A DNA stretch of 61,908 nt from a virus (lineage: Duplodnaviria > Caudoviricetes): the IMG/VR virus record IMGVR_UViG_3300033067_000570, positions 1-61,908 of that record; one strand, given 5' to 3'. Both the position numbers and the translations under genes were made by a program. Below the pieces are notes generated by a model that was not told the origin of the DNA, did no database searches, and saw only the letters and a program-made list of their open reading frames with translations. Below, one piece after another: positions 1 to 61,908 of the stretch (the stretch's first letter is position 1; every line of letters begins with the position of its first letter).

Positions 1-2466
1 CCCCGATTCAATCATCGGAAGGATCCCATCAAAACGAAACTCCTTGTCAGCCGCACCCGGCGCGATAGCAATGATAGGGGCCGGTGCCTGTCCCTGGCGG
101 GCCTGGATGTACTGCGTACCTGATCCTTTATCTTCAACCAGGATGGCCGAAGCGCTCCACCGCGTAGCTGCTCCCTCAATTTCAGTGATCAGCTGATTAA
201 ACTCAACCTTCTTACGCACAACTTCGGCGAGGTAATGGCGGTGGTTCATGTCCTCAATCCAGACGCCGATGGCAGTGTACTTCGATCGTGCCGTAGTTTT
301 ATTTGCCGTGTCCACACTGACGACAACCCGCCGCCTATTCTTTTTGAGCAGGTTCCCTCCGTCAGTGAATTCATCTCTCGGCAGCGTCTCATACCGCTGG
401 AACCAGCCACCCTTACACGCACCACCAGCGTCGTCGGTCGGTTTTCCCTTGTACAGGGCGTTCCAGTCGCGGGCATCGAGAGTATCTTTCAACTCCATCA
501 ACATGTCATACGTGTAGAACGACGGCCACAACGGCTCGCCGATATCCCTACCAAGAGGATCGATCGCCGCTTCCGCCTCATTCTCGATCACGCCGTTGAA
601 GTTGATGATCTCCCACGGAATACCTTTCCCCTCCTTGTTGTATCTTTCGATACGACCAATGGGATCATCCTCGTGCCAGCGAGTGGCAATCAAAAAGATA
701 GGGGAGTGCGGCAGAAAGCGCGTACGGAAGTCGGCCCAAAGCCACTTCCACACCTTCTCGCGTACAATTGCGCTATCAGCCTGCTCCTTAGATCCGATGA
801 GATCGTCACCGCCACCGCAGTGCCCACGATAGCCAGCGAGGGCCTGTCCAACACCCTTGGTGACATAGCCCCCTTTTTTATTATCGAGTCTCCAGTTGCT
901 GGACGCCGTTGAACGTGAATTCAGCGTCGTGCCACTAAAAACCTCCGTATACCTGGGGTCTTGAATAATCGACCGAACAGGCGCGCCGAACTCTTTCTCA
1001 CAAAAATCCTGAGAATGTCCCCCCTGCAAATAACGATGCTTGGGGTTCTTGCCGAGGTACCACGCAACGAAATAGCGCGAACAGAACTTGGTGTTGTGCG
1101 TCACGATGTGACCGCGTCCCGCCAGATACAGCTCGTCTGGCGCATCCACAGCGATGCACTGCGTCGGTACCATCTCCGTGGGCTCAAAACGGATATAGCG
1201 CCCGTACCATCCTTTGAGGTTTTTGAGGCGAGCGGCTTTGCGTGGGAGTCTGAAACACTCAACGCCAGAAAAGTTCACACACCAACACGGACTGCGGACG
1301 TAGCCACCCGTGCGGTGGTGGGGTTTTGAATTCTGCTCGATCAGCGAGTTCGGAACGCCCAACGACCAAAGCAGTTCGCGGAACTGATCAATAAGCTGCT
1401 TATTCGTGTTGACGAACTGACAACCACCGTTCTTCCGCGCATGTCCGTCAGTATCCATCAAACCCTGGACAAGCGCCAACCGCTGGGCAGCGGACGCGTA
1501 TAGATAGGCGGCAGGGATGTGCTTATTATTCAGTACACCGGCAGCGCGGAGTTGTGTTGACAGCCCGTACGCCGTGAATGTGATCCTCTCCCCGTCATTT
1601 GAAATGCCGTATCCGGCCGCACGAAATTGGTCCTCGGCGTGCGCACGATCTTTATCGCCCACAGTAATGCGGCTAGACTTGGAAGTGCCGTCACCGAGCC
1701 AATACCCTAAGATATACGGGTCTAGCGGAAGCTTCGCTTCTGGATACTCAACTGGCGCGTAGTCCGGCAGACGGAAGGCGCGGGGATCTTTCGAGGATGT
1801 GTATCGCTCGTACAACTCCTGTGTTGAAAAGACGGCCGGCGTTCTGGCGTTACGATCCTTGTAGACGCTCCAAAGATGATCGTCTGACACGACGATTTCT
1901 TCGCCATCAGATGTAATGGCGCGGTAACATGGCTTATAGAATATCTCGGACTTCGAAATGACGCGCGTTGGCTTACCATCAGTCCCAAAAAGCGTGTCGC
2001 CGACAACAACATCCCCCATCTGGATATAGCCAGACGGCGAAGGAAGTAAAGTCGTCAGCGCACATCCTTTGGCCGAACCAGGGGGCATACTGAAAGTAGC
2101 GCGCATGAGGTCACGGCGCTCAATCTGCTCCAGGTAGTCACACATGACATCATGGTGCTCGGCGGGTGGTTCCTCCGGCGTCATGTACTCAGTGAAGCAC
2201 GACAAGCTATTTGGCGCAGCCTCTTTTAGCCGCGCAAGATACTCCCGCTCCTTCTGTTCGTGCATTTCGGCCAGCGCAGCGTACTGACGCTCGGGATCAG
2301 TCGTCTGTGTTAGCTCAGTGAATATCCGCGCCTGCTGATCAGACAACGCTACTCCACGTCGAAGTGACGTGTCAAGCGTCGTGATCGATTTGTTCAAGGA
2401 GTCCAACAGTCTCCTGTATGTCTTTCGTTTCGCGTCGGATATGGGATAGTTGCTGAACTGGGTCAC
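1..2466 (-). CDS. terL: Terminase large subunit (intein-containing; 3' end runs off the window)
   Basis: Absent from the ORF track because there is no stop in the window. Manual translation from GTG 2466: MTQFSNYPISDAKRK...FTEYMTPEEPPAEHH...MPPGSAK|intein|TKFCSRYFVAWYLGKNP...GYRGHCGGGDDLIGS...ADKEFRFDGILPMIESG. Walker A PPGSAKT is restored after splicing. Start codon uncertain (overlaps terS). Confidence 0.93.
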   Translation of the reverse strand, partial: MTQFSNYPISDAKRKTYRRLLDSLNKSITTLDTSLRRGVALSDQQARIFTELTQTTDPERQYAALAEMHEQKEREYLARLKEAAPNSLSCFTEYMTPEEPPAEHHDVMCDYLEQIERRDLMRATFSMPPGSAKGCALTTLLPSPSGYIQMGDVVVGDTLFGTDGKPTRVISKSEIFYKPCYRAITSDGEEIVVSDDHLWSVYKDRNARTPAVFSTQELYERYTSSKDPRAFRLPDYAPVEYPEAKLPLDPYILGYWLGDGTSKSSRITVGDKDRAHAEDQFRAAGYGISNDGERITFTAYGLSTQLRAAGVLNNKHIPAAYLYASAAQRLALVQGLMDTDGHARKNGGCQFVNTNKQLIDQFRELLWSLGVPNSLIEQNSKPHHRTGGYVRSPCWCVNFSGVECFRLPRKAARLKNLKGWYGRYIRFEPTEMVPTQCIAVDAPDELYLAGRGHIVTHNTKFCSRYFVAWYLGKNPKHRYLQGGHSQDFCEKEFGAPVRSIIQDPRYTEVFSGTTLNSRSTASSNWRLDNKKGGYVTKGVGQALAGYRGHCGGGDDLIGSKEQADSAIVREKVWKWLWADFRTRFLPHSPIFLIATRWHEDDPIGRIERYNKEGKGIPWEIINFNGVIENEAEAAIDPLGRDIGEPLWPSFYTYDMLMELKDTLDARDWNALYKGKPTDDAGGACKGGWFQRYETLPRDEFTDGGNLLKKNRRRVVVSVDTANKTTARSKYTAIGVWIEDMNHRHYLAEVVRKKVEFNQLITEIEGAATRWSASAILVEDKGSGTQYIQARQGQAPAPIIAIAPGAADKEFRFDGILPMIESG
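1093..2067 (-). mobile_element. Class-3-type intein with LAGLIDADG homing endonuclease in the TerL Walker A (325 aa)
   Basis: Starts GCALTTLLPSPSG; block B SDDHLW; LAGLIDADG motifs YILGYWLGDG and LVQGLMDTDG; block F PTQCIAVDAPDELYLAG; ends VTHN with +1 Thr. Confidence 0.92.
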
Positions 2467-2836
2467 GCGGCGGTCTTCCTGTTCGTGGGCGCTCAATTAG
2501 GCCGGCGAGTTTTCCGATTGTCTCCAGCGCCTTATTGGACGACTGCATGTCACCAACATCGCGCCCGATGACGACCTGTTTATAGAACTCAGTGATGAGC
2601 CATTCGGCCGTGACATCATCGGGGTGAAACGTGTCAGCCACACGCACAATAGAGCCAGAAGTCAACTCTTTGTGAATTTCTTCAACGCGCTTCACAACGC
2701 TCGCCCGCTTTGAAAGCGCAGACGCTGCTGAGGCATCCGATTTATAGCCGGCGGCGACGTATGCTTCGAAGTTACTGGCACCACGAGCAACCGCCTGCGC
2801 AAAGGCTTCGTGCTTAGAGTTCTTCAACGTTGGCAT
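2372..2836 (-). CDS. terS: Terminase small subunit
   Basis: N-terminal MPTLKNSKHEAFAQAVARG..EAYVAAGY helix-turn-helix typical of TerS; C-terminal KALETIGKLAGL; lies directly upstream of terL. Confidence 0.85.
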   Translation of the reverse strand: MPTLKNSKHEAFAQAVARGASNFEAYVAAGYKSDASAASALSKRASVVKRVEEIHKELTSGSIVRVADTFHPDDVTAEWLITEFYKQVVIGRDVGDMQSSNKALETIGKLAGLIERPRTGRPPRDPVQQLSHIRRETKDIQETVGLLEQIDHDA

Positions 2837-2861
2837 GGGGCGATCCTTTTAACCATTTGTG

Positions 2862-2890
2862 TTACTAACCTAATTTTTGTACTGTGTCAA
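2862..2890 (-). promoter_or_regulatory. Putative sigma70-type promoter for terS/terL
   Basis: TTGACA (2890-2885), 17 nt, TAGTAA (2867-2862); a TTAACCAT CtrA-type half-site lies at 2849-2856. Confidence 0.45.
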
Positions 2891-2891
2891 C

Positions 2892-3024
2892 ACAGCGCAC
2901 TGAAAAGCGCACTGAAAACTGAAAAACAAGCTTAATCCCGACAGCGCACTGAAAAGATGAGCAAAAGCCAACAACGCACTGAACGCGTCCCGACAGCGCA
3001 CTGAAAAGCCAACACAGCGCACTG
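2892..3024. repeat. Cluster of six ACAGCGCACTG-like motifs
   Basis: Copies at 2892, 2906 (partial), 2941, 2971 (one mismatch), 2993 and 3014, between the divergent terS and resolvase genes. Confidence 0.9.
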
Positions 3025-3048
3025 AACCCTGAAAAGCAACCGCACCCC

Positions 3049-3564
3049 ATGAAAACCTCAAACAGCGGCGCCCCCACCATGAAAAATACAACCAACCCAA
3101 AAATGGCAGTGGGCATCGACCCTGGCATCAACGGTTCAATGGCCTTCCTCACACCAGCGGACATAGAGGTCGTCAGGCTGCCTGTCCGTAGCGAGAAGCG
3201 ATCCACCCGGACTATGCGCTTCATCGACGCTGCGAAGCTGCATGAGATCCTATCAGTGCGCTGTGCCGGGTACGATGTCACCGTGTTCCACGAGAACGTG
3301 TTCTCGATGCCAGACGACACACCGATGACCGCCTTCTCTTTCGGTAACTCCAAGGGACGCATAGATGCCGTCCTGGAGGTCTTGGGGCTCAAGGTGATAC
3401 CTATCCCCCCGACAACATGGAAAAGCCGCCTGGGCGTCACTTCTGACAAGAAGACGAGCCGTCGGAAGTGCGAGGCCCTGTATCCATCGACGAGATTTGC
3501 TTCCGTGGATGACTGCGAGGCCGCATTGATCGCGACTTACGGCGTCCTGTTCCATGTGACATGA
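3049..3564 (+). CDS. RuvC-like Holliday junction resolvase
   Basis: Motifs VGIDPG..G, HENV, AFSFG, PTTWK and DDCEAALIA of phage RuvC-like resolvases; the start may be 3079 or 3103. Confidence 0.85.
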   Translation: MKTSNSGAPTMKNTTNPKMAVGIDPGINGSMAFLTPADIEVVRLPVRSEKRSTRTMRFIDAAKLHEILSVRCAGYDVTVFHENVFSMPDDTPMTAFSFGNSKGRIDAVLEVLGLKVIPIPPTTWKSRLGVTSDKKTSRRKCEALYPSTRFASVDDCEAALIATYGVLFHVT

Positions 3565-3685
3565 AAATCACCCAAATCTGGCGTCCCCCTGTAGTAGAGG
3601 AATATATTTCTAAGAATAAGTAGTATCTTACTATATTTTTCTTCTTTCTCTCTTCCCCTGCGTATACTACTTCTCCTTCCTCGTC

Positions 3686-4015
3686 AGTGACGATGTTGTG
3701 CTATTCTTGTGCTATTCTTTATACTAAGAATGACACTGTATTTATCAATGAAAACAAGGGGTTAGAGTAAAAAGTGACAATGGTGCTATTCTTTGACCCA
3801 ACCACTACGCACGCCCGCAACCCAAATTTTTTTGACCTGATCTACGTCAGACTGACCTAAATCAGCTCAAAAAAATCGTCACCTACTTTTCCTCCGACGA
3901 GGGGGGCAAAAGAATGTCACCATTGTCACTTTCGCTCTAACACCTTGTTTTCGCTGGTAAATACGGTGTCATTCTTTGTAAAAGAATAGCACAACATCGT
4001 CACAACATCGTCACT
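3686..4015. repeat. ~110-bp imperfect inverted repeat (arms ~3686-3795 and ~3907-4015); putative replication origin
   Basis: The left arm agtgacgatgttgtgctattctt...aaaacaaggggttagag...aaagtgacaatggtg matches the reverse complement of the right arm. An AT-rich tract is adjacent at 3600-3655, and the region is ORF-free. Confidence 0.75.
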
Positions 4016-4049
4016 CCCCTTCGTCGGAGTGACGTACTGCACACATGTT

Positions 4050-4460
4050 TATAGGCCGCCACCTTGAATTGTAGGTGCGACCTTGGGTATTTTATTCTGA
4101 CGGGAGCCCTCGGGCTTCTTCGTCTCTCTCAGTCGGCGCTTGCCGCACATCCAGATGCGAGCCGCTCCGCTGATTTTTCCACTCACGTTCATGTTGGTGG
4201 TGCGGACATTTGGATCCGCGACGCACTCCGCCTAGTCGCCTACATCAATATGACGGCATCAGCCATCTTCATCGTACGGGTTATTTGGTACCGTCTTCCC
4301 TGCGGGGCGCGCTTAGCTCGCATTTCCGCAGAGGATTACCATTCGGTGGTGCCGACAGTGATCCGCGACACACTCACCTAAATCGCCTTTAGCCCCACTT
4401 ACTGTATAAGGTTATCCGACCTCACCCTCTTACGCTCGGGCATCAGCCCAAACACGCAAG
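4050..4460 (-). ncRNA. Candidate structured non-coding RNA (unknown family)
   Basis: ORF-poor; duplicated ~45-nt motif (4196-4241 and 4345-4388); hairpins at ~4053-4083 and ~4099-4124; upstream TTGACA on the minus strand at 4489-4484. Confidence 0.35.
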
Positions 4461-4634
4461 ACCTAATCTATGACACAGCGCACTGTCAAAGTCAACGAAA
4501 AATTAGAGCCCGTATCCCTCAGAACCGTCCCTGTCAGGGAAAAATTGATCGGGGAGAGCTTGGTCTGAGCTTCTCTGGTGATTCTCATCTGTGCTTCTCC
4601 AAATATTTGACGAGGATCGGTTGGCGTGCCGTCC

Positions 4635-4859
4635 TTACGTTTGGTTGTCGATGATGGTTTGTAGCGCGTTGACGAGAATGCGAGCGTCTCGTTGCGAGAC
4701 CACACACGACATTTGTGCCGTGCTTTTAGTTGATCCGATGATCACTGAGAATGCGACGCCACCGTCGTCGATGTTCTCGATCCTCAACCAATCGTTGAAG
4801 TTCTCGTGACACGTGACGACGATTTCTTCGATTGTGGCGTTCTTGATTGTGACTGGCAT
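4635..4859 (-). CDS. Hypothetical protein (paralog family member 1)
   Basis: ATG 4859 with an AGGAG RBS; similar to 4898-5137 and 34779-35165. Confidence 0.7.
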   Translation of the reverse strand: MPVTIKNATIEEIVVTCHENFNDWLRIENIDDGGVAFSVIIGSTKSTAQMSCVVSQRDARILVNALQTIIDNQT

Positions 4860-4897
4860 AGCGCGGCTCCTGCTCTTAATAAATATCAACGTGCCGG

Positions 4898-5137
4898 TTA
4901 GTCCGGACACACGCTGGCGCGGATTGTCCGAAGGTGGTCAGTCATCTTCTCCATGTCATCCCACGCCATCACCATGATAGCCTCGACAGATCGCCCGTTG
5001 GGCAGCGTGTTTTTGACGACTACGCGGAAGCCGGTTTTGGTGAAGGTGTCGAGAAGCATGTCGTCAGCGCGGTTTACGTCGCAGGTGACGCGGATTTTTT
5101 TGATCGGGGCTGTTGCGCGTACCGCCGAGAGTGTCAT
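4898..5137 (-). CDS. Hypothetical protein (paralog family member 2)
   Basis: ATG 5137 with a GAGGAGG RBS; MVMAWDD motif shared with 34779-35165. Confidence 0.7.
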   Translation of the reverse strand: MTLSAVRATAPIKKIRVTCDVNRADDMLLDTFTKTGFRVVVKNTLPNGRSVEAIMVMAWDDMEKMTDHLRTIRASVCPD

Positions 5138-5261
5138 TTCTACCTCCTCAATTGTGTTGTCCAAATCTCATGCATCAATGAATAGCAACAGCGCACTGCT
5201 CACGCAATTGAATCCCAATTACTTGGTAAATTTCTCGTATAGGCTCTTCACTTTGTCCAAT

Positions 5262-8200
5262 TCAGGATGCTTTCGCTTTTTCAACGATCTTATAGAATGC
5301 TCCCCTGTTATCACGTCCGCGCTCCCACGAACATTCTAGCGGTATGTCTAGTATCTTCACGGTCTTGGCTGTGTACTCGCGGCTCAGCAGGTGTCCGAGC
5401 GATTTTATCACTCCTGCCTTGTCTCTTCCTCCAAGCGTCAGGCCCAAGGCCGGGTCCAGCGTTTCGTCACTCTTTCCGAACGCACTCATGCCAGCAACCG
5501 TCAGCGCGTCAAAAATCTCGGTGATGCGGACGGGTTTGTCCCGGTATTTCAGCCACACTCGTCTGGTTACTTCTACGATCGCGTCCTGGTCCTCATTCCG
5601 CACGGCCAGGTATTCGGCGCGGTTGGATAGAAATCCTTTGATGTCAGCGCATTCAAGGACGCCTCCGATCGCGTTTGCCCATTCCGTGAAGCTCTGCATC
5701 ACTACGTTCCCGGGCGGGCATCCCTTGGCGATCCAGTTTTGAATGAGCGTGTGGCACGCCCACACGTGCGCCAGCCGGCGATCCATCAGGACGGCGTGCA
5801 GCGGGTCGTGCTTGTAGTATCCCTTGCCGCGATCCATCGCCGGGTTTGCCGTAGCGGCGTCCATGAAGATCGGAACGTTGCGGCGCATCATATCTTCGGA
5901 GAAAGGAATACGATTTCCGGCCATAATCCAGGTACAGCGGATCGGGATGGTTACGTTCTCAGACTGGCCGAGGATGCGATCCGTCCACATTCCTGCCGTC
6001 AATGCGGCAGCAATGTCCGCATTTTCAACCTTATGTTGTATGTTGTCTAAAAACAACATAGAGGCACCAGCGCGCAACGAAGATGTCACGGACTTCTTGA
6101 TTTCCTCGTTCGTGTGTGACAACGTCTGTACACGTGCACGGGGTTCGCCCTCGAAGATGCTCCACGCCGTGTCAACGAGATACCCGGCGCCAGTGCCACG
6201 TTCCGGCTTATCGATGTGGTAGTTGGGACACGGCCCCTCGATCATCTCCCGCATGAACGGCTGGAGGATCATTGCGATCGTGTTTGCCCGCGATCCCGTA
6301 CCGCGTTCCAGGTTTGGCAGCGGGAAGTTGTCTTCATCGAGTTCGTCACTACGGATAGGCAGCGGATCACTGCCACTAAAGTGGTCAGAGAACGGGAAGT
6401 CGCGCAGAATGTCGTAGATGCAATTCCTTGCATCAGCTACTTCATCTTTGTCCGGTACTTCGGATACGCCGAAGAACGTCACATCGTTCGGCGGGTCGAA
6501 GAAGATGCCCGCTTCGCGAGAATACCCCGGCGTGATGACCAGTGATCCGTCTGCGGCGAAGATCGGAACACGCACGACGCGATCAAGCGGTGGCATACTC
6601 CACTCGCGCGAGCCAGCTAAATAGTTGAGGATTGCCCCCGGCGTATTTTCTTCCTCGACCTCGGCTCCGGTGTCTTCGTCCACTATGACGAACTTGATGC
6701 CAAGATCTGTCATCAGCGCGTCCCAGCGTCTGCTATCCTCAACATTGAATTCGCAGGCACGGATGCCATCTTGAATGCGCTGAACGTACACGAACGTCCC
6801 CTCAGGCCGCTTGTAGACAACCGGGTCTTTCGTGTTACGGTGCTCGATCAGGCGCTTCACAACCTTGCGCTTGTCGTTCTTTGTCCAGCTTGCCCACACG
6901 ACGCTTACATCGTCGATGTTGTCCGGGATTGGAGGTCCGGCGAACGGCGTTGCGTCTTCATCCGCCTGATCACTGCGCTCATACTGGCGCAACAGCGGAC
7001 GTAGCTCCGTCATTGTCCATGCGCTGGTTTCTGAGAGTTGCCTGAGCCTGTCGGCCTTCTCAACCGGATCATCGACGCGCGCAATCCGCTGCAGCGCTTC
7101 TCGGATTTGGTCTGCTGATGCGCGGGCCGATCCTTCATTAGGCGCTGCGGCGGCCACAGCATCTATTACAGCGGCAGCTTCATCCTCAGCGTTCGGACAC
7201 CAATCCACCAACTCCATCGCGTCAGCGACGCCATAAGCGGCGCACAGCTTATCCAGGTACCACGCTCGGTCTCCGCCACTCTCTGTCTTGCAGGAGTTGT
7301 GCGAACACTGCGCGGCAAAACCGTTCATGCGCGCTGACGCGTTCTCCACATAGAAGCCCGCGTCATTCGCTGCTTGCGTCGAGTGCGCTTCTGCGTTCGG
7401 GCACGCCACCGTGGCCTTGTCCATGCCAGGGCTGCCGACGAACTCCGCGTTGACCGCTTCAAGCCACTGAACAATCTCGAAATCGTTGGCGTGCTTTGCG
7501 ATGAATCGTATGAGATTTTTTGTCGCAAAATCTTGGCGCGGCTCTCCGCTGCCGTGTCCGGCTGCAATGAACGGATTGACAGACGTGGCCGCTTTGGTAG
7601 CCGGTTTAATTCCTTCCAGATCAAGGGCGTCGCCCACAATGATGCGCAACTCTTGGCCGGTTGCGCCAGGAGCGACGCGAGGCGTGTACATGAGCCGCGA
7701 CGGGTCCGTGCACGATTGGTCCCACGCCACTCCGAGCATGGCTGCGACGGCCTCGTACTTGTCCTTCCAGGCGGTGATAGCTTCTTTCTGCGTCGGTCGG
7801 ACCGTCGCAAAGACGAACGGCTGCTCCAATACGAATAGGACGCGCAGGCGGTGCATCGGCGCGTGGTGCACGACGTACCTGACGCCGCCATCGCCGTGAG
7901 CGCGCGTGACGCTGGTGATCGTGTCGGCCAGCGCGTCCGTGATCTTGGATTCGCTCTTGAGGTAGCGCTTCACAATATCCTGGACGTTATCGGCGGTCAG
8001 CGTCGTTTTGTTGGTCTTACACCACCGTATGAGGCGCTGCTCGTTGATGTCCGTCGCGCTTTTCAAGTGTGAATGCGTCGTCCAGATGATCGCGAACAGA
8101 CCAAGCTGCTTAATGCGCTCGTGCACAGCATCGACGGTTTCGCCCGTGTCGCAGTCGATCATCAGGACATAGTTCGCGACGGCGTTGTTCGCAGTCCGCT

Positions 8201-8444
8201 GGCCGCCGGCCAGGGAGCCCTGCGTCATTGCCCAGCCGTCCTTGGCACCGAACTTGAACTCAGACAGCTTGTTGACCACCAGATCATAGAGCGTTCCGCT
8301 CCACTGGTCCCAATCCATGTCGCGGCGCCCGCTGCCGAATGATACGGCAATCGGCTTCTCGAACAGGGCGGCGGCCTGATCTGTCTCCAGATCCCCGTAA
8401 ATCGTGGCGTCGTTGAAAAAGCTGACGGGGTCAGTGTGAAACAT
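5262..8444 (-). CDS. Primase-polymerase/helicase-like replication protein
   Basis: >1000-aa ORF. N-terminal DCD.G...TTHSH...RLRVLFVL...D.SRLMYTP prim-pol-like motifs, a CPN..H...C.H..C Zn motif, and a C-terminal P-loop-like region (GTGAG, LFLDN, RILG). Start is 8444 (GGAG RBS) or 8459. Confidence 0.7.
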   Translation of the reverse strand: MFHTDPVSFFNDATIYGDLETDQAAALFEKPIAVSFGSGRRDMDWDQWSGTLYDLVVNKLSEFKFGAKDGWAMTQGSLAGGQRTANNAVANYVLMIDCDTGETVDAVHERIKQLGLFAIIWTTHSHLKSATDINEQRLIRWCKTNKTTLTADNVQDIVKRYLKSESKITDALADTITSVTRAHGDGGVRYVVHHAPMHRLRVLFVLEQPFVFATVRPTQKEAITAWKDKYEAVAAMLGVAWDQSCTDPSRLMYTPRVAPGATGQELRIIVGDALDLEGIKPATKAATSVNPFIAAGHGSGEPRQDFATKNLIRFIAKHANDFEIVQWLEAVNAEFVGSPGMDKATVACPNAEAHSTQAANDAGFYVENASARMNGFAAQCSHNSCKTESGGDRAWYLDKLCAAYGVADAMELVDWCPNAEDEAAAVIDAVAAAAPNEGSARASADQIREALQRIARVDDPVEKADRLRQLSETSAWTMTELRPLLRQYERSDQADEDATPFAGPPIPDNIDDVSVVWASWTKNDKRKVVKRLIEHRNTKDPVVYKRPEGTFVYVQRIQDGIRACEFNVEDSRRWDALMTDLGIKFVIVDEDTGAEVEEENTPGAILNYLAGSREWSMPPLDRVVRVPIFAADGSLVITPGYSREAGIFFDPPNDVTFFGVSEVPDKDEVADARNCIYDILRDFPFSDHFSGSDPLPIRSDELDEDNFPLPNLERGTGSRANTIAMILQPFMREMIEGPCPNYHIDKPERGTGAGYLVDTAWSIFEGEPRARVQTLSHTNEEIKKSVTSSLRAGASMLFLDNIQHKVENADIAAALTAGMWTDRILGQSENVTIPIRCTWIMAGNRIPFSEDMMRRNVPIFMDAATANPAMDRGKGYYKHDPLHAVLMDRRLAHVWACHTLIQNWIAKGCPPGNVVMQSFTEWANAIGGVLECADIKGFLSNRAEYLAVRNEDQDAIVEVTRRVWLKYRDKPVRITEIFDALTVAGMSAFGKSDETLDPALGLTLGGRDKAGVIKSLGHLLSREYTAKTVKILDIPLECSWERGRDNRGAFYKIVEKAKAS

Positions 8445-8781
8445 TTGAGGCTCCGTCATCGTCAAAATGGGTACCGTCGTCTTCCATGCTGGTGTCAACG
8501 TCGGTGGCAAGAAGCTCCCCAATGTGTGCGACCAGATCTGGAGGAATGGGCGCCCCGCTGAACCCAGGGAATGTTTCAGCTGTCCTTGACATTAACAGCG
8601 CATCACGAATTTCGAGATACGGATGCGTCGCATGTTCTGTTTCGATGATGTAATATCGTGTCGGGTGATTTGGAATTGCCAGTTCAGCCACGACCCTACC
8701 AGGAACGAGCGAACCGAGCGACATTTCGTCACTTCCGAGCGCAATCCAGCACTGGTCGCCGAGCTTGTATACGTCCAGCAT
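8431..8781 (-). CDS. Hypothetical protein
   Basis: ATG ORF tightly packed in the operon; acidic C-terminus. Confidence 0.7.
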   Translation of the reverse strand: MLDVYKLGDQCWIALGSDEMSLGSLVPGRVVAELAIPNHPTRYYIIETEHATHPYLEIRDALLMSRTAETFPGFSGAPIPPDLVAHIGELLATDVDTSMEDDGTHFDDDGASNVSH

Positions 8782-8783
8782 TG

Positions 8784-9281
8784 TTACTCCGAGGTCTTTT
8801 GAAATAGAAGCTCATTTGCTGGCCTGATTGCGCGAATACGGGATTCTGGCGCTCCTAATACGTCGGCGAACTGTAGTGAATTGATGGGGCCACCTGTATA
8901 GATGTCCATATCTTCGACAAGCGTGACAGCGGCGGCCGGAGTGAGCCCAGCGCGCATGGCGGCTATTGCAAGATCTCCGCCAGTCCCGATGGCGTACACG
9001 TCCCGCATTCGCGTTAATGCATATCCGAGCACATATATGTGCACGTCTTCTTTGAAGAAAACGACAAACACATCTGTATCATTCCCGGGGTACACTTCGG
9101 GATCAGCCCCGTTTTTTTCCCACGCAATCAGTGCGTTGAACATGCGGGGATCTCCCGCAAGTGCGTAGACTTTTCCGTCCTTGGCGCGCACTTTTTCACG
9201 GTCAATCCACTTGATGTCCGTGCCACTGGTTTGTTGAGAGTCCCAGGCGATCTCAGTATTGTTCCACGCGATTGTTGTCAT
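8784..9281 (-). CDS. Ntn-hydrolase / proteasome-beta (HslV-like) fold peptidase
   Basis: Starts M-TTIA (GGAGG RBS) with an N-terminal Thr nucleophile; motifs DSQ.T, K, AG, AIGTGG..A.AAM and D.YTGG. Confidence 0.75.
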   Translation of the reverse strand: MTTIAWNNTEIAWDSQQTSGTDIKWIDREKVRAKDGKVYALAGDPRMFNALIAWEKNGADPEVYPGNDTDVFVVFFKEDVHIYVLGYALTRMRDVYAIGTGGDLAIAAMRAGLTPAAAVTLVEDMDIYTGGPINSLQFADVLGAPESRIRAIRPANELLFQKTSE

Positions 9282-9297
9282 CGGGCCTCCTCGTTGA

Positions 9298-9513
9298 TTA
9301 CGATCCATCTGTCTTCAGCGGGAACAGCTCTGGAGCTATTTCGTTGATCGTGGTGTCGTCAGCATCGAGAGCGCCATTTTCTCGATGCTGGTACATCCGA
9401 TTGCGTGGTTTTCGGTAAGCGTGTACCGGCCACTCACGTGACATAGTGGCGCTCCCTTCGTAAAAGAGCTTCTTCACGGCTGCGAGCGCTTTTTCTTTGG
9501 TTGGTGTGCTCAT
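9298..9513 (-). CDS. Hypothetical protein
   Basis: ATG with an upstream GGAG; same strand and operon as its neighbours. Confidence 0.6.
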   Translation of the reverse strand: MSTPTKEKALAAVKKLFYEGSATMSREWPVHAYRKPRNRMYQHRENGALDADDTTINEIAPELFPLKTDGS

Positions 9514-9580
9514 AGCCGGTCTCCGATCTTATCCTGTTCTCAATAGCATGGCACGCCGTGGCGTGTCACGTCAAATCACG

Positions 9581-10165
9581 CTAGATCGCGTTAACGAGGT
9601 CGCTAACGCGGTCAGACGCATCGACGTAGTGTTCGGTAGTATCGATGTATTTGTGCCCGGCGATCAGCTGAACATCTTTCAGTGAGCATCCGTGCGTGTT
9701 CGCGATACGCGCAGCCCGCGTGATGAAGGTGCGTCGGCCGCTGTGTGATGTGACGCCATACAACCCAGCAGCCGTGTACAGACGCGAGATGTAGCGCTGC
9801 AGTGTGTTTGGGCTGACTTCGCTAGTGCCATCACAGGAAGTTATGACCGTGCTTTTCTGTTTTTTTGATTGTGTCGTCGCGTACAGCGCTTGAAGCGCTG
9901 CGTGTACGGCCGGATGCATCGGGATCGCTCGCTTGTGGCCTTTCTTGGCGATGCTTGCCGGGATTTCAATGAATGTCTCAGCGATTTCTCCACTGGCGGT
10001 TGTGACGTTTCGCCACTGTAGTCCAGCGATTTCTTGCGCTCGGAGACCGGCCTTGAACGACAGAAGTACTATGGCGTAATCCCTGACAGGTACGCTGCTG
10101 TTTTTCGCCACATAATCAAGGACTTGCAGCAGCTGATCATTCGTCAACGTCTTCGCTTGAGCCAT
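9581..10165 (-). CDS. Tyrosine recombinase (catalytic domain only, ~194 aa)
   Basis: Full catalytic set R (GLRAQE), K (AKKG), HxxR (HSGRR), H (AGH), Y (EHY); no N-terminal core- or arm-binding domain. Confidence 0.9.
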   Translation of the reverse strand: MAQAKTLTNDQLLQVLDYVAKNSSVPVRDYAIVLLSFKAGLRAQEIAGLQWRNVTTASGEIAETFIEIPASIAKKGHKRAIPMHPAVHAALQALYATTQSKKQKSTVITSCDGTSEVSPNTLQRYISRLYTAAGLYGVTSHSGRRTFITRAARIANTHGCSLKDVQLIAGHKYIDTTEHYVDASDRVSDLVNAI

Positions 10166-10246
10166 TTCAATTTCTCCAACCACTAATCTCACATAAACAC
10201 CCTACCACGCACACGTGAGATATCCTAAACCTATAGTGCTGCGTGG

Positions 10247-10287
10247 TTAATTCGAGGTTGACATTGTACTTTATTCCCCGCTATTGT
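10247..10287 (+). promoter_or_regulatory. sigma70-like promoter with overlapping near-consensus CtrA box
   Basis: TTAA-N7-TTGAC (10247-10262) overlaps TTGACA-18-TATTGT upstream of the holin gene. Confidence 0.5.
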
Positions 10288-10313
10288 GCCTACTACAATC
10301 TTCGGAGCCCGCG

Positions 10314-10652
10314 ATGAACTCATTCTTTCAGAACACCGCCGAGATTATGTGGGTGTTTCTCGCCATGTGCGGCGGAGTTGCGCGTTACCTCGATCGGTAC
10401 ATTCGTACTGGAAAAGCCCCGCAACTCAGCATGTTGGCGGCGCACACCGTTGTGTCCGGGTTTTCTGGATTCATGGTTGCGCAGGCGGTCATCAAGTTTC
10501 AGCCCGACTGGGCTCTTGTAGCCGCCGGTGTCGGCGGTTATTTGGGCACGCAGGGGCTTGACTGGATCGCATCTATCTTCCAAGATAAATTTGGTGGGAA
10601 AATGCGGACCCCCAACGATGCGACTAACAAATCCGACACGGGTGCAGAATGA
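10314..10652 (+). CDS. Holin (LydA-like phage holin family)
   Basis: Three hydrophobic segments; GGVARYL...VSGFSG...AGVGGYLG pattern; charged C-terminus. Confidence 0.75.
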   Translation: MNSFFQNTAEIMWVFLAMCGGVARYLDRYIRTGKAPQLSMLAAHTVVSGFSGFMVAQAVIKFQPDWALVAAGVGGYLGTQGLDWIASIFQDKFGGKMRTPNDATNKSDTGAE

Positions 10653-10933
10653 ATAAGTTGCCGAAATACCTGTGGGCCGTGAACGTTGTTGTGGCCGGAT
10701 TGATCGGACAATTTACTGCGCCGATCGTGATGCGCTACGGCGGATCACATGATGTTGCTATGTTCGCTACGGGCGTTCTCGGATACATGTCCGCGCTTAT
10801 GGGTGAACACGCGTACATCCTGCTGAGTGAGCATTATTCGCGCTGCCGTCGTTCGCGGCGCGCTGCTCGGTTTATTGTTTCTCGGCAGCAGCTGCGCGCA
10901 TCTTTAGTTGATTCGCAGTTGAAGCTTCTTTGA
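10649..10933 (+). CDS. Holin-like membrane protein (possible paralog or antiholin)
   Basis: ATGA overlap with the holin; VVAGLIG...ATGVLGYM resembles holin TM2-TM3; basic C-terminal tail. Confidence 0.5.
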   Translation: MNKLPKYLWAVNVVVAGLIGQFTAPIVMRYGGSHDVAMFATGVLGYMSALMGEHAYILLSEHYSRCRRSRRAARFIVSRQQLRASLVDSQLKLL

Positions 10934-11228
10934 GCTTCTTCAAAAAGTCAGCATCACCCATCTGCTTAGCCATCCAGACGAATTCAGTGTGAGCCTCAGT
11001 AATTGACGGCGTACTGATGTACGTTATTGGCACGCCTTCGTGGGAAAACTGCCACGTCCCGACGCACAGCCGTCCGCGCACATCAACCAAGTTGTGCGCG
11101 TAAAAAACCTTGCCCAAATAGGTGAATTTGTACAGCGCAGAAAGCTTTGTCGCGCCTATCGTGTACGATTCACCCCTGGCGTCACTAATACGTGAACTTG
11201 TAATGCGTGGTCTCCCATTCCTCGGCAC
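10872..11228 (-). CDS. Hypothetical protein
   Basis: ORF in the minus-strand cluster; start uncertain because it overlaps the HigA-like ORF. Confidence 0.5.
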   Translation of the reverse strand: MPRNGRPRITSSRISDARGESYTIGATKLSALYKFTYLGKVFYAHNLVDVRGRLCVGTWQFSHEGVPITYISTPSITEAHTEFVWMAKQMGDADFLKKLKEASTANQLKMRAAAAEKQ

Positions 11229-11358
11229 GCCTGACGGCGTCGTTCAGCTCTCGGTATTCCGGGGTGTTCGGCATGGAGCCCCACAGACTGTTGATGCGCT
11301 CCAACACGGCCTCATACTCGTCCTCGGTTACGATAGCGTTGGTATTCAGTTTAGCCAT
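11185..11358 (-). CDS. 57-aa HigA antitoxin N-terminal-domain-like protein (no HTH)
   Basis: Below the ORF-track cutoff. MAKLNTNAIVTEDEYEAVLERINSLWGSMPNTPEYRELNDAVRRAEEWETTHYKFTY*; AAGGTGA RBS. Matches the recalled I.TE.DYEA.L.RI..LW...PGTPE..EL..L....E.YE..HY pattern of COG5499-type HigA N-termini. Confidence 0.7.
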   Translation of the reverse strand: MAKLNTNAIVTEDEYEAVLERINSLWGSMPNTPEYRELNDAVRRAEEWETTHYKFTY

Positions 11359-11777
11359 GTGTGAATCACCTTCTCTGGAAGTTTGGCCGGCGTATATACA
11401 CCGGTCGCGTCATTGATGGTGCAGTGCTCAGTTTGCTGGAACCTAGCGACCAGCTTCGCTACCCACTTCTCTGCGTTCGCTGCTCTCCAGATGTTTGCGT
11501 GTGCCCGCCCGATGTTGTTGTTGTGGAGCATCATGTAGAAGAAACACAACAGCCGATTCAAATCGATTGCCGCAGCAACTTCATTCATTGTTCCAGACGC
11601 GTATACACGGTTGAATGCGTCTTCGAAGTCAGCGTGGACTGGGCGCCGTCGTGCCTCTGGCAGGTTCTCCATGATGAGGCAGTAGCGTTGCGCGATCGAC
11701 GCATACGGGTTGTCAATCAGCGCGACTGGGCTGTGGATGAACCCTCGCGAAATATCGCTGATGGGTGACATCCTCAT
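11346..11777 (-). CDS. Hypothetical protein
   Basis: Likely start ATG 11777, overlapping the stop of the GH73 gene (ATGA). Confidence 0.6.
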   Translation of the reverse strand: MRMSPISDISRGFIHSPVALIDNPYASIAQRYCLIMENLPEARRRPVHADFEDAFNRVYASGTMNEVAAAIDLNRLLCFFYMMLHNNNIGRAHANIWRAANAEKWVAKLVARFQQTEHCTINDATGVYTPAKLPEKVIHTWLN

Positions 11778-12265
11778 GTCTTTAACAGCGGTTCCAGCCT
11801 GTTCCTGCATAGACGTTTGATGTCCTTCACATATTTCTCGTTGTGCGTGGGTGACATGCCAACCCAAATCGGGCCGATATAGTCGATGAATGCGTCTCCC
11901 GAATGTACGTGTCTGCGCCAATTCGGATAGGCGCTAACGATGTCGAATCTGGCCCAGTATCCAGAAATGAACGCCGCCTTATCATGGAAGTGAACATACG
12001 GGTCTATTTTCCCTTGCCAGTCTTTATAAGTGACGGCCCAACCGAACGGCTTCATGCCTTTACGCCACTTCATCCCGGCGAAGTTGTTGTTCTTCATGGC
12101 CAAGTCTGACAGGCCCCAACCGCTTTCCAATGCCCATTGCGCCAGGGTCATCGCTTTCAGCTGCGGAAATTCGATATCCGCGCCCCTGTACACTTCGATC
12201 AGGTCGAGGAATCCGGGATCTGTGTTCCCTGGCAGGTAGGGACTCATCTTTGAGGTCTGTGTCAT
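11774..12265 (-). CDS. Glucosaminidase (GH73/FlgJ-like) peptidoglycan hydrolase
   Basis: LAQWALESGWG.S.LA...NNFAGMK signature with the catalytic Glu. Confidence 0.85.
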   Translation of the reverse strand: MTQTSKMSPYLPGNTDPGFLDLIEVYRGADIEFPQLKAMTLAQWALESGWGLSDLAMKNNNFAGMKWRKGMKPFGWAVTYKDWQGKIDPYVHFHDKAAFISGYWARFDIVSAYPNWRRHVHSGDAFIDYIGPIWVGMSPTHNEKYVKDIKRLCRNRLEPLLKT

Positions 12266-12420
12266 GGGCGCAGTTTAGTACATGTTGAACAACGGCGTCA
12301 ACACGAATGATGCGCGTAGTCAATTAACTATGCTGTATGGTGGTGCTTGCTTCGTTGTGTGGTGATGTCCTATTCTTCGTTCATGGATTTTGGGACATGG
12401 GCTGTGAAGGAGATTGTTAG

Positions 12421-14613
12421 ATGTTGACCGTAATGGCGCCGCGAGAAGTCAGTTCTTATGGCGTACAAATCACGAACACCTTTTCGATCAAGGCGAACGG
12501 CAAGGCGTTCAAGGTTCTGATTGACGGGCTGTATTCTGACAAGATCCGCGCCGTCGTTCGCGAGCTTTGGACGAACGCGTACGATAGCCACGTCATGGCG
12601 AACAAGGCCGACGTTCCGTTCGACTGCCATCTTCCGACATTCTCCGATCCGACGTTCACAGTCCGCGATTATGGTGTGAGTCTGTCGGATGACGGCGTCA
12701 TGCATCTATATACGACCGTGTTCGAGTCTTCAAAGGAAGACACGAATACGCAGGTCGGAAAGTTGGGCCTCGGCTCCAAGAGCCCGTTTGCCTACACGGA
12801 CACGTTCACTATCACCGCGTGGCTTGACGGTCGGAAGCGCACGTATTCTGCCTACATCGGTGCCGATTACGTGCCGCAGATTTCCCGCATGTCTGATGAG
12901 GCGTCCGATGAGCCGCAGGGCTTCGCCGTGTCGTTTCCTGTGAAGACGTACGATTACGGCGCATTCGCTTCGGCGGCGCGCGGTGTTGTTCACGGGTTCG
13001 ACGTGATCCCAGTGTTTACTGGCTCAACTAGCGTTAAGCCTGACGCTGATCCTGTTCTTTTTTCTGGTAATGGATGGAAGCTGTTCGCGGCTGGTGGCCG
13101 ATATTCTTCGGCGCAAGCGCGTCAAGGTTGCGTCATTTATCCGCTGTCCAGCTACTCTATTCCGAATTTGTCAGACGAGCACGCCGCGCTGCTGCAGAGC
13201 CGCCTTCTGATCGATTTCGACATCGGTTTGCTGGAAATCAGCGCAAACCGCGAAGCGCTCGGCTACGATGCGCAAACCTGCACCAACATTCGCACCCGCC
13301 TTGATCAGATCTCAGCCGAAATGCACGACCATTATGTCGCAGCACTTTCTGGCGTCAAGACTTACTGGGAATTCATGATACTCCGCAAAGAGTTGGCGAA
13401 CAGCGGTATTCCTGACGCCGTCGTTGAGAAGGCTGTTTTCAATGGCTTCTCTTTGAAAAGTGTGTGTCGTCGTTTCGGCACCACCTTGGAAATCGGGCGG
13501 AAACATATCCGTAACGCCCCTCTTGTCCTCGATCACATCAAGCTCAAGCGTGGGATTATCCCGCGCCTCAACACGCCGCGTGACAGGAGCATTTATTTCA
13601 TTCCTGGTAAAATAGTCGTGTACGTTCAAGATCCTATGGTTCCTACACCGTACACAGCAGCGCGGATTGCTGCGCACTACTCGCGCACGTATTCAGACGT
13701 GCGCCAAGCGCTTTTTATCAAGTGCTCTCGCAACAGCGTCCTGTTCAAGCGCTTGAACGTGATTATGGGGCGTCCGCCGGAAGACGTGTTTGTGTTTGTT
13801 CACGACATTCCCAAGCCTGAAAGTGCTGTCAAGTCTGGCAGCAAGCCGCGTGCAGCTGTGAAGGAACTTGCGTCGGCATACTCGCTGTACGATAGGGAAG
13901 TCAGCGCCGATGATGGGGGCTATTACATGCCGCTCGCACACGGACGCTTCTTGAACATGATCAACGTTTCTGTTGCGCCGAAGTCTTCTGAGGCGCTTAA
14001 TGCGATCACGCAGGCAGATGCGTGGAGCCTTGTTCGCGCCCTCAAGGGATTGAACATGATCCCAAACGATGCGCAAGTCTATGGCATTCCTGCGACGCGC
14101 CGCGACATCACGAACAACTCCGGCTGGGTTTCTGTTTGGGACATAGCTCGCGAAGCTATGACGCATTTTGACGCCACCAAGGCCGCCGAATGGACCGCCG
14201 TTCGTGATCTACGCAGCTACACTGGTGACGCGTCTGTTCGTCTTGTTGCTTCATTTGTTGCCGATAAGGTAATGTTTCCTTCTGCCAACAGTGTCGCAGC
14301 TAAGACGATGCGCGAATATGTGCGCCGTATTTCCGCACTTCCGCCGGCTGAATACGACGCATATAAACACTATGATCGGATCATTGCGGCGTGTTACTCC
14401 CCGGCTGCGCCCGAGTTTGTAACTACGTGCGCTGCGGATCCTGACATTTCATTTGTCACTGATTTCAATACCACGTATTCGCGTGTTTCGGATTTCATTA
14501 GTGGTTCATCTAGGTACTCCGCCTTCGTTGAGCCATTAACTGCGTTGGTGATTGATTACATCAGGCTTGTTGACGCAGCGGCTGAGCGTGATACTGTCGA
14601 TGCAGTCGCGTGA
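12421..14613 (+). CDS. rIIA: rIIA-like protein
   Basis: N-terminal GHKL/HSP90-like domain (LYSDKIRAVVREL.TNA.D, DYG..L, G.LGLGSKSPFAYTD); ISANREAL motif; rIIB lies downstream. Confidence 0.88.
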   Translation: MLTVMAPREVSSYGVQITNTFSIKANGKAFKVLIDGLYSDKIRAVVRELWTNAYDSHVMANKADVPFDCHLPTFSDPTFTVRDYGVSLSDDGVMHLYTTVFESSKEDTNTQVGKLGLGSKSPFAYTDTFTITAWLDGRKRTYSAYIGADYVPQISRMSDEASDEPQGFAVSFPVKTYDYGAFASAARGVVHGFDVIPVFTGSTSVKPDADPVLFSGNGWKLFAAGGRYSSAQARQGCVIYPLSSYSIPNLSDEHAALLQSRLLIDFDIGLLEISANREALGYDAQTCTNIRTRLDQISAEMHDHYVAALSGVKTYWEFMILRKELANSGIPDAVVEKAVFNGFSLKSVCRRFGTTLEIGRKHIRNAPLVLDHIKLKRGIIPRLNTPRDRSIYFIPGKIVVYVQDPMVPTPYTAARIAAHYSRTYSDVRQALFIKCSRNSVLFKRLNVIMGRPPEDVFVFVHDIPKPESAVKSGSKPRAAVKELASAYSLYDREVSADDGGYYMPLAHGRFLNMINVSVAPKSSEALNAITQADAWSLVRALKGLNMIPNDAQVYGIPATRRDITNNSGWVSVWDIAREAMTHFDATKAAEWTAVRDLRSYTGDASVRLVASFVADKVMFPSANSVAAKTMREYVRRISALPPAEYDAYKHYDRIIAACYSPAAPEFVTTCAADPDISFVTDFNTTYSRVSDFISGSSRYSAFVEPLTALVIDYIRLVDAAAERDTVDAVA

Positions 14614-14637
14614 GTGTTGAACAGATAGGAGGTACCC

Positions 14638-14877
14638 GTGAAACATGCTGAGTGCTGCGCGTCCGTGGCCCGAAAAGACATCGTCAATGAGACCAAGGAT
14701 CGGATGATCGCGGTTATCGATCAGCAGCTCGCCGACCTCACAAAGAGCAAGGCGTTGCCCGAGAAGCACCAGGAGCGGCTTCTGTTCCGCTCAACGTACA
14801 TTCTATCCGACTTCTCGTCGGCACAGCTTCACACTGTTCGCGAGTTCATCGCTTCCTTCACCGCGTTCGCCGAGTGA
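14638..14877 (+). CDS. Hypothetical protein
   Basis: GTG start with an AGGAGG RBS. Confidence 0.7.
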   Translation: MKHAECCASVARKDIVNETKDRMIAVIDQQLADLTKSKALPEKHQERLLFRSTYILSDFSSAQLHTVREFIASFTAFAE

Positions 14878-15119
14878 GGTACAGCATGTGGTTCAGGTCT
14901 TTTTTCCGATCGTGGGCTGATCAGGCGTGGGCGGATCAGGCCGACCGCGATTACAGACGCGGCTATGTCGCTGGGCGAAACTTCGTTAAGTCGCGGCCCG
15001 ACAAGATCGTCTGGTCACGTCATGAGACGTTCGTCGGCCGGGACGCGTTCGACTTTGGTTGGGATGCCGGTGTGGACGCGGGTATCGCGGCATACTATGT
15101 CAAGATGTGGGAGTTCTGA
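14874..15119 (+). CDS. Hypothetical protein
   Basis: Overlaps the upstream stop; aromatic/Gly-rich DY..GY...FD.GWD motif. Start may be ATG 14886. Confidence 0.6.
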   Translation: MRYSMWFRSFFRSWADQAWADQADRDYRRGYVAGRNFVKSRPDKIVWSRHETFVGRDAFDFGWDAGVDAGIAAYYVKMWEF

Positions 15120-15121
15120 CC

Positions 15122-15307
15122 ATGCACACGTTCCTGATCATATTCATCGCGTTCAATTTCATCTTGGCCGGTGTTGGGCTCTACAACATCGAGAAGCCGC
15201 TGACGACCACGCAGCTGTTGAGCAACATCTTCAACATGCTGACGAGCATCTTCCATCTCATTGTTTGCGGGCTGCTGCTTTTCATCCTCTCACATCTTCC
15301 GGCCTGA
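15122..15307 (+). CDS. Small two-TM membrane protein
   Basis: MHTFLIIFIAFNFILAGVGLY...IFHLIVCGLLLFIL; GGGAG RBS. Confidence 0.65.
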   Translation: MHTFLIIFIAFNFILAGVGLYNIEKPLTTTQLLSNIFNMLTSIFHLIVCGLLLFILSHLPA

Positions 15308-15430
15308 TTTACCATGCGCCCATCTCCTGCTTGATTGTTTGCGGTGGGGTGTGGTAGATACTGAGCAGGATATGTGGGGATGAGCGATTAGTTCGACATT
15401 CTTGAGCACACCAACTATAAGGAGACCAGC

Positions 15431-16480
15431 ATGTTCGGGTATACGATGACCCCCAATTCTGTCAACATTCTGATCGATGGTCAGATGCGTACCGTTGATA
15501 AGTCACACGCCAATCACGCCGCCGTGCTTTCCGTCCTGCGGGACATCCCCTCGATCGGCGAGGCCGTGGCGGTCTCTCGACTTCGGAAGCTCATCGATAT
15601 TCCGGCCTATGTCGCGCTGGCGACGCTCGGCCGCGTCACTATCTGCAAGGACGCCGTACTGTACGACGGCGCCGAGGTTCATGGCGTCATCTCCGATCGA
15701 CTGTTGGAGCTGCTGGGCGGAGGCTTCGATGTGGGTCCGCTCGGCCTTCTGCTCAACCGCGTCATGCTCAATCCTGTCCAGAGCGCGCGTGATGAGCTGT
15801 ACCTCTGGCTCGAACGCTCCAAGATGCCGCTCACGGCTGACGGCTGCTTCTTGGCCTACAAAAAGGTCATGAGCGACTATAAGTCGTATCACGACGGAGT
15901 GACGGACAATTCTATCGGCACAAAGCTTCCGCCGATGGATGATGTCGATACGGACAGGACGAATACGTGCTCGCGCGGCTATCACTTCTGTTCGCATGAT
16001 TACCTTCCGAGCTATTACGGCAGCGAGGGCCGAGTCGTCGTCGTGAAGGTTGCGCCAGAAGATGTTCGGGCTATCCCCGATGACTACGACAACGCCAAGG
16101 GGCGTGCAGCTACCTACGAAGTCGTCGGTGAAGTTCCTGAGAAGGAAGCGGAGTTTGCGTTCGTCGGGCGTCCGGTCGTCACACACTACGGAACGTACGG
16201 TGACAGCTCGGCGGGCGATGGCAGCGTGTCTCTCGATGACCGGTGGGCGGACATGGAGGAAGAAGAAGAAGATGATCCGTTCCTGCGGGATGATGACGAC
16301 GATGATGCCGGCGATGATGTCAACTACGTCGTGACCGACGACGACAAGATGGCCGAGGCAATCAGGGCGGAGCACTCCGCTGAACAGAACGCGCCTTTGC
16401 CTCCGATTGCCGACGATACGTTGCCGGCAATGGAGCATCCGGCTCCAACTCCGTGGTGGCACGTCCTGCTCCGCCGCTGA
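15431..16480 (+). CDS. rIIB: rIIB-like protein
   Basis: LY.WL...MPLT.DGCFLAYKKV, D.D...TCSRGYH and P.DY...KGR..YEV motifs; acidic tail; AAGGAG RBS. Confidence 0.88.
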   Translation: MFGYTMTPNSVNILIDGQMRTVDKSHANHAAVLSVLRDIPSIGEAVAVSRLRKLIDIPAYVALATLGRVTICKDAVLYDGAEVHGVISDRLLELLGGGFDVGPLGLLLNRVMLNPVQSARDELYLWLERSKMPLTADGCFLAYKKVMSDYKSYHDGVTDNSIGTKLPPMDDVDTDRTNTCSRGYHFCSHDYLPSYYGSEGRVVVVKVAPEDVRAIPDDYDNAKGRAATYEVVGEVPEKEAEFAFVGRPVVTHYGTYGDSSAGDGSVSLDDRWADMEEEEEDDPFLRDDDDDDAGDDVNYVVTDDDKMAEAIRAEHSAEQNAPLPPIADDTLPAMEHPAPTPWWHVLLRR

Positions 16481-16485
16481 CCAAT

Positions 16486-16575
16486 TAGTGCGAGGCGGGC
16501 GCTCTTAAACGGAAGGGTTTTCTGGTGGCTTACCCTTCAGCGTTTGAGCCCCGTCATTGGACCCGCCTCGCACTA
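16486..16575 (+). other. Intergenic ~90-nt nested stem-loop element
   Basis: Perfect 14-bp outer stem TAGTGCGAGGCGGG/CCCGCCTCGCACTA enclosing inner stems GCTC..AAAC/GTTTGAGC and GAAGGGT/ACCCTTC. Confidence 0.6.
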
Positions 16576-16595
16576 TATAATTGATTGGAAAAAGA

Positions 16596-19241
16596 ATGCT
16601 TATAACGTACTCTAAGGGCCTGTTTCGCGCTTATGAAGTCGTGGACGGTACTGAAATGGAAGCGCTTGGTTGGCGTTTCTTGCGCGGACAGAATGTGTAC
16701 GTTACAGCGAACGCCCTCAACGCTTCACGTTTTCGTGAATATGCCGATGACGTAGCTAAACAAGCGCTGATCCAGTATGGAGATGCGTTTTACGCGGCTG
16801 TCACACGTAGCAATGCGCTTGATGCGAACATCGTTATTCCTGCGCCCACCGGTCTGGCTTACCGGCCGTATCAAAAGGCAGGTATAGCGTACGCGAAAGA
16901 TCTTCCGCGCGTGTTGATTGGCGATTCCATGCGACTCGGCAAGGAACAGCCCCTCGACGCCCGACTCTTGACGCCGACTGGGTGGACAAGGATGGGGGAC
17001 GCGTACGTTGGTATGCGGATTATCGGGCGGGACGGTAGGCCGTATGAGGTCACTGGGGTCTACCCGCAAGGTGTGCATGCAGCGTACCGCGTTACTCTGT
17101 TTGATGGCTCATCGACAACGTGTGGGCGCGAACATCTATTCACCTATAAGACGTGTCGCGGCGGTGAAACGACAAAAACTGTCGGCGAAATGATGGACAG
17201 CGGACTGACGTATCCGTCTAGCGCTGCCCACTACAAGTACGTTTTGCCCACTATGGCGTGTGCTGAATTTACGCCACGTACTATGCCAATTGATCCGTAT
17301 TTGTTGGGAGTTCTAATTGGCGACGGTTATTTAGCTGGTGACGGTACTTGTTTCTCGGCCGGGGACAATAAGTGCGAAATAGTCGAACGTGTTGCGCAAA
17401 TAATTCATCCGCACTCGAAGTTAACTAAGCAGAATACGAGCGGATGTCCTCAGTGGCGTATTGCTGGTACCACGTATAGATCGTCGCCGATAAAGGGCGC
17501 ATTGAAGGCGCTTGACCTGTGTGTCGGATCAAAGAAGCGATTCATTCCGCCTGTGTATCTGTTCGCCTGCGCAGACGATCGGCTTGAGTTGCTTCGAGGG
17601 CTGATGGACACTGATGGCAGTTGTCGTGATAACAGAAGCACGTTCCATACGTGCTCTACTACCCTAGCTTATGATGTGGCTCATCTTGTCCGCAGTCTTG
17701 GTGGATTGGCAGCAGTACATGCATACGACCGCTCTGCTGAGAACAAGCCATTAGAATATCAGGTACGCGTTAATATTGACGTGTGCCCATTTCATATGAC
17801 GTACAAACGCTTACAATGGCGTAAGCCGACGCAAAAGCGCGGCAAAGCGATCGTCTCGATAGAATATATCGGTGACGTAGAGCAGCAGTGTATATCGACC
17901 AGCGCGCCAGATCAGTTGTATGTGACTGACGACTTCATTGTCACCCATAACACGATCCAAGCAATCGGCGTGATGAATACTAAACCTGATCTCAAGGATG
18001 CGCTAATTGTTTGTCCAGCTACGGCGAAGTACAATTGGAAGCGGGAGCTTGAAAAGTGGCTAGTGCATGAGGGCACCAGTGTTGGCGTAGTCGAGGGCGC
18101 CAAATGGCCGGACACGTCCGTTGTGATCATCAACTATGACCTACTGTTGCGCCACAAAGACATGTTGACCGGTGCGCCGTGGGACGTTGCCGTTTTCGAT
18201 GAGTGCCACGCGCTCAAGAACCCTACCGCAAAGCGGACGAAAATCGTCTACGGACACAGGCGCGAACCCCGCATTCAGGCACATCAAAAGCTGTTCTTGT
18301 CTGGAACGGCTTTGTTTAAGAGCCCCATCGACTTGTGGACGATCTGTAAGGAGTGTGATCCGAAAGGTCTCGGTGCTGACTGGTTGAAATTCGTGTACCG
18401 GTATTGCGCCGCTAAGAAGGACAGGTTTGGCCTGGATACGTCTGGTGCGTCGAACCTCGAAGAACTACAATTCAGGATGCGCTCGAAGTTCATGGTGCGT
18501 CGAGAGAAGTGGGACGTGGCCGCAGAAATTGAACCGAAGCGCGAGACAATCTTGCTACCCGAAGCTGGGCTTGAAGCAATTGTTCGGCGTGAAGCAAAAG
18601 TCGTTCGTAACGAACTCGGCGACTTCGCTGCGCTACTCAACGGTGTTCTCGATGAAGATGCTGTTGACAAGATCGTGAATCGTTATTCGCGGTTTGACGG
18701 CGTCCAACGTGACGATGATGAAGATGTGCCCGCTGAACATTTGGCGACCGTGCGGCGCGAGCTTGCGCTCGCTAAGTTGCCTATGTGCGTCGAGCATTTG
18801 AAGGGCCTGCTTGAGGATGAGCCGAAGATTGTCATCTTTGCTCATCACCGAGACGTGATCGACGCGCTGCGTGCAGAATTCCCGAATGCGGCTGTTGTGT
18901 ACGGCGGCATGACCGCCAAAAGCAAAGACGAGCAGATCATTCGTTTCCAGACCGATCCTACGTGCTCGGTGTTCATTGGAAACATCGTCGCGGCCGGACA
19001 AGCCATTGATCTGTCTATGGCAAACGTCGTCGCGTTTATAGAACTCTCGTGGGTTCCATCTGAAATGGATCAGGCCGAAGAACGCGTTTGGGCTGTCGGT
19101 AAGACGGAAATGAACTGGATCTACCGATACGTTGTTGAGGACTCGCTGGACGAACGCATGGTTGCGATCCTTGACAGGCGGCAGCGGAACGTACATAAGG
19201 CTATGAACATCGCAGCATTATGTGGTGGTACCCGTTCGTAA
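16596..19241 (+). CDS. SNF2-family (SF2) helicase, intein-containing
   Basis: YQK.G, GDSMRLGK|T, IVCPA, DECH, LSGT, and C-terminal G.AIDLS and QAEER motifs. Confidence 0.92.
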   Translation: MLITYSKGLFRAYEVVDGTEMEALGWRFLRGQNVYVTANALNASRFREYADDVAKQALIQYGDAFYAAVTRSNALDANIVIPAPTGLAYRPYQKAGIAYAKDLPRVLIGDSMRLGKEQPLDARLLTPTGWTRMGDAYVGMRIIGRDGRPYEVTGVYPQGVHAAYRVTLFDGSSTTCGREHLFTYKTCRGGETTKTVGEMMDSGLTYPSSAAHYKYVLPTMACAEFTPRTMPIDPYLLGVLIGDGYLAGDGTCFSAGDNKCEIVERVAQIIHPHSKLTKQNTSGCPQWRIAGTTYRSSPIKGALKALDLCVGSKKRFIPPVYLFACADDRLELLRGLMDTDGSCRDNRSTFHTCSTTLAYDVAHLVRSLGGLAAVHAYDRSAENKPLEYQVRVNIDVCPFHMTYKRLQWRKPTQKRGKAIVSIEYIGDVEQQCISTSAPDQLYVTDDFIVTHNTIQAIGVMNTKPDLKDALIVCPATAKYNWKRELEKWLVHEGTSVGVVEGAKWPDTSVVIINYDLLLRHKDMLTGAPWDVAVFDECHALKNPTAKRTKIVYGHRREPRIQAHQKLFLSGTALFKSPIDLWTICKECDPKGLGADWLKFVYRYCAAKKDRFGLDTSGASNLEELQFRMRSKFMVRREKWDVAAEIEPKRETILLPEAGLEAIVRREAKVVRNELGDFAALLNGVLDEDAVDKIVNRYSRFDGVQRDDDEDVPAEHLATVRRELALAKLPMCVEHLKGLLEDEPKIVIFAHHRDVIDALRAEFPNAAVVYGGMTAKSKDEQIIRFQTDPTCSVFIGNIVAAGQAIDLSMANVVAFIELSWVPSEMDQAEERVWAVGKTEMNWIYRYVVEDSLDERMVAILDRRQRNVHKAMNIAALCGGTRS
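16944..17951 (+). mobile_element. Class-3-type intein with LAGLIDADG endonuclease in the helicase Walker A (336 aa)
   Basis: Starts EQPLDARLLTPTGW; LLGVLIGDG and LLRGLMDTDG; block F QQCISTSAPDQLY; ends VTHN with +1 Thr. Confidence 0.92.
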
Positions 19242-19277
19242 CCTTCTTCCTACCACTGCTTGGGAGTATTGATTTCT

Positions 19278-21494
19278 ATGCGTTCACTAATATACGACGT
19301 GGAGACAAACGGCTTATTGCGAAAGCATCGCGATGCGACTCCTATGGATCGTATCCACTGTCTTGTCATGCGTGACGCTGTAACGCGCGAGACGTTCAGG
19401 TTCCGCCGCTGCGAGGCTGGCGAGTACGACTTTCCGATTGGCGTAGACGCTGACGGAAAGAAGCTGTATGAGCGTCGGTTTGTTGAGGCCCAAGATACTA
19501 TCGCAGAAGGCGTCGAGATGCTGCGGGCGGCCGATAGGGTCATCGGCCATAACGTCATCCACTTCGATAACAAAGCCATTCAGATCGTTTTTCCTGACTG
19601 GGCGCCGACTGGTGAAGTTGTCGATACGCTCGTACTCGCACGCATGTTGGTGCCCGACATCAAGAACGGCGATTTCAACCTCCATAAGGCCGGGAAGCTT
19701 CCTGGCTGGTTGATTGGCTCGCACTCATTGGATGCTTGGGGATACCGCCTGGGCAAACACAAGGGTGAGTACGCCAACGACATGATCAAGCGCGGGCTCG
19801 ATCCGTGGGCTTCGTGGAATCCTGAACAGGAAGAATATTGTGAGAACGATATTTCTGTTACGGAGATTTTGTGGAATACAATTTCCCAAGACCCGCCGCC
19901 TGAGAGCGCCGTCGCGCTTGAGCAGCAGATCCACGACATCGTCGGTCAGATGGAAGCAAACGGCTTTTTTTTCGATCTGGCGCAGGCCGAAAAACTGGCA
20001 GACGAACTCCGAGTTCAAATCGAGTTAAAATCCGCCGAGGTCGTTAAGTCGTTCGGTTCTTGGTACAAGCCCAAGAAGAAAAAGATCGTTAAGATCCAGT
20101 GGGAAGACCCCAACGGCATCAACGCGGCGAAAACATATGCTACTCCTAACACTGCGTGGGGGGAGGACTACTCACGCGCTGTTTGGGGAGACATGACGTT
20201 CCCCAAAAAGACGAGGCGCGGGTACGGCGTAAATACGAAGAAGAAAAAACCCGGCGTAAAGACGCTCCCGGATGTTACCGAAGGTTGCCCGTTCGTGGCG
20301 ATCGAGCGCGTTCAGTTCAATCCGCGTTCGCGCCACCACATTATCGACAGGTTCACCAACGTCTATGGGTGGACGCCTGAGACGTTCACGGATGCGGGGT
20401 CTCCGTCAGTCGATGACCCGGTACTGACGAAGCTGATCGAGACGATCCCCGAAGCTGGGCCGTTGGCCGACATCTTGTACATGGAGAAGCGGTACGGCCA
20501 GATCTATAAGGGTAAGGCGTCGTGGATAAACGCCTATAACCCTGACACTGAACGAATTCACCCATACACGAATACTGGCGGGACTGTGTCCGGCCGGTGC
20601 GCGCACGTTGCACCGAACATCGCCCAAGTTCCGGCAGTTCAAGTCGCTAAGATCAAGGACGGTAAGGTAATTGACGGCGACAAAATCCTCGACTTGCTTC
20701 CGTACGAGTACATCGCACATGATGGCAAGGCCATTCTGTTGGGCTCGGCGGGCGGTTGGGGATACGAATGCCGCAGCCTGTTTTACGTTCCGAGCTTCAT
20801 CAACGATGAAGAATGGGTTGAGGTAGGCGTCGATCTGTCCGGTATCGAATTTCGTTGCCTTGCCGAACGCTGCGCAAAGTATGACGGCGGTGAGTTGATT
20901 CAGGTTGTGTTATCCGGCGATATCCATGCCATCAACATGGCGTCAACTGGCATCACTGATCGCTCTGTCGTCAAGCGCGTTCTGTACGGCTTGATGTACG
21001 GTGCAGGCGATTGGAAAATAGGTCACACGGTTGCCCCTTACGCGTCTGATAATCAGAAGCGCGCGTTGGGACGCGAGATCCGGGCAAAACTCATGCGTGG
21101 TTTGCCGGCATTGAAGAAGGTGATCGACGAGTGTCAGGAACAGGCTGAGCACGGCTTCTTGATCGGACTCGATGGTCGGCGCCTGCCGGCGCGAAGCAGG
21201 CATTCTGCGCTCAATCTGCGCCTGCAGAGTGACGCCGCGTTCGTTGCAAAGAAGTGGATATGCCTCACTGAGGAATTCGCTTTTGATGAAGGAATGTCAC
21301 ACGGATGGCGCGGGGATTTTGCCATGTTGGCGTTCATCCACGACGAGGCACAGAGCGCTGTCAAGAAAGTGCACGCCGACATGTATGCTAAACTCTGTAT
21401 CAAAGCGGCGGCAGCGGCCGGTGAGTTTTTCAACTTTAACTGTCCGATTGACGCAGAGTCAAAGATCGGCACAAACTGGGCGAGTACACACTGA
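19278..21494 (+). CDS. polA: DNA polymerase family A (T7-like) with 3'-5' exonuclease
   Basis: ExoI DVETNG, ExoII GHNVIHFD, SLDAWGYRLG; motif A DLSGIEFR, motif B KRVLYGLMYG (Tyr at the 762-equivalent position), motif C IHDE. Confidence 0.95.
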   Translation: MRSLIYDVETNGLLRKHRDATPMDRIHCLVMRDAVTRETFRFRRCEAGEYDFPIGVDADGKKLYERRFVEAQDTIAEGVEMLRAADRVIGHNVIHFDNKAIQIVFPDWAPTGEVVDTLVLARMLVPDIKNGDFNLHKAGKLPGWLIGSHSLDAWGYRLGKHKGEYANDMIKRGLDPWASWNPEQEEYCENDISVTEILWNTISQDPPPESAVALEQQIHDIVGQMEANGFFFDLAQAEKLADELRVQIELKSAEVVKSFGSWYKPKKKKIVKIQWEDPNGINAAKTYATPNTAWGEDYSRAVWGDMTFPKKTRRGYGVNTKKKKPGVKTLPDVTEGCPFVAIERVQFNPRSRHHIIDRFTNVYGWTPETFTDAGSPSVDDPVLTKLIETIPEAGPLADILYMEKRYGQIYKGKASWINAYNPDTERIHPYTNTGGTVSGRCAHVAPNIAQVPAVQVAKIKDGKVIDGDKILDLLPYEYIAHDGKAILLGSAGGWGYECRSLFYVPSFINDEEWVEVGVDLSGIEFRCLAERCAKYDGGELIQVVLSGDIHAINMASTGITDRSVVKRVLYGLMYGAGDWKIGHTVAPYASDNQKRALGREIRAKLMRGLPALKKVIDECQEQAEHGFLIGLDGRRLPARSRHSALNLRLQSDAAFVAKKWICLTEEFAFDEGMSHGWRGDFAMLAFIHDEAQSAVKKVHADMYAKLCIKAAAAAGEFFNFNCPIDAESKIGTNWASTH

Positions 21495-22033
21495 TGAAAC
21501 ATTCGATTGAGCAGCTTAAATCTATGGTTAGTTATGATCCTGATACTGGACATTTCTATCGTGTGGGGTATAGCCACCATTCACATAGGCATCGTGTAGG
21601 AGCCCGCGCAGATATTTTCCATAATAAAAAAGGTTGGCGCTGCAGGCGGGTACTGGTACTCGGCAAACGCTATTCAGCACACCGTCTTGCGTGGCTATTC
21701 GTTCATGGCACATTTCCTGCTAATACGATAGATCATATTAATGGTGCTGGGGAAGATAATCGTATTATAAATCTACGTGAAGCCACGCGTTCTGATAACG
21801 CTAGAAATGCGCGTACTTCAAAACGCAATACGTCAGGCTTAAAAGGCGTTAATTTCCGTCCTGATAGAAAAAAGTGGCGTGCTTCGATTCGCGTCAATAG
21901 AAAATCAATACACTTAGGACTATTTAGTACACGGGAGGAAGCGCACGCAGCTTACGTCGCTGCTGCCGCCAGCCTTCATGGTGCGTTTGCCAATGACGGA
22001 ACGGGACCGATCAGCTGTCACTTGGCGCCATAA
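21494..22033 (+). CDS. HNH homing endonuclease with C-terminal AP2 DNA-binding domain
   Basis: AHRLAW..IDHING...DNRIINLR..T..N, followed by NTSG.KGV...KWRASI....IHLG.F.T.EEA..AY. Confidence 0.9.
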   Translation: MKHSIEQLKSMVSYDPDTGHFYRVGYSHHSHRHRVGARADIFHNKKGWRCRRVLVLGKRYSAHRLAWLFVHGTFPANTIDHINGAGEDNRIINLREATRSDNARNARTSKRNTSGLKGVNFRPDRKKWRASIRVNRKSIHLGLFSTREEAHAAYVAAAASLHGAFANDGTGPISCHLAP

Positions 22034-22050
22034 TTGGAGACATCTGTCTG

Positions 22051-22359
22051 ATGACTAAGGTAAACGGACTCACAGAGGATCAATACACAGCGTTTCGGCG
22101 CGAACTGCGTGCGGCTCCCTGTACACGGGAAGCAATCGACGCTCTGTATTGTAAATGGTTCGCGTCTGCTGGTAGTACGTACTATCCTGACGAGTGGTAC
22201 ACTGATAAGGATAACAGGCTTCGAGGTGCCGCGACCGGGTATTTGAGCTGCCTCGTCAGGGCTGGCGGAAAAATGGTTTGGAGGGCGTATTCCGAAGACG
22301 AAATGCGTGTGTGGGCGCTTGGGAAGTACCGCGTTAACCAAGACGGACATTCCTGTTGA
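22051..22359 (+). CDS. Hypothetical protein
   Basis: ATG with a GGAG RBS; in the operon. Confidence 0.65.
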   Translation: MTKVNGLTEDQYTAFRRELRAAPCTREAIDALYCKWFASAGSTYYPDEWYTDKDNRLRGAATGYLSCLVRAGGKMVWRAYSEDEMRVWALGKYRVNQDGHSC

Positions 22360-22384
22360 CGGCGTATGGCAGGTGTGGCATTGT
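22356..22384 (+). promoter_or_regulatory. sigma70-like promoter immediately upstream of the tRNA-like element
   Basis: TTGACG (22356-22361), 17 nt, CATTGT (22379-22384). Confidence 0.45.
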
Positions 22385-22389
22385 CCGAA

Positions 22390-22466
22390 TGCGGGCAGGA
22401 CAAATCAGATAAGTCGGCAGTCTCATAAACTGCAGGATGCCGGGCAGAACGGCAGCTCCGCAACCA
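22390..22466 (+). tRNA. Degenerate tRNA(CAU)-like RNA
   Basis: 77 nt; acceptor TGCGGGC/GCTCCGCA plus ACCA; anticodon arm GCAGT-CTCATAA-ACTGC; T arm TGCCG-GGCAGAA-CGGCA (non-canonical loop); D loop lacks GG. Confidence 0.6.
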
Positions 22467-22497
22467 AATCTGAATTGAAATAGATACAGAGGACTTC

Positions 22498-22749
22498 ATG
22501 AAGCAGGTTGATCTGAATACGGCCGAAGTGCAAGATCCGTCCCAGCTGTTGCTGGTTTCGTCGTTCATGTCTGATGGCCGGTGGCACACGATCCCGCAAA
22601 TCGCCGAGCATCTTCGGTGCCCCGAGGCGTCCATCAGTGCGCGCCTCCGCGATCTGCGCAAGTCGAAATACGGCGCTCACACCGTCAATCGCAAGTACGT
22701 CGCTCAAGGGCTGTTCGCGTACCAGTACGTCGAGAATCCTTCGGCCTGA
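22498..22749 (+). CDS. Winged-helix DNA-binding protein
   Basis: DGRWHTIPQIAEHL..PEASISARLRDLRK..YG motif, common in phage wHTH proteins. Confidence 0.75.
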   Translation: MKQVDLNTAEVQDPSQLLLVSSFMSDGRWHTIPQIAEHLRCPEASISARLRDLRKSKYGAHTVNRKYVAQGLFAYQYVENPSA

Positions 22750-22796
22750 TTTCGTGCTGCGCTTCGTCGTCATCATTCAAATTAAGTAGGTTCTCC

Positions 22797-23882
22797 GTGG
22801 CTGAGTCGTACGTTATCGACCTCAAAGCTGTGTTCGACAAGTATATGGCGTCGAACCAGAAGAAGTGGGCGCACGATCGTTCGACTACGCTCGGAGCTTC
22901 CGAAGCTTTCGATTGTATGCGAAAGTTGGTGTATGAGAAGCGCGGCGACGAATTCGGCGCGGAGCCCGACGAGGAGTACGTCGAGCGTTGGGGAGCCACG
23001 GAACGCGGTAACCTGATCGAGAACTACTTCGTTGTTCCGGCGATGGCCCATCTTCCGGAGGAACTGTCATTCATCCTTGGCGGTGATGATCAGAAAACGC
23101 ACGTGCTGAGTCGTAACTCGGCGACGCCTGATGGCCTCATTATTGGTGTGCCGAACGGCCCAGTAGAAGTACGGTATGGCGACAATATCTTTCTTCTCCC
23201 TTCGGTCACGACCGGGTGTATCGGCTTAGAAATCAAGTCGATCGACCCGCGTGCTGTGTTGGAAGAAGAACGGACTAAGCATCACAATCAGTCGCAGATC
23301 GGCATCGGCATGATCCGCGAGACGACTGACTGGGAGCCGGAATACTGGATCATTCTGTACATTGATGCGGCGTGGCTCGATGTCATTACGCCGTTCGTCG
23401 TTACGTATGATCCGAAAGTGTTCGAAATCGCCAAGCTTCGTGCCATAAAGGTGTACGAACTCGATGATCCGATGAAGGCGTGGCCCGAAGGCAAGGTTGA
23501 TGGCGGATGCAAATACTGCCGGTGGCGAAAGGCGTGTGGACAAGGTACGGTAAATCAGATCGCCGAATATAAGGCGGACAGCAGTGATCCTCTTGACGTT
23601 GCGGAGCTTGACCCGTTTGTTATCGAGTACAATTCGACGCAGGTTACCGCCACAGCAGCTGCGGAAGAACACAATTTAGCCGCACAACGGTTGAAGGATA
23701 AGCTCGCTGAGAAGCGGCTGAAAAAGATCGGCAGTCCTGGATGGGGCGTGTCGTGGTATTCAAACAAGGGAAGAAAAACACTTGATTTGAAGGCCATGAA
23801 AGCCGATGGGATCGATGTTGCGAAATATGAAATCCAAGGCGCCCCGTATGACGTGTTGCGAGTCACAGATCGTAACAAGTGA
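22797..23882 (+). CDS. Cas4-like PD-(D/E)XK exonuclease
   Basis: GASE..C.RK, RG, TPDG, LEIKS, Q and C-terminal CKYC.....C (four-Cys Fe-S pattern); GTG start at 22797. Confidence 0.8.
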   Translation: MAESYVIDLKAVFDKYMASNQKKWAHDRSTTLGASEAFDCMRKLVYEKRGDEFGAEPDEEYVERWGATERGNLIENYFVVPAMAHLPEELSFILGGDDQKTHVLSRNSATPDGLIIGVPNGPVEVRYGDNIFLLPSVTTGCIGLEIKSIDPRAVLEEERTKHHNQSQIGIGMIRETTDWEPEYWIILYIDAAWLDVITPFVVTYDPKVFEIAKLRAIKVYELDDPMKAWPEGKVDGGCKYCRWRKACGQGTVNQIAEYKADSSDPLDVAELDPFVIEYNSTQVTATAAAEEHNLAAQRLKDKLAEKRLKKIGSPGWGVSWYSNKGRKTLDLKAMKADGIDVAKYEIQGAPYDVLRVTDRNK

Positions 23883-23911
23883 AGTAACCTGAGCAAAAAG
23901 AGAGAAACAAC

Positions 23912-24634
23912 ATGAATAACATCGTTGTCCCCCCGAGTGGTGGACGTGGCCTTACTGCCTTCGCTGGTGGCGTAAATCCGTTCAGCCAGACTGCAGCCGA
24001 TGCCGGCGTGTCGAGTGCGCGGCGCCTCAACTTCAACGGCAAGACCGGCGTGTGGTCTGTCGGCAAGGAAGATGTTGATGACGGCGCCGTCCTCGCCTTC
24101 GACCTGTGGAATGCCAAGTACGTATGGACTGCTTGGAAGTCCAAGAAGCCGGTCGAGACGCACTACTTCTCGATCGTCAACGGCGAGAAGCCGACTCCGG
24201 TCGATCAGCTGACCAACCACTGGGCCGAAGGGAAGAAGAACAGCGACGGCTGGCAACTCGGCATCATGGTGAAGACCGTCGATCCGAACGTCGGCGAGGA
24301 GATGGACACGACGTTCAAGGCGGACACGCCGTGGCGTCCCATCCTCAAGCTGCTGGCCGAGTACGGGAGCAAGATGAAGACCCACCTCGACGAGGCCGGC
24401 GGCTTCAAGATCCCGTTGATCGAAATCGGCACCGACAAGTTCGAGACCAAGGACGGCGACACGGCCTACGCGCCGACGCTGCGCCTCGCTGACTGGATCA
24501 GCGTCGCCGAGATGGACGCGATCAAGGAGGCCGCCGAGAGCGCTCTTGCCGGCGACGAGGCGGAAGATGTCCAGGAGGCCGTGACCCAGGAACCGGTGAG
24601 GGCGCCGGCTCTGCGCATCGGCAAGCGCGTCTGA
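23912..24634 (+). CDS. Putative ssDNA-binding/annealing protein
   Basis: Follows the exonuclease; L.F.GK.G.W, aromatic beta-rich core, acidic C-terminal region. Function inferred from context. Confidence 0.45.
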   Translation: MNNIVVPPSGGRGLTAFAGGVNPFSQTAADAGVSSARRLNFNGKTGVWSVGKEDVDDGAVLAFDLWNAKYVWTAWKSKKPVETHYFSIVNGEKPTPVDQLTNHWAEGKKNSDGWQLGIMVKTVDPNVGEEMDTTFKADTPWRPILKLLAEYGSKMKTHLDEAGGFKIPLIEIGTDKFETKDGDTAYAPTLRLADWISVAEMDAIKEAAESALAGDEAEDVQEAVTQEPVRAPALRIGKRV

Positions 24635-24666
24635 TCGCAATTCCAGCCTTGCGAAAGGGTGTGTAA

Positions 24667-25056
24667 ATGACCAACTCCACGAAGTCCCCGGCAGCAGTGC
24701 CGGGGACAAACCCCAAAGATCTGCTCGGCATCAAGAAGCCGCCGCTTTCGCTTGTTCCGCCTGTCGCGCTGATTCACTGCTCGATGGCGATGAAGAACGG
24801 CATGGAAAAGTACGGCGCCTACAATTTCAGGGAAACAGCTGTCCAGGCCCTGATCTACGCTGATGCTGCGCAGCGTCATATTCTGTCGTGGATCGACGGA
24901 GAGGAATTCGCGGCGGATAGCGGTGTGCATCACCTTGGACACGCTATGGCGTGTGCCGCGATCCTTCTCGATGCACAATCCACTGGGATGCTGGCCGACA
25001 ATCGACCTCCCAGGGGGCGGGCAGCCCAATTGATTGCGGAATTGACCATCAAGTAA
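24667..25056 (+). CDS. dATP/dGTP diphosphohydrolase domain protein (DUF5664)
   Basis: NPKD..G.KK..LSLVP, G..KYG.YN.R, A..RH...W.DGE...DSG.HHL.HA.AC..IL motifs. Confidence 0.85.
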   Translation: MTNSTKSPAAVPGTNPKDLLGIKKPPLSLVPPVALIHCSMAMKNGMEKYGAYNFRETAVQALIYADAAQRHILSWIDGEEFAADSGVHHLGHAMACAAILLDAQSTGMLADNRPPRGRAAQLIAELTIK

Positions 25057-25141
25057 GCTTCTGTTTGCTTGCGGTATGAAGTTCTGCAACACTGAAAACG
25101 CGCAAGACCCAATCTCTCAACTCTTTGAAAGGACGTTTACA

Positions 25142-25384
25142 ATGGCAAAATTCACTGTCGTCGTCTCGGATACGCCGGACGGTACCGTCGATGTCGTTCG
25201 TACGAAGGTTTTCCCGGCATCCGCTCTGACGGATCCGATCACGCGGGCCGGCATGTTGGTCGTCGTCTTTGGCGCCCTCACGGCGCATCCCGAGCTGGTC
25301 GATAACTTCTATGGGCAGTACATCGCGACGCTGGAGAGCGAGATGGCTGAGGCCGACGAGTCCACCGCTGCCGCAGCGCAGTAA
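25142..25384 (+). CDS. Hypothetical protein
   Basis: ATG 25142 with an AAGGA RBS. Confidence 0.7.
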   Translation: MAKFTVVVSDTPDGTVDVVRTKVFPASALTDPITRAGMLVVVFGALTAHPELVDNFYGQYIATLESEMAEADESTAAAAQ

Positions 25385-25420
25385 TCAACGGCGCTAACAG
25401 CGCACTGAAAGGAATCTACA

Positions 25421-25741
25421 ATGTCCAAGTTCATTTTCGTCGTCGAGGACGGTGCTGACAGCAATTCGGCAAACGTCGTGTGTTCCGAATACACCGTGGC
25501 CGGCATGGAACTCGGCGGCCCTGTCCCGCCCGCGCTGATCATCGCCCTGGCGATCCAGGAACTCACCAGCGGCCGACACAACGAACTCGTCGATCTTCTC
25601 TATGCGCGCCATATGAACGTGGTGCTCGATTCGGCGGCGAAGATGTCCGATGATGATCTCCCCGGCGACGGGGCTGCAGACATCGCCGCCATCAAGAAGG
25701 TGATGGCAGAACAACCGGCGCTGTCTGTCGTTGGTGATTGA
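25421..25741 (+). CDS. Hypothetical protein
   Basis: ATG with an AAGGA RBS, directly after an ACAGCGCACTG motif. Confidence 0.7.
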   Translation: MSKFIFVVEDGADSNSANVVCSEYTVAGMELGGPVPPALIIALAIQELTSGRHNELVDLLYARHMNVVLDSAAKMSDDDLPGDGAADIAAIKKVMAEQPALSVVGD

Positions 25742-25802
25742 CGCGGTGCGTTAACTACACTAACGTCACTCCTCGTCTCTCCACCACAACAAGGCAACAA
25801 CA

Positions 25803-28787
25803 ATGCGCGCAGAACCCTCTATCCGTGCCTCGATTATTGAGGCGCGGACCTACCTTCGTCCGCTCGATGATCAAGGTACTGTTTTCGAAACACCGGAACA
25901 GGCGGCTGACCGCATCATCGGTCATCAGCGATGGCTTTGGGAGCGCGCTAAGGGGGGCATGTCCAAGACTGGCGCCGACTGGCAGCTTCACGCGCTGACT
26001 GCTGATGAAGAAGCAGAACTCATGGAGTTGCGAGAACTTTTCCTCGACCGCAAGGTGACATTTTCCGGCCGCGCACGGTGGCTCGGCGGAATGCCGATCA
26101 CACAGGTCGTAGAGAGCACCGGTTTCAACTGCGCAGGTATGGAGATTAGAAGCGTTCATGACGTTGTTGATGCTTTGTGGCTGCTGCTGCAAGGCTGTGG
26201 CGTCGGCTTCCGTCCGGTCGTCGGCGCTCTCAACGGCTTCACGAACAAGATGGAAGTTGAGATCATCCGCTCACAGCGCACCAAAGACCAAAAAGGACGT
26301 GAGACAAATGTCGAAACGTTCGATCGTGCTACAGGCGTGTGGACAATCGGCGTTGGTGACTCTGCACATGCTTGGGCTAAAAGTATTGGCAAAATTTTGG
26401 GAGGCAAGTTCCCAGCAAAGAAACTGATTATCGACTTTTCGGAAGTACGCGGCGCCGGAGGGCGACTGCGTAACTACGGCTGGATCAGCAGTGGGGATGA
26501 ACAAATCGCACGGGCGTATACAGCCATTGCTGAGATTATGAATAACCGCGCCGGACAACTGCTTACGAGGATAGACATTCTTGATGTCATGAATTGGCTC
26601 GGAATGATCCTGTCGTCTCGGCGATCAGCGCAAATTGCTTTGACGTCTTACGGCGAGCCTGAATGGCAGGAGTTCGCAGTAGCTAAAAAAGATCACTGGT
26701 CTACTGGAAATCCGCAACGCGCGATGTCGAACAACAGTCTGTTGTTTTACAAGAAACCGACGCGGTATCAACTCAGGCATCTGTTCAAGTTGATGGAGGA
26801 GTCTGGCGGGTCTGAGCCGGGGTTCATCAATATGGAAGAAGCGCAGCGCCGCGCTACCTATTGCTCTACAGTCAATCCGTGTGTCCCATATGATACTCCG
26901 ATCCTGACGCGGGGCGGATACATGCCGATCGGCGACACGGTAGGTACGTCTGTAGACGTTTGGAACGGAGAGCGCTGGAGCAGTGTCACGCCGTTTGCGA
27001 CGGGCGTTAAGGACCTGTATCGTGTTACGTTGTCGGATGGGCGAGAACTTACGTGTACTGATAATCACGAGTTCATCATACGCCCGTCCGCGTACGCGTC
27101 AACTGATGAGCGCCGCGTCAAAGCAATAGACCTGAAAGTTGGGGACGTACTGGCTTCGTATCAGTTTCCGGTCGTCACAGAGGGTTCGGACTATTCTGTT
27201 GATGCGTATAGTCAGGGGTTCTACAGCGGAGACGGTACAACGGATTACACGTATTCGTACCTGTACGACACTAAGTACAGTTGCGCCTCGCGACTGATCG
27301 GCCAAATCGGCCCTGAGCGGGGAAATCGAAAGGCGTGGCGGCATGGTCCGATGTTGGACAAGGCTTTTGTACCCATCAACGGTTCGCTGACGTATCGTTT
27401 GAACTGGCTTGCTGGACTTCTGGACGCCGACGGTACAGTCACGCGCGATAAGAATGGCGCCGGTTTTCAGGTGGCGTCAGTTGACGTATCATTTCTTAAA
27501 CGCGTGCAACTTATGTTAACTACGTTGGGCGTACGCGCTAAAGTATGTAAGATGCGTTCTAGCGGTGCGCACGTAATGCCAGATGGGCGCGGCGGTACGG
27601 CTTCGTATCATTGTCAGGAAGCGTATAGGATACTGATTGGTAACACAGACGCTGCCCATTTGATGGAACGCGGCCTAACCCTCAGCAGGCTCGAACATCA
27701 CGGCGGTTATCCGCAGCGCGATGCTAGGCGTTTTGTAACTGTTGTCAGCGTGGATGACCTCGGTGAAGCACAGGATACATACTGCTTTACTGAGCCTATG
27801 GCGAATAGAGGCACGTTTAACGGTATCGTGACCGGACAGTGCGGTGAAATTCTGCTGCCAGATCGCGGTTTTTGTTGCCTGGTCGAAACTAACCTTGTCC
27901 CGTTTAACGGTGACGAGGCCGGGCTCCACCGCGCACATTATCTGATCTCGCGCGCTAACTATCGGGCGACGTGCGTTGATTTCCGAGATGGCGTTCTACA
28001 GGAGGCTTGGCACCAAAATAACCAGTTCCTGCATCTGTGTGGCGCGGGCGTCACTGGCGTTGTGTCATGGGAGCACCAACACGAGCCGCTGGCTTGGATA
28101 GCGCTGCGTGCGGCAGCCACAGAGGGCGCAAACAGCATGGCAGACGAGTTGCACATGCCGCGTCCTAAAAATGTCACAACGGTGAAGCCCTCTGGCTCAG
28201 CGAGTAAAGTTGCGGGTACACACGAGTTCGGAGAAGTCCCAGAGGGACTGCATAAGCCATTGGGGCGGTTCATATTCAACAACATTCGTTTCTCTGAGCA
28301 CGACAGCCTTGTAACTAAACTTCGCGCCGCTAACTATCACACGTTCCCTGATCCGTACGACCCGACCGGCGTTTTGGTCCGTCTTCCAGTTGAGTTCGTC
28401 GGTATAGATTTCGACGTTGTTGATGGTGTTGAAGTTAACCTGGAGTCCGCAGTGGCTCAGTTGGAGCGCTATAAAGTGGTGATGGAGCACTACGTCGATA
28501 ATAACGCCTCCATCACAGTATCCTACGATCTGGACGAGGTTCCCGCGATCATCGACTGGCTCATGGAGAACTGGGACAGCTACGTCGGCGTGTCATTCAT
28601 CTACCGCAACGATCCGACTAAGACTGCCGAAGACCTGGGGTATCCGTACCTGCCGCAGCAGCCGGTCACACGCCAGGAGTACGACGCCTACGTCTCGACG
28701 TTGTTGTCGGTGAGCCTCGCAGACTCGGCAGCTATTGAAATGCTTGACGAGCCGGAATGTGCCGGCGGGGCCTGTCCGATCAGGTAA
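25803..28787 (+). CDS. nrdJ: Class II (B12-dependent, monomeric RTPR-type) ribonucleotide reductase, intein-containing
   Basis: RTYLRP, GR..W.GG, FNC, LLQGCGVGF, RRSA, MSNNS, EPGF, NP|CGEILL, TTVKPSG and C-terminal C.GGACPIR. Confidence 0.95.
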   Translation: MRAEPSIRASIIEARTYLRPLDDQGTVFETPEQAADRIIGHQRWLWERAKGGMSKTGADWQLHALTADEEAELMELRELFLDRKVTFSGRARWLGGMPITQVVESTGFNCAGMEIRSVHDVVDALWLLLQGCGVGFRPVVGALNGFTNKMEVEIIRSQRTKDQKGRETNVETFDRATGVWTIGVGDSAHAWAKSIGKILGGKFPAKKLIIDFSEVRGAGGRLRNYGWISSGDEQIARAYTAIAEIMNNRAGQLLTRIDILDVMNWLGMILSSRRSAQIALTSYGEPEWQEFAVAKKDHWSTGNPQRAMSNNSLLFYKKPTRYQLRHLFKLMEESGGSEPGFINMEEAQRRATYCSTVNPCVPYDTPILTRGGYMPIGDTVGTSVDVWNGERWSSVTPFATGVKDLYRVTLSDGRELTCTDNHEFIIRPSAYASTDERRVKAIDLKVGDVLASYQFPVVTEGSDYSVDAYSQGFYSGDGTTDYTYSYLYDTKYSCASRLIGQIGPERGNRKAWRHGPMLDKAFVPINGSLTYRLNWLAGLLDADGTVTRDKNGAGFQVASVDVSFLKRVQLMLTTLGVRAKVCKMRSSGAHVMPDGRGGTASYHCQEAYRILIGNTDAAHLMERGLTLSRLEHHGGYPQRDARRFVTVVSVDDLGEAQDTYCFTEPMANRGTFNGIVTGQCGEILLPDRGFCCLVETNLVPFNGDEAGLHRAHYLISRANYRATCVDFRDGVLQEAWHQNNQFLHLCGAGVTGVVSWEHQHEPLAWIALRAAATEGANSMADELHMPRPKNVTTVKPSGSASKVAGTHEFGEVPEGLHKPLGRFIFNNIRFSEHDSLVTKLRAANYHTFPDPYDPTGVLVRLPVEFVGIDFDVVDGVEVNLESAVAQLERYKVVMEHYVDNNASITVSYDLDEVPAIIDWLMENWDSYVGVSFIYRNDPTKTAEDLGYPYLPQQPVTRQEYDAYVSTLLSVSLADSAAIEMLDEPECAGGACPIR
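26880..27839 (+). mobile_element. Intein with LAGLIDADG endonuclease at the RNR active-site Cys (320 aa; ends Gly-Gln)
   Basis: Starts CVPYDTPILT; block B TDNH; QGFYSGDG and LAGLLDADG; ends FNGIVTGQ with +1 Cys of NPCGE. Confidence 0.92.
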
Positions 28788-28804
28788 ATCTTCTTCCGCT
28801 CGTG

Positions 28805-28833
28805 TTGACAAGCTGGCCGTTAACTTCTAGTGT
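28805..28833 (+). promoter_or_regulatory. sigma70-like promoter
   Basis: TTGACA, 17 nt, TAGTGT. Confidence 0.55.
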
Positions 28834-28860
28834 ACCCGATAACAAGTTAAGGAGAACGCC

Positions 28861-28992
28861 ATGACTACGATTATTGTCGCCATTATTGCGTGTGGTGCCG
28901 GATTCTACTACGCCACGCACTACGAGGCTGTCAACATGGCTGCTTGGCTTCTCGTCGAGCGCGCCAAGTCGGCCATCTTCCGCAACAAGTAA
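28861..28992 (+). CDS. Small membrane protein (43 aa)
   Basis: Not in the ORF track. MTTIIVAIIACGAGFYYATHYEAVNMAAWLLVERAKSAIFRNK*; strong TAAGGAG RBS. Confidence 0.65.
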   Translation: MTTIIVAIIACGAGFYYATHYEAVNMAAWLLVERAKSAIFRNK

Positions 28993-29006
28993 GCAAGGCG
29001 CGCCTC

Positions 29007-29453
29007 ATGCTTAAAGTACAGTATACGCTCGAAGCGGGCGCGATTTCGCCTGTCTACTCATCTGACGGCGCAATCGGTCTTGATCTATTTGCCTGCATCG
29101 TCAATAACACGGGAGACGACTACGTTCGTCTGTTTCCTGGCGATCGGAAGGCCGTGTCAACCGGTATTCGGGTTGCGATTCCGGCGACACACTATGGTCG
29201 GGTAGCACCACGTAGCGGGCTGGCGTTCAAGAATGGGCTCGATGTTCTGGCCGGGGTCATCGATCCCGACTATCGCGGAGTCGTCTCCGTTATTCTGATC
29301 AACCTCGGTCATGATGTCGTCAACATCAATAACGGTGATCGGATTGCTCAATTAATCTTCGAGCGCGCCGATCGCGCTGATGTTGTTCAGGTTGGCTCGC
29401 TCGATGATACCCGACGCGGTGTCGGCGGGTTTGGCTCGACGGGCCGCCGATGA
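29007..29453 (+). CDS. dut: dUTPase (trimeric)
   Basis: Motifs GLDL, PRSG, GVIDPDYRG, GDRIAQ and RG.GGFGSTG. Confidence 0.95.
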   Translation: MLKVQYTLEAGAISPVYSSDGAIGLDLFACIVNNTGDDYVRLFPGDRKAVSTGIRVAIPATHYGRVAPRSGLAFKNGLDVLAGVIDPDYRGVVSVILINLGHDVVNINNGDRIAQLIFERADRADVVQVGSLDDTRRGVGGFGSTGRR

Positions 29454-29815
29454 GTTCCAGACACGTCAGGTATCGTGAAATGATGCACCTGAGAAATCCG
29501 GTGCTGTTGAAACGACGCCGGATGTTGAAGGACTCAAAGAGGCGCGCTTCAAAAAGGGGTTTACCGCACAATATTGTGTTGGCCGATATTCCGGCGCCGA
29601 CGCATTGTCCGGCGCTTGGAATTGAGCTAGATTGGGCTTCACGTATCTCGGCAGGGAATAATTCTCCGTCGCTCGATCGGGTCGTCAATGATCTAGGATA
29701 CGTTAAAGGCAACGTACAGGTCATATCTGCACTTGCGAATAGGATGAAACAAGACGCAACACTGACACAACTGGCACAGATTTGCGTCTACGTATCAAAG
29801 AATGATAAACCATGA
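29450..29815 (+). CDS. HNH-like (His-Me finger) endonuclease
   Basis: CPALGIEL...NSPSLDR....GYVKGNVQVIS..AN.MK. Confidence 0.75.
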   Translation: MSSRHVRYREMMHLRNPVLLKRRRMLKDSKRRASKRGLPHNIVLADIPAPTHCPALGIELDWASRISAGNNSPSLDRVVNDLGYVKGNVQVISALANRMKQDATLTQLAQICVYVSKNDKP

Positions 29816-30534
29816 CACAAGATGTTGACACCGACGCTATTGAAGAGGCGCGCAAGGCTCGTAAGCGGGAGCGCGACCGAGCGCGATACGCAGCAAATCC
29901 TGAAAAGAAGCGGGAGCGCGACCGAGCGCGATACGCAGCAAATCCAGAGAAAGCACGGGAGCGCGCCCGAGCGCGGCGCGCAGCAAATCCAGAGAAAGCG
30001 CGGGAGTGCGTCCGAGCGTGGCGTGAGGCTAATCCTGAGAAGAAACGGGAGTGCGACCGAGCGTGGTACGTAGCAAATCAGGAGAAAGCGCGGGAAGCGT
30101 CCCGAGCGAGGCGCGCGGCAAATCCAGAGAAAGTACGGAAAAGCGACCGAGCGCGGCGCGTGCGGCGCAAAGCGTCCGATCCTGTTTTATACAAACGTGA
30201 GGTGATGCTGTGTGGCGCTAAAGGGCGTTCCAGATTAAAAGGCCTCGCATTTGACATCACTATCGATGATATTTCAGCTCCAATTACGTGTCCTGTTTTA
30301 GGTATTGAGCTGAACTGGCTTAGCCGCGTTAAAACAAATAACTCACCAAGCCTGGATCGAATTGTTCCTGAATTAGGATATGTACGTGGTAATGTCATGG
30401 TCATATCCGACAGGGCAAACATAATCAAGCGTGACGCCACGCCTGATGAACTCCGTCGTATTGCGGATTTCTATGCAACGCGCGTCGTCAACGTAAATGA
30501 CACCAAGGAGGATTCTAATGACACTGAAAATTAA
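29812..30534 (+). CDS. HNH-like endonuclease with N-terminal 15-aa Arg-rich repeats
   Basis: About six repeats of K(K/A)RE(R/C)DRAR(Y/R)AANPE, then CPVLGIEL...NSPSLDRI...GYVRGNV..IS..AN; paralog of the preceding gene. Confidence 0.75.
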   Translation: MTQDVDTDAIEEARKARKRERDRARYAANPEKKRERDRARYAANPEKARERARARRAANPEKARECVRAWREANPEKKRECDRAWYVANQEKAREASRARRAANPEKVRKSDRARRVRRKASDPVLYKREVMLCGAKGRSRLKGLAFDITIDDISAPITCPVLGIELNWLSRVKTNNSPSLDRIVPELGYVRGNVMVISDRANIIKRDATPDELRRIADFYATRVVNVNDTKEDSNDTEN

Positions 30535-31522
30535 GAACGGATGGGTCGAAGGCGTTCGTCGCGTTAAGACCAACAAGATGGGCGGCGACATGGTGCCGAG
30601 GGGCATCGTTCTGCACTACACGGCCGGCTGGACGACGCAGGGAGATGTCGCGACGCTGTCTACATCGGATCGCAAGGCTTCGGTCCAGTTTGTCCTCGGT
30701 CGCGACGGCGAACTTATTCAAATTGTGCCGTGTGATCGGGTCGCTTGGCACGCCGGACCGTCCAAGTATAAGGGCTTCACCGGGCTCAACAATTCGTTCA
30801 TCGGCATCGAGATTTGCAACGCCGGCTGGGTCAAGAAGCTGTCGAACGGTAACTATCTGGATCAGTACAGTCAGGAGATTAAGCCTGACGGCCATTTTGT
30901 CGGCAAGGACCGTACTACGTTCTCGCCTCCTGGCGACTGGCACCACACGTACCATCCGCGCCTTGCTAAGGGTAACTACGCGTGGGAGCCGTACTACCCG
31001 GCGCAGCTGGATAAGCTCGATGAACTGGTCTCCGCACTGCTAAAGGCGTACCCGACAATCAGGCACATCGTCAGCCACGAAGAAATCGACACTCGCGGAT
31101 GGAAAACGGATCCCGGCCCGATGTTTTCCATGCGGAGGTACACGAAGCTGCTTGAAGACCGCAGCGCTGATGTCACCGAGGAAGCGACTCCCGAGAAAGA
31201 GCCGGAGAAAGCGCCGGAGAAAGCGCCGGAGAAAGCGCCGGAGAAAGCGCCGGAGAAAGCGCCGGAGAAAGCGCCGGGGAAAGCACCGGAGAAAGCGCCG
31301 GAGAAAGCCCAGGAGAAAGCCCAGCCATCGTGCGTCAGCCGCGTGTGGCTGCGTCTTCGAGAGACGCCAAATGGCGACATCAAGGATGACCAAGTCGAAC
31401 CCGGAATGGTCTTGCAGGCGAAACAAGTTGACGGCAATTGGGCGCTGGTCTATGGTACCGATGATGACGGTCAGGAAGTAACTGGCTGGATTCGTGCTGA
31501 GCATCTGCGGAAGGATATCTGA
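30518..31522 (+). CDS. Endolysin: N-acetylmuramoyl-L-alanine amidase (Amidase_2) with EKAP linker and SH3-like domain
   Basis: VLHYT, AWHAG, N..IGIEI, SHEE and KTDPG Zn/catalytic motifs; C-terminal LRETP...W...GWI SH3b-like domain; AAGGAGG RBS. Confidence 0.9.
   Translation: MTLKIKNGWVEGVRRVKTNKMGGDMVPRGIVLHYTAGWTTQGDVATLSTSDRKASVQFVLGRDGELIQIVPCDRVAWHAGPSKYKGFTGLNNSFIGIEICNAGWVKKLSNGNYLDQYSQEIKPDGHFVGKDRTTFSPPGDWHHTYHPRLAKGNYAWEPYYPAQLDKLDELVSALLKAYPTIRHIVSHEEIDTRGWKTDPGPMFSMRRYTKLLEDRSADVTEEATPEKEPEKAPEKAPEKAPEKAPEKAPEKAPGKAPEKAPEKAQEKAQPSCVSRVWLRLRETPNGDIKDDQVEPGMVLQAKQVDGNWALVYGTDDDGQEVTGWIRAEHLRKDI
31192..31322 (+). repeat. 12-nt coding tandem repeat (EKAP)n
   Basis: About 11 copies of GAGAAAGCGCCG and variants. 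Confidence 0.9.
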
Positions 31523-31902
31523 TGCCCATTCTTACGATCATCTTGACGTTCCTCGGCGGCTGGCGGAACCTCGTAGCGGCTGGACTGTTGGCCGCTATGG
31601 TTGGCGGCCTGTTTTACTATGTCAACGAGTACGACAACCGTGGGCGCAAGATTGTCGCTCTCGAACGGCAGTTGGTCGATCACAAGAACGATGTCATCAT
31701 CCTTGAAACCAACATCGGCCTGCTCAAAGACACACTCACCGGTCTCAACAACCGGCTTGCTGAACGCAGCGGTGACCTGGAGAAGTTTTGCGCCATCCTC
31801 GCTGACGTGAAAGCTTCGACCGATCCGAAAGACGATGAACCGGTCGGCGGTACGGCAGTGCCCTTGACGTTCGAACGTCTCAAGGAAATGGAGGCCAAGT
31901 GA
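31522..31902 (+). CDS. Inner-membrane spanin (Rz-like)
   Basis: N-terminal TM segment followed by a coiled coil; directly follows the endolysin. Confidence 0.7.
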   Translation: MPILTIILTFLGGWRNLVAAGLLAAMVGGLFYYVNEYDNRGRKIVALERQLVDHKNDVIILETNIGLLKDTLTGLNNRLAERSGDLEKFCAILADVKASTDPKDDEPVGGTAVPLTFERLKEMEAK

Positions 31903-32231
31903 TGTTCAATTTCGGGCGTACGAAGCGCGCAATCGCCATTCTCATGCTTGCTCCCCTTCTGCTAGCCGCAAAGGGGTCTCCCGGCGGTGGCTGTGATCAG
32001 CCGATGCCTACCGTACAGCAGATCGATCTGAATCTCCCTGACGAGATCCGGCGATGTAAGGCGGCACCGAAGTCTCCGGGAGCCAACGCTTCACGTAGAG
32101 CTACTGCCGTCTACATCGTCAAGCTCTACGACGCGTGGTCCGAGTGTCACGGTGACATCGCAGAGATCGATCGCCTCTACAAGAAGTGGAAGATGGCGTC
32201 TGGTCAATTCAAGAAGAAGAAGTCATCGTAA
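31899..32231 (+). CDS. Outer-membrane spanin (Rz1-like lipoprotein)
   Basis: Signal peptide, Cys, Pro-rich segment and a C..AP...C pattern; overlaps the i-spanin stop; lipobox atypical. Confidence 0.6.
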   Translation: MMFNFGRTKRAIAILMLAPLLLAAKGSPGGGCDQPMPTVQQIDLNLPDEIRRCKAAPKSPGANASRRATAVYIVKLYDAWSECHGDIAEIDRLYKKWKMASGQFKKKKSS

Positions 32232-32317
32232 CACCATCAGACATAGTTCTTCTGATTACAGCGGCGGGGATGATTGTCGTCCTCGCCATCTTTATAAGTG
32301 AGAACTTCAGAAAATGA
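32186..32317 (+). CDS. Possible 43-aa single-TM protein
   Basis: GTG start: MEDGVWSIQEEEVIVTPSDIVLLITAAGMIVVLAIFISENFRK*; its stop overlaps the hub ATG (ATGA); weak RBS. Confidence 0.35.
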   Translation: MEDGVWSIQEEEVIVTPSDIVLLITAAGMIVVLAIFISENFRK

Positions 32318-34524
32318 AGACAATCTCGGCATCGCTTACAGCGGCTGTTCAAGAGTCTGTGACAACGCTTGCGTTGCTTGTCGAGATTGTGCGCCAAGAT
32401 ACTCAGACGTACTACTTGACCGACCACAACACTGACATCGTGTTCGGTGGTAGGACGTATCGCAGCGACATCGCGTTCACTGCGTCGTCGATTTCAAGCG
32501 GAAGTGCGTTGAACATCGATAACGTGAACCTGTCTATCGCGTTGGACGGGGTAGTTTTCGTCAATAGGGACTTCAAGGCCGGAAAATTTCTGCACGCCGA
32601 AGTCACCATTCGTAAAATCAACTTCGCCGACCCCACTGACGGTGCTCTTGTCATGCGCAAGGGTTGGTTCGGCACGATCGAATACAATCAACAGGGCTTC
32701 GCTGACATCACGATTGTCGGTATGCTCAAGGTACTTGACTTCGAGGTAGGGCGCACGTATCAGCCGTCGTGCGACGCTGACCTTGGCGACAAGCGCTGCC
32801 GCGTTGCCGTTGATTGGGGACAGGCCCACTCCGCTCGAAACCCTTATAGCGTAGGTGATTGGGTATACAAGTATGATCCGGCGGCGATGACGGCGTTTTC
32901 TGTGATCAATCCTAGCTTCGAGGTAGACGGTGCGCGCACATATTCACAGACCATCACTGGTTGGACGAAGGTCATGGGAGAATATGGCCGCGTCCACGTC
33001 AGAACAACTGCATTGCCCGGCTCTGCGCTCCTCTTGCCAGCTGTTGGAACGTACTGCTTGTCGGGATACACCGAGGACGTTGGCTCAGTCCAACGGGGTG
33101 CTCGCTCTGTTTATCAAGATCTCGATCTTGTTGCGGGCGGTATTGCCGCCACAGACATCGACGCCGGCCGAATTACGTTCCTCTACTCCGTGGCTCTCGC
33201 GCAAACAGCGGATCTTAAAGATCCTGTTCGCATCAGCATGGACATCATGGATGCGGCTGGTACGGTCATTGATTCGGCAGATACGCGGTACCTGACCCTC
33301 GATACCTTCAACACGTGGCGCGATCGTACGCTTGCTACGCCGTTGATTGCCGGGGCGCGATCGATCCGCATCTACATTCACTTCTACCGGCTCGATGCGA
33401 ATCTGGCAAACTGTGCTGCCGATGATGTGCGCTGTTATTGGTGGAACCACACGACGACACAGCCGCATGGTGGTGTCATCCACAAGGTATCGCGTATCAT
33501 TGATGTCGAAGACGACAACTACTTCAAGTATCCGCTGAACAGCAGTTTCGAGGCAGACGCTGCTGTTATCGCGAACTCGGCAGTCACAACCATTACCGGA
33601 TGGACACGTCCTGGTGCCAGCGACTATTGGCGTGTTCTTAGGACAGCACCTGTTGGAACGTATTATCTTGTCGGCGGTGATTCTGGTTCCGCCGTGCAAG
33701 AGACGTACACGCTCACGCAGACAGTTACGACGGAATCTTGGGGATTGGACCCCGACGTGATCGACCTCGAACGTGTTGTTGCGCGTTTCAGCTTGATGTG
33801 CAAGTGGATCAACACGACAAGTAGCCTGTACGTCTACGCTGAGCTGTTGAACACGTCTGCGTCAGTCTTGGCTACGGTTGACATTGCTGGAACGAGCGGA
33901 ACGTACGAGACGAACGCGGGCGCACCTGTTGTCGCTGAGCGCTCGAAGACTGTCACCCTCCCAGTCGGTACGCGGTCGATCAAGTTCTACATCAAGGCGC
34001 GGTCCCCTGTTGGTGTCTCGAATGCGCAAGTCGGTTTCGACGACATCCGTGCCGCCGTGATCAATGCCGAGGCCCCTGATCAATACGACCCGGTGGCGGA
34101 CGTAGGCGTAGCTGGGACGGCGTTCAGCACGAGTTCCGGTACCTACACGCTTGACGGAAACATCGTCTGGAAAGCGTTCCCTGAGAGCGTGTTCTACGAT
34201 GTTGTGGCATCCGTCACGAACAAGAAGCGGTTCGCCGCTACGACTATCAGCGGCGTGGATGATTTGTTCACCGGAGCACCTATCAGGTGGTTGACGGGAA
34301 ACAACGCTGGCCGTAAGAACGTCATTCGTACGTGGGACACCGCCGGCAAGATCGTCAAGCTGTACTTCGCAGAGCCGGGCGTAATCCAGGCCGGTGATAG
34401 GTTCATGTACACGCTGCCGTGTAAGAAGCGGTTCCTGGCTGACTGCACGCTCGTTTTCGACAACGCCGTTAATTTCAGAGGGTTTCCACACCTGCCTGGG
34501 CGCCTTACGGCTGGCCAGTCGTGA
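32314..34524 (+). CDS. Baseplate hub protein (DUF2163/BR0599, GTA-like) with inserted carbohydrate-binding-like domains
   Basis: N-terminal TDH..DI, R.YQPSCDADLGD.RC; C-terminal C.K.F..C...F.N.VNFRGFPHLPG; two internal N.SFE.D...ITGWT repeats. Confidence 0.85.
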   Translation: MKTISASLTAAVQESVTTLALLVEIVRQDTQTYYLTDHNTDIVFGGRTYRSDIAFTASSISSGSALNIDNVNLSIALDGVVFVNRDFKAGKFLHAEVTIRKINFADPTDGALVMRKGWFGTIEYNQQGFADITIVGMLKVLDFEVGRTYQPSCDADLGDKRCRVAVDWGQAHSARNPYSVGDWVYKYDPAAMTAFSVINPSFEVDGARTYSQTITGWTKVMGEYGRVHVRTTALPGSALLLPAVGTYCLSGYTEDVGSVQRGARSVYQDLDLVAGGIAATDIDAGRITFLYSVALAQTADLKDPVRISMDIMDAAGTVIDSADTRYLTLDTFNTWRDRTLATPLIAGARSIRIYIHFYRLDANLANCAADDVRCYWWNHTTTQPHGGVIHKVSRIIDVEDDNYFKYPLNSSFEADAAVIANSAVTTITGWTRPGASDYWRVLRTAPVGTYYLVGGDSGSAVQETYTLTQTVTTESWGLDPDVIDLERVVARFSLMCKWINTTSSLYVYAELLNTSASVLATVDIAGTSGTYETNAGAPVVAERSKTVTLPVGTRSIKFYIKARSPVGVSNAQVGFDDIRAAVINAEAPDQYDPVADVGVAGTAFSTSSGTYTLDGNIVWKAFPESVFYDVVASVTNKKRFAATTISGVDDLFTGAPIRWLTGNNAGRKNVIRTWDTAGKIVKLYFAEPGVIQAGDRFMYTLPCKKRFLADCTLVFDNAVNFRGFPHLPGRLTAGQS

Positions 34525-34571
34525 TTTCCTGTGATCCCGATCGGTAACATTCTGCCCTAAAACCCCTCATT

Positions 34572-34680
34572 GTGAACTACCGCCAGCTAAAGCAGGCGGC
34601 TTCTGATCCTAGCTACGCCGCAACCGGACAGCTTAACGAACCAACGCCTATCAAGATTGTGGGGGCGCTTGAATGTTGTT
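34572..34680 (-). mobile_element. Orphan IS200/IS605-family right-end (TnpB omegaRNA-like) remnant
   Basis: Minus strand GAAGCCGCCTGCTTTAGCTGGCGGTAGTTCAC (34603-34572) matches the recalled subterminal hairpin plus TCAC end of IS605-type elements; no tnpA or tnpB nearby. The upstream boundary is approximate. Confidence 0.6.
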
Positions 34681-34711
34681 CTAATCTGCATCGCTTGTGT
34701 CTCCAGATACG

Positions 34712-34740
34712 ACAATGTGGCGCTTTTGACGCCACATTGT
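34712..34740. terminator. Hairpin terminator between convergent operons
   Basis: ACAATGTGGCG-ctttt ga-CGCCACATTGT, a perfect 11-bp stem. Confidence 0.7.
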
Positions 34741-34778
34741 GTTAATGCAACTTGTTTATAGCCGACGCCTGGATCAGG

Positions 34779-35165
34779 TCAGCGGGGGCGTTCTCGGATA
34801 GTCGTCGTGGTCGTGGTCGTCGTGGTCGATACGACATGCAGCCCGTCGTTGGGGTCGGACACGAAATCCGTCTCGGGCATGTATCTGCTGTAGGAATCGT
34901 CATCGGCGCCGGATGCGCCGCTGTCATCGTCGTCGTTCTCAGGAGCGTGCTCGTCGGCAATGGCGGTGAGTGCGTAAATCAGGGCGCGAACGTCGTCCCA
35001 TTCCATGATCATGGACTCCGTTGCGCTGTCTCCGTCACAGCGGCTTCCGGAGTTGCTGACCGTGAAGATGGCGCTGTCGGAATCGATGCTGTCGATGATG
35101 AGAGCCGCGGCACGGTCGTGTTTCTCTGTGATCTTGATGGCGGAAGGCGTGATCTTGGTGGGCAT
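34779..35165 (-). CDS. Hypothetical protein (paralog family member 3)
   Basis: GAGGA RBS; MIMEWDDVRALIYAL motif; acidic and poly-Thr tail. Confidence 0.7.
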   Translation of the reverse strand: MPTKITPSAIKITEKHDRAAALIIDSIDSDSAIFTVSNSGSRCDGDSATESMIMEWDDVRALIYALTAIADEHAPENDDDDSGASGADDDSYSRYMPETDFVSDPNDGLHVVSTTTTTTTTTIRERPR

Positions 35166-35230
35166 CCGTATATCCTCTCTTTGCTCTGTGGATTGTCGCT
35201 GGTAGTGCTGGTAGTGTTCTTTGTTGCGCG

Positions 35231-35449
35231 TTACGCGTCAGCCTCTGGACGGTACCTTCCGCATCCCCACTTTGTCAACCGCCATTTTTGGTCAACTTCG
35301 TAGAGTTTTGCGGTTTCCTGCTGTCCCGCCTGCATACATTTGTACGGTGTCAGCTCCTCGATGGGTACTGACAGAATGATCCGTTCCGTCTTACAGGTAG
35401 ACGGATCGGCGATCAAACAGAGGGTAAGCAAAAGTTGTGCCAGAGCCAT
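35231..35449 (-). CDS. Hypothetical small protein
   Basis: L..CL...P..C...CM..GQ...W.C pattern typical of small alphaproteobacterial proteins. Confidence 0.65.
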   Translation of the reverse strand: MALAQLLLTLCLIADPSTCKTERIILSVPIEELTPYKCMQAGQQETAKLYEVDQKWRLTKWGCGRYRPEADA

Positions 35450-35507
35450 GGCTGGTTGAGCCTTTCTGAATGACTATGCAGTTGTCCGCGCTGATGCGCG
35501 TCTTACA

Positions 35508-36128
35508 TCAGATTTCGTCCGCCCTGAGTTCGACAAGGGGAATTGATCCCCAGCTTTCGACCTGGAAGCCGTCGTGTGAAGCCGCCATCTGATCGGTGTC
35601 GAACCGTACAGGAACATCGAATTCGCCGGTCACAGCGACAGCGTGTCCGTTCGGCGGCGTGTTGCCTCCGGTAAACACGACAGTTCCGGCCGTTGTGGAC
35701 AGCGTATACGTGGTTGGTGATACGGTGACGCCGTTGACCTTCACGCTGAACCCGGAAGCGATCGGTTTGTAGATGCGGCGCGAGTACGTATTAGCGCCGC
35801 TCGCATACGCCTTGGTGATGTTGAACGTGTTGTTCGCGCCGTCACCGGTTCCGATGATCTCGTCAACAAGCTCGTAATCGGCCCAGTCTTTGTAGCGGAA
35901 TCCGTAGCCACGTCCACGCATGTTGTAGAAGAACGCGCGAAGCGTATCCATGTCGCCGCGATCGCGGATTCCGTGCGCTACATCGTACTGATGCTTCGCT
36001 TCGGACCACGTGATGTTGCGCTGCTCGACGCCAGAGAACCCCTCGTAGACGTACGTCTTGAACGTCGGGCCACCGCTTGAGCCGTAGCTGATGTCCTCCG
36101 GGAAGCGGGGCGTCTCTCTGAATGACAC
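35508..36128 (-). CDS. Distal tail protein (DUF2460, GTA-like)
   Basis: F.E.PRFP.DISYGSSGGP.F.T, EQRN..W, RGR..GFR.KDW.D and FDVPVRFDTD. Confidence 0.92.
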   Translation of the reverse strand: MSFRETPRFPEDISYGSSGGPTFKTYVYEGFSGVEQRNITWSEAKHQYDVAHGIRDRGDMDTLRAFFYNMRGRGYGFRYKDWADYELVDEIIGTGDGANNTFNITKAYASGANTYSRRIYKPIASGFSVKVNGVTVSPTTYTLSTTAGTVVFTGGNTPPNGHAVAVTGEFDVPVRFDTDQMAASHDGFQVESWGSIPLVELRADEI

Positions 36129-36172
36129 TGATGGACCTCCGATCTTATGCAGATCTGTATCGTGTGGTTAAT

Positions 36173-37198
36173 TTACTTACAGCGCACGCCAAATTCACTG
36201 GCATTGATGTTGCTGACGGACCATGCCGTCGTGTCTGGAGCCGTCGTGCTCGCAAATATTCGCCAGTTGTACGCTGTCCCCGTCGTGAACGTACCAGACA
36301 CCAGGGTATTCGCGCCGTTGACCATGAGAAGCGCAACGTCGTTGGTGCCGTCGTCACGGGTGAGTGCCGTTAGATTGACGAACTTGACGGAGTTCAACCC
36401 TGACAGCGTCACAGAGGTGTGAGACGCAAGATTGTCCTGGTTAACAGTCGATGACGAGATGTAACTCGTGTCGTCGTCATAGCTCTGTAGCGTGTCGTCG
36501 ATATTCGTGTAGTTGGCTCCGGACAAAGGCGTCCACGCCGCCGTAACGCCGTCAGCGTCGGGGATGACCGACTCGACACGGAAGTCCCCAAGGAAGTCGT
36601 TCAGTGTACTTCCAGTGCTATCACACAGATACACCCAATCGACATACGTCGGAGCAAGCGCACCACGGAGGATCTGAATGAAGCCGAGCGCTGTCGTCGT
36701 GTGAAGGAAGTCGCCAGAGACTGCCGTACACACGTCAATGCCATTGAGCCGAACAGTGATGCTGCCACTGTTCGCCATCGTGCACTTGACTTCGAGCGTG
36801 TGCCATACGTTAATCGGACACATCGCACTGCCGACGATCCCGCCCGCGGCATTGTAGACGAACAACTGTCCGCCGATCCATGCGATTTCGAAGTGAAGCC
36901 CGGAGCCTGTTGCTGTAGCGGAAGCAGACAACAACGTCTTGGCCGCCGATACTGTCGGACTGCTGTGGATGAAGCTCATCCCAACAATCACGGTCGTACT
37001 ACTAGTTTTAGCGCTCCACGGAATTGCGTAGTACGCGGTCGAGTCGATGTTCAGCGCGGCATCACCGAAACGGCCGATACCTGCATCGATGTTGGGACCA
37101 GACGCGCTAGTCGTATAGCCGTTATCTGACGCAAGGTCGGTCCATCCGGTCGCGCCAGATGCGTACTTGTCGAACTTGTCGAACGCGATTAGGGCCAT
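36173..37198 (-). CDS. Virion structural/tail protein (beta-sandwich; paralog of 37416-38456)
   Basis: MALIAFD.FD.Y start, WH.LE.K, DFLGD.R, P..DG and D.D..YISS shared with the paralog. Confidence 0.7.
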   Translation of the reverse strand: MALIAFDKFDKYASGATGWTDLASDNGYTTSASGPNIDAGIGRFGDAALNIDSTAYYAIPWSAKTSSTTVIVGMSFIHSSPTVSAAKTLLSASATATGSGLHFEIAWIGGQLFVYNAAGGIVGSAMCPINVWHTLEVKCTMANSGSITVRLNGIDVCTAVSGDFLHTTTALGFIQILRGALAPTYVDWVYLCDSTGSTLNDFLGDFRVESVIPDADGVTAAWTPLSGANYTNIDDTLQSYDDDTSYISSSTVNQDNLASHTSVTLSGLNSVKFVNLTALTRDDGTNDVALLMVNGANTLVSGTFTTGTAYNWRIFASTTAPDTTAWSVSNINASEFGVRCK

Positions 37199-37203
37199 GA
37201 TCC

Positions 37204-37416
37204 TTACCCCGCAATCATGTAAACAACTGGACGCGCACCACTTACAACCAACGACGTACCTGATGCAGTCTGCAATACTTCAAGCGCCAACGATGTGACG
37301 CGCGCGGCTGGTGCCGGAGGTGCTTGCAGAACTTCCGCAGCAATACTCGTCACGCGTGCTTGAGGATTTGTCTCAAACGCGACTTGAACGATCTGCTGTG
37401 TTACGCGCTGTGCCAT
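37204..37416 (-). CDS. Small virion protein
   Basis: Repeated RVT...EVL motif; tightly packed in the tail operon. Confidence 0.6.
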   Translation of the reverse strand: MAQRVTQQIVQVAFETNPQARVTSIAAEVLQAPPAPAARVTSLALEVLQTASGTSLVVSGARPVVYMIAG

Positions 37417-38456
37417 TACGTAACAACCTCAACACCGACCTGTACGGCGTTCACGCCGGCACTATCCCAAGCCACAGATGTGTTAGGGTCAACAGACGCT
37501 ACCGGCCCCTTGAGCCACGCGTATGTCGTCGTCAGACCAACCGTCGCTCCCGTCTGCTCGGTGCCGCCAGAATTGATAAGCCCACGCACAGTACGTGCGC
37601 CTGCGTCAGCTTTCTTCGCCTTGTAGCGCGCCTGAACAGCGTGAATTGTGTCCGGCGTATTTGCCAGATCTGCGACGTTGAACCGGCTCTCCTGCGCCGC
37701 AGTTGACGAAGAGATGTAGTCGGTATCGCCGTTAGCTGCGCTGGGCGTCTCATCGACGCACGACACGTCGGTACCAGCGGACGCCGTCCAATCGACTGTT
37801 CCGCCGTCGCTCGAAGGCGCGTGCGTCGTGATCTTGCTGTCACCGATGAACGTGTTCAGCGCCGCCCCGGTCCCGTCCATGACGACGATATCGTCAATCC
37901 ACGCGTAGTTAGGGCTGATCGCCCCGCCGGCCGACAATTGAAGCAGAACGATGCCGGTTCCTATGGACTGCGTATCCGTGCTGCTGAAACTGTCAGAAGG
38001 GCCGCCATCAACCTTGACTTCGAATGAACCTGATGGACTGTTCCCGAGAACGATCTTCATCTCGACCCAGTGCCACGTGTTCGCAGTCAGCGGAGCGCCG
38101 GCAGACGTGTAAACCAGTGTACTGGCACCTGTGTAGAACTTGAGGACGCCGGCCGCCGTGTGCTCGATCTTGAACGCGGTCGTACCTGCGTCAGACACGG
38201 CGGTTAACAGCACACCGGCCGCGCTTCCGGCGTGATACACGGCGAAGCCGACAATCAATGTGCCGCCATAAGCAAGCAGCGGTATCGGCAGGTTGACGGC
38301 CATCGAAGCTGTTCCGAAACGAAGCCCACCACCGCCGTAACGTCCGCCGGTCGTGTCGATAGCGAGTGATGTCGTGCTCACAGGCTGATAGCCGGCGCGC
38401 GACATGTCAGTCAAGTCCGCATAGCAATCCAGTCCATCCATATGAATAAGCGCCAT
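37416..38456 (-). CDS. Virion structural/tail protein (beta-sandwich)
   Basis: MALIHMDG.D.Y start; Thr/Gly/Ala-rich; in the tail operon. Confidence 0.7.
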   Translation of the reverse strand: MALIHMDGLDCYADLTDMSRAGYQPVSTTSLAIDTTGGRYGGGGLRFGTASMAVNLPIPLLAYGGTLIVGFAVYHAGSAAGVLLTAVSDAGTTAFKIEHTAAGVLKFYTGASTLVYTSAGAPLTANTWHWVEMKIVLGNSPSGSFEVKVDGGPSDSFSSTDTQSIGTGIVLLQLSAGGAISPNYAWIDDIVVMDGTGAALNTFIGDSKITTHAPSSDGGTVDWTASAGTDVSCVDETPSAANGDTDYISSSTAAQESRFNVADLANTPDTIHAVQARYKAKKADAGARTVRGLINSGGTEQTGATVGLTTTYAWLKGPVASVDPNTSVAWDSAGVNAVQVGVEVVT

Positions 38457-39202
38457 TAGCGTGTTCCCTTAAACGTAAACGCGACATCAGCCAACGTGGT
38501 GTCCTGCGGCGATGGCGCAGTGATCGTGATCCGGTCTCCAGCAACTAGGCTTGTTGCGCCGCCGGTCGTGGCGAACGTGAACACACCGCTCGTGCTGATG
38601 GACATGCTACCGATCGATACGCCGTTCTTCGCGATCGTGAACGCAGCGGTCGCCGTAGGATTGGTAGTGCAGTGTCCGACAGAGCCGGCGAAATCATCAG
38701 GGAACGAAACGTCCCGCACCGCGATGAACTTGCAAACTTCGCCTCCGTTTTCCGGCTTGTCGGGAATGAACGCACCGACATCATACGGCAGACCGGCAAT
38801 AACGCCCCGCGCCAGGGGGTACATATCCTGGTACGACTGATAGACGATGGCGGTCTCGCCGGGCGAAACAACGACAGTTGAACCGGAGCCGGTCGATGCC
38901 TTGACGGTCACTGCGTAGGTAGTGTCCGCGTTGTGAACAGAGAACTCGCGCTTCGCATTGACTGCGTTGATAGTCGCGGGGAATACGAGATTAAATGCCG
39001 CAGATCCGCCGCTGACCTTATAGAGACGATATTGCGTCGCCTGTGCTTCCGTCAGTGTGACAGGCCCGGCACCCACCGCCGCGTTGACGAAAACGTCATT
39101 CGTCGCCGCTTCGAGAATGTCGATCGCGTCATTGTGCGTCAGGTACTTGTTGTTCTGGTTCTCGCCGATCTGTTCGATAGCGAGAATAGGAGACTTGCTC
39201 AT
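38456..39202 (-). CDS. DUF2793-like tail/fiber adaptor protein
   Basis: N-terminal P.L....Q..K..THNDA...LE motif; follows the central tail protein. Confidence 0.65.
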   Translation of the reverse strand: MSKSPILAIEQIGENQNNKYLTHNDAIDILEAATNDVFVNAAVGAGPVTLTEAQATQYRLYKVSGGSAAFNLVFPATINAVNAKREFSVHNADTTYAVTVKASTGSGSTVVVSPGETAIVYQSYQDMYPLARGVIAGLPYDVGAFIPDKPENGGEVCKFIAVRDVSFPDDFAGSVGHCTTNPTATAAFTIAKNGVSIGSMSISTSGVFTFATTGGATSLVAGDRITITAPSPQDTTLADVAFTFKGTR

Positions 39203-42200
39203 CGTTTATACTCCAAGCGGCATTCTGCGGTCGCTCCGGTATCCTGCCCGGTGTATGAGCCGATCTGATAAACGAGACAGTACAGATCGTCAGCGGTGTT
39301 GTCAAACCCGTCAGCAGTTTGGGCGGTGGAAAGATAAGTGTAGGCGTTCGTCGTGACATCGAGCTTGCGAAGATACGTGTCCGCGTCGAATGGATTGAAC
39401 GTCGTCGGGTTCGTGTACAGATAAAGGATATAACGCTCCTCATCTTCGAGGAACGACACGACCTCGGTTGCACCATCATCCGGCCATTCGCCGTCATAGC
39501 GTGTCCGGCGCTGCCACGTGATGTTGGCGTCGTCACCAACGTAGGACGCCTTGAAGTCCGACGGCGCCCACGGGCGATAGTTGCGCGCGGTCACTATCTT
39601 TTGAGGATATGGCTGGAACGGGTTGTTCGTCTGCACAGCGACCATCAAACCCTTGTCTCGATTTGCACCAAGCTCAGTCAGCAACAGCACGTAGTTGGTC
39701 TCTTTCGTGCCATCATTCGCGCCGAGAAGAATGAACTTCTCGCCGGCTGTATGTCCAATGACTTCGGGCTCAGTACCGAACTTGCCACGAACAATCCCGG
39801 TCAGATCATACACGTCACCACCGACTGCCGTAACCGTCTGAAACTGGATCAGCTCATCGCCAACAAGTGCGAGGTTCATGTGTGAGTCGTTGGTCAGCGC
39901 TTCCTTGCTCGCCGCTGACGCCAAGCTCAATCCGGCCGTCCCAACAAGATGCACGCGCAAAGTCGATGCGCGATCGGTTGACCAGCTTGCCGTAGTATCG
40001 AGCAGCGGCGTGACAACGTAACCCCAGGTCGGATATCCGATCGGCGGAGAAATGGTAACCGGAACTGTATCCACATAGACGGTAACATCATCCGTGTAGA
40101 TTGCCGAGCTATCGGTGTTGAGAATGAAGAAGTAGTAAGCGTATTGCAACCCAACATCATCGATATCGCCAACAGCGAAATACGGAACCTGAGCATAATG
40201 GATCTCGTAACGCGGATCGAAGGCGAGAAGCGTGCTTGCGTCAAATCGCCCAATGTCGCCAGCGAGTGTAACGATGTCCGTATAGATGTCATTGTCTTCT
40301 TTGATCGCAGTCGCTTCGATCGAGTTATCACTTCCGACGTTGACATCACCGAGACGGCACGTCACCGTTTCAGTGTCATCCATGACAAGATCGATAACAT
40401 CGCCCGGCTCAAGCGCGAGGTAGCGTTGTGGCAACTTGAGCGTATAAACGCTTTCGTAGACGATCTTCGAGTATAGCAGGATTTCCGCAAGCGTTTTGGC
40501 GGTCGTCGCATTCAGGACAATAGGAACCGTCACGTCCACCGATGCGTCAGCATCGAACTGTTCGTTAGTGTACCGGGGAAGTGCGTAGCTCTGTACGTTG
40601 TTGGCGTATTCGCGATCGATATCCCGATAGATCAGGTTGATCTTGCGGCGCCTCGTAAAGTCAGAGTCTTGCGTCTCCTTTAGCCAGCCGTTTCCATCCA
40701 CGTCAGCAAGGTACTTAGCCGGGATGGTCACAACAGAGCTATCGCCGCGCGTCTTATATTTGATCGTGCCTTCGCTCTCGATGATGTCGAACCGGTACAC
40801 GGTGGCGAGTTCACCCAAGACATCGCGCAGTGACGAAACCGACTTGACCGTATAACCAGTCAGCGCCAATGTCGTCAGATCTTCCACGTTGCGCTGTGTT
40901 GGATCGAGACCAACGCGCGTCAGTAGAGTTTCTACAATGTCACTGACCAACACGGCAGTACGTGCAATCCGATCAATGTAAATCTTAGTGACAAGCTTCG
41001 TCGGCGACGACCCGAAGTAGGTGATCGAGTTTTCATAGCCGTTGTAGATTTGCTGAGCTACAGCTGATCCTGGACCATCAAGCGACTGCGCGCCAAGATC
41101 ATCTTCAACCGTTTCGACGCGGCCAGTCTCCAGATCGATCTTGTAGACTGCGGGCGGACTGTCGGATATCCAGGCATACTTGCCTGCAGGACAGATCACT
41201 TGCGGAGACCACGGCTGCGTCACGGCCGGCGCGTAGTGGGAGATCGCAGTGTTCCATAGGACGGCGCCCGTGAACGGGTTGAACTTGATAATACGATCAT
41301 TGCGCGCACCTGTCGTCGAGAAAACGATGACCAACATGTGATCACGCTTATCGATGAACATTTGGCTGATCGTGTGCGCTTCACCAGAGCCAATCAACTC
41401 GGCGCAAGACAGCGTACCAATAGAAACGAACGTCGGCGCGGTCGGTGTCGTTCTTAGCTGCGGATTGTTGTAGCAAACAACACTCACGTCGAAAGCGCTT
41501 CGCTCGACGTTTGCCCCCGAGATGAAAAGGACATTCGTTCCGTCAGTCGGCGTAGTGCCGTTCATCCACGTCGGGTTATCCGCAATGATGTTCGCCGGCA
41601 GTTGATAGGCAACACCACGTGCGGCGTCGCGGCCAGACGCGAACACTTGATTGAGGACAGACAACATGCGCAGCTGATTGCGATCATTGATCTGCGCAAA
41701 TCCGATCGAGCGATTTGCCAAACCAAGTCCACAGAAGATGTCCATAGGCTCGATGCTCGAACCGCGCGCATAGAACACGAAGCTTCCAATATCAAGCGCA
41801 CCAAACCCGGTAACAAGATCGTGTCCAAACAGTCCGCCGCCAGGACCAAGCGTATCTTCAATGCGCCCCGTAGTCGTATTGTAGGTGTGCACAAGTCCGA
41901 GATTGCCGGAAGTCTGACCGACAAGCATATGCCCGTTTGTCAGTACAGCCGCATTCGCCGTATCCAGACCGGTCGTAGCCGCCAGTCCGGTGCTTTCTTT
42001 GAACTCCAACTGGCCGAGTTCGGCCAAAGTGGTGTTGTTCAAAACAAGCCAACCCTCACCGTCCACGATAGTGCCGGAGCCAGAGCTATCGAACGCGCCG
42101 ACATACAGCCGGTTGTTGCTACCATCATGGAAGATGCCTCTGCTATTCACATCGTCAAACACGTCTTGCGGCGTCGAAGGCACACCGTACGAACGCGGAA

Positions 42201-42963
42201 GCAACGAACTTGCATTCGCGACGACTTCAACATAGATGTTCGGCAGCGTTCCCTCGTCAATGAGGAAGTCCTCGAACAGGATGTACGCCATGCCCCGGTA
42301 GCCGGGTGATCCGGTTTCGATCGCCATGATCGCTGCCGGAGGAAGTTGCGTCTCATTTCCGGTATAGAATGTAATCTTCGTTGTGCGCGCATCTTCGGGA
42401 AGGGCGCGTAGCGGGCTTCCTTCGTTCGTCAGATCGACGCTGTGCGTGATCGTCGCGCCGCTGGCATTCGGAATGACAACGCCATTCACATCCACGCTGG
42501 CAGAGTTGTCAATTACAAGACGCTCGCCAATCCACATGCGCATGAAATCACTCACGGCGCCTTCACAGACAGCAAGAGCGAAATTGATACGGCGGAACGC
42601 GTACGTCTGCGCGCCTACTTGAGTTGTAACCGTACGCGCCCCACCAGACCAGATCACATTTCCAGTCAGGCGATCTGAACCAAACAGGATAGGAATAGTG
42701 ATGCCGTACGACGACCCAGTGAACGCAAGTGCTGATGCCGTATTGATAGTCGTCGGCGGCGGCGGAGTACTGCTTCCGCCGCCCGCACCACCACCAACAA
42801 TTGCTCCTCTTAACATCATCTGAACAATAGACGACAAAACCGTATATCCACTAGACGCTCCCAACAGATCGCGGATCCGCCTATTGTCTGCCGCAGACAT
42901 CGGGATACCATTCATGGATCCCGTGACAGAAATCGGTCGGTATCCGGGCATCCTCCCACCCAT
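39199..42963 (-). CDS. Central tail fiber / tail-tip (GTA megatron-like) protein
   Basis: YG..IPILFG..R..GNVIW, P.YRG.AY..F.D, LEPGDVI, ELIQF, RG..GTE and W.RRTR motifs. Confidence 0.88.
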   Translation of the reverse strand: MGGRMPGYRPISVTGSMNGIPMSAADNRRIRDLLGASSGYTVLSSIVQMMLRGAIVGGGAGGGSSTPPPPTTINTASALAFTGSSYGITIPILFGSDRLTGNVIWSGGARTVTTQVGAQTYAFRRINFALAVCEGAVSDFMRMWIGERLVIDNSASVDVNGVVIPNASGATITHSVDLTNEGSPLRALPEDARTTKITFYTGNETQLPPAAIMAIETGSPGYRGMAYILFEDFLIDEGTLPNIYVEVVANASSLLPRSYGVPSTPQDVFDDVNSRGIFHDGSNNRLYVGAFDSSGSGTIVDGEGWLVLNNTTLAELGQLEFKESTGLAATTGLDTANAAVLTNGHMLVGQTSGNLGLVHTYNTTTGRIEDTLGPGGGLFGHDLVTGFGALDIGSFVFYARGSSIEPMDIFCGLGLANRSIGFAQINDRNQLRMLSVLNQVFASGRDAARGVAYQLPANIIADNPTWMNGTTPTDGTNVLFISGANVERSAFDVSVVCYNNPQLRTTPTAPTFVSIGTLSCAELIGSGEAHTISQMFIDKRDHMLVIVFSTTGARNDRIIKFNPFTGAVLWNTAISHYAPAVTQPWSPQVICPAGKYAWISDSPPAVYKIDLETGRVETVEDDLGAQSLDGPGSAVAQQIYNGYENSITYFGSSPTKLVTKIYIDRIARTAVLVSDIVETLLTRVGLDPTQRNVEDLTTLALTGYTVKSVSSLRDVLGELATVYRFDIIESEGTIKYKTRGDSSVVTIPAKYLADVDGNGWLKETQDSDFTRRRKINLIYRDIDREYANNVQSYALPRYTNEQFDADASVDVTVPIVLNATTAKTLAEILLYSKIVYESVYTLKLPQRYLALEPGDVIDLVMDDTETVTCRLGDVNVGSDNSIEATAIKEDNDIYTDIVTLAGDIGRFDASTLLAFDPRYEIHYAQVPYFAVGDIDDVGLQYAYYFFILNTDSSAIYTDDVTVYVDTVPVTISPPIGYPTWGYVVTPLLDTTASWSTDRASTLRVHLVGTAGLSLASAASKEALTNDSHMNLALVGDELIQFQTVTAVGGDVYDLTGIVRGKFGTEPEVIGHTAGEKFILLGANDGTKETNYVLLLTELGANRDKGLMVAVQTNNPFQPYPQKIVTARNYRPWAPSDFKASYVGDDANITWQRRTRYDGEWPDDGATEVVSFLEDEERYILYLYTNPTTFNPFDADTYLRKLDVTTNAYTYLSTAQTADGFDNTADDLYCLVYQIGSYTGQDTGATAECRLEYKR

Positions 42964-45900
42964 CAGAAAGAACTCCTTTGTTGCGGAACAGTCCGCTGCC
43001 TGTTAATCCCAAGCTGGCCCGACACGCGCTCCAGCTTCATGCCCAGCTCTTGCACAATCTGTGCCTGCGAACGCTGGAAGCTCGCGGCGTCCTGTGCTGT
43101 CACGTTCATGACAACAGTAATTCCACCGTTACTGCCACGCTGCGTCGAGTTGGACATATTCCCATTAGATCCGTACACGACACCCTGCTCTGCCGAGCGG
43201 CGGCGCATTTCTCCCATTTGCGTCATGACGCTTTCAGGCAGCTTGACTGGAACACTGCGTCCGTCAGGAAGCGGAATAACCGCCTCGTTCGGATGCAGCG
43301 TTGCCTGGAAGCCACCAGTGATATCACGATACGCGTTCGGAGATCCAGTAGCAAAACGAGAGGAGCGTCCAGTGCCACTAGAATAGTCCCGCGACCGATA
43401 CATCGCCGCCTGCTGCAGAAAGCCGCGCCGCGTCTGCGCATTCAGCGCCTCATTCGCGAGGTTCTGATAATACTGTGCAGCGTAGTCCGGGTTCTGGCGA
43501 AGGAATGCGTTGAATGCGGATGCACGACGGGCTGCAGCACTCTGCAGGTTGTTCAGCTTCGTGATGTCATCCTGACTGTATTGGCGCGGACCATGCGCGC
43601 CAGATGACCCGTAAGCAAACCACGGGGCGGTGTTATAGAAGTCATCAGTAGCATCATTCGCCTGCGACAGAGCATTACTCAACTCCTGCGCCTGCGCGAA
43701 GAAGGTGTTATAATCCATCTGCGATGTCGAACCACCAGTCCCACCAGTGCTCGTACCCCCACCACCAGTATAACTGCCCCCACCGCCACCCGTATAGCCA
43801 CCCCCGCCAGACGATGCTCCGCTCGCAGCAGAGCGCACTTCGCGCAGAACGTCGTTGATCGACGAAGCAAGCGCTTCATTCGTCCGTACGAGCGATAGCA
43901 CGTGATCACTGTTCGTTTCAAGAAGGCGTTTGACGATAACAGTCTGTGCATTGATAGCCGTCCAAATACGGCCAAGCTCCGTTTTAGATTGCGCCTCAAT
44001 CTCAATAATCTTCATGAGATACGCGCCGCTGTTGTCTCCGCCGCCGGTCATCTGCACGGGGATTTCGCCGCCGCCCGCAAGAGGAACAACAGCTTCATTC
44101 GGATGGAGAATAGCCGGCATTCCGGACACCGGAGCACCAAGAGACGTGGTGTTCGCGGTACCAACGGCGAGCATCGGCGCGTCAACAAACGCGCCCATAG
44201 ACACTTTCTTGCTGCGATATCCTCCGCTGTTGGTCGTGCCGCCGCCCGCATAAGAATCAGCCACGCTTCCGCCCTGGCCCCCCGCAGACTGCGCAGCGCG
44301 CGCGGCCTCAACATACCGCCACGCCGCAGCGGCTGCACTATCATAGCCGAGTGCAGCGCTGTTCGCTGCGGCGCCGGACGAACCAAGCTTCGACGCAAAA
44401 TCCGTCGCAGCCTTTGCAGCATCGCGCTGGGCCTGCACGATCTTGCTGAGTTTTTCCTTGAGCCCGCCGATTTCTGCGTCGAGCGCATTCATCGAATCCT
44501 GATACTGCTCAAGCGAAATGTTGCCGTTGTTGAACTCCTTACTGAGTTCATCCTGCTGACCCTGCAGCTCAACAATTCGTTTACCAATCTGTTGTCCGGC
44601 CTTATCCAGGTTCTGGAACGAAACAGCCTGACCTTTCGCCGACGCATCTGCGGTCGTGATCGCGTCGTTGAACGTCAGAACAGGATCAGTAACAGCATTG
44701 AACGCGGTCGCAAGCGAATTCACGCCCTGCGCTGCAGCATCCGCAGCCGGCGCAAAACCAAACAACTGCGAGATCGGTCCGCCGAGCGCGGCGTCGAGTC
44801 CGAGGAAACCACCGGCCAGCACCGAAATACTCAACGCAAGCGGGTTCACCGCCGCCAGACCAGCGGCGACGGCACCACCAAACGATGTTATGCCGGCAAT
44901 AGCGCTGGCGAACGATATTCCGCCAATGACGCTCGCCAAAGAAGCGATGGCACCAGAAAACAATCCCATAGCCGGCGCAGCGATGCCAAACGCTGAAACC
45001 AAGACCATAATGGCTTTATACGCGAGGCCGCCAGCAATTCCGATACCGCCCAGCGCCAGCGCAATTCCGCCGACATCCGTGCTGGCGAATTGAACAGCTG
45101 CAGTTACGATGTTGATGATGCCGGCAGATACTTCGCCGAGCACACCGGCCAGCGTCTTGAGGCCTTCGCTCTGCGAGAACTCAACAAGAGCGGCGGACAA
45201 GCCCTGTACAGCAGGCGTAACGGCAGTAAAGAACTCAGCGCCGAACGCTTCTTTGAACTGGAACCAGCCGGTGCTGAGATCCGCGAGTGCAGCACTCCAC
45301 GAGCTACCGAGCGCAGCAGCGACGCCAGAGAACCGCTTACCGAATTCCTCAGAGAACTTGAGTATGTTTTCAGTGCCGACAGCGCCAGCCTGCATCATCT
45401 CAGTGAGTTCAGCTTTCGTCACATTCAATGACGTAGCGAGAGCATCGACAGCGCCGGGCAGAACGTCACCCAACTGGTGAACAAGTTCTTCGGCCTTGAT
45501 CGATCCCTTGTTGAACATCTGTTCGAGGGCCTTGAACACACGCGTAGCTTCGGCCGCACCGCCGCCGACACCACGCAGCACGGTGGAGAAATTCTTATAG
45601 ATCTTTTCTACGTTGCCGATCGACTGTCCGCTCATCGTTGCGGACGTAGCGAACTTCGTGTACGTCGAAATCAACCCCTCAAGAGGGAGATGCAGCTCAC
45701 GCGCAGTGCTTGTCAGAAATTCGAGCGCACGGCTAGAGCCACCAACCGAAGAAAGTGTGGTGTCAGCTGTCGCCCTGAAAGTCTCCATCGTCTTTCGCGT
45801 GTCACTCAGTGCAGAAGCAAACTGAGCGACACCGACCGCGCCAAGCGTTACGCCAAAAGCCGCAAGAAGACCGTTGACGGAACCAAGCGAACCGCCAAAC

Positions 45901-46421
45901 GAACGCGTAGACGCGGAAGCTGTATTAGTTGCGCCTGCAAACGCATTCAAATTTCCCGTAGCGGTATTCAGTGCGCTAGGCGTGCGAATAGAATTAAGTG
46001 CGGCTTGGAGTTGCTGCGTCGAGCGCACAGCAATCTGTGCGGATGCAGAGAAACGCCCAAGAGACGCCGTCAGCTGCTGAAATCCGGTCTGAGACGACAG
46101 ACGAGATAGTGACCCAACAAGCTTTTCAATGTTGGCCGCAACGGCACCAACATCCACCTTGCCCAGCGATTTCAAACCAGACGCAACGCGTCCAACATCT
46201 TTCGCATTACCGAGCTTATCGATACTTATAGCAAGGCGTTCAATCGACTGCGCAGCGGTCGCGTCAACACCCGTGAACCCCTTGAGCGCTGACAAGGAGT
46301 TTGTCAGCTTCGTAGCGTTAGGGAAAGTCTCGATAGCCTTTTTCAACGCGGAAAGGTTGCTGGTGATCTGCGCGATCTGACCAGCCGCGTCGTTGGTTTT
46401 GATTTGAAGATCAAGACTCAA
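42963..46421 (-). CDS. Tape measure protein
   Basis: 1152 aa, Ala/Gly/Ser-rich; tape-measure motif ALEQM..KG...AEEL..QLG..LPGA; two LHPNEAV.PL motifs; follows the tail chaperones. Confidence 0.92.
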   Translation of the reverse strand: MSLDLQIKTNDAAGQIAQITSNLSALKKAIETFPNATKLTNSLSALKGFTGVDATAAQSIERLAISIDKLGNAKDVGRVASGLKSLGKVDVGAVAANIEKLVGSLSRLSSQTGFQQLTASLGRFSASAQIAVRSTQQLQAALNSIRTPSALNTATGNLNAFAGATNTASASTRSFGGSLGSVNGLLAAFGVTLGAVGVAQFASALSDTRKTMETFRATADTTLSSVGGSSRALEFLTSTARELHLPLEGLISTYTKFATSATMSGQSIGNVEKIYKNFSTVLRGVGGGAAEATRVFKALEQMFNKGSIKAEELVHQLGDVLPGAVDALATSLNVTKAELTEMMQAGAVGTENILKFSEEFGKRFSGVAAALGSSWSAALADLSTGWFQFKEAFGAEFFTAVTPAVQGLSAALVEFSQSEGLKTLAGVLGEVSAGIINIVTAAVQFASTDVGGIALALGGIGIAGGLAYKAIMVLVSAFGIAAPAMGLFSGAIASLASVIGGISFASAIAGITSFGGAVAAGLAAVNPLALSISVLAGGFLGLDAALGGPISQLFGFAPAADAAAQGVNSLATAFNAVTDPVLTFNDAITTADASAKGQAVSFQNLDKAGQQIGKRIVELQGQQDELSKEFNNGNISLEQYQDSMNALDAEIGGLKEKLSKIVQAQRDAAKAATDFASKLGSSGAAANSAALGYDSAAAAAWRYVEAARAAQSAGGQGGSVADSYAGGGTTNSGGYRSKKVSMGAFVDAPMLAVGTANTTSLGAPVSGMPAILHPNEAVVPLAGGGEIPVQMTGGGDNSGAYLMKIIEIEAQSKTELGRIWTAINAQTVIVKRLLETNSDHVLSLVRTNEALASSINDVLREVRSAASGASSGGGGYTGGGGGSYTGGGGTSTGGTGGSTSQMDYNTFFAQAQELSNALSQANDATDDFYNTAPWFAYGSSGAHGPRQYSQDDITKLNNLQSAAARRASAFNAFLRQNPDYAAQYYQNLANEALNAQTRRGFLQQAAMYRSRDYSSGTGRSSRFATGSPNAYRDITGGFQATLHPNEAVIPLPDGRSVPVKLPESVMTQMGEMRRRSAEQGVVYGSNGNMSNSTQRGSNGGITVVMNVTAQDAASFQRSQAQIVQELGMKLERVSGQLGINRQRTVPQQRSSF

Positions 46422-46507
46422 GGGCGTGCACTCGTGTAATTATTGAACGACCACGTGAACATACATGGTTAAGACGCATTACACAAGCAGATAAATACTG
46501 CGCCGGA

Positions 46508-46885
46508 TCACCGTCTCCGGCGCAGTTGTTGGTGATGTCTTCCCTGTTGTTTCCCAGGTACTTGCCGCTTCTTGTTGATCCATTGAAGGAAAACGGCATC
46601 CAACGAGCTTACGTGATAGAACAGATCTTCACGCATCGCATCGTCGTCAATGCGCATATACGTGGCGTAAGCCAGTATCTCAGACATCTGGATCGGTTGC
46701 GGTCCACGCTCATTGCTGATGCGCTTAACAGTTAATGTGACGTACGCCGACCAGAAGTACTCGGCTTCCACCAAAATGGCCGGCATGTTCTCCAGCCCTT
46801 TTACAGTAACGCCACTCTGTTGAAGCGATTTCAACCAGCCGATATTTTTGATTTTGTTTCCGTGCTCAAGCTGGAACTTGAGCAC
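46508..46885 (-). CDS. Tail assembly chaperone extension (T-like, -1 frameshift product)
   Basis: Lies in the -1 frame relative to the upstream chaperone; W..Y..L...R, PI..SEI.AY and LD..FL motifs. Confidence 0.8.
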   Translation of the reverse strand: MLKFQLEHGNKIKNIGWLKSLQQSGVTVKGLENMPAILVEAEYFWSAYVTLTVKRISNERGPQPIQMSEILAYATYMRIDDDAMREDLFYHVSSLDAVFLQWINKKRQVPGKQQGRHHQQLRRRR

Positions 46886-46900
46886 GGTTCTTAGTTTTTT
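46860..46900 (-). other. Programmed -1 ribosomal frameshift signal
   Basis: Slippery A AAA AAC (46900-46894) before TAA, then 6 nt, then a perfect 11-bp hairpin CCGTGCTCAAG/CTTGAGCACGG. Confidence 0.85.
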
Positions 46901-47379
46901 TCAATTTCCTCGCGCGTGCGGATGCGATAGTTGTCAACGCTGCTCGCGATCATGACGATCATGTTGCGGAGTTCCGGGAGACGCATCATCAGCATCTTCG
47001 CGGTCTCCGGCGTAAACGGCATGTCGCTGCCGTCACGATTGCGGAACGCAGCGCCGCTCCAATCGGTGATGACCGCCGTAGCAAGATGCTCAGCCAGCAG
47101 TTCGTCGGCCTTACCTTCGGCAAGATTGCCGGCTTCGTCGCGGAAGCTGCGGTACACCTGCTGCAGGCGCGCCATGTTGGTCAACGCGACCCGTGAGGTA
47201 TACCGGCGCAGCTTGACGCTCATGCCGAGGCCGACGTTATAGAACCACCGACCGGCCTCCTGCTCAACGATGTCGGTCTCGAACTGATCGAACACAGACG
47301 GGATCGTCGTTGTTGGCGTGGTGGTGAGCGGAACCGCCGGGTGCATGGCAGCATCCGGTTTAGAAGCCTTACGCGTCAT
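46891..47379 (-). CDS. Tail assembly chaperone (G-like)
   Basis: F.TD...E..G.W and ..DW.G motifs; ends ...EKN*; lies between the tail tube and tape measure genes. Confidence 0.82.
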   Translation of the reverse strand: MTRKASKPDAAMHPAVPLTTTPTTTIPSVFDQFETDIVEQEAGRWFYNVGLGMSVKLRRYTSRVALTNMARLQQVYRSFRDEAGNLAEGKADELLAEHLATAVITDWSGAAFRNRDGSDMPFTPETAKMLMMRLPELRNMIVMIASSVDNYRIRTREEIEKN

Positions 47380-47390
47380 AGCGAATTACC

Positions 47391-47453
47391 TTGCTGGTTG
47401 CTGGTTGCTGGTTGCTGGTTGCTGGTTGCTGGTTGCTGGTTGCTGGTTGCTGG
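47391..47453. repeat. Heptamer microsatellite (TTGCTGG)x9
   Basis: Nine perfect copies directly upstream of the chaperone RBS. Confidence 0.95.
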
Positions 47454-47544
47454 TTGGCTGGAAAAGGGTGGTCCCCCGGTACAGGTACAAGTAGTACCGG
47501 GGGACCGTAAAAGGCGTGCCAGCCTCACGCCTTTGTAGGGTACG

Positions 47545-49353
47545 TTACGCGGCGCTGAACGGAAAGACCGACGAGAACCGGTCAATCATGAACTGCGTGT
47601 TGAGTGCCGGGTCGCGCTGAACCTGGAACTCCATTTCCTCCATCACGTCCTGATCGACGCCGCCCGGTGCAATCGGATCCGACGTGATCTTGAGCGCCGG
47701 CAGAACGAACACGTACTTGAAATTGTCCACGTCCTGGAACGGGAACTTCAAGCTCGTGGTCACGTGGTTGATGAAGTCGTCGTAGAGATCGAAGTTCTCG
47801 AAGTACGCGGTAAACGTACCATTGAGAACAGAGCGACCGTAACCTACACCGGCCGGATACTTCGACGATACAGCGCGCTGCTCACGGAGGTTGTTCTCGC
47901 CAGAAATCTCGATCGACTGAATGGCTGTCGTGAGCGTCACGCCGTCCTTGACGATTTCGCCGACGTTGGACGTAGCGTTCATGACTTCGGTGTTGGTCGA
48001 ACCAAGCTCGATGTAGCTTCCACCCGTCAACGCCTCGGTCGAGGAGTGTACGGACGGCCCGCCCATTAGCGTCACCGAAGCGCTCACCAACTCGTTCGCC
48101 GTGGCGGACAAGTTGATCGAACCGACGCGCATACCCTTCCGCAAGAAGAACTTGCTGGTATCCGTGAAGCCAGTCTCGATAGAGAATGAACGCTTGGTAA
48201 TCTCCGAAACAACACCAGGATTACGCAGATGTGATCCCTTGAGAACAACCGTTGCGCCACCGGAATTCGTATCGGCAGTCAGGGTTTCCTCAGTGGTGAA
48301 GGCCGTACCGGACGTGATGCCCGCGACCGTGACGAAGCCGTTCTTCGTGACGCTGCCGCCAGCGAAAGACGTGACCGTGAACGCAACAGCGTCGGACGTG
48401 GCGATCGAGCCACCAGCACCTGCGTTGTTCGTAATGGTCACGGTATCCGTCACAACAGTGGCTGACACCTTGAACGTGGTCTTCGCAAACTTCGCATTGA
48501 TCGCAGCCGCAATGTTTGCTGCCATCGTTGCCGGCGTGCCGGACAGGGCGATGTGCGTGTTACCCTCCGCGACGAGGGCGGCGTTGGTGCGAACCTCGAA
48601 CACAACCGACGTGGTGCCGTCCGACACGGTGATGGTCGAGCCCTCAACCGGATCGGTGGCCGTGACGACGATGGTGCCTTCACCCTTGCCGAGACCTTCG
48701 ATGTAGACGGTCTGACCGACCTTCATGTTCGTGGTCGTAGAGGCGGGCAGATTGGTGACGGAATTCGTACCAAGCTGAATAGTGGTGCTTACAGCAAGAA
48801 CGTCACCAGCATTCATGATCTTGGTGAACGCTGTACCCGTCTCGGTCACCAGGGTCTGATCGACGGTGATCGTCGTGTTTCCAGAACCGTAAACCGGAAC
48901 GCCGGTGACCGACACGTAACCGTTATTCGCTGCCGTCTGGAACCCTTCAAGCTTGAGCCAATCGCCGTCGCCGATCCAGTCGGTGTAATCACCGCCGGAG
49001 ATGACAACAGTGTTCGCCCCCGTGATGTCGATGGACGAACCCTTGAGCAGGAGGTGATTCATGGACTTAGTCCACGTCCCCAGCAGGAACCCCTCCAGAA
49101 GATCATCCAGAGTGCCGGCCGCGAATTCGACGTTGATGTCGCCCCCGTTCGAAGCACCGGTCTCGATGATGTTTGACACCATTCGATCCGCGCGGATTTC
49201 ATCAGAGACCGCCGTCTGCTTCTCGGTGACGAGAGAACTGGACGTAAAGCGGGCCTGACGAACGGTACCGACGGTCGGCGTGGTTCCCCACACTGCTTCG
49301 GAAATATACTTGAGAGTAGCGCGGTTAGACTCGGCGCTATTGATTGCGACCAT
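47545..49353 (-). CDS. Major tail tube protein (phiCbK-like, with inserted domains)
   Basis: E..WG.TP, S.EIRADR, GDIN.E, SFSIE..F, NNLR and G...AYF motifs. Confidence 0.88.
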   Translation of the reverse strand: MVAINSAESNRATLKYISEAVWGTTPTVGTVRQARFTSSSLVTEKQTAVSDEIRADRMVSNIIETGASNGGDINVEFAAGTLDDLLEGFLLGTWTKSMNHLLLKGSSIDITGANTVVISGGDYTDWIGDGDWLKLEGFQTAANNGYVSVTGVPVYGSGNTTITVDQTLVTETGTAFTKIMNAGDVLAVSTTIQLGTNSVTNLPASTTTNMKVGQTVYIEGLGKGEGTIVVTATDPVEGSTITVSDGTTSVVFEVRTNAALVAEGNTHIALSGTPATMAANIAAAINAKFAKTTFKVSATVVTDTVTITNNAGAGGSIATSDAVAFTVTSFAGGSVTKNGFVTVAGITSGTAFTTEETLTADTNSGGATVVLKGSHLRNPGVVSEITKRSFSIETGFTDTSKFFLRKGMRVGSINLSATANELVSASVTLMGGPSVHSSTEALTGGSYIELGSTNTEVMNATSNVGEIVKDGVTLTTAIQSIEISGENNLREQRAVSSKYPAGVGYGRSVLNGTFTAYFENFDLYDDFINHVTTSLKFPFQDVDNFKYVFVLPALKITSDPIAPGGVDQDVMEEMEFQVQRDPALNTQFMIDRFSSVFPFSAA

Positions 49354-49480
49354 GTGTGGTAGGCTCCTGTTGGAGAAAATCTACAGTGATCTCTCCCTAT
49401 GGGAGACACGACGTTCTATGTTCCCTAACATGTGTACGAGTAAATGTCAACGTAGATTGTGTACTTCTGATACACAAATA

Positions 49481-49729
49481 TCAATAACGACCACCACCAT
49501 GGTACGTCTCATGTATCACAAACTTCATATCAACAAAGTCGTGACTAAGCGTTACTACCGGAATACCGCTGACGGTAATCGTAACAGCGTTCGGCGCGTC
49601 GCGCTTGTGGAGCAGCCCGAGTTTCCGGTACGGCGTGCCTGCGCAAATGAGTCCGGCCAAGTGATCTTCAATCGCGAGATTGAATCTCGAAAGAAGAACT
49701 TCATGACGCGTGGCTCGATCAGCGCTCAA
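49481..49729 (-). CDS. Hypothetical protein
   Basis: Fills the gap between the tail terminator and the tube promoter; start uncertain (TTG 49729 or ATG 49762). Confidence 0.4.
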   Translation of the reverse strand: MSADRATRHEVLLSRFNLAIEDHLAGLICAGTPYRKLGLLHKRDAPNAVTITVSGIPVVTLSHDFVDMKFVIHETYHGGGRY

Positions 49730-50138
49730 CAGATGAATCGTATCGAAACTCAAGCATGACATTTCGGGTGTACCATCCATTGATAACACCACGGGTGCGT
49801 CTTTGGGCTCCATAGGTTTTGAGGGAGCCGGTTGCGGTTGACCACTGTCGATCGGCGACGATGCTGAACACCTTGTCAGTGAGTTCAGTGCTTTCTTTTG
49901 TTCCTGTGTCTTGAGGAACCAAAATCGTGACATTGATGACGCCATAGTGCCGGTACTTTCCAGTTGAGATGTCCCGGCGAACCGCGTCCCCAGGAATCAT
50001 CGCGAAGTGAACCCAAGCCGCGTTCGTCGGTTGCTTGAAGCGCACGTTCTCGAATGCAATCGGCACGCCAGGATACGCCGTAGCGAACTCAGTTTGGAAC
50101 GCATCAGTAATGGCCTGACGGGCTTGATCGAGGCTCAT
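49719..50138 (-). CDS. Tail terminator protein
   Basis: I.FEN..F..P....WV, G...V.I.VP...GT pattern; position in the neck/tail module. Confidence 0.75.
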   Translation of the reverse strand: MSLDQARQAITDAFQTEFATAYPGVPIAFENVRFKQPTNAAWVHFAMIPGDAVRRDISTGKYRHYGVINVTILVPQDTGTKESTELTDKVFSIVADRQWSTATGSLKTYGAQRRTRGVINGWYTRNVMLEFRYDSSVER

Positions 50139-50617
50139 TTGAAATTCCTCATCTTATTGCGGGTTGTTTGTACCGCAAGCATGGACACGCCGCCAGGGTT
50201 ACGCGCCCTTGCTTTTGTAGGCGCTGAACCGTTGTCTATCAAGTCCCACTTCTTAGGATCTATGAAATTAGTGACGTGAACCACCCCTAACTTATTCATT
50301 CCAGAGATCACTGAGCGCATATCATTCAAGGCGGCGGCCTCGTTAGGCCCACGATTGTCTTCCGGGCCTAGAGGCATGTTGCCTGTTGGGTGTGCCGGTG
50401 GCTTAGGTCCGATGTTTCCTTTACTCGAACCGCTAGGTAGCGTATTGAATCCGACAACATAGTTCCTGACGGTCTCGCCGCTCCAAACAGGAGTTCTTGC
50501 CATAAGCGCTTCCAGAAGAACTTCGGTCGCTACGCGAACCTCTTTCACACACGTTTCCTCGAACGCCTTCAATTCGTCTTCGGCTGCTTTTATCCAGGCA
50601 TTACCATTTTTGATCAT
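50135..50617 (-). CDS. Neck / tail-completion protein (HK97 gp10-like)
   Basis: TPVWSG...N and ..GS....P.G motifs; position. Confidence 0.65.
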   Translation of the reverse strand: MIKNGNAWIKAAEDELKAFEETCVKEVRVATEVLLEALMARTPVWSGETVRNYVVGFNTLPSGSSKGNIGPKPPAHPTGNMPLGPEDNRGPNEAAALNDMRSVISGMNKLGVVHVTNFIDPKKWDLIDNGSAPTKARARNPGGVSMLAVQTTRNKMRNFK

Positions 50618-50988
50618 TACGATAGCTCGATATAGATAACGAACAGCGGAGAACCTGGAGGAGACTTTATTTTAACAATCTCCCACTCATCAGAATCAAT
50701 AACAATTTTGTCTGTTTCCTTCGGAACTATTGTGCCAAGCTCCAGTGTCGGAATGAGTGCCTTCTGTGTATTTCGGTCGGCCGGAAACCAGCCGTATTCA
50801 GCCTGCGTCAATCCGGCGAGAACGACGTTCTCCAAAGGTGTGTCAGACGTTACATCAGTCGTTGTATCAGTCACCGGATCATAGACACCAGGAGTGACTA
50901 CACGATAAACAATCGACGTACGCAGTTCCCCAGTCGCCTTGATAGCTCCATGTACAATCTTGTTGAGTTTCGCCCGCGTAATCGCCAT
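50617..50988 (-). CDS. Head closure (stopper) protein
   Basis: G.YDP.T and P...D.I..D..EW.I motifs; position. Confidence 0.7.
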   Translation of the reverse strand: MAITRAKLNKIVHGAIKATGELRTSIVYRVVTPGVYDPVTDTTTDVTSDTPLENVVLAGLTQAEYGWFPADRNTQKALIPTLELGTIVPKETDKIVIDSDEWEIVKIKSPPGSPLFVIYIELS

Positions 50989-50989
50989 A

Positions 50990-51505
50990 TTACCTCACGA
51001 TCTTAGCGAAGCCCGTGCCACCCATACGCATACGCCCAATAGGTGCCAGCAACTGGTTTATGATACTCGGATAAGCGGACTGCGACGCGTCGTCCTGGTA
51101 TTCGATCTCAACAACATCAGCGACGATCCGCTTTAGATTGTCCTCGTCACGTCCGGTTGTTGGATCATTGGTGTAGAGCCACTTGACCCATTCACACGTG
51201 GCTTCCTTCAACTGACGTGGGATCGTATAAACAGAAATCGCGTTGCCGTCCACATCGACAGCGCCCGAACGCGGCCAGCGAAGCGCCTGTGTATCAGTGT
51301 AGCGGTATCCGCACCAAACGACTTTCTGATCGAGAAGACGCGTCGCCCACACAAGATAGTATTCCTTCTGTGTAGTCGTCAGGGCCGTCCACGTAGTATA
51401 GAAATTCGGATCGACGGTGAAGTAGTCATCAGCATACGCCGTCGTGACGTAACTGTTCGCTCCAGCTACCTGAGTGCCATCTTCGACAACGAACGTGAAT
51501 GCCAT
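50990..51505 (-). CDS. Head-tail adaptor (DnaT-like domain family)
   Basis: VEDGT...ANSYV...AD.YF, Q.L.WPR and IP..LK.A.CE motifs. Confidence 0.82.
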   Translation of the reverse strand: MAFTFVVEDGTQVAGANSYVTTAYADDYFTVDPNFYTTWTALTTTQKEYYLVWATRLLDQKVVWCGYRYTDTQALRWPRSGAVDVDGNAISVYTIPRQLKEATCEWVKWLYTNDPTTGRDEDNLKRIVADVVEIEYQDDASQSAYPSIINQLLAPIGRMRMGGTGFAKIVR

Positions 51506-51537
51506 CTACGGCCACCCTGGTTAATGTGTTTCAACGC

Positions 51538-51566
51538 AGTATAGGTGGCTGTGGCATTAACGTCAA
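51538..51566 (-). promoter_or_regulatory. sigma70-type promoter for the neck/tail genes
   Basis: TTGACG, 17 nt, TATACT. Confidence 0.65.
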
Positions 51567-51646
51567 CAAATTAATACGCCCCAGTCTGGACTAGGGCGTA
51601 CTAGAACGCGTTGTTGGGACGCTGTTTAGCTCAGTCAGCCTTCACG

Positions 51647-52132
51647 TCATTTCGCTGCTTTTTCGTTCTTCGCGGCTTTTTTCGCTGCCGCCTCATTCGC
51701 CGCCTTCGTCGCAGCGATCACTTCGGTGAGGCGCTTGCGGCCCCAGCGCATGTCGATCTCAGCACCAAGACCGATCGCTTCGGTACGCAACGCCTCCAGG
51801 CTAGCGATCGCGGCCTCGACGACATCTGCGTTATGGTCGCTGCCCTGATCCAGGACATCGAGGATAGTAGCATCGCGAACCGACGTGATAGTGCTCGGAT
51901 CAATCAGCGCGTCAACAGCTTCCTCTTCCGAAATGGGCGCAGGAATCGTGCGAGTCCAGCCACGAATGCGAACATAGTCCGACGCAACATGCCGCTGAAC
52001 ATGGTGAGGAAGTCCTTCCTTGTCGTAGACCGTGACGATCTGCGCCTCGATCGGGACAGGCCGGCGCGAAAGTGTAACGCCGTTGATGGGGGCGGACGCG
52101 TACGGGAGCTTATTCGGGTTTTCGACTGGCAT
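51647..52132 (-). CDS. Hypothetical head-module protein
   Basis: GAGGA RBS; C-terminal LR..A..LG..ID.RWG..RL motif and a Lys/Ala tail. Confidence 0.7.
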   Translation of the reverse strand: MPVENPNKLPYASAPINGVTLSRRPVPIEAQIVTVYDKEGLPHHVQRHVASDYVRIRGWTRTIPAPISEEEAVDALIDPSTITSVRDATILDVLDQGSDHNADVVEAAIASLEALRTEAIGLGAEIDMRWGRKRLTEVIAATKAANEAAAKKAAKNEKAAK

Positions 52133-52165
52133 ATTTAATTCCTCGCTGTTAAGTAGTTGATGTTA

Positions 52166-52194
52166 AAAAGGGGCGCAAACTGTGCGCCCCTTTT
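52166..52194. terminator. Rho-independent terminator after the capsid genes
   Basis: AAAAGGGGCGCA-aactg-TGCGCCCCTTTT. Confidence 0.8.
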
Positions 52195-52221
52195 GTCTTG
52201 TGCGCGACCGGCGCCGAGTGC

Positions 52222-52680
52222 TTACGCGCTCACAACCTTGCCAAGCCACGCGCCGTAGGTGATCGACGGCGAGTCCGACACGCCGGCGATGGTCATCTTC
52301 GCGGCGAGCCACTTGTCGGTACCCGAGGACTCGGTATCCAGCGCCGCCAAGGTCTTGGAATCAACCAAGAACTTGTAGACGCCGACAGCCGTGATCGCCT
52401 GGGAAACGACGGTGGTCGGCGTGTCGTTGACGGTCGAAACGTCGTCGGCGAGCAGCGAGAAGACGTAGGTGTTCGTGGAAAGATTCAGCGCGGTGACGTT
52501 GAGCCATACCTCGAACACGCCGTTCGGAATCTCGCCGTTGTGCCAGTAGGCGCCATCCAGCTCATTGAGCGAAATGGCGGTCTCGGTAGCGGTGGAGGTC
52601 TCCGCGCCGTCAGTGACAGCGCGGAGGGTAACAGCGGAAGCGGCGTCGAAAACGGCGCTGATCTTGCTTGCCTTGGACAT
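52222..52680 (-). CDS. Minor capsid / decoration protein
   Basis: Follows the MCP; resembles the recalled phiCbK minor capsid protein; AGGAG RBS. Confidence 0.7.
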   Translation of the reverse strand: MSKASKISAVFDAASAVTLRAVTDGAETSTATETAISLNELDGAYWHNGEIPNGVFEVWLNVTALNLSTNTYVFSLLADDVSTVNDTPTTVVSQAITAVGVYKFLVDSKTLAALDTESSGTDKWLAAKMTIAGVSDSPSITYGAWLGKVVSA

Positions 52681-52722
52681 CGTGTTGGTCTCCTGTTGAT
52701 CTTCTGTTGGTGACGGCGACGG

Positions 52723-53646
52723 TTACTTCGTCACCGCAGCATCAGCGATGCTCCAGAGACGCGCGGCGCAGCGACCGTGCAGCGCAACGAAGCTGTTCAT
52801 CCACTCGACGCGGGTACGGTACGCCGGCTTGGACTCCAGCTCACCGAGATCCTTAACCGTCATCGTGCCGTTCTGGATGCCGGTGAGCATTCCAGGACCG
52901 ATCGACACAACGTAGAGCGAGGAAGCGGTCGCCGTGCCGGAGGTCGCGGCTTCGTTGAACGAAAGGATACGCCCGCCGAGGTCGTCATAGTCCACTTCGA
53001 GGATCGGGAGGCCGCTGTAGACAGTGACACGCTTGCCGAACTCGTTGATGGTGTACTCGATGTCACCGCCGACCGACGAGTCGCGAGCCGCAGCAGCGAG
53101 GCGCCGCTTGAGAGCACGAGACATGATCAGATGCGTCGGGCTATCGACCGAGTCGATGGCCTCATCCAGCTTGGCGAGGCTCAGCGGCGTACCGTTGGCG
53201 GTCGAGCCGGCAGCGATCCGCTGCGAACCGGTGCAACGCGTCTGCAGGCCGTCGAACTCGCGCGGGTCAGCCGAGGAATCGCCCTTGATGAACTTCTTCG
53301 TCCAGTACAGGGTGACGGCCTTGACCTTCATCGACTCGTGCGTTGAGCGCACGCCGTCGCCCAGCATCTTGACGATCGCCGTATCCACGTCCAGCTCGCC
53401 GCCGCCGATGCGCAGAACTTCGGTCTGCGGATTGATGATGCCGGTGGACTCGGTGAAGCTCTCGTTGATACCACGGAATGCCACGCCGGGAAGCGCACCT
53501 TCCTGGTTGTAGGCGTAGGCACTGCCCTGGATGTCCATGAACGGAAGGACACGCAGAATGTCGCTGTTGGCGGCGAACATCTCGATCACTGCGGAGCGAA
53601 CGACATCGCCCTTGTTCAGCTTCGAGGCTTCGAGCAGGGTCATCAT
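52723..53646 (-). CDS. Major capsid protein (phiCbK-like)
   Basis: TLLEA.K...RSAVIEMF...IL..LPF, LPGVAFRG.N, GG.LDVD, EFDGL and RT.VEW motifs. Confidence 0.92.
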   Translation of the reverse strand: MMTLLEASKLNKGDVVRSAVIEMFAANSDILRVLPFMDIQGSAYAYNQEGALPGVAFRGINESFTESTGIINPQTEVLRIGGGELDVDTAIVKMLGDGVRSTHESMKVKAVTLYWTKKFIKGDSSADPREFDGLQTRCTGSQRIAAGSTANGTPLSLAKLDEAIDSVDSPTHLIMSRALKRRLAAAARDSSVGGDIEYTINEFGKRVTVYSGLPILEVDYDDLGGRILSFNEAATSGTATASSLYVVSIGPGMLTGIQNGTMTVKDLGELESKPAYRTRVEWMNSFVALHGRCAARLWSIADAAVTK

Positions 53647-53658
53647 GAGTTTTTTACT

Positions 53659-53775
53659 CCAGTTGCCCGTCCACCTTATGTGGACGGGGAGTTAGCGAAA
53701 ATGACTATCAAGGCACCATTGCCCAGTTAGTCGCTCTCGGTTTCGCCAACTCCCCCGGAGTGGAGCGCAACCTGA
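53659..53775 (-). promoter_or_regulatory. Multi-stem structured leader upstream of the MCP
   Basis: Minus-strand stems GGGGAGTTGGCGAAA/TTTCGCTAACTCCCC, GACTAA../..ATAGTC and GTCCAC/GTGGAC, with a closing GTTGC/GCAAC stem next to the GGAG RBS. Confidence 0.55.
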
Positions 53776-53785
53776 TCCTTGCTTT

Positions 53786-54571
53786 TTACGCGGCCTTTCC
53801 GGCGGCGGTGCGAGCAAGTGTAAGGCGGTCAACAGCAGGCAGTTTATCGAAGTCGGTCTGCGACAGACCGCCGTACGATGTCTTACCCGACGCACCGGAA
53901 GCACCGCCACCAGCACTCTGCTTCCCAAGGTACGGAGCCTGCTCCAGAACCTTGGACAGCCATTCCTTCGGCGGCATCGGGGTCACCCCGTCAGCGCCGT
54001 ACACGATGTTATCGCCCTGCTTGGCGACCAAACGACCGTCCTCCTGGACGGTGTAGAACCCGTACGCCCGCGTCAGCACGTCGGGCAGTGCGGCAGGATT
54101 GATGCCGCTTTCGGGATGGAGCACGGCGTTGGTGATCTCACGATCTACCGTGCTCCGCTTGAACTTGTTCTCGAAGTCGCTGGCCTTGGCAGTTGCCTCA
54201 GTTAGGCGCACACCTGCCTGTGCCAGCTGGTTCTCGAAATTCGATTTGGTCTCAGCGACGCGCCGATTGACTTCGGCCTCGATCGCTTCGCTTCCCTTCA
54301 ACTTTCCGTCCTTGACCTGCTGATCGATCGCCTTGAGAGTGGCAATCGTTTCACGGGCCTTGGCCGGGTCGTCGCCGACCATTGCGGCGTAGGCGGTAAC
54401 CTTGGTCTTGAGTTCATCGCGCTCGCGAGCGATGGTCAGGTTGTTGTCGCGAAATTCGTCCAACTTGGACTTGGGCACGACTGCGACGGTGAATCCGCCA
54501 TCAGCCTCTTTCGCGAATTCCCGAAGACCCTCCGGGATGGCATCTTTCGTGGGGAACTTGATATCCGGCAT
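53786..54571 (-). CDS. Capsid scaffolding protein
   Basis: Coiled coil; KLDEFR.NN and EW...L..APYL...S.GGGA.G motifs; directly upstream of the MCP. Confidence 0.8.
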   Translation of the reverse strand: MPDIKFPTKDAIPEGLREFAKEADGGFTVAVVPKSKLDEFRDNNLTIARERDELKTKVTAYAAMVGDDPAKARETIATLKAIDQQVKDGKLKGSEAIEAEVNRRVAETKSNFENQLAQAGVRLTEATAKASDFENKFKRSTVDREITNAVLHPESGINPAALPDVLTRAYGFYTVQEDGRLVAKQGDNIVYGADGVTPMPPKEWLSKVLEQAPYLGKQSAGGGASGASGKTSYGGLSQTDFDKLPAVDRLTLARTAAGKAA

Positions 54572-54641
54572 ATGTCCGCTGCTCCGCGTTGGACTAGAGT
54601 TTTTTACGTCAGGGCCTCCCCAACGCATTACAATACAGCCA

Positions 54642-54657
54642 TTAACACATCGTTAAC
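54642..54657. promoter_or_regulatory. Consensus CtrA box (TTAA-N7-TTAAC)
   Basis: TTAACACATCGTTAAC upstream of the scaffold/MCP genes, next to a minus-strand TTGACA. Confidence 0.65.
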
Positions 54658-54805
54658 TACGTTGTCAATATAAAATCGTACCATTTCAACGCAATACTGT
54701 CAGATTTTATGATCCAACGATGAGTACGGTCCCAAAACGACAAAAACCAAGGATTGCTCCTTGGTTTTCATCTCACTCACTGCATTGTTCTGTTACGCGG
54801 TTCTG

Positions 54806-55054
54806 TTACGCGCGCATCAGCGCGTCGAACCGGCCGAGGGCGTAGTTGCGGCGCTGGGCACGGTACGTCCAGCCCTGCCGAGGAGACTTCATCTTGACGC
54901 CGAGAACCTTGAACAGCGTGTTCAGTTCGTCACCCTTCTTGGCGTGCCTTCTGATCTTGAACGACGAAATGTGCGCGTCGGTGTTCATGAACCGCGTGTA
55001 GTAACGCGGCCTCGGCGTTTCGTTTGTTCCGTCGTTGATCTTGTTGTAGCTCAT
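54806..55054 (-). CDS. Hypothetical basic protein
   Basis: ATG with an AGGAAGG RBS. Confidence 0.65.
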   Translation of the reverse strand: MSYNKINDGTNETPRPRYYTRFMNTDAHISSFKIRRHAKKGDELNTLFKVLGVKMKSPRQGWTYRAQRRNYALGRFDALMRA

Positions 55055-55109
55055 GCCACACCTTCCTGATCTATTTATGTGACTAAATCGGCTTCTCTGA
55101 TCTACAATG

Positions 55110-55670
55110 TTAGATCAAGGACCTCTTGGCGTCCTCGACCTGGGCCACGATATCACAGAGACTCGCCTGCCGGACGGTCCCCCTCTTGCCGTTCAGCGCC
55201 ACATCGAGCCGGCGGACCAGAGCATCGCGAGTCTCGCTGCGGTGTTTTGACAGTGTACGCTGCATTTCGAGCGCACGCTTCTGAACCTCGACGGCATCGC
55301 GTAGCCAGATCGCTTCCTCTGCCATGCGTAGGAGGTCCGGTGCGGCGGCGAGAAGCATCGCGATGTAGGTGGCGTTAATTGCGCCGTTCGCGGTGTTGCC
55401 GGTGTAGCACATGACGTGCTTTCCGTTCTCGTCATCCATGCCGTTCAGTGCGAGGGTCACGCCGAAGACGGCAGAGCCTTGGCTGATCAGGGCGCTGTGC
55501 GCCATGATTTCGGCTGCGTCGGCCGGCGTCTGCGGAGACGTGCCGTCGGGCTTTGCGAAGCTTGCCGGGTAGAACTCACCGGAAGATGACATATTCATGT
55601 AGTTCTCAATGGCCTTAATGTCGTTCAGCGACAGGTCTTCACTTACGGGATTGGACACATAATCCTCCAC
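55110..55670 (-). CDS. Hypothetical protein (NA..IA...AAPDLL motif, Ead/Ea22-like)
   Basis: Motif seen in the translation; start uncertain. Confidence 0.65.
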   Translation of the reverse strand: MEDYVSNPVSEDLSLNDIKAIENYMNMSSSGEFYPASFAKPDGTSPQTPADAAEIMAHSALISQGSAVFGVTLALNGMDDENGKHVMCYTGNTANGAINATYIAMLLAAAPDLLRMAEEAIWLRDAVEVQKRALEMQRTLSKHRSETRDALVRRLDVALNGKRGTVRQASLCDIVAQVEDAKRSLI

Positions 55671-55771
55671 TATGACTAGGGTTTCAAAAGAAAGAAAAGG
55701 GTGGGAGATGCTTTGTTACAGCCCGCATCTCCCGAAGGGCCGGTCGGATGGTCGTGCCGTCCCGTTAGGGA

Positions 55772-56017
55772 TTAGGCAGCGAAGCGCATCTCGACAATAC
55801 CGTTGTCGTTGGCATTTGTGTTACAGACAGGCTCCACACACCTACTTACCGTCAATCGATTCCACTTCGCCCCCATCAACAACGCTCCACGGAATTGAAC
55901 CGCTTTCGTATCATGATACCTATGCACTGCACACCAGTAGCTAGTCTGGTCGGAGTGCTGTTGGTGGAGGCGGCGGGTAACGATCCCGCGTCTTGACGTT
56001 TTTTGGAAGTGCTTCAT
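55772..56017 (-). CDS. Hypothetical protein
   Basis: ATG ORF on the operon strand. Confidence 0.45.
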   Translation of the reverse strand: MKHFQKTSRRGIVTRRLHQQHSDQTSYWCAVHRYHDTKAVQFRGALLMGAKWNRLTVSRCVEPVCNTNANDNGIVEMRFAA

Positions 56018-56091
56018 CGCTCGTCCATGAAGCGGACAGTGCCATGACGGCTTACCGCTGTCAATGACACTGTTTCGCCGATGGTTAATTC

Positions 56092-57255
56092 TTACAAGCG
56101 ATAGTACATCCCGTGGATGTCGAGATCTACCGCCGCAGCCGTCGCGCCGTTGTTGATTGCGGCCTGTGACGCCATGAAGATATTGTCTCTCGGAATTTCA
56201 GTCGATATTGTTCCTGTCGCAACGTAGGTCGTACCAAGACGCTCTACAGTATAAGAAATACTTGATCCGTTCGGTGCACAAGATATTGTCACGTGATACA
56301 CTACGTCGGCGCTGACCGGGAAGTTAGCTCCCAAGCCCACCTTCGTTGGAAGGCCCACGTTGTCGTTATGGAATATAGACAACGTCGTATCTGCGTCGTC
56401 AAATCCCACGCCGAACATGTCAAAATCAGCCAACGATCCCGGCGATGCGGTGTCAACCACAAATGATGCATCACCAAGAAAACCAACGAACCCGCGCTGT
56501 GTCGCAGCCAATGTACCTGTCAGAGCAAACCGGGCTTGGAAGTTGAACCCACCCAGTCCACTATCATTACCCCTCCAGATAAATCTGGATGACTGCCGAA
56601 TACCTGCTGAACTATTAGCAGTCGCTCCAGTCCGATAAGACAATCTACGCGCCGCAGCGTTCAACCCCGTGTTTGTAACGGTGCGAGAAATAGCTGAGCC
56701 AAGAGTTGACGTGAGAAAGCCCATCTGTGACACGGTCGTCGAACTCGGGTTTGGAACCCAATAACCTTCAACCGTTCTCCCAAGCGCATCATCGAGCGCA
56801 ATCGTACCTGTTTTATTCGGCAGAGACAGCGTCCGTTCAGCGCCGGCCGTGAGGGACGCAGCATCGAACTTAACACTCTTTGTAGTGTCTGTCTTATCGC
56901 GTACAGTCAGTTCTTCTGCGGTAACGTATACGCGACCCTTCGTTGCGTGAGACGTGGACGACAGCGTCAGATTTTCTCCGCCGCCGGTTCCGCCAATAAG
57001 CGTTTGTCCTCCGCTCTTGCCTGCCAATTTCAAATACTGAGAGTCGTCTGTGCCCAAAACGCGCGTGATGCTCGAACCATAGGTGATAGCCGTGCAATGT
57101 TGCGTCGTAAAGCCCACGCCACCGGAATCCATTCCTTTGCGAATGGTCACGACATAGGTACCCGGCAGGAGTTCTGCCGGATTCGTTACGACGTAATCGC
57201 CCTCTTTCGTGAAGTTATCGAGGGCCGCGCCGTCATGAAGGACCGTTAGCGCCAT
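56092..57255 (-). CDS. Virion fiber-like protein
   Basis: Gly/Thr-rich; QYL.L.G..GGQ...GG fiber motif, R.L.LPNK.GT.A motif and a C-terminal beta-sandwich. Confidence 0.7.
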   Translation of the reverse strand: MALTVLHDGAALDNFTKEGDYVVTNPAELLPGTYVVTIRKGMDSGGVGFTTQHCTAITYGSSITRVLGTDDSQYLKLAGKSGGQTLIGGTGGGENLTLSSTSHATKGRVYVTAEELTVRDKTDTTKSVKFDAASLTAGAERTLSLPNKTGTIALDDALGRTVEGYWVPNPSSTTVSQMGFLTSTLGSAISRTVTNTGLNAAARRLSYRTGATANSSAGIRQSSRFIWRGNDSGLGGFNFQARFALTGTLAATQRGFVGFLGDASFVVDTASPGSLADFDMFGVGFDDADTTLSIFHNDNVGLPTKVGLGANFPVSADVVYHVTISCAPNGSSISYTVERLGTTYVATGTISTEIPRDNIFMASQAAINNGATAAAVDLDIHGMYYRL

Positions 57256-57343
57256 GCGAGGTTAGGTTCCATTGCCTGGGGGTCAATGATGGTCATTATC
57301 ATTGACGCATAACAATGTCAATAACATAAATACTCACGCGGCG

Positions 57344-57568
57344 TCAGTGGTCAGGAATATACGATTCCGTCATTACGCCTGTGCCGATGTCCGTTATTGT
57401 ATGGTAGAAAAAGCCCATACCACGATTATCGACGACACGAAGAATATCAACAATAAACTCTCCCTTCCCTAGATCTTCCGGGTTCTTCACAACGAAACTA
57501 CCCGGCGCCATGATATCAATGATCCGCGTGCCGTCAGGAAGTATGCTACGTGTTCTGTTGAACGGCAT
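57344..57568 (-). CDS. Small protein paralogous to the N-terminal domain of the 56092-57255 fiber
   Basis: L.DG......G..VV.NP..L..G...V.I....D..G.GF is shared by both; AAGGA RBS. Confidence 0.7.
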   Translation of the reverse strand: MPFNRTRSILPDGTRIIDIMAPGSFVVKNPEDLGKGEFIVDILRVVDNRGMGFFYHTITDIGTGVMTESYIPDH

Positions 57569-57570
57569 TA

Positions 57571-57825
57571 TCATTCCTTGATATTGTGCATACCGTACCT
57601 CATAAACAGTAGGCTGATTGAGCCGTACAACGCCGGCATATTTTTCGTCCGCGAGTAAGCACATCCGGCCACACCGTCGAAGCCTACCGTAGCGTACGCA
57701 ATAGCCGTTATCTTGCCTGCCTTTGCATCGGCCAAAAGCCCTTCGGCTATCTCGATCACGCTTTTCTCCACTTTCCGCTCAAAGCGGTGTTCGTGGATGT
57801 CCATGACGTTCGAATCTTCACTCAT
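57571..57825 (-). CDS. Hypothetical protein
   Basis: LLA.AK.G.I..IAY motif, common in small phage proteins. Confidence 0.7.
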   Translation of the reverse strand: MSEDSNVMDIHEHRFERKVEKSVIEIAEGLLADAKAGKITAIAYATVGFDGVAGCAYSRTKNMPALYGSISLLFMRYGMHNIKE

Positions 57826-57867
57826 GGCGCATCTGACTCCTCGGTTTTTGTCTTGTGCGCCGCTCCC

Positions 57868-59550
57868 TTACGTCTTGGCGGGCTGGTTGGTTTTGACTGG
57901 GGGGCGTCCTGGCTTTCCGCCCGGCGCTCTGCCAGCAGCTGCTCCGTTATTTCGATTGCCCGCTTTATGACCCGCCGCCGGGTCTGCATTATCTGCTGCT
58001 TCATCAGCCATCTCTTGCTCATCTTCCAGGTTCTCCTGTTCGAGCTGTGTCTTTTTGTCCGGGAAGCCTTCGTGCATCGCCTCGATGTTCGGCTGGTGCG
58101 GGAAGCTATCCATCGTATCGAGCTGCTTCTTCAACTCGGCGAGGCTCATCCAGTCTGGAATAACCAGCGCCTTTTTCAGGTACTCGTAGACGACCTCGAT
58201 CGGAATGATACCGTCCTTGTACAGCGCATGGATAGCGCGGAATTCGCGCGAACCGATGTCGGAGAACAAGAAGTCCTTGTTGAATTCAACAGAAATCTTA
58301 TCGGCTTCCTCTTTGGAAAGCCCTGACCACCACGCCCACAACCGCAATAGCTCAGTGAAGCCCTTATCCAGCGCACGTGACGCGATCAACAGGGTAGCGT
58401 GCTCATTCAGCTGCGCCATTTTCGCCGAATTGTTGCTTTCGGACGTTGCACCGGTTCGGATGCCGATAATCCGGCCGCCAAGTGCGGCGGCTTGGTGCTC
58501 TTTCGTGTCGAGCGCCTTCTCAAGGAAGGCCAAGCCCTGTCCGTAGAACTCAAGCAGGCCCGGCTTCGATCCGGCTGGAACTTCCCACACACGCGAGGGC
58601 GCAAGCTCGTAATCCATGCCACCTTCGGCACCCTGCGGAATCTCGGCGTAGTAGATCGGAAAGCCCGTGAAGAAGCGCCCCTGCTCCAGCTGTGCGTAGC
58701 TGCGGTAGTGGGACAGATTCAGCCGGATGATGTCGTACAGCGCCGACTTTTCGACGCCGTACGTCCCCATTGACGGGGTAAACAGGATGAACGGAATGAA
58801 ATCCAGGGTCACGCCGCGTCTCTCGGGGGCGTGCCGGCTAATGAGGTAGGTGTCAGTGATGTCGGCGTCTGCGTTGTCCGCTTCGTACAAAGACTGTGTG
58901 TATACGCCGTTGATAAGCTCAAGAACACGGTACTTTGCGACGTACTTACGCTCGCCAGAGTAGTTTCCGGCCGTAAGTTTCACTTCACGGAGAGCGACAC
59001 GTGTCAACCGCGCCCGCCCGGTGTTCGGATCACGATCATGATCCCAATCAACGATGTGTTCTGCCGTGTAGGTCACAAAGTACGGCTTCGGCGTGACTGA
59101 CGGCGTTGCAGACAGGTCGAGCAGAACGCCGACGCGGCCCAGCGCCAGAAGCTCAGTAGCTGCGCCGCTGGAATAACCGACGAACGACTCGTTGTTGATC
59201 GAGATGTTCTCTAAGCCGGTAACCATGCGTTCAGGGAGGCCGCTGATCGCCGGATTACGCCGGAAAATCGTGCCATTCAGCGCCTGTAGCGTCTGTCCTG
59301 AGAAGTTGTAGTAGGTCGCGCGGTCCAGGTACGCAAGGTACTCGCCGTCATCCATACTCTCCATCGCCGGAAGATAAACGACGGATTCGGCCTTGATTTC
59401 TTTCTCACCCGCAATCGCATGACGGGTCTGCTTCCAGTCGTCGTAGGCATAGACGAACTCCGGGTGTGCCCATCCTGGGATCGGCCACATCGTCGGAAAC
59501 AGATTTTCTCGCCTGATCGACGAAGCTGCACGAGTACGGGGGAACGCCAT
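57868..59550 (-). CDS. Portal protein (DUF4055 family)
   Basis: YLP, Y..YL.RA.YYN, GRVG.L.D, FIPF, NLSHYRS.A and N.DF motifs. Confidence 0.9.
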   Translation of the reverse strand: MAFPRTRAASSIRRENLFPTMWPIPGWAHPEFVYAYDDWKQTRHAIAGEKEIKAESVVYLPAMESMDDGEYLAYLDRATYYNFSGQTLQALNGTIFRRNPAISGLPERMVTGLENISINNESFVGYSSGAATELLALGRVGVLLDLSATPSVTPKPYFVTYTAEHIVDWDHDRDPNTGRARLTRVALREVKLTAGNYSGERKYVAKYRVLELINGVYTQSLYEADNADADITDTYLISRHAPERRGVTLDFIPFILFTPSMGTYGVEKSALYDIIRLNLSHYRSYAQLEQGRFFTGFPIYYAEIPQGAEGGMDYELAPSRVWEVPAGSKPGLLEFYGQGLAFLEKALDTKEHQAAALGGRIIGIRTGATSESNNSAKMAQLNEHATLLIASRALDKGFTELLRLWAWWSGLSKEEADKISVEFNKDFLFSDIGSREFRAIHALYKDGIIPIEVVYEYLKKALVIPDWMSLAELKKQLDTMDSFPHQPNIEAMHEGFPDKKTQLEQENLEDEQEMADEAADNADPAAGHKAGNRNNGAAAGRAPGGKPGRPPVKTNQPAKT

Positions 59551-59733
59551 GCGGTTGAGGCCCTTTATTTGTGTATCACTAACTCGTATTACACAAAATT
59601 AAGAAGTAGTCAACGCTAATTAGGCAAAATCAGCGTACGTCGTCCACGTATGCACCTTACGTCCGCACCCATCTGTACGCTTCATCAACATGTCTGGTCC
59701 CATATGTACGAAATCTCGCGGTTTATCGACATG

Positions 59734-59859
59734 TTATTCCGGATTTTTCCTCCGACTTCGGCCAGAGCCGGCGGGCATACACTTCGACAGCGCACGTCTG
59801 CCATTCTTCACGTCGAGAAAGGCGAAGTTTGCGCTTACTGACTTGGGGATCTTGGGCAT
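59734..59859 (-). CDS. Possible 41-aa basic peptide
   Basis: MPKIPKSVSANFAFLDVKNGRRALSKCMPAGSGRSRRKNPE*; AGGAG RBS. Confidence 0.35.
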   Translation of the reverse strand: MPKIPKSVSANFAFLDVKNGRRALSKCMPAGSGRSRRKNPE

Positions 59860-59979
59860 TTATTTTTTACTCCTGCGCCACGATGGCGCTGTTTTGGTGG
59901 CACCTGGCTATTGCTGGAGGTACCATGACATATTCTACAGGGGAGGGGCTGGGAGAATGGTTCCTTGGTTAATGATGTG

Positions 59980-61030
59980 GTGGGGACAGCGCGCTTAGGG
60001 GTGAGGACAGTGCGCTTATGGCGGTGGGGACAGTGCGCTTATGGCGGTGGGGACAGTGCGCTGTAGCTCATATTTTAGCTCTAAATGGCGGGTTTGCCAG
60101 CATGTGGCTAATATGTTAGCGCCTACATCCGTGCAAAGTGTGTTTGCGCCTACACATGAATGCGCCGCTACAACATGCAAAAATTTAAGGTAGCCTTACA
60201 GGTGACAACCCACTATGATACCCCGTACCCGGAGGGTACCCGAAGGTACCATCACGAAGTATTAAGGTTACTAATCTGTTGACAGCGCACTGACCATCCC
60301 ATTATGAGACAATCATTAGTAGATCAGTAACCAATTATGCAAAAACCCCGTGTCAATAGCAAAAATGCTATTGACAGCCGAATTACGCCAACATTCGAAA
60401 ACATGGTATACGAACAGTTAAAAACTGTACAGGAACGGAACAATGGACGTGAACGCATCAAATCGCGTTGTGCAACGCACAACCATGTGTGCACTGACGA
60501 CGCTCTGCATGGTGCAGCGCACCATATGCACACATTGCCTAGTTATGAGGCAAGGTGCATACACACATTGCCTAGTTATGAGGCAAGGCGCATACACATG
60601 CTAGCCGGTCACGCACGCCCTACGCTACACGCTACACGTGCGGTGCGTGGTCAGTGCGCTGTAGTAAGTCAGCCTTCCAGAGGTGGCCAGGGACGGTCGG
60701 AGGTGGCCAGGGACGGTCAGGGGCGGCCAGGGATTGTCAGTGCGCTGTAATGGGCCGGCCTTCCGAAGGTGGCCGGGGGCGGTCAGTGCGCTGTAATAAG
60801 CCGGCCTTCCGGAGGTGGCCTTCCGGACGTGGCCGGGGGCGGTCAGTGCGCTGTAATAAGCCGGCCTTCCGGAGGTGGCCAAGGATGGCCGGAGATGGCC
60901 GGAGATGGCCAAGGATGGCCGGAGGTGGCCAAGGATGGCCGGAGATGGCCGGAGATGGCCAAGGATGGCCGGAGGTGGCCAAGGATGGCCGGAGATGGCC
61001 AGGAACCGGCCAGGGATTGTCAGTGCGCTT
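59980..61030. repeat. Repeat-rich non-coding region
   Basis: GGGACAGTGCGCTTATGGCGGTG tandem copies (~59982-60064), CACACATTGCCTAGTTATGAGGCAAGG x2, CAGTGCGCTGT motifs, and GGAGATGGCC/GGAGGTGGCC/AAGGATGGCC decamer arrays (60871-61000). Confidence 0.9.
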
Positions 61031-61393
61031 TGACGGCAATCTGTCGTGTCCTAGATTGAGTAATTGCGGACATGACGACGTGCGCCGCATGGTGGGATGT
61101 GGCGCACGTTTAGCGTGGAGTGCTGCCGGGTGATAATCGTCACAGTTCAACGCCGCGCCAAAAACTTTGGTCGTCTCGGCCTTCGAAGTGATGTTGCGCC
61201 ATGATCCGCGCGCTAGTGGCTCATACGCGCGCGCGGAGTGATTCCAGCTGATAAAGCGACCCGTGCTGCGCTCATACCAATCGCCGCTGATCGACCACGC
61301 AAAGCTTGCGGCGTACTCCCCATACACTGCCCCGGCGATGTGGACTCTTTGCACTTCGGCCGTCAGGTACGTTGTGCGGTTTTCCAGGTTCAT
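60737..61393 (-). CDS. Hypothetical protein (C-terminal part reads through the repeat array)
   Basis: AAGGAG RBS before GTG/ATG 61393 region; the N-terminal ~100 aa look protein-like and the rest is translated repeat. Confidence 0.45.
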   Translation of the reverse strand: MNLENRTTYLTAEVQRVHIAGAVYGEYAASFAWSISGDWYERSTGRFISWNHSARAYEPLARGSWRNITSKAETTKVFGAALNCDDYHPAALHAKRAPHPTMRRTSSCPQLLNLGHDRLPSKRTDNPWPVPGHLRPSLATSGHPWPSPAISGHPWPPPAILGHLRPSPAILGHLRKAGLLQRTDRPRPRPEGHLRKAGLLQRTDRPRPPSEGRPITAH

Positions 61394-61584
61394 TGACGCG
61401 CTCCTTGCTCAAATGCGGGCGCTTTGCGGAAGCGCAGATGCGGCGCCGATGCCGCCAGAATTGCCACGTACACGACGCGCACGATGTCGCCAGTGGAGGG
61501 GCCAAGGTGTGCGAGCATGGCCGGTGAGTGTAGGTGCACCGCGTCGCGAATATCGATCACGTGACGGCCAACGCAAAAAAACAT
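61390..61584 (-). CDS. Hypothetical protein
   Basis: Short ATG ORF whose stop overlaps the next start. Confidence 0.35.
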   Translation of the reverse strand: MFFCVGRHVIDIRDAVHLHSPAMLAHLGPSTGDIVRVVYVAILAASAPHLRFRKAPAFEQGARQ

Positions 61585-61731
61585 ACGTCAGCGGACGGTT
61601 GCCTTTCAGCATACAGCAGACTTGCCGGCCGCGAATTGTCAGACCGACTTTATCTCCGCGCCGCACATCGCAACATCTGCCGATGTGTTCGAGTTGCATA
61701 AGCCCGTTTCTGTCCGGAAAAGTTTGCCACA

Positions 61732-61747
61732 TTAATCGACCGTTAAC
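61732..61747. promoter_or_regulatory. Consensus CtrA box (TTAA-N7-TTAAC)
   Basis: TTAATCGACCGTTAAC. Confidence 0.6.
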
Positions 61748-61759
61748 TAAGAGAGTCGC

Positions 61760-61831
61760 CCTATTTTCTCCTCGCTATTTTCTCCCCGCTATTTTCTCCC
61801 CGCTATTTTCTCCCCGCTATTTTCTCCCCGC
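61760..61831. repeat. 14-bp tandem repeat (CTATTTTCTCCCCG)x5
   Basis: Directly visible; the first copy has one mismatch. Confidence 0.92.
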
Positions 61832-61908
61832 AGAAGAACGTCTAACGCGCCCTTCGCCCGACGTTGGCCGGAGATCGCCCCCAGTATGTTCCCACGTATG
61901 CGTCCGCC

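Follow-up and report, generated by a model that had tools for sequence, protein, structure and literature searches.

The locus

The DNA analysed here, hereafter called the window, is a stretch of 61,908 nucleotides that represents the linear IMG/VR record of an uncultured virus, with an estimated 32% of a genome. Its phage genes code for rIIA-like and rIIB-like proteins, a helicase-primase, a DNA polymerase, a ribonucleotide reductase, tail proteins and a portal protein. On the minus strand an endolysin gene is followed by ORF X, a 57-aa ORF and ORF Y in a run of four overlapping genes, of which the 57-aa ORF is the third. A holin gene and a second membrane-protein-like ORF converge on this run. 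The features of the locus are:

11774..12265, minus strand: endolysin-like glucosaminidase, first gene of the minus-strand run (PF01832, E = 3.3e-10; PHROG endolysin families)
11346..11777, minus strand: ORF X, about 143 aa, no known family (the likely ATG at 11777 is inferred; the ORF list gives a longer TTG form, 11346..11921)
11366..11373, minus strand: Shine-Dalgarno-like GAAGGTGA, 7 nt before the ATG of the 57-aa ORF and within the 3' end of ORF X
11185..11358, minus strand: 57-aa ORF, very probable stand-alone homolog of the HigA N-terminal two-helix (HigB-binding) domain, as judged from ATG start, translation, homologs and AF2 model
11188-11202 and 11118-11132, minus strand: two 15-nt direct repeats, 70 nt apart, both encoding YKFTY
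10872..11228, minus strand: ORF Y, 116-118 aa, no known family or fold, in the +1 frame and overlapping the 3' end of the 57-aa ORF
10284..10652: holin (PHROG 785, E = 2.3e-16)

The likely ATG of X overlaps the endolysin stop codon (ATGA), the stop of X overlaps the start of the 57-aa ORF by 13 nt, and the overlap between the latter and Y measures about 44 nt. This translational coupling of the 57-aa gene to two orphan genes had been missed by the sequence-only reading that first drew attention to the ORF, and it opens a rival reading in which the partner of the small protein is another phage protein.

The 57-aa ORF as a gene

ORFs of this size are common by chance, as 68 ORFs of at least 30 aa are present between positions 9000 and 14000, and the case for a gene therefore rests on homology. 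The stretch quoted in the sequence-only reading, IVTEDEYEAVLERINSLWGSMPNTPEYRELNDAVRRAEEWETTHY, is found exactly in the translation of 11185..11358 on the minus strand. The good ribosome binding site described there stands as well, since the ATG is preceded at 7 nt by GAAGGTGA and the frame is open in four relatives at 82-89% identity; the copy of this Shine-Dalgarno sequence in one relative (L005) differs by one base (GAGGGTGA). These four close relatives, besides the window's own record, are exactly 57 aa long. A word-indexed search of 5.8 billion proteins yielded four proteins of exactly this length, namely the window's own and three that are 89, 89 and 82% identical to it, and an exhaustive HMMER search of 1.8 billion representatives yielded 21 proteins at E <= 1e-3, including two at E <= 1e-10. 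We aligned the DNA of the window with that of L001, an 82-kb contig from a metagenome-assembled genome (MAG) of Lysobacterales, and of L005, a 1-kb metagenome contig; the two loci are independent. Start, frame and stop of the ORF are kept in all three, and X, the 57-aa ORF and Y stay together in both relatives. In the non-overlapping part of the ORF eight codons vary synonymously only and ten change the amino acid, which indicates only moderate purifying selection. Judged by its homologs and its preserved frame, the 57-aa ORF is a genuine gene.

Homology to the N-terminal domain of HigA

The protein had been likened to the N-terminal helical domain of COG5499 antitoxins, which we take to be the group of E. 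coli K-12-type HigA. This assignment is borne out by an intermediate sequence and by a family profile that matches HigB-linked HigAs (see below). Among 1.8 billion proteins, the 57-aa ORF matches residues 5-51 of P0018, a protein of 173 aa, with E = 3.4e-4 and 49% identity. Residues 6-114 of P0018 in turn match the solved HigA of Shigella and E. coli (5ycl_A, E = 3.6e-5; 5ifg_B, E = 4.9e-5), its N-terminal part aligning with HigA from about residue 21. PHROG profiles, which come without a curated cut-off, gave two further matches: residues 4-54 of the ORF fall on positions 1-53 of PHROG 10398 (66 positions; E = 9e-5, 23.6 bits), and PHROG 1373, annotated as a transcriptional regulator, is matched at E = 4.5e-3 over positions 2-62 of 166 only. 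When the 57-aa protein was compared by phmmer with HigAs from the bacterial order that holds its closest relative, two of them matched at E of about 1e-5, a value obtained in a small database.

On the structural level, the AF2 model of the protein is a two-helix hairpin (helices 12-25 and 33-52, mean pLDDT 79.9). A Foldseek search with this model among 350,542 PDB chains placed HigA chains of HigBA complexes in the first four rows (TM 0.60-0.66, probability 0.82-0.93). Hence, the expected fold match is obtained by rank, but with E-values of 0.85-1.7 these four rows are not significant. A profile of 14 short forms of the domain, searched directly against the PDB, reached HigA only at E = 0.29 (profile positions 8-50 on residues 23-62 of 5ifg_B and 20-59 of 5ycl_A), ranked under the TPR protein Fis1 (E = 0.005). 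We considered a Fis1-like TPR repeat protein and rejected it, since the Fis1 match is a single 33-residue hairpin and the model has two helices and no tandem 34-residue array. The nearest Atlas clusters contain proteins of 54-55 aa, and one of them is an automatically named HigA family.

Other direct searches were silent. The 57-aa ORF matched nothing in Pfam, in NCBIfam (apart from two chance-level rows) or in PADLOC, phmmer against the PDB gave no match, and a BFVD fold search gave no significant row. A word search for longer homologs proposed 52 candidates, none of which reached E <= 0.01. Tblastn with the ORF and with P0006 found nothing in 50,697 phage records; likewise, scans of viral contigs with the ORF, Y, X, P0006 and P0009 found nothing, and P0010 gave one partial match. 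Two loci initially collected as relatives, L003 and L004, were discarded because they contain only short word-level matches inside larger ORFs (272 and 1305 aa), and P0012, P0013, P0017, P0021 and P0023 (337-971 aa, matching in several stretches and PPR- or coiled-coil-like) were excluded from the alignments as likely chance helical matches. From the sequence comparisons, the 57-aa protein is very probably homologous to the hairpin with which K-12-type HigA binds HigB, and it stands alone.

Absence of the HTH part and of a toxin gene

In E. coli HigA two helices wrap around HigB and the HTH is C-terminal (PMC7984235); a second report likewise describes a C-terminal HTH for K-12 HigA (PMC6987408). 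The sequence-only reading had stated that this half is missing from the phage protein and that no cognate HigB is encoded in the window, and both statements are confirmed. The C-terminal XRE-type HTH is absent because the ORF stops at residue 57, four residues past the domain. We scanned all six frames of the window and of a 12-kb stretch of the L001 locus with filters switched off: an HMM built from the C-terminal halves of 24 HigAs reached a best E of 2.2 and a HigB HMM a best E of 5.3. In the same scan an HMM of the N-terminal domain matched the 57-aa ORF (E = 6e-33) and nothing else. The RelE/ParE superfamily models PF05015, PF05016, PF06296 and PF05973 found nothing in the window in searches whose controls responded. 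A search of the window with PF09907 was also empty; its controls were silent as well, and the model did respond later in another genome (G002).

A frameshifted or split higA gene, which would have explained a short ORF of this kind, was examined and rejected: Y is not an HTH, no remnant of an HTH or of HigB is found in any frame, and the stop codon is kept in all relatives. Hence, the ORF represents a clean stand-alone domain. With an antitoxin homolog encoded by a phage that carries no cognate toxin gene, the locus corresponds to the description of orphan antitoxin-like phage genes.

The domain family and its usual partner

PF09907 comprises the family of E. coli K-12 HigB/YgjN, a ribosome-dependent mRNase encoded in toxin-first gene order, and a HigB of a toxin-antitoxin-chaperone module sets off abortive infection, both according to PMC11980606. 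We compared the genomic surroundings of the domain in bacteria. The closest relative of the phage locus lies in a MAG of 5.3 Mb labelled Lysobacterales/Xanthomonadales (G001), and an alphaproteobacterial host, as presumed earlier, thus finds no support. The profile of short forms matches 41 of 300 scored gammaproteobacterial genomes, the class of G001; three genomes (G140, G396 and G242) are flagged as unpublished, and the tally without them is 38 of 297. Thirty loci were examined with local HMMs. In 22 of these (one of which, L031, rests on the flagged genomes, as does L042 below) the domain heads a HigA with 61-72 further residues that adjoins a frame matching the HigB HMM. Two more loci hold decayed HigA-HigB pairs (L037, L048), one of 3 kb (L042) contains a full-length HigA but lacks HigB, one joins the domain to a HicB-like antitoxin domain (L041; PF15919, E = 1.2e-9), and in three (L027, L038, L045) the frame is short and truncated but still includes the start of the linker/HTH part. 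The remaining one, L019, is a relative of the window. A Geobacter locus (L002) shows the usual arrangement, with a PF09907 HigB toxin (E = 2.3e-29) upstream of a HigA that carries HTH_3 at residues 64-116.

Within the order of G001, PF09907 is found in 14 of 101 genomes, and all six PF09907 loci examined from this order show a HigB-HigA pair. In G001 itself, the only genome with a near-identical phage contig, the PF09907 model found no match while responding in the control G002; G001 is a MAG that may be incomplete, and its phage contig may be mis-binned.

Stand-alone forms of the domain are frequent. Eleven of the 21 representatives at E <= 1e-3 measure 49-73 aa, the metagenomic proteins of this size (P0006-P0024) are 41-56% identical to the 57-aa protein, and 54-66 aa is the length of the nearest relatives down to about 45% identity, which likewise stand alone. 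Fusions of the domain to unrelated regions occur in P0009, P0014 and P0025, and a 485-kb phage encodes a 290-aa protein with a further fusion of this kind. Since the domain is thus promiscuous, the partner of the 57-aa protein need not be HigB.

Predicted complex with HigB

We modelled the 57-aa protein together with the HigB of L015, a locus from the order of G001 and hence from the likely host order, and supplied our own alignments for both partners. Three runs gave ipSAE values of 0.72, 0.70 and 0.72, and the best of three controls reached 0.01. Of 80 solved complexes 58 reach this mark, as do 2 of 110 mismatched pairs, a calibration that holds only roughly here because of the supplied alignments. 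At least 95% of contacts are shared between the runs, and the partner pLDDT is 81-84.

On the 57-aa protein the predicted contacts comprise residues 15-16, 19, 22-23, 26-27, 30, 38-39, 42, 45-46, 49, 53 and 55-57, among them Y53, which is nearly invariant in the family, and the invariant residues Y15 and E49. Of the 18 interface residues 3 vary among close relatives, versus 13 of the 39 other residues, a difference that is not significant (Fisher p = 0.23). On HigB the contacts are residues 2, 4-8, 10, 27-28, 30-31 and 73-82. The conserved GTHxxYD stretch (87-93) lies outside, so that the model does not predict a blocking of the active site.

The modelling thus went in the direction anticipated by the sequence-only reading as far as a HigB of the likely host order is concerned, but HigBA complexes of this type have been solved (5IFG, 5YCL, 6KML), and the pass may therefore come from the memory of the model. 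To the complex model the 57-aa protein still looks like a HigB binder, and this may reflect its likeness to solved HigBA.

Proposed function

Taken together, we consider a HigB binder that acts in trans as a decoy antitoxin without binding DNA to be the most likely function of the 57-aa protein, a proposal that we put forward tentatively. The protein would be made during infection, would bind free host HigB-type toxin in trans and would stand in for the labile host HigA once host gene expression collapses. An arrest of translation driven by the toxin, i.e. abortive infection, would thereby be prevented or delayed. Since the protein is devoid of an HTH, the host higBA promoter would not be repressed. 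The chain of homology, the two-helix fold, HigB as the usual genomic partner and the complex model argue for this function, as do the occurrence of HigB in the likely host order and the rIIA/rIIB-like neighbours; the rII genes of T4 counter an abortive-infection system. On the other side, G001 has no PF09907 match, the direct searches are weak, and the passing of the complex model may be memory. The position of the gene after the endolysin in an overlapping run suggests late expression, whereas a gene for counter-defence would be expected to be expressed early. Moreover, the domain is promiscuous and the predicted contacts miss GTHxxYD.

A broader version of this proposal, to which we give less credence, holds that the stand-alone forms constitute a widespread family of HTH-less toxin sponges, in which the antitoxin was cut down to its toxin-binding hairpin and may neutralise abortive infection by PF09907 HigB across hosts while leaving host transcription untouched. 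If true, a protein-domain mimic of a type II antitoxin would here be seen in counter-defence for the first time, and a role in defence against phages would follow for ordinary chromosomal higBA modules of this type.

Alternative partners and functions

We also considered that the hairpin may bind or control one of the coupled phage proteins X or Y, forming a phage-internal regulatory or toxin-antitoxin-like module with antitoxin-first, overlapping genes that perhaps serves lysis timing. The overlaps on both sides (13 nt with X, about 44 nt with Y), the retention of the trio in L001 and L005 and the place of the cluster between endolysin and holin would fit such a module. Y is clearly a coding sequence under clear purifying selection, as read from the alignment: in the 66 columns after the stop of the 57-aa ORF (columns 198-263), 9 of 11 varying columns are third positions of the Y frame, and nine Y codons vary synonymously only as opposed to two that change the amino acid. 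In addition, P0009 consists of the domain and a following stretch that weakly resembles the start of the Y core in a single BLASTP comparison (E = 0.018, 30% identity over 47 residues), yet P0009 failed to reach E = 1 when 49 loci and the collected proteins were searched for relatives of X and Y. The relatives of X are limited to L001/L019 and L005, those of Y are likewise confined to the same phage lineage, and in these 49 loci and the collected proteins neither ORF stands beside any other member of the domain family. All evidence from synteny comes from relatives that are about 90% identical and is hence not independent.

Nor was a toxin family or toxin fold recognised in Y. Neither X nor Y matches Pfam, NCBIfam, PHROG or PADLOC. 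The AF2 model of Y, which is of low confidence (pLDDT 63), consists of 28 disordered residues followed by four strands and two helices, and fold searches with it gave no convincing match (Foldseek, best E = 0.14; VIA, best Z = 4.4); an Atlas search with Y gave a best score of 0.76. A RelE/HigB-like toxin, for which Y had been considered, finds support neither in the family searches nor in the fold searches with this low-confidence model. Hence, we regard a phage protein as an unlikely partner.

About equally unlikely in our estimation is a general helical-hairpin adaptor, in which the fold of the HigA N-terminal domain would be reused for a host or phage target other than HigB. The several unrelated C-terminal regions and the many stand-alone forms (11 of 21 at no more than 73 aa; Atlas clusters of 54-55 aa), the resemblance to a TPR-like hairpin (Fis1, E = 0.005) and the lack of HigB in G001 are in line with an adaptor. 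However, 22 to 24 of 30 loci show HigB as the genomic partner where one can be read, and in the model HigB is contacted by the residues that are most conserved among the stand-alone forms.

That the ORF is a decaying, functionless remnant of a former phage-borne higBA module is improbable. Bacteria do contain higA remnants that are short and truncated (L027, L038, L045, L048), and the ratio of synonymous to amino-acid-changing codons in the ORF is only 8 to 10. However, the bacterial remnants retain the start of the linker/HTH part (PDPV...), which the phage ORF lacks, ending as it does four residues past the domain. The six-frame scans of the window and of L001 detected neither the HTH half nor HigB (all E > 2 with filters off), the ORF has its own Shine-Dalgarno sequence, its frame and stop are kept in all relatives, and the nearest relatives down to 45% identity are stand-alone, too (54-66 aa).

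A dominant-negative competitor, which would displace host HigA from HigB, or bind HigA, without neutralising the toxin and so alter higBA regulation or free the toxin for phage use, is very improbable, its sole basis being the predicted binding surface shared with HigA and the contacts that miss GTHxxYD, while freeing an mRNase that stops translation would presumably harm the phage.

Relation to known systems

Of the solved proteins, HigA of E. coli K-12 and Shigella flexneri (5IFG, 5YCL, 6KML, 6JQ4; partner PF09907 HigB/YgjN) is the closest counterpart. Its N-terminal two-helix region is homologous via the intermediate and gives the best fold matches, and the phage protein uses the same region on HigB in the complex model. 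In contrast to this HigA, the 57-aa protein is phage-encoded, lacks the C-terminal XRE HTH/dimerisation part and does not lie beside higB. The structural alignment with the solved HigA chains shows an identity of about 24%. PHROG 10398 and the metagenomic proteins of 49-73 aa (P0006-P0024) are stand-alone forms of the same domain, and none of them has a described function.

The idea of a small phage protein that directly binds a host RNase toxin has a parallel in T4 Dmd, which reportedly binds and blocks the toxins RnlA and LsoA. Dmd is said not to be homologous to the cognate antitoxins, unlike the 57-aa protein, which is a homolog of part of the antitoxin.

Phage DarG-like proteins counter DarTG1 (PMC11825919), and an antitoxin mimic of DarTG occurs in a vibriophage (bioRxiv 10.1101/2023.12.14.571748); orphan antitoxins have also been proposed to serve counter-defence in plasmid leading regions (PMC11541004). 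They share with the present case an antitoxin homolog on a mobile element without its toxin, proposed or shown to act against host toxin-antitoxin defence. The DarG-like proteins are enzymes that reverse the modification made by the toxin, whereas here only the binding domain of a type II antitoxin is kept. Orphan antitoxin-like phage genes are thus already known, and the HTH-less HigA N-terminal domain is a variant of them. Full-text literature searches, with subscription journals largely outside their scope, found no paper on an HTH-less HigA N-terminal domain in phages.

If the 57-aa protein neutralises HigB, it would offer a direct handle on whether K-12-type higBA defends against phages, a role long debated for chromosomal type II modules. 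Phages could then escape such defences by means of a 6-kDa binding domain, and the protein would be a natural minimal HigB inhibitor of structural and biotechnological use. A pairing with Y instead would point to a new kind of phage module, in which two genes are organised around an antitoxin domain.

The C-terminus of the 57-aa protein and the junction with ORF Y

We also looked at a programmed +1 frameshift or hopping from the 57-aa ORF into Y, since relatives differ in the start codon of Y, which is GTG in the window and ATG in the 10.7-kb contig of P0026, with no start codon in L001, and since the stop of the 57-aa ORF follows the first copy of the YKFTY repeat. This reading was set aside: the last sense codon differs in L005, no slippery site is present, and the gap shows coding periodicity of the +1 frame. 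Local RNA folding near the junction is modest (z = -2.1). The two repeat copies encode the C-terminus of the 57-aa protein and the first strand of the folded core of Y; as the search pattern was taken from these two copies, an estimate of their chance occurrence is not a fair test. The 57-aa protein accordingly ends in ...HYKFTY, in contrast to most of the PHROG 10398 and P0006-P0024 forms, which end in ...HYP(I/M).

Start of ORF Y and the YKFTY repeat

ORF Y, whose reading frame overlaps the 3' end of the 57-aa ORF, lacks a conserved start codon.

10872..11228, minus strand: ORF Y, with its counterpart at 6116..6487 of the phage-relative locus L001
11188..11202 and 11118..11132, minus strand: two copies of a 15-nt direct repeat, 70 nt apart

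Purifying selection on ORF Y begins directly past the stop codon of the 57-aa ORF, and the start codon itself varies, being GTG in the window and ATG in one relative. In L001, no start codon is found ahead of a TTG that lies within the predicted folded core. Translation of ORF Y may be initiated by reinitiation, from a non-canonical start codon or through recoding. The copies of the direct repeat share 13 of 15 bases, both mismatches fall on third codon positions, and each copy encodes YKFTY, the reading frames differing between the two. One of these YKFTY motifs lies at the C-terminal end of the 57-aa protein and the other at the predicted first strand of Y. The repeat may be a remnant of an ancestral fusion gene that was split by an insertion.

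The HigA N-terminal domain in other proteins and genomes

The HigA N-terminal domain was also encountered in other protein contexts.

L041 1415..1804, plus strand: gammaproteobacterial protein in which a HicB-like antitoxin domain (PF15919, E 1.2e-9) is fused to the HigA N-domain
L007 2324..3196, plus strand: 290-aa protein containing the HigA N-domain (LR745208, a 485-kb uncultured phage)
L049 2573..2782, plus strand: 69-aa ORF on contig C20 of G001, a second, divergent HTH-less family member (family profile E 5.6e-7)

The HigA N-terminal hairpin is shuffled among antitoxin types, because the L041 protein joins it to a HicB-like domain; no HigB was found at this locus. In the 290-aa protein, which matched no Pfam family, the domain is located in the middle. 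G001 is the metagenome-assembled genome that also contains the phage relative, and the 69-aa ORF resides on a different contig from the latter. Phage D6 encodes a full-length HigA of the K-12 type, which adjoins another annotated HigA as well as a RelE-family toxin.

Neighbouring genes and the tmRNA gene

Further genes were noted in the window.

12421..14613, plus strand: rIIA-like gene (PHROG 612, E 1.3e-108)
15431..16480, plus strand: rIIB-like gene (PHROG 609, E 8.2e-55)
8784..9308, minus strand: HslV-family peptidase-like gene (PHROG 1040, E 9e-29)
9581..10192, minus strand: short tyrosine recombinase of 203 aa (PF00589, E 4e-24)
55772..56013, minus strand: permuted (two-piece) tmRNA gene (Rfam RF04321)
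55681..56054: extent of the tmRNA gene according to ARAGORN
56092..57255: 387-aa ORF adjoining the tmRNA gene

The rIIA-like and rIIB-like genes are oriented divergently from the cluster of the 57-aa ORF, and the peptidase-like and recombinase genes are situated immediately downstream of the lysis genes. The sole match of the 387-aa ORF was a PHROG of unknown function. The tmRNA gene scored 82.5 bits against RF04321, the gathering score of which is 47, and its tag peptide reads ANDNGIVEMRFAA.
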